A stretch of 12,147 nt of DNA from Candidatus Thorarchaeota archaeon (GTDB lineage Archaea > Asgardarchaeota > Thorarchaeia > Thorarchaeales > Thorarchaeaceae): assembly GCA_048882325.1 (NCBI GenBank), contig JBHLRS010000065.1, positions 1 to 12,147 on the forward strand, in the 5' to 3' direction. The translations under genes were made by a program, and so were the position numbers. Below the pieces are notes generated by a model that ran no database searches, was not told the DNA's origin, and was given only the letters and a program-made list of their open reading frames with translations. Of the stretch, positions 1 through 12,147 are shown one piece after another; position 1 is the stretch's first letter; each line of letters begins with the position of its first letter.

Positions 1-1247
1 CCAGCCATGATCTGAGGTCCACGGACCCACAGCTCTCCGGGTTCCCCAACAGGAGGTTCCTCCCCGGTTTCAGGATCCAAAACACGAATCTCAGTGTCTG
101 GTAATGGTACACCAACACCACGCTTGACCTGTTTCATGAAGCCCGTGACCTTTGAAAATGCAGAGATATTCACCGTAGCGGCTCCAGAGGTCTCTGTTGC
201 CCCATATCCCTCCCCCATAGGGACACCTGAGATTTTCTCAAACTCCTCAGCAACTTCAGGAGGAAGACCTGCAGCAGCCGAATAATAGAATATCTGACCT
301 TTCTTTAGTGGCATATTGCAGAACACGATATAGTGGGCTGGTACAGCGAAGACAATAGCTGGTCTGTATTCATTGATTACATCGACAATTTTCACCATGT
401 CTCTTGGATCCATCAAGAAAATCTTCAGACCCCACGAAATACTCGCGTGAATCGCCCAGTGACCATACGTATGGAATATGGGGACGCAGACTGCAGTTGC
501 TCCTTTCCCGACAATCCCAACTTTCAGCGGCGCCAGCATCCAGTGGATCGTTTGGACCACATTGGAAGTGAGATTGTAGTGTGTCAGCATTGTGCCCTTT
601 GGGACGCCAGTTGTCCCCCCGGTGAAAGGAAGAAGGGCAACGTCCTTCTTCGGGTCTATCTTTACCTGTTCGGTGTGAGGCTCATGCTTCTCAATCAGGT
701 CACTCATGAGATAGTAGCCAGCATCCGTTATTGGGTCCATTTCAGGAGTTTCATAGTCTGGATAGATCTTAGTAGGGGTATAGATGACCGTCTTCACATT
801 GGTCTGTGGTTTGACCTCGTTGACGCGGGGGATTCTACGATATGAACAGACAACAGTCTGGGCCTTGCTCTCCTTGAGTTCGTGTAGCAAGTCATCAGCC
901 TTGTGCAGAATACTTAGAGGTACATGAATTGCTCCAACCTTCATACACGCAAAATCCGCAATAATAAACTCCGGACATGATGGGAGTACTGTTGCCACTG
1001 TGTCTCCTTTCTTGACACCAAGTTCGACAAAGGCAGTCGCAAGTCTGTCAACCTTATCCTTCAACTCAGGGTAAGTCATCTCTTCATCCGCGTAGACACA
1101 AGCTATAGCCTGTGGGTACTCCTGTACAGAATTCTCCAAGAATGAATAGACGTTCATCTCAGGATAGGGTTCCATAGAATGTTTCAGCTTGTATGGTCCA
1201 AGGAAGTATGCCTTGAGCCAGGGTTTGTCCTGATACGATGATGTCAT
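1..1247 (-). CDS. fadD: Long-chain-fatty-acid--CoA ligase (AMP-binding/ANL family), 3'-truncated by the window edge
   Basis: Not in the ORF track because its stop lies outside the window. Manual translation from ATG at 1247: MTSSYQDKPWLKAYFLGPYKLKHSMEPYP...; AMP-binding loop FTGGTTGVPKG (about 595-627), PIFHTYG, EGYGATET, GVPLPDTEIRVLDPETG, GELWVRGPQIMAG at the edge; about 415 codons in one frame. AGGTGAT RBS just upstream. Confidence 0.93.
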   Translation of the reverse strand, partial: MTSSYQDKPWLKAYFLGPYKLKHSMEPYPEMNVYSFLENSVQEYPQAIACVYADEEMTYPELKDKVDRLATAFVELGVKKGDTVATVLPSCPEFIIADFACMKVGAIHVPLSILHKADDLLHELKESKAQTVVCSYRRIPRVNEVKPQTNVKTVIYTPTKIYPDYETPEMDPITDAGYYLMSDLIEKHEPHTEQVKIDPKKDVALLPFTGGTTGVPKGTMLTHYNLTSNVVQTIHWMLAPLKVGIVGKGATAVCVPIFHTYGHWAIHASISWGLKIFLMDPRDMVKIVDVINEYRPAIVFAVPAHYIVFCNMPLKKGQIFYYSAAAGLPPEVAEEFEKISGVPMGEGYGATETSGAATVNISAFSKVTGFMKQVKRGVGVPLPDTEIRVLDPETGEEPPVGEPGELWVRGPQIMA

Positions 1248-1251
1248 CGCG

Positions 1252-1258
1252 ATCACCT
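1252..1258 (-). promoter_or_regulatory. Shine-Dalgarno site (AGGTGAT) of the acyl-CoA ligase
   Basis: Minus strand reads ataggtgatcgcgATG; archaeal-type GGTGA motif 4-5 nt before the ATG. Confidence 0.7.
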
Positions 1259-1277
1259 ATTATGGATATACTACTTG

Positions 1278-3149
1278 TCAATAAATTTGGTCAATTGCCC
1301 ATTCCAGTCCAAGTTCCGTCAGCTTCTCCTTTGTTGGCTTACCATCCTTGTCCCACCCTCGAAACTCATAGTAACTTGCTAACATTGGTTCTAAATCCAC
1401 AACGAGTCCCTCGGCTGGACCTTCGGGCATGTGATCTTCCAATAATCTTGGAGGAAGCGTGTCATCAGCGCGTGTCGCCCCTTCGCGAATATTGTAAATC
1501 TTTTCAAGATTGTAGATTCTCTCACCGGTCTTCCTGAAGTCAGCTGCAGTATATTCAATGCCCATAAGGTTCGACAACAAGACCGCCCAATCATCTGCGG
1601 TCATCACGATGCCCATGAACTTGCATGCACCTACAGCATCAAAGATTTGAAAGGCATCCTCAAAGTCCTTCAGAATAACTGACTTCTCGGGTATTTCCTT
1701 TTGGGGGTCTCCTACATTTGCATCATCCACAATCATGAAGGGCATTGAGAGAAACGCGGGACCTTCAATCCATGCAGTGATATGGTCTCCACCTCTGATT
1801 GCCGTAGCATAAGCCAGACCCGTGATCTTTGCAGCACGACTGTCATATGCTGGTAGTTCAAGTCCCTTGACATGCATGGCAAAGTGCTCAGAACCTTTAC
1901 CAAACTTCTCTGCCATTCTCTTGGTTCCCTCAGCCATAACATCTCCAAACCCCTCTCGCATGGCTATCTTAGGTATAATTTCTGAGATGATGTTCTTGTC
2001 ACCAAACTTGAACTCAATCCCGCCAGTGTCATCTTTTGTTATAATTCCCTTCTCAAAACACTCCATAGTGAAGGCTATAGTGCTACCTGCTGAGATTACA
2101 TCAACACCATAATCGTTACAGAGGAAGTGTGCCATCGAGATTGCTTCAAGGTCATCAACACCACACATACTACCAAAAGCACCTATTGATTCATACTCAG
2201 GCCCTTCTCCCCTACTCTTGAATTTTCCATCCTTGATTTCAGCAACTCGACCGCATGCAATTGGGCAAGCAAAGCAGGGCTTACGTGATGCGAGAATTGT
2301 ATCGTTGAGAGCCGTACCATTGATGTTTTCTGCACCTTCAAAAATCCCGGTCTGAAAATTACGCGTTGGCAGCCCTCCGACAACCTGGCAGAGATCGACC
2401 ATAGTGGCTGTTCCATAGACCTCCAAGGTCATCTTGAGCATGCTCTGGTTCACCCAGTCGAACCTCTTCTTGGCCTCTTCTCTATACTTCTCAGGATTGG
2501 CAACTGGAATCTGTGCCTTGCCATAGGATACTACTGCCTTCAGGTTCTTTCTACCCATCACCGTTCCGAGGCCACATCTGCCAGCCGCACGACCAAAGTA
2601 CTCTTCATCACAGTCATTCATTATTGCTGCAAATTTCACAAGCTTCTCGCCTGCTGGACCAATGCACGAAACATTATGCTTGGGACCGTGTTTTTCCTTC
2701 AGAATCTTAGTGGTTTCAGACGTTGTCTTTCCCCATACCTCGGATGCATCCAGTAGCTCTGCCTTGCCATCCTCTGTCAGGAGATACACAGGTTTTGGTG
2801 AGATTCCTTCGAAGATAATTCCATCAAAGCCAGAACGCTTGAAGTCCTTCGCCCAGAATCCTGCAGAGTTTGCCTGACCCCATAAGTTTGTGAGTGGCGA
2901 TTTAGCAACTACACTGTATCTGCCTGCACTCGGAGACTGAGTCCCTGTAAGAGGTCCTGTCATGAAAATGAGTGGGTTATCTGGTCCTAAGGGGTCGATT
3001 CCTTTCTCAGTTTCATTAATCAGATACCATGTCGCGAGACCGGCACCACCAAGATACATCCTGAGTATCTCGTCGTCAGGAAACTCCTCTGTTATTGTCC
3101 CGTCGGTGAGGTTGACCCGAAGTATCTTTCCCATGTATCCCTTCAGCAT
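1278..3149 (-). CDS. aor: Aldehyde:ferredoxin oxidoreductase (tungstopterin, [4Fe-4S]; AOR family)
   Basis: 623 aa; N-terminus GYMGKILRVNLT, KSPLT, AAGRCGLGTVMG, Fe-S motif CFACPIAC plus distal Cys in DAVGACKF, GPEYES, LCNDYGVD, HVKGLELPAYD, RGGDH, C-terminal YYEFRGWD..GKP. Confidence 0.96.
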   Translation of the reverse strand: MLKGYMGKILRVNLTDGTITEEFPDDEILRMYLGGAGLATWYLINETEKGIDPLGPDNPLIFMTGPLTGTQSPSAGRYSVVAKSPLTNLWGQANSAGFWAKDFKRSGFDGIIFEGISPKPVYLLTEDGKAELLDASEVWGKTTSETTKILKEKHGPKHNVSCIGPAGEKLVKFAAIMNDCDEEYFGRAAGRCGLGTVMGRKNLKAVVSYGKAQIPVANPEKYREEAKKRFDWVNQSMLKMTLEVYGTATMVDLCQVVGGLPTRNFQTGIFEGAENINGTALNDTILASRKPCFACPIACGRVAEIKDGKFKSRGEGPEYESIGAFGSMCGVDDLEAISMAHFLCNDYGVDVISAGSTIAFTMECFEKGIITKDDTGGIEFKFGDKNIISEIIPKIAMREGFGDVMAEGTKRMAEKFGKGSEHFAMHVKGLELPAYDSRAAKITGLAYATAIRGGDHITAWIEGPAFLSMPFMIVDDANVGDPQKEIPEKSVILKDFEDAFQIFDAVGACKFMGIVMTADDWAVLLSNLMGIEYTAADFRKTGERIYNLEKIYNIREGATRADDTLPPRLLEDHMPEGPAEGLVVDLEPMLASYYEFRGWDKDGKPTKEKLTELGLEWAIDQIY

Positions 3150-3188
3150 GTTGTTTCATTCCCCTGACAGAAGTGTCAATCTCTAATT

Positions 3189-3638
3189 TTAGTCAAAAAA
3201 CTCTGTTTCTATGGATGCAGCACTTGCAACAAGTTCTTTGGCCGCCTCAGTAGCTCGCAGAATCTTAGGCATATCCCCTTCAACTTTTGCTTGTCCAGAG
3301 AGCAAAGCACGAATGGGATCCAATTCCTTAGTCAGTATCTTTTCCCAGACATCAATCCGTGCTGTGTAGACAAACTCCACCTCATAGGGTTTCCCAGAAG
3401 GTTTGTCCCCCTTGTTCAGAAGAGTGAATTCTTCACCCTCTTTCAATATTGCAGATCCGGTGCATTTCCCATGGTGGAGACCCACCCATATCTTGATCTG
3501 ATGGTCCAAGCCACCATGTGGCTCAGCTTGAAAAACGAAGTCACCTTCCCACCAGTCTGCTGCTTTCGCATACGCTTCGTTAGAATTTATCGCATCAATG
3601 ATTAATTCCGCATATTCTGGAGTTCCGAATTTTACCAT
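3189..3638 (-). CDS. SCP2 sterol/lipid-binding domain protein
   Basis: 149 aa; FGTPEY..INSNEAY..AA..WEGDF N-terminus and the SCP2 C-terminal signature VWEKILTKELDPIRALLSGQAKVEGDMPKILR; GAGAGGA RBS upstream. Confidence 0.85.
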   Translation of the reverse strand: MVKFGTPEYAELIIDAINSNEAYAKAADWWEGDFVFQAEPHGGLDHQIKIWVGLHHGKCTGSAILKEGEEFTLLNKGDKPSGKPYEVEFVYTARIDVWEKILTKELDPIRALLSGQAKVEGDMPKILRATEAAKELVASAASIETEFFD

Positions 3639-3653
3639 GTGTCATTCCTCTCG

Positions 3654-4058
3654 TTATTTCTTGTCAAGTACTAGTATTTTAGGTAGTGCGAGGAGCTTTC
3701 TATATGCCCTCCCCTTGAACTGGAGTTTTCTGTTACCAAACCGGTTCTTCTTCGTCATCATGTGCATGACCGAGTACTGACCATTACAGAAGAACATAAG
3801 GTCCTCTGGATCGGCTATCAGATCGAGGTCTCGCTCATCAAGAGAATCTCTTGAAACAGTGTACTCCCCGTCCTTTGCTACGAGATTAATCCACAGTATC
3901 TCATCCTCTTCCACCTGTAGTCCGATATTGAACCTACCCTCGAATGAATCCAATCTCTTGGTGTTCTTTGGATTCTCTCTCTTGTCAGCAATTATACCGT
4001 CGATAACTGCTTTGATGGTCAGAAACAGTGTGTCTCTCTGTGTGTCATCCATGCTCAT
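3654..4058 (-). CDS. Divergent SCP2-like lipid-binding domain protein
   Basis: 134 aa; beta-rich core (RFNIGLQV, WINLVAKDGEYTVS) then DLDLIADPEDLMFFCNGQYSVMHMM...KLQFKG, resembling the SCP2 'D..i.ad.edl..l..Ge.....a...gklk.kG' pattern; first gene of the operon, 15 nt from the next gene. Confidence 0.65.
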   Translation of the reverse strand: MSMDDTQRDTLFLTIKAVIDGIIADKRENPKNTKRLDSFEGRFNIGLQVEEDEILWINLVAKDGEYTVSRDSLDERDLDLIADPEDLMFFCNGQYSVMHMMTKKNRFGNRKLQFKGRAYRKLLALPKILVLDKK

Positions 4059-4114
4059 TCACGACTTTACTTTGCTTCGCTCTGGGTTTCTCTAAGCCCC
4101 ATTTCAATATTCTG

Positions 4115-4127
4115 GACCAAATTGGTC
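4115..4127. promoter_or_regulatory. Palindrome GACCAA-A-TTGGTC in divergent intergenic region, candidate operator
   Basis: Perfect 6-bp inverted repeat with 1-nt spacer between the SCP2-AOR-ligase operon and the beta-helix gene. Confidence 0.35.
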
Positions 4128-4196
4128 GATAGATTCATTCGGAATTCTTAAAGGTTGATTTCCGCAGGAGTAATTACTAAGGATGGGGGTACAGAT

Positions 4197-6878
4197 TTGG
4201 TTGGAATCAAAGAAAAATCATCAATCTTGGTCTTTCTACTACTCTTTGCTATACCACAGCTCTCTCTGTTTCAAGTGAATTACTTTGGTCGAACCTTCGA
4301 ATCAATCTCAACAAGTGACTCCTATCTTGGTGAAGTAATAACAATAACATCTGATGCGGAATTCGCGGCTGTTGCTTCTAGCATGAGTTTCCCTGGGAAT
4401 GGTTCTCTAGGAAATCCCTATGTGATTGCAGACCTAGACATTGATTACATCCATATCTATGGCACAACTGTCTATTTTGAAATAAGAAGGTGCTATTTTG
4501 CTCCCACTTCAGATCCACGCAGCATAGATTTTGATACTGTGGAAAATGGGCTGGTTGATTCATGTGTGATTGAAGACCGACCCAATGGGATCAAGGTCGC
4601 TGCCTCTACTGGTATCATCATCTCAAACAACACACTGCGTTCACTGATTGTTGAGAGCATCTCTGTCGATTTTTCCTTTTACAGTGATATCATTAACAAC
4701 AGCATAATTTCAGATGGACAGAGTACAGCCATTGGATGCTACAAATCATACTACCTAACCATTGATAGCAATACAATCACCGACTGTCGGGATGGTCTGT
4801 ATCTTCCTTTCTCCGAATATCTGAATATAACCAACAATCATGTCACGAACTGCGGATATGGGCTGTTTTCTTCTGGTGGTTTTGACATCCATGTGGCAAA
4901 CAACACTTTTGTCAACACTGCTGTATTCTTGAACTCATTTGACTCAACAATGACATTCACCAACAACACAGTCAACGGGTTGGCGCTAGGCGTATTTTCA
5001 AGTCTGTCTGATGAGGTCTTGGATGCAAGTCAATTTGGTCAATTGATTTTGTGGTTGTCCAATAATGTCACAATTGTCAATGGGACATTCAATCAGCTCT
5101 CCCATTGCATCGAACTGATGTCTTGTTGGGACTGTACCATCGAGAATGTCACGTTCGCCAATTCAGCTCATGGAATCTGGATGACTTCATCAACTGCTTG
5201 TGAAATCAGAAATGTGACCTTCAGAGAGAATTACGGTTGGCCACTTTATGCTGAGAAATCGCACAACCTCTTACTCATCAATTCAACTATCGAGTCAGAT
5301 GGTGATCCAATTCTGTTGTTCGAAACCTTGAATTGTACTATAATTGGGAACAGATTCATCAATTCGTACATCTCTTTCAAGCGAGGTGTCGAGAGATACT
5401 CGTACGGTAGTAACTCGATAGAATACTTCGTTCACCACATCGAGGACAACACGGTTGATGACCTCCTCTTGGGATATTTCCTTAATGAAACCGGTGTTGT
5501 CGCAGATCTTGAAGAATATGGGCAGATGGTCATCGTCAACTGTACTGACTTTGATTTGGGTCCCTCCACAATACTAGATAGGGTAGTCCAGATTCAGGTC
5601 TTTCACTCACGAGATATCTCTCTTGTTGATTGTGATATTCAAAGTAATGGCACTTCAATGGTCATGTTTATTCAATCTCCACATTGTAATATCACTGATT
5701 GCGACGTGGAGTTCACGAGTTTCCTCATACATGAATCATCGGACATTATTTTCTCTAAGAACACCATGAGTTCTGAATCGGGTAACTTCATTCTTGGACT
5801 CCGCATGGAATCTTGTGCCAATTCCACAATTGAGGAAAATGCACTATCGGGTCCGTATATCGAGGGTCTTCTCGTAATGGCATCACCAAATGCTACTGTC
5901 AAATCGAATGAATTGGTGAATGTATACTTCGGTCTAGTTCTAGAAGGTGACAACAGTCTGGTGAAAAGCAACAATGTCATCGCAAGCGAATCGAATGGTC
6001 TATCTGTTCTTCGGTCGTCAAACTGCACAATAGAGGACAACGACTGTAGATACAATTCAGCGAGTGGTCTGGTGGTGGATGAGTGCATCAATACAACGAT
6101 ATCGAAAAACATTGCTATCACTAATGACGTCGGTCTTCGACTCTCTGAATCGACTCGCTGCTTAGTGGATTCCAATCGGTTCGAACAGAATCACGATTAT
6201 GGTGGCTATATGACCTACTCCACTTTCTGTACTATCGTCAACAACAGTGTTCGATTCAACTGGGATGTTGGACTTCGTGCGCAACATTCATCGAACAACT
6301 CCTTCTATCTGAACCGCCTCGGTTGGAATGATGCCAGGAATGCACTGGATGATGGCTTTAACAACACGTGGGACAACGGAGTTGATACGGGCAACCTTTG
6401 GAATGATTACTCTGGCATTGGTGTCTACAATATTCCAGGAACTGCACAGAGTGTGGATCGGTTCCCAGGGGTCTTACTGGCAGAGGATGGCTCACCTCCG
6501 ACTCTGAGCAGTCCGACAGACATCATCTATGAGTTTGGGACCTCCGGCAATATGATCTACTGGCAAGCCACAGATCAGTATCCTCATACCTATCAGCTGG
6601 AACGCAATGGAACAGTAATCGAGAGTGGCCCATGGGAGAGTGAGATATTTGCCATCAATATCGATGGACTTGAGATAGGTGTCTATAACTTCACACTAAC
6701 AGTGTGTGACGAGGGTGGTCTCTGCAGAAGTGACACCGTATTCGTTAGCGTGGTTCGTCAACTACCGCAGCACGATGATCTTCCATATCTGCTGGTACTA
6801 GTCGGAGGCGGATTTTTCATCTCGATTATTATCGTCATCATTCTGATTCGAATCAGAAAACGACCGATTCCGACCTGA
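4197..6878 (+). CDS. Membrane-anchored right-handed parallel beta-helix (NosD/pectin lyase-like) cell-surface protein with C-terminal Ig-like domain
   Basis: Signal-like KEKSSILVFLLLFAIP; GNGSLGNPYVI motif; many G(I/L)xLxxSxNxTIxNN turns; NosD-type cap NALDDGFNNTWD..GNLWNDY..YNIPG....DRFP; Ig-like PTLSSPTDIIYE..GVYNFTLTVCD..SDTVFV; C-terminal TM helix followed by RIRKR. TTG at 4197 after GGGGGT preferred over TTG 4155 (start uncertain). Confidence 0.88.
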   Translation: MVGIKEKSSILVFLLLFAIPQLSLFQVNYFGRTFESISTSDSYLGEVITITSDAEFAAVASSMSFPGNGSLGNPYVIADLDIDYIHIYGTTVYFEIRRCYFAPTSDPRSIDFDTVENGLVDSCVIEDRPNGIKVAASTGIIISNNTLRSLIVESISVDFSFYSDIINNSIISDGQSTAIGCYKSYYLTIDSNTITDCRDGLYLPFSEYLNITNNHVTNCGYGLFSSGGFDIHVANNTFVNTAVFLNSFDSTMTFTNNTVNGLALGVFSSLSDEVLDASQFGQLILWLSNNVTIVNGTFNQLSHCIELMSCWDCTIENVTFANSAHGIWMTSSTACEIRNVTFRENYGWPLYAEKSHNLLLINSTIESDGDPILLFETLNCTIIGNRFINSYISFKRGVERYSYGSNSIEYFVHHIEDNTVDDLLLGYFLNETGVVADLEEYGQMVIVNCTDFDLGPSTILDRVVQIQVFHSRDISLVDCDIQSNGTSMVMFIQSPHCNITDCDVEFTSFLIHESSDIIFSKNTMSSESGNFILGLRMESCANSTIEENALSGPYIEGLLVMASPNATVKSNELVNVYFGLVLEGDNSLVKSNNVIASESNGLSVLRSSNCTIEDNDCRYNSASGLVVDECINTTISKNIAITNDVGLRLSESTRCLVDSNRFEQNHDYGGYMTYSTFCTIVNNSVRFNWDVGLRAQHSSNNSFYLNRLGWNDARNALDDGFNNTWDNGVDTGNLWNDYSGIGVYNIPGTAQSVDRFPGVLLAEDGSPPTLSSPTDIIYEFGTSGNMIYWQATDQYPHTYQLERNGTVIESGPWESEIFAINIDGLEIGVYNFTLTVCDEGGLCRSDTVFVSVVRQLPQHDDLPYLLVLVGGGFFISIIIVIILIRIRKRPIPT

Positions 6879-6893
6879 TGAACTCATCAAACC

Positions 6894-8558
6894 TTACTTG
6901 TCTGAAGAAACTCCTTCATACTCTGCTCTAATGAGCTTCTTGTCTATCTTCCCAACACTCGTCTTTGGGACTGATTCCACAAACAGGATCTCGTCTGGAA
7001 GCTGCCATTTTGCAAAGCATTTAGCGAGATGCTCAAGAATTTCCTTCTTGTCCACCCTCGTATTAGATTCATCATGTAATACCACCAAAGCCAGTGGTCT
7101 CTCTCCCCACTTTTGGTCCGGAACACCAACAACAGCTGCCTCCATCACTGCAGGATGATTGACTATCTCGTTCTCCATGTCTACTGAGGATATCCATTCT
7201 CCGCCACTTTTGATTAGGTCTTTCGTTCGATCGGTCAGCTTTAGATATCCTTCTGGATCAATGGACCCCACATCTCCCGTTCTGAAGTATCCATCTGCTG
7301 TGAACTGCTCCTCAGAACCTGGGGCATCATGATATCTTCCAAGGACCCATGGTCCTCGCACAAGTATCTCCCCTACTGATTCACCGTCATGAGGAATTTT
7401 CTTACTCTCAGAGTCTGCAACCCTGACATCAAGTCCCACTACAATTTGTCCCTGCTTCTTCTTCAGTTCCCACTTCTCCTCCTCTGAGAGCTCTTTGGTC
7501 AACCAAGGAGTTGGCTTGTTCAACGTAACAATAGCCTGCGCCTCAGTAGATCCATACGTATGAACAATCTCCGCCTTAGTTGTTTCCCAGAACTTTCTCA
7601 TCATAGACAGAGGTGGCTCTGACCCACCAGTGAGAAACCGAACACCTGAGAGATCTGGTATCGGGTCCTTCTGCAGAAGATTGTTGAGCAAAGCCCTCAG
7701 GATTGATGGTACTCCTGCAGATATCGTCACCTTCTCTTGCACTAGCATCTCTATAAGCTCATCAAGACTATCCAAACTATACCTTCCAGGCAAGACAAGT
7801 TTTGCACCAGTCATGATGGCAGCATATGGTGTCCCCCATCCTAATACATGAAACATAGGGACAATTTGGAGCACACAGTCCTCCACTGTGATCATGGCAT
7901 TGAGTGCATACATCATCGCTTGGAGATACACATCCCGGTGGGAATAGTAAACCCCCTTTGGTTGCCCTGTTGTACCAGATGTATAGCATGCACTTGAGGC
8001 TGAGGTTTCTTCCAAGTTGGGCCAGTCATATCTGGTTTCTGCATCACTCAAGTAGTCTTCGTAGCTGTAGACTGGTTCCAAATTTGTCTGAACATCTCTC
8101 AGATTCCTGTCAGTCAGAATCACAAAACCCTGAACCATTTCACACATCGATGCTGCGGCCTCGACAATAGGTAAGAACTCCTCATCCGCAAAGATGAATC
8201 GGATTCCCGAATGATTCACAACATAACTCAGTTCCTGCGGCGTAAACCGTGGATTCATGAGGACCATTACAGCACCGCTCCCTGGGATACCAAAATAAAT
8301 CTCGAGGTTCCGATGCGAGTTCGATGCAAGTACACCAATCCGGTCTCCAACCTTCACACCAAGTGAGGATAAAGAACTCGCAAGTCGTTGCACACGTTCG
8401 TAGGCCCTGCTGTATGTATATCGAACCATTGACCCATCTGGATTTCTGCTAACAATCTCCTGCTTGCCAAAATTCCTAGCTGCATGTTTGATGATCGTAG
8501 CTAGATTCAGCTGGGAGCTGGTTTGCGACGTGGCAGGAAAACCCTTGATAATTTCCAT
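6894..8558 (-). CDS. Medium/long-chain-fatty-acid--CoA ligase (AlkK-like subfamily)
   Basis: CYTSGTTGQPKGVYYSHR, VPMFHVLGWG, YGSTE, GEILVRGPWV, FRTGDVG, DRTKDLIKSGGEWISS, PKTSVGKIDKK. Start moved from 8609 to ATG 8558 (MEIIKGFP), preceded by GGAGTGA; 554 aa. Confidence 0.94.
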   Translation of the reverse strand: MEIIKGFPATSQTSSQLNLATIIKHAARNFGKQEIVSRNPDGSMVRYTYSRAYERVQRLASSLSSLGVKVGDRIGVLASNSHRNLEIYFGIPGSGAVMVLMNPRFTPQELSYVVNHSGIRFIFADEEFLPIVEAAASMCEMVQGFVILTDRNLRDVQTNLEPVYSYEDYLSDAETRYDWPNLEETSASSACYTSGTTGQPKGVYYSHRDVYLQAMMYALNAMITVEDCVLQIVPMFHVLGWGTPYAAIMTGAKLVLPGRYSLDSLDELIEMLVQEKVTISAGVPSILRALLNNLLQKDPIPDLSGVRFLTGGSEPPLSMMRKFWETTKAEIVHTYGSTEAQAIVTLNKPTPWLTKELSEEEKWELKKKQGQIVVGLDVRVADSESKKIPHDGESVGEILVRGPWVLGRYHDAPGSEEQFTADGYFRTGDVGSIDPEGYLKLTDRTKDLIKSGGEWISSVDMENEIVNHPAVMEAAVVGVPDQKWGERPLALVVLHDESNTRVDKKEILEHLAKCFAKWQLPDEILFVESVPKTSVGKIDKKLIRAEYEGVSSDK

Positions 8559-8652
8559 TGTTGTCACTCCTGCTGGATGGTCACTAACCTTTCCTGTAAT
8601 CCTCAACATTTTTCATTACCGGTTTCATGATTTACAGAGGTGGTTTGATAAA

Positions 8653-9492
8653 ATGGGAAAACTTGATGATAGAGTTGCTGTCATCACTGGTGCAGCAAGT
8701 GGAATTGGGAAAGCAATTGCAGAGCTATTTGCAGAAGAAGGCGCACATGTAGTCGTTAGTGATATACACGATGAATTTGGTCAACAGGTTGCTAGCACAC
8801 TTGGAAAAAAAGCCACCTACATACATGCTGATGTTAGTGTGGAACGAGATGTGAAGGGAATGATTGATCATGCTGTTGATACCTATGGTCGTCTTGACTG
8901 CATTGTCAATAATGCTGGGATGGGCGGTGTCAAAGGCGAGATTGAGTCTGTCCCTGTTGAGGACTTTGACAGAACAATAGGGATTCTACTTCGGGGCGTT
9001 TTTTTGGGGATGAAACATGCAGCGCCAGTCATGAAAAAACAAGGAGGAGGGACTATGATTAACATCTCCAGCGTTGCTGGTCTTCGGGGCGTTTCTCAAA
9101 ATCATCCGTATAGTGCTGCCAAAGCCGCAGTCCTCCAGTTGACTCGAACAGTGGCGATGGAGTTGGCATACTACAAAATCCGAGTAAACAGTATCTGTCC
9201 TGGCTCTATTGTGAGTTCTATTTTCGGTGCAGCTCAAGGAATGTCAAGTGAAGAGAGCGTCCAGACCTATGAGAATCTGAAAAAACTGTTTGAAAAGGGC
9301 CAACCAATTCGACGTGCAGGTCTCCCTGAGGATGTCGCCAATGCAGCACTATGGCTAGCAAGTGATGACTCGAGCTTCGTCACTGGGCATGCCCTTGTTG
9401 TTGATGGTGGCGTAAGTGCAGGACAGCAGTGGACACAGCAGATGCGATGGATTGACATGATTGAATCTGCCCTCGACTCGGAACCGAAGTGA
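8653..9492 (+). CDS. Classical short-chain dehydrogenase/reductase (probably NAD-dependent)
   Basis: TGAASGIG, acidic residue after beta2 (VVVSDI), NNAG, catalytic S and YSAAK, IRVNSICPG, SFVTGHALVVDGG. Start at ATG 8653 (MGKLDDRVAVITG) after GAGGTGG; the track's 63-aa extension overlaps the opposite-strand ligase; 279 aa. Confidence 0.94.
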   Translation: MGKLDDRVAVITGAASGIGKAIAELFAEEGAHVVVSDIHDEFGQQVASTLGKKATYIHADVSVERDVKGMIDHAVDTYGRLDCIVNNAGMGGVKGEIESVPVEDFDRTIGILLRGVFLGMKHAAPVMKKQGGGTMINISSVAGLRGVSQNHPYSAAKAAVLQLTRTVAMELAYYKIRVNSICPGSIVSSIFGAAQGMSSEESVQTYENLKKLFEKGQPIRRAGLPEDVANAALWLASDDSSFVTGHALVVDGGVSAGQQWTQQMRWIDMIESALDSEPK

Positions 9493-9502
9493 ACCCATTG
9501 GA

Positions 9503-9533
9503 TTGAATCATATTCAAGAACAATTAATATTAA
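9503..9533 (+). promoter_or_regulatory. Inverted repeat TTGAAT-N3-ATTCAA followed by TATA-like TTAATATTAA; probable promoter of the 315-aa gene
   Basis: IR at 9503-9517; AT-only box at 9524-9533, about 30-40 nt upstream of ATG 9565. Confidence 0.45.
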
Positions 9534-9564
9534 CTCAATTAGATGTGAAATAGCGGATAGTCAG

Positions 9565-10512
9565 ATGGATTATCTAAATCAGCTGACGGACTCATCTACA
9601 ATGGAAGCAACAAAGGAAACAATCAATCTAAACATCATCTGTCCTGACCCTACCTGTGCAACGCGAAAAGAGATTGCAATTCCCTGGTCCTCTTTGTCAC
9701 AGTCCGAATCAGGCATAGTTACAATATCAATCTCAAAAGGTCTTGTTTGTAATCACAGTTTCCAAGTCTTTGTAGACAAGAGTGGCCGTGTTCGTGGATA
9801 CAAAAAACCAGACCTTGAGCTTACTTTTACACCGGTTGATGAGGAGGACGAACGCAGTAATGAAACACGGATTCAGGAGCAAGATAGAGTACTACAGGGC
9901 CTCCAAGTCATACTTGGAGATGAGATGCTTCTCAAGCTAGTACGAACTTCATTAGGCAATCTCCCAATCTACACGATTACAGATATTCCCTCTATCAGTA
10001 CCATGATGACGAATCTCAAGCATATTGTTGATCCGTATGTAAATGAGTTCACTGTCTGCTCACTACAGGAATATAACCAGAAACATCGGACTCTCCTATC
10101 CTTACCTGGTTATGACGATGCTTTTGTCATTGCAATTGACCAACACATCATCATAAACCAGACCTATGATAACAAATTCAAAGAAAAGGACTATGCCTTC
10201 GAAAGATCCCTTTTGAGGATGATTGATTTCGATAAATCAAACGAGTCAATCTCAAAAGAGTTCCACTCTCTGTTTGACCACATCATCGATGTAGCCACAA
10301 AGCTCAAGGATGAATTCCATCAAGACAAGTTTTCAAACAAGAAGGATGTAAGCAAGCGAATCTCGAAATTGACTGTTAAGAAATTAGCATTTGATGTTGA
10401 CTCTGCCAAACACATTTTGAGGAATCGCCTAGATTTCGATATGGATGAGTATTTCAAGGAAAGATCCCGAGCTTCTGAATGGGGAAAAGGCATCTTAGAT
10501 TTGACTGGCTAG
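9565..10512 (+). CDS. Hypothetical protein with N-terminal putative Zn-binding domain (CxxxxC...CxH), Asgard-type family
   Basis: 315-aa ORF; ICPDPTC...EIAIP...IVTISISKGLVCNHSFQVFVDKSGRVRGYKKPD resembles a motif I recall from Asgard hypothetical proteins; soluble, helical C-terminal part. Alternative start ATG 9601. Confidence 0.8.
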   Translation: MDYLNQLTDSSTMEATKETINLNIICPDPTCATRKEIAIPWSSLSQSESGIVTISISKGLVCNHSFQVFVDKSGRVRGYKKPDLELTFTPVDEEDERSNETRIQEQDRVLQGLQVILGDEMLLKLVRTSLGNLPIYTITDIPSISTMMTNLKHIVDPYVNEFTVCSLQEYNQKHRTLLSLPGYDDAFVIAIDQHIIINQTYDNKFKEKDYAFERSLLRMIDFDKSNESISKEFHSLFDHIIDVATKLKDEFHQDKFSNKKDVSKRISKLTVKKLAFDVDSAKHILRNRLDFDMDEYFKERSRASEWGKGILDLTG

Positions 10513-10536
10513 AGTTCGTGGCGTCAAATGTTTGGC

Positions 10537-11034
10537 TTAGATTGTCTTCATGATGCGACGGAGTAATTCTACTAGTTCATTGATGTTTTCGCCAGACTTT
10601 GAACTTACCATGAGTGAATGTATCTGCATTCGTTCCGCCATCTCTGAGATGTCCTCTTTGGAAACAAAACACGGTTGGTCAATCTTTGTACCTACCAAAA
10701 TTTTCCTTTCATTTGGTATATGGTCGATCATCGGTAACCACTCATCAATTTCTAGGAGTGTGTGGAAGTTAGTACAATCAACCACAATCAAGACTAGGTG
10801 AGCTCCAGTCAGTAGAGATCCTTGAAAGAATCGGAACTGTTTTTGCCCTCCAAAATCAAAACAGGACACTCTGATTGCTCCAGAGTCATTTGGTACTATT
10901 GTCCAAGATTCTACATCGAATCCTACAGTCATCTTCTGATCCACAAATATGCCTGTAGATAGACGAGCTATTAAGGTGGACTTACCTGCTCCTCCCGACC
11001 CGACGACGGCTAGTTTTACAGTTCTGACTCCCAA
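10537..11034 (-). CDS. Small GTPase, Ras superfamily (Rab/Arf/Roc-like)
   Basis: 165 aa, TTG start; G1 GSGGAGKST, G2 MTVG, G3 DFGGQ, G4 TKID, G5 SSK followed by GENINEL. Confidence 0.93.
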   Translation of the reverse strand: MGVRTVKLAVVGSGGAGKSTLIARLSTGIFVDQKMTVGFDVESWTIVPNDSGAIRVSCFDFGGQKQFRFFQGSLLTGAHLVLIVVDCTNFHTLLEIDEWLPMIDHIPNERKILVGTKIDQPCFVSKEDISEMAERMQIHSLMVSSKSGENINELVELLRRIMKTI

Positions 11035-11058
11035 GTGTGAATCACTACCAAGAAATGT

Positions 11059-11093
11059 TCGTGTGGGAGTCCTATCTCAAACTCCCACAGCGA
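11059..11093. repeat. Intergenic stem-loop TGTGGGAGT-N10-ACTCCCACA (extends 3 bp past a 1-nt bulge)
   Basis: Perfect 9-bp inverted repeat 11062-11070 / 11081-11089, flanked by TCG/CGA, in the 68-nt spacer between the second membrane gene and the GTPase. Confidence 0.75.
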
Positions 11094-11102
11094 GGTATTA
11101 TA

Positions 11103-11414
11103 TCATGATTTTATCCTGAATAGACCAATCAAGAAGAAAAGAAGACTCAGAAGCGCTGCGCCTTCGTAAATCTCTACAACTTTCTCTCCTATTATTGGAA
11201 TCCATTCAAATCCTGTTTTACTTAAGATTCCGGCAATTCCTCCGTATAAGCCTGAGAATGCCAGGACAAGGAAAGCTACAAAGAAGAACCTGGCGAGTAC
11301 ACTCTCTGTTTCTCTGTATTTTCTTAGAGTATAGAATGACAACAGCAAGTATATCATGCCATACCCTAGCTCAATTGAGTACTCAACTAGATGTGGAATA
11401 TCAAGCTGAAGCAT
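11103..11414 (-). CDS. Small 3-TM membrane protein (paralog B)
   Basis: Start moved to ATG 11414 (MLQLDIPHL), preceded by GGAGGTTGA; 103 aa; three hydrophobic segments; overlaps the upstream gene by 14 nt. Confidence 0.8.
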   Translation of the reverse strand: MLQLDIPHLVEYSIELGYGMIYLLLSFYTLRKYRETESVLARFFFVAFLVLAFSGLYGGIAGILSKTGFEWIPIIGEKVVEIYEGAALLSLLFFLIGLFRIKS

Positions 11415-11742
11415 CGCCTGAATCAACCTCCTGAGATTTTCTGACGCCCAGTCCTTGCAATCCATAGAAGAACAAGGCGCCTGCCATAAATTGTACACCT
11501 TCAATTAATGCCTCGAGATATTCCTCCTCTATTGCGATGCCAGCTGCTTGTGGAAGCAAAGTCACCTTCATGATTATCGATGAGGCAATGACCAAGAAGG
11601 CGAGTCCGATTAGTAGCAGCACTCTGCTTTTTACTCTAGAATAAGAAAACAGTGTGTAGATTCCAAGAAACAGGAATCCCACTCCTGCCACTAGTTGTAG
11701 GGCTAGCACTACTAAAGGGTCGGTCCAGATAATAGACATCAT
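11401..11742 (-). CDS. Small 3-TM membrane protein (paralog A)
   Basis: Start moved to ATG 11742 (or 11739), MMSIIWTDPL; 113 aa; three hydrophobic segments with a basic loop YSRVKSR after TM1; TATA-like box about 25-30 nt upstream. Confidence 0.8.
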   Translation of the reverse strand: MMSIIWTDPLVVLALQLVAGVGFLFLGIYTLFSYSRVKSRVLLLIGLAFLVIASSIIMKVTLLPQAAGIAIEEEYLEALIEGVQFMAGALFFYGLQGLGVRKSQEVDSGDASA

Positions 11743-11765
11743 GCCTTGCTTTGTTCCAGTCTGAA

Positions 11766-11789
11766 TATTTAATATTATTCTGTTTTTCT
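11766..11789 (-). promoter_or_regulatory. Putative archaeal BRE/TATA promoter for the 3TM-3TM-GTPase unit (probably leaderless mRNA)
   Basis: Minus strand reads agaaaaacagaaTAATATTAAATA, ending about 24 nt before ATG 11742; no clear RBS before that ATG. Confidence 0.45.
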
Positions 11790-12147
11790 GATAATCACCC
11801 AACATTTTGTAACTATATGATTTTTGAAGAGCTTGATGATTTGCGATATCTGTAACTATTTCCTCTGTTCTCAGTTTCCGTTTTACATTGCTCAGTTTAT
11901 TCTTGCCAGCGAATTATTGATCTTTGGATTCTTTCTAACAACTATGAGCTGGCGAGTTGAGATAATTTAACAGTGCCGTCAGGGTTGTGTAAACTCTGAA
12001 AAGTGCAAACCTTTTTGCGAAAGGTGAATGATGTATTATCAGAGATCAGAAGTAGATGGATTTAGGAAACTGATTATCCTGTTCTAGATTAGATCGAATG
12101 GATTATAGATTGACCGAGTGATTGAGGTCATTTGGAACCGAAAACTA

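Follow-up and report, generated by a model that had tools for sequence, protein, structure and literature searches.

The aldehyde:ferredoxin oxidoreductase (AOR) of P. furiosus has its main activity on aldehydes that are short, branched or aromatic. In eukaryotes, fatty alcohols and phytol are catabolized by a fatty aldehyde dehydrogenase (ALDH3A2), an acyl-CoA synthetase and SCP2/SCPx, and SCP2 folds are known to bind many ligands. For the AOR of A. aromaticum, too, short, branched or aromatic aldehydes are the main substrates (PMC10413684); the carboxylic acid reductases (CARs) combine an ANL adenylation domain with carrier and reductase domains in one protein (PMC5826065). In Asgard archaea, the AOR family is counted among the most expanded and most highly expressed groups of enzymes, and also among the least understood (PMC11291895). 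Here we describe a Thorarchaeota locus that brings together an AOR, an acyl-CoA ligase and two small SCP2-fold proteins; in the literature on AORs and Thorarchaeota we found no description of such an SCP2-AOR-ligase module.

The window, by which we mean the whole stretch of DNA analysed, is an entire contig of 12,147 b, and the features of interest are the following:

3654..4058, minus strand: U134, a 134-aa protein, first gene of the operon (open reading frame list and sequence)
3189..3638, minus strand: 149-aa SCP2 protein, encoded by the second operon gene (open reading frame list and sequence)
1278..3149, minus strand: AOR of 623 aa, third gene of the operon (open reading frame list and sequence)
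1..1247, minus strand: ANL-family acyl-CoA ligase, fourth gene, N-terminal 415 aa (ATG at 1247; the frame leaves the window at base 3)
4059..4154, no strand: intergenic region of 96 nt between the operon and a divergent NosD-like gene, presumed, from position only, to be a promoter region

An earlier note on this DNA had described four co-oriented genes with gaps of 15, 39 and 30 nt and ribosome-binding sites. The open reading frame list and the sequence agree with this description, SD-like purine runs precede genes 2-4 (GAGAGG, AGGGGA and AGGTGAT), no terminator-like sites were found on the minus strand within the four-gene block, and the grouping of the four genes into one operon is supported. 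Because the window coincides with the whole contig, the truncation of the ligase gene is an assembly artefact and not biology; its missing C-terminal part was sought elsewhere in the assembly and was not found.

The product of the third gene contains both Pfam domains of the AOR family, AFOR_N (PF02730; 255.6 bits vs a cut-off of 29.8, E = 4e-76) and AFOR_C (PF01314; 469.6 bits vs a cut-off of 27, E = 1e-140), and among solved structures it matches P. furiosus AOR best (1aor, E = 2e-154), with 48% identity over the alignment. The [4Fe-4S] ligands C292, C295 and C299 (CxxCxxxC) together with the distal C509, the Glu of the EGPEYE motif, and the catalytic H456 all align to the P. furiosus enzyme, and the four Cys, the Glu and H456 are invariant in 23 orthologues; ThiS/MoaD-like and FdhD genes adjoin the AOR orthologues. 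As judged from sequence, the predicted protein belongs to the tungsten-type aldehyde:ferredoxin oxidoreductases and, within them, to the broad-specificity “AOR proper” clade. When its pocket is compared with that of A. aromaticum AorB (PMC10413684), W460, F511 and I514 correspond to Y468, F511 and F514; of the three aromatic residues in contact with the substrate, two are kept and the third is replaced by Ile or Met, and the substrate pocket is predicted to be of the hydrophobic type typical of AOR proper. The enzyme shares with P. furiosus AOR (1AOR) and AorB (8C0Z) the two Pfam domains, the cysteine motif of the Fe-S cluster, the Glu and His of the catalytic site, and the aromatic-lined hydrophobic pocket. 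It differs from both in its association with an acyl-CoA ligase, as operon neighbour or fusion partner, and in the company of two SCP2-fold proteins, neither of which has been described for characterised AORs; the module has no AorA/AorC-type subunits, and the third aromatic residue of the pocket is lost. In the phylogenetic tree, this AOR falls into a clade with 100/100 support, which is linked to the ligase in every case, and the AOR from a second locus of the same genome (SCP2-NMO-FeADH-AOR, contig C12) is placed in its sister clade (86/80 support).

The SCP2 fold that the earlier note had suggested for both small proteins was borne out by structural models, with pLDDT values of 93-94 and best PDB matches exclusively to SCP2 proteins. 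The 149-aa protein is a borderline match to Pfam SCP2 (PF02036; 21.1 bits, cut-off 21.3, E = 4e-4), and many of its relatives, at 45-60% identity, pass this model and are named “SCP2 sterol-binding domain-containing protein”; among the matches listed, all relatives come from Asgard MAGs. Its model (pLDDT 94.2) best matches the Thermus thermophilus SCP2 2cx7 (TM 0.76/0.87, 26% identity), and the protein belongs to the SCP2 sterol-transfer family, with a predicted SCP2 alpha/beta fold. A paralogue with 36% identity heads the second locus on contig C12. The first gene product, U134, yielded no matches in Pfam or NCBIfam. Its AlphaFold model (pLDDT 93.4), when compared with the PDB by Foldseek, gave top matches that were all SCP2 proteins (TM 0.55-0.68), including AF1534 (3bn8), human SCP2 (2c0l) and UbiJ (6h6o). 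A profile search of 1.84 billion representatives recovered only 49 clusters, and the weakest of these (P0263, P0270 and P0273) themselves pass Pfam SCP2 (PF02036), which ties the U134 family to SCP2 by sequence. Direct hhalign comparison of the U134 family with the 149-aa SCP2 family detected no similarity, so that homology of U134 with SCP2 is argued from the fold and from transitive profile matches; we read U134 as a probable divergent member of the SCP2 family. It is present in 94 of 301 Asgard genomes, confined to three families, all 106 of its matches in species-representative genomes come from Asgard MAGs, and the family appears to be restricted to Asgard archaea. When a complex of AOR, SCP2 protein and U134 was predicted and U134 was scored, the score was not lower after replacement of the AOR, a result that speaks neither for nor against binding among these proteins. 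A free-standing SCP2-fold protein which offers a hydrophobic substrate to soluble enzymes is found in UbiJ/UbiT of the ubiquinone-biosynthesis metabolon (6H6O), although the pathway and the partner enzymes are different there, and no sequence similarity to UbiJ/UbiT was detected.

We sought conservation of the neighbourhood at the species level in the best 80 of the 106 U134 matches in species-representative genomes. SCP2 and an AOR of the same clade occur together in 30 of these 80 loci, 24 of which also carry the ligase; a gene for an Fe-alcohol dehydrogenase (Fe-ADH) is found in 34, and a sister AOR clade is also represented in 22 loci. Counting any AOR, the number rises to 52 of the 80, and to 67 if a linked Fe-ADH is accepted in its place. 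The order of the genes is variable. They are colinear in the host's own genus, and divergent in other Thorarchaeota, in the arrangement (ligase-AOR)|(ThiS-like, SCP2, U134); a second Asgard family has AOR-ligase-SCP2 with U134 nearby, and in a third family, without U134, SCP2b and Fe-ADH are divergent from the AOR in all seven loci examined, six of which contain the orthologous ligase and a ThiS-like gene. Synteny of AOR, SCP2 and ligase, which the earlier note had named as a check, is strongly conserved, across three Asgard families. Loki-type loci add a thiolase with DUF35, a third SCP2, a FabK/NMO-like reductase, BKACE and ferredoxin, and beta-oxidation genes appear as neighbours in some Loki-type loci only; in the Thorarchaeota loci, no conserved beta-oxidation, lipase or membrane genes were found.

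It could be argued that the SCP2-fold genes code for general lipid-transfer or unrelated proteins, and lie beside the AOR and ligase by accident, with no functional link. The nine Pfam-SCP2 matches in the host genome, which are found in varied contexts, and the distance of several kb that separates U134 from SCP2 in many second-family loci would agree with such an origin, but the linkage has survived inversion, fusion and SCP2-subtype replacement in three families. Furthermore, with 12 AOR genes in 3.6 Mb, the chance of finding an AOR within 8 kb of a random gene is about 6%, and since 65-84% is observed per locus, the association of U134 with AOR is far beyond chance. Accidental adjacency is thus extremely improbable.

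Downstream, the operon of the closest relatives extends into genes for a GNAT protein, MaoC, a DapB/DAP-DH-like protein and a class-III aminotransferase. We considered this block as a part of the module and rejected it, because other genera do not share it, and the host genome has it, in rearranged form, on contigs C15 and C72. The block could point to amine-derived aldehydes.

The ligase matches Pfam AMP-binding (PF00501; 280 bits, E = 3e-83) and displays the P-loop TGGTTGVPKG and the YGATE motif; its full-length orthologues, of 564-571 aa, carry AMP-binding_C (PF13193), as do the fusions described below. In NCBIfam, the top-scoring models are those of long-chain-fatty-acid-CoA ligases, and the protein falls short of the cut-off of every one; for the best, PRK05605, it scores 225 bits vs a cut-off of 766, partly because of the truncation of the gene. 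The nearest solved relatives are A. fulgidus FadD-1 and also feruloyl-CoA and 4-coumarate ligases, and the predicted family assignment stays generic. In 14 of the 24 species-level loci (within the best 80 of 106 U134 matches), and in six of the eight Thorarchaeota loci, AOR and ligase form a single protein of about 1210 aa; the fusion can be found in 37 database protein clusters, and in the tree the fused forms are monophyletic within the ligase-linked AOR clade. Natural fusions of this kind argue strongly for oxidation of the aldehyde followed by activation of the resulting acid to its CoA thioester, and it is very likely that the two enzymes act in sequence. Taken with the conserved synteny, they leave the aldehyde-to-acid-to-acyl-CoA funnel put forward in the earlier note well supported.

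Run in the opposite direction, AOR and Fe-ADH would act as an electron sink: reduced ferredoxin would drive the reduction of carboxylic acids to the aldehydes and alcohols, the SCP2 proteins would carry the products, and the ligase would have another purpose. AORs are reversible, acid reduction by AOR and ADH is known from Thermoanaerobacter and acetogens (PMC7828175), and Fe-ADH is often linked in the loci described above; however, fusion of AOR to a CoA ligase is sensible only if the acid produced by the former is the substrate of the latter, and no alcohol-consuming step is conserved nearby, so that we regard this course of events as very unlikely. Like the CARs (PMC5826065), the AOR-ligase protein joins an ANL domain to an enzyme interconverting acid and aldehyde. 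It differs from them in that its domains come in the reverse order, a phosphopantetheine carrier domain is absent, a tungsten enzyme serves as redox partner, and the reaction probably runs in the oxidative direction. It is hardly credible that the pair or the fusion is itself an ATP-driven carboxylate reductase, with a fatty or isoprenoid acid being adenylated by the ANL domain and the activated acyl group then reduced at the tungsten centre with ferredoxin, yielding lipid aldehydes and alcohols with the help of Fe-ADH and SCP2 carriers. If true, it would represent a tungsten-based, carrier-domain-free CAR analogue in the archaeal relatives of eukaryotes.

In our view, the operon is probably the split form of an Asgard-wide module by which aldehydes of poor solubility would enter CoA-dependent catabolism with no need of oxygen. 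The tungstopterin centre of the AOR would oxidise R-CHO to R-COOH, passing electrons via the [4Fe-4S] cluster to ferredoxin, and the ANL ligase, fused to the AOR in many relatives, would convert R-COOH to R-CO-SCoA at the expense of ATP. As carriers, the two dissimilar SCP2-fold proteins may pick up the hydrophobic compound, be it alcohol, aldehyde, acid or acyl-CoA, and may exchange it between the soluble AOR and ligase on one side and the membrane or lipid phase on the other. At other loci and in other genomes, Fe-ADH would make the aldehyde from the alcohol, and its recurrence fits such an entry step. The logic of alcohol to aldehyde to acid to acyl-CoA, along with an SCP2-type carrier, resembles the eukaryotic ALDH3A2/SCP2 route by analogy only, with no membership implied; in Loki-type loci the likeness extends to an SCPx-type thiolase and DUF35 adjoining SCP2. 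In contrast to the NAD-dependent ALDH, the oxidant of the module is a non-homologous tungstopterin/ferredoxin enzyme, and the module is predicted to be O2-independent and cytosolic.

As to the substrate, conversion of ATP to AMP in the activation step pays only if the acyl-CoA is degraded further, which would argue against C1-C2 compounds. We lean slightly towards a substrate that is hydrophobic or lipid-like. Its being specifically long-chain aliphatic or isoprenoid, as proposed earlier, is a tentative and somewhat doubtful suggestion: the AOR lies in the broad-specificity AOR-proper clade, whose characterised members work chiefly on the short, branched and aromatic aldehydes named above, and the ligase is similar to FadD and 4-coumarate ligases alike. 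Other points that weigh against the proposed module function are the lack of conserved beta-oxidation, lipase or membrane genes in the Thorarchaeota loci, the block downstream of the operon in the closest relatives, and the breadth of ligands bound by SCP2 folds.

The aldehydes could instead derive from peptide fermentation, in which case the AOR would oxidise phenylacetaldehyde, indoleacetaldehyde, isovaleraldehyde, or products of aminotransferase and 2-oxoacid oxidoreductase, the ligase would yield aryl-acetyl-CoA or branched acyl-CoA, and the SCP2 proteins would merely buffer moderately hydrophobic reactive compounds. Such an origin would fit the 48% identity to P. furiosus AOR and the two retained aromatic contacts, the similarity of the ligase to feruloyl and 4-coumarate ligases, the aminotransferase and DAP-DH-like genes downstream in the closest relatives, and the location of U134 after 2-oxoacid:ferredoxin oxidoreductase in one lineage. 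Nevertheless, we consider it unlikely, because the aminotransferase block is limited to the closest relatives and lies on another contig in the host genome, the recurrent partner is Fe-ADH and not an aminotransferase or decarboxylase, two dedicated SCP2 proteins would be unexpected for water-soluble aldehydes, and 11 other AOR paralogues are free for the classical role. Were the substrates ordinary amino-acid aldehydes, the finding would be reduced to a new operon architecture.

With the module read as an entry point for poorly soluble aldehydes, one Asgard AOR clade gains a defined context, made up of dedicated SCP2-type carriers, an alcohol dehydrogenase and a CoA ligase that is either fused to the AOR or lies next to it. 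This suggests a testable function, in which the organic matter of sediments would supply fatty or isoprenoid alcohols and aldehydes that enter CoA metabolism anaerobically. The natural two-enzyme fusion may be of interest for biocatalysis. The context also suggests that SCP2 lipid carriers have a part to play in the archaea most closely related to eukaryotes, and lipid-transfer proteins bear on eukaryogenesis (PMC12139934).

A second pair of genes, coding for proteins of 135 and 149 aa and located beside alpha/beta hydrolases (L065), was considered as another carrier pair and dropped, as its products are unlike both families and have no Pfam match. At some loci the place beside U134 is taken by a 2-oxoacid:ferredoxin oxidoreductase, or else by an FAD oxidase, which counts against the proposed module.

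The window represents the complete 12,147-b contig C65 of an assembly totaling 3.6 Mb in 89 contigs (93% complete), the relatives of which are records labelled Candidatus Thorarchaeota, with AB_25 and SMTZ1-45 included in the same genus. It carries a block of four co-oriented genes:

3654-4058, minus strand: U134, an SCP2-fold protein of 134 aa
3189-3638, minus strand: SCP2 protein of 149 aa
1278-3149, minus strand: aldehyde:ferredoxin oxidoreductase (AOR) of 623 aa
ATG at 1247, minus strand: ANL acyl-CoA ligase running off the contig end, with 415 aa kept

These coordinates leave gaps of 15, 39 and 30 nt, genes 2-4 are preceded by Shine-Dalgarno-like purine runs, and no terminator-like sites were found on the minus strand within the block, so that the earlier note, which had described the four genes as an operon, was correct on this point.

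The 149-aa protein lies at the borderline of the Pfam SCP2 cut-off (21.1 vs 21.3 bits), a score exceeded by many of its relatives, which carry the SCP2 name, and its model (pLDDT 94) superimposes on Thermus thermophilus SCP2 with a TM-score of 0.76-0.87; it is an SCP2 protein. U134 has no Pfam match, nor does its profile resemble that of the 149-aa family. Since its model (pLDDT 93) matches exclusively SCP2 proteins among PDB structures, and since its family profile, which picks up no more than 49 clusters from 1.84 billion representatives, extends to distant members that pass Pfam SCP2, U134 appears to be a divergent, Asgard-restricted branch of the SCP2 family. Of the 301 Asgard genomes sampled, 94 contain it, and these belong to only three families; all 106 of its matches among species-representative genomes are in Asgard MAGs, save for one contig labelled as a bacterium with the same archaeal gene order. 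That contig (L115, Candidatus Nanopelagicaceae bacterium) shows the typical Asgard arrangement, with AOR and Fe-ADH diverging from U134, and is probably mis-binned. Elsewhere in the window genome, a free-standing SCP2 gene (Pfam E 1.5e-13) is found directly upstream of another ANL ligase (contig C5, 22917-24826, minus strand), and a further SCP2 lies on contig C3, about 6 kb from an FGGY-aldolase-linked AOR; in this genome, SCP2 genes seem to be regularly associated with enzymes of acid activation.

The AOR matches AFOR_N (E 4e-76) and AFOR_C (E 1e-140) in Pfam, and its best solved relative is Pyrococcus furiosus AOR (1aor, E 2e-154); further “AOR proper” enzymes come next, A. aromaticum AorB among them, with far lower scores for FOR, WOR5 and BamB. 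The alignment preserves the CxxCxxxC motif and distal Cys, together with the Glu of EGPEYE and the catalytic His, none of which varies among 23 orthologues. In AorB, the substrate is held by three aromatic residues, Y468, F511 and F514, reportedly conserved in clades taking aromatic or larger substrates and not in FOR or GAPOR (PMC10413684). The window AOR has W460, F511 and I514 at these positions, and the majority of orthologues carry Y, F, and M or I; judging from these residues, its pocket is of the large, hydrophobic kind, an aliphatic residue standing in for one of the aromatics. They do not discriminate between aromatic and aliphatic substrates. An AOR homologue with 42% identity (P0230, a database protein of 1164 aa) carries the LAGLIDADG/intein Pfam domains PF14528, PF14527 and PF14890, and is therefore an intein-containing AOR.

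The ligase is an ANL enzyme with intact P-loop and YGATE motifs that reached no NCBIfam equivalog cut-off; A. fulgidus FadD-1 (3g7s) is the nearest match of its full-length orthologue, with feruloyl-CoA and 4-coumarate ligases next. In six of eight Thorarchaeota loci, one uninterrupted reading frame of about 1210-1240 codons spans AOR and ligase, and a search for longer proteins yielded 37 clusters, 64-74% identical to the window AOR, whose single chains combine AFOR_N, AFOR_C, AMP-binding and AMP-binding_C (except that one cluster, a partial record, is without the last domain). Species-level loci in which both AOR and ligase are complete number 24, with 14 fused vs 10 split; the window represents the split state, and the fused forms are monophyletic in the maximum-likelihood tree. 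By the classical Rosetta-stone argument, such natural fusions are evidence for successive action of the two enzymes on the same metabolite. The AOR orthologue of L048, a complete chromosome of Thorarchaeota (CP070761-type record), is fused to an EtfB-like ETF domain in place of the ligase (3988-6870, minus strand; 960 aa), followed by a ferredoxin-domain EtfA (2786-3985, minus strand; 399 aa), and is still adjoined by SCP2, U134 and the ThiS-like gene; this tungsten enzyme may be wired directly to an electron-transfer flavoprotein.

Neighborhoods were classified at the species level for the best 80 of the 106 U134 matches. Colinear U134-SCP2-AOR-ligase, as in the window, is found at 10 loci from its own genus; a ligase-AOR pair diverging from ThiS/MoaD-like, SCP2 and U134 genes, at 20; Fe-ADH divergently adjacent to U134, at 34; and the remaining 16 are mostly contigs ending beside the U134 gene. 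The ligase-linked clade containing the window AOR and the ADH-linked clade (each 100/100) are sisters at 86/80 in the maximum-likelihood tree, with the other AOR paralogues of the window genome outside both; the ADH-linked AOR occurs in 22 of the 80 loci, nearly always behind Fe-ADH. Members of the window clade, defined by at least 64% identity, are present in 68 of 301 genomes, including 14 of 21 in f22, an Asgard family without U134. In all seven loci examined (six from f22, one from family f18), AOR divergently adjoins Fe-ADH and a different SCP2 subtype, the one heading a second locus in the window genome (contig C12: SCP2-NMO/FabK-like-FeADH-AOR, all in the same direction). The orthologous ligase and ThiS-like gene lie beside AOR in six of the seven, as counted; the f18 contig stops behind AOR, and at one f22 locus the only ligase in the vicinity is a distant one. 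The 3.6-Mb genome contains 12 AOR genes, so that by chance an AOR would be expected within 8 kb of about 6% of randomly chosen genes. The linkage observed far exceeds this expectation, and has been maintained through inversion, fusion of genes and a change of SCP2 subtype. At a locus from a divergent lineage (L060, 3594-8066), SCP2 and U134 bracket genes for an acetoacetate-decarboxylase-like protein, a FAD_binding_4 oxidase and a CCG/Fe-S (GlcF/HdrD-like) protein in place of an AOR.

The most economical reading is a route from alcohol via aldehyde and acid to acyl-CoA, in which Fe-ADH, encoded elsewhere in the window genome, would oxidise the alcohol, AOR would oxidise the aldehyde with reduction of ferredoxin, the ligase would convert the acid to acyl-CoA, and the SCP2-fold proteins would ferry the hydrophobic compounds. 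Activation at the cost of ATP to AMP would be sensible only with further degradation of the acyl-CoA; indeed, Loki-type loci add pairs of SCPx-type thiolase and DUF35, a third SCP2, a FabK/NMO-like reductase, BKACE and ferredoxin, with an acyl-CoA dehydrogenase nearby. In two of them (L062, 7706-10405, and L068), thiolase, DUF35, a 123-aa weak SCP2 and U134 stand in a row, which corresponds in split form to the SCPx thiolase-SCP2 fusion of eukaryotes, adjoining Fe-ADH, ligase, two AORs and BKACE. The earlier note had proposed an O2-independent funnel from long-chain or isoprenoid aldehydes to acyl-CoA, and is partly supported: the succession of AOR and ligase is upheld by the fusions, and the SCP2 linkage by its conservation, but a firm assignment of the substrate as long-chain or isoprenoid is not, because the AOR clade is of broad specificity, the ligase is generic, and neither a lipase nor a membrane protein is conserved. 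Moreover, in the closest relatives the operon continues with GNAT, MaoC, a DAP-DH-like gene and an aminotransferase, a block with no wider conservation beyond them, and U134 occasionally lies beside a 2-oxoacid:ferredoxin oxidoreductase or FAD oxidase.

While each part of the module belongs to a well-known family, the combination of an AOR, coupled with or fused to a CoA ligase, and SCP2 carriers dedicated to it is new, and we found no description of it in the literature searched; Asgard papers handle the numerous AORs of these archaea as generic or unclassified (PMC11291895; PMC8163825). The eukaryotic FALDH/ACS/SCP2 route is a functional parallel in which the oxidising step is not homologous, and UbiJ offers a further parallel, as an SCP2 protein at the service of soluble enzymes.

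Divergently from the operon, the window encodes a NosD-like right-handed beta-helix protein of 907 aa (4155-6878, plus strand); upstream of the operon, a beta-helix protein is encoded in the close relative L063 as well, and not in other genera. The 315-aa protein at 9565-10512 and the 133/134-aa ORFs at 11103-11805 gave no convincing family match; between them lies a small Ras/Arf-like GTPase of 165 aa (10537-11034, minus strand), which is Asgard-typical. A second, complete acyl-CoA ligase (6894-8609, minus strand), above the PRK06187 cut-off, is very near the Thermus thermophilus long-chain fatty acyl-CoA synthetase (1ult, E 4e-128); together with a divergent SDR-family dehydrogenase (about 8670-9492, plus strand), it constitutes an additional fatty-acid-type activity on this contig.
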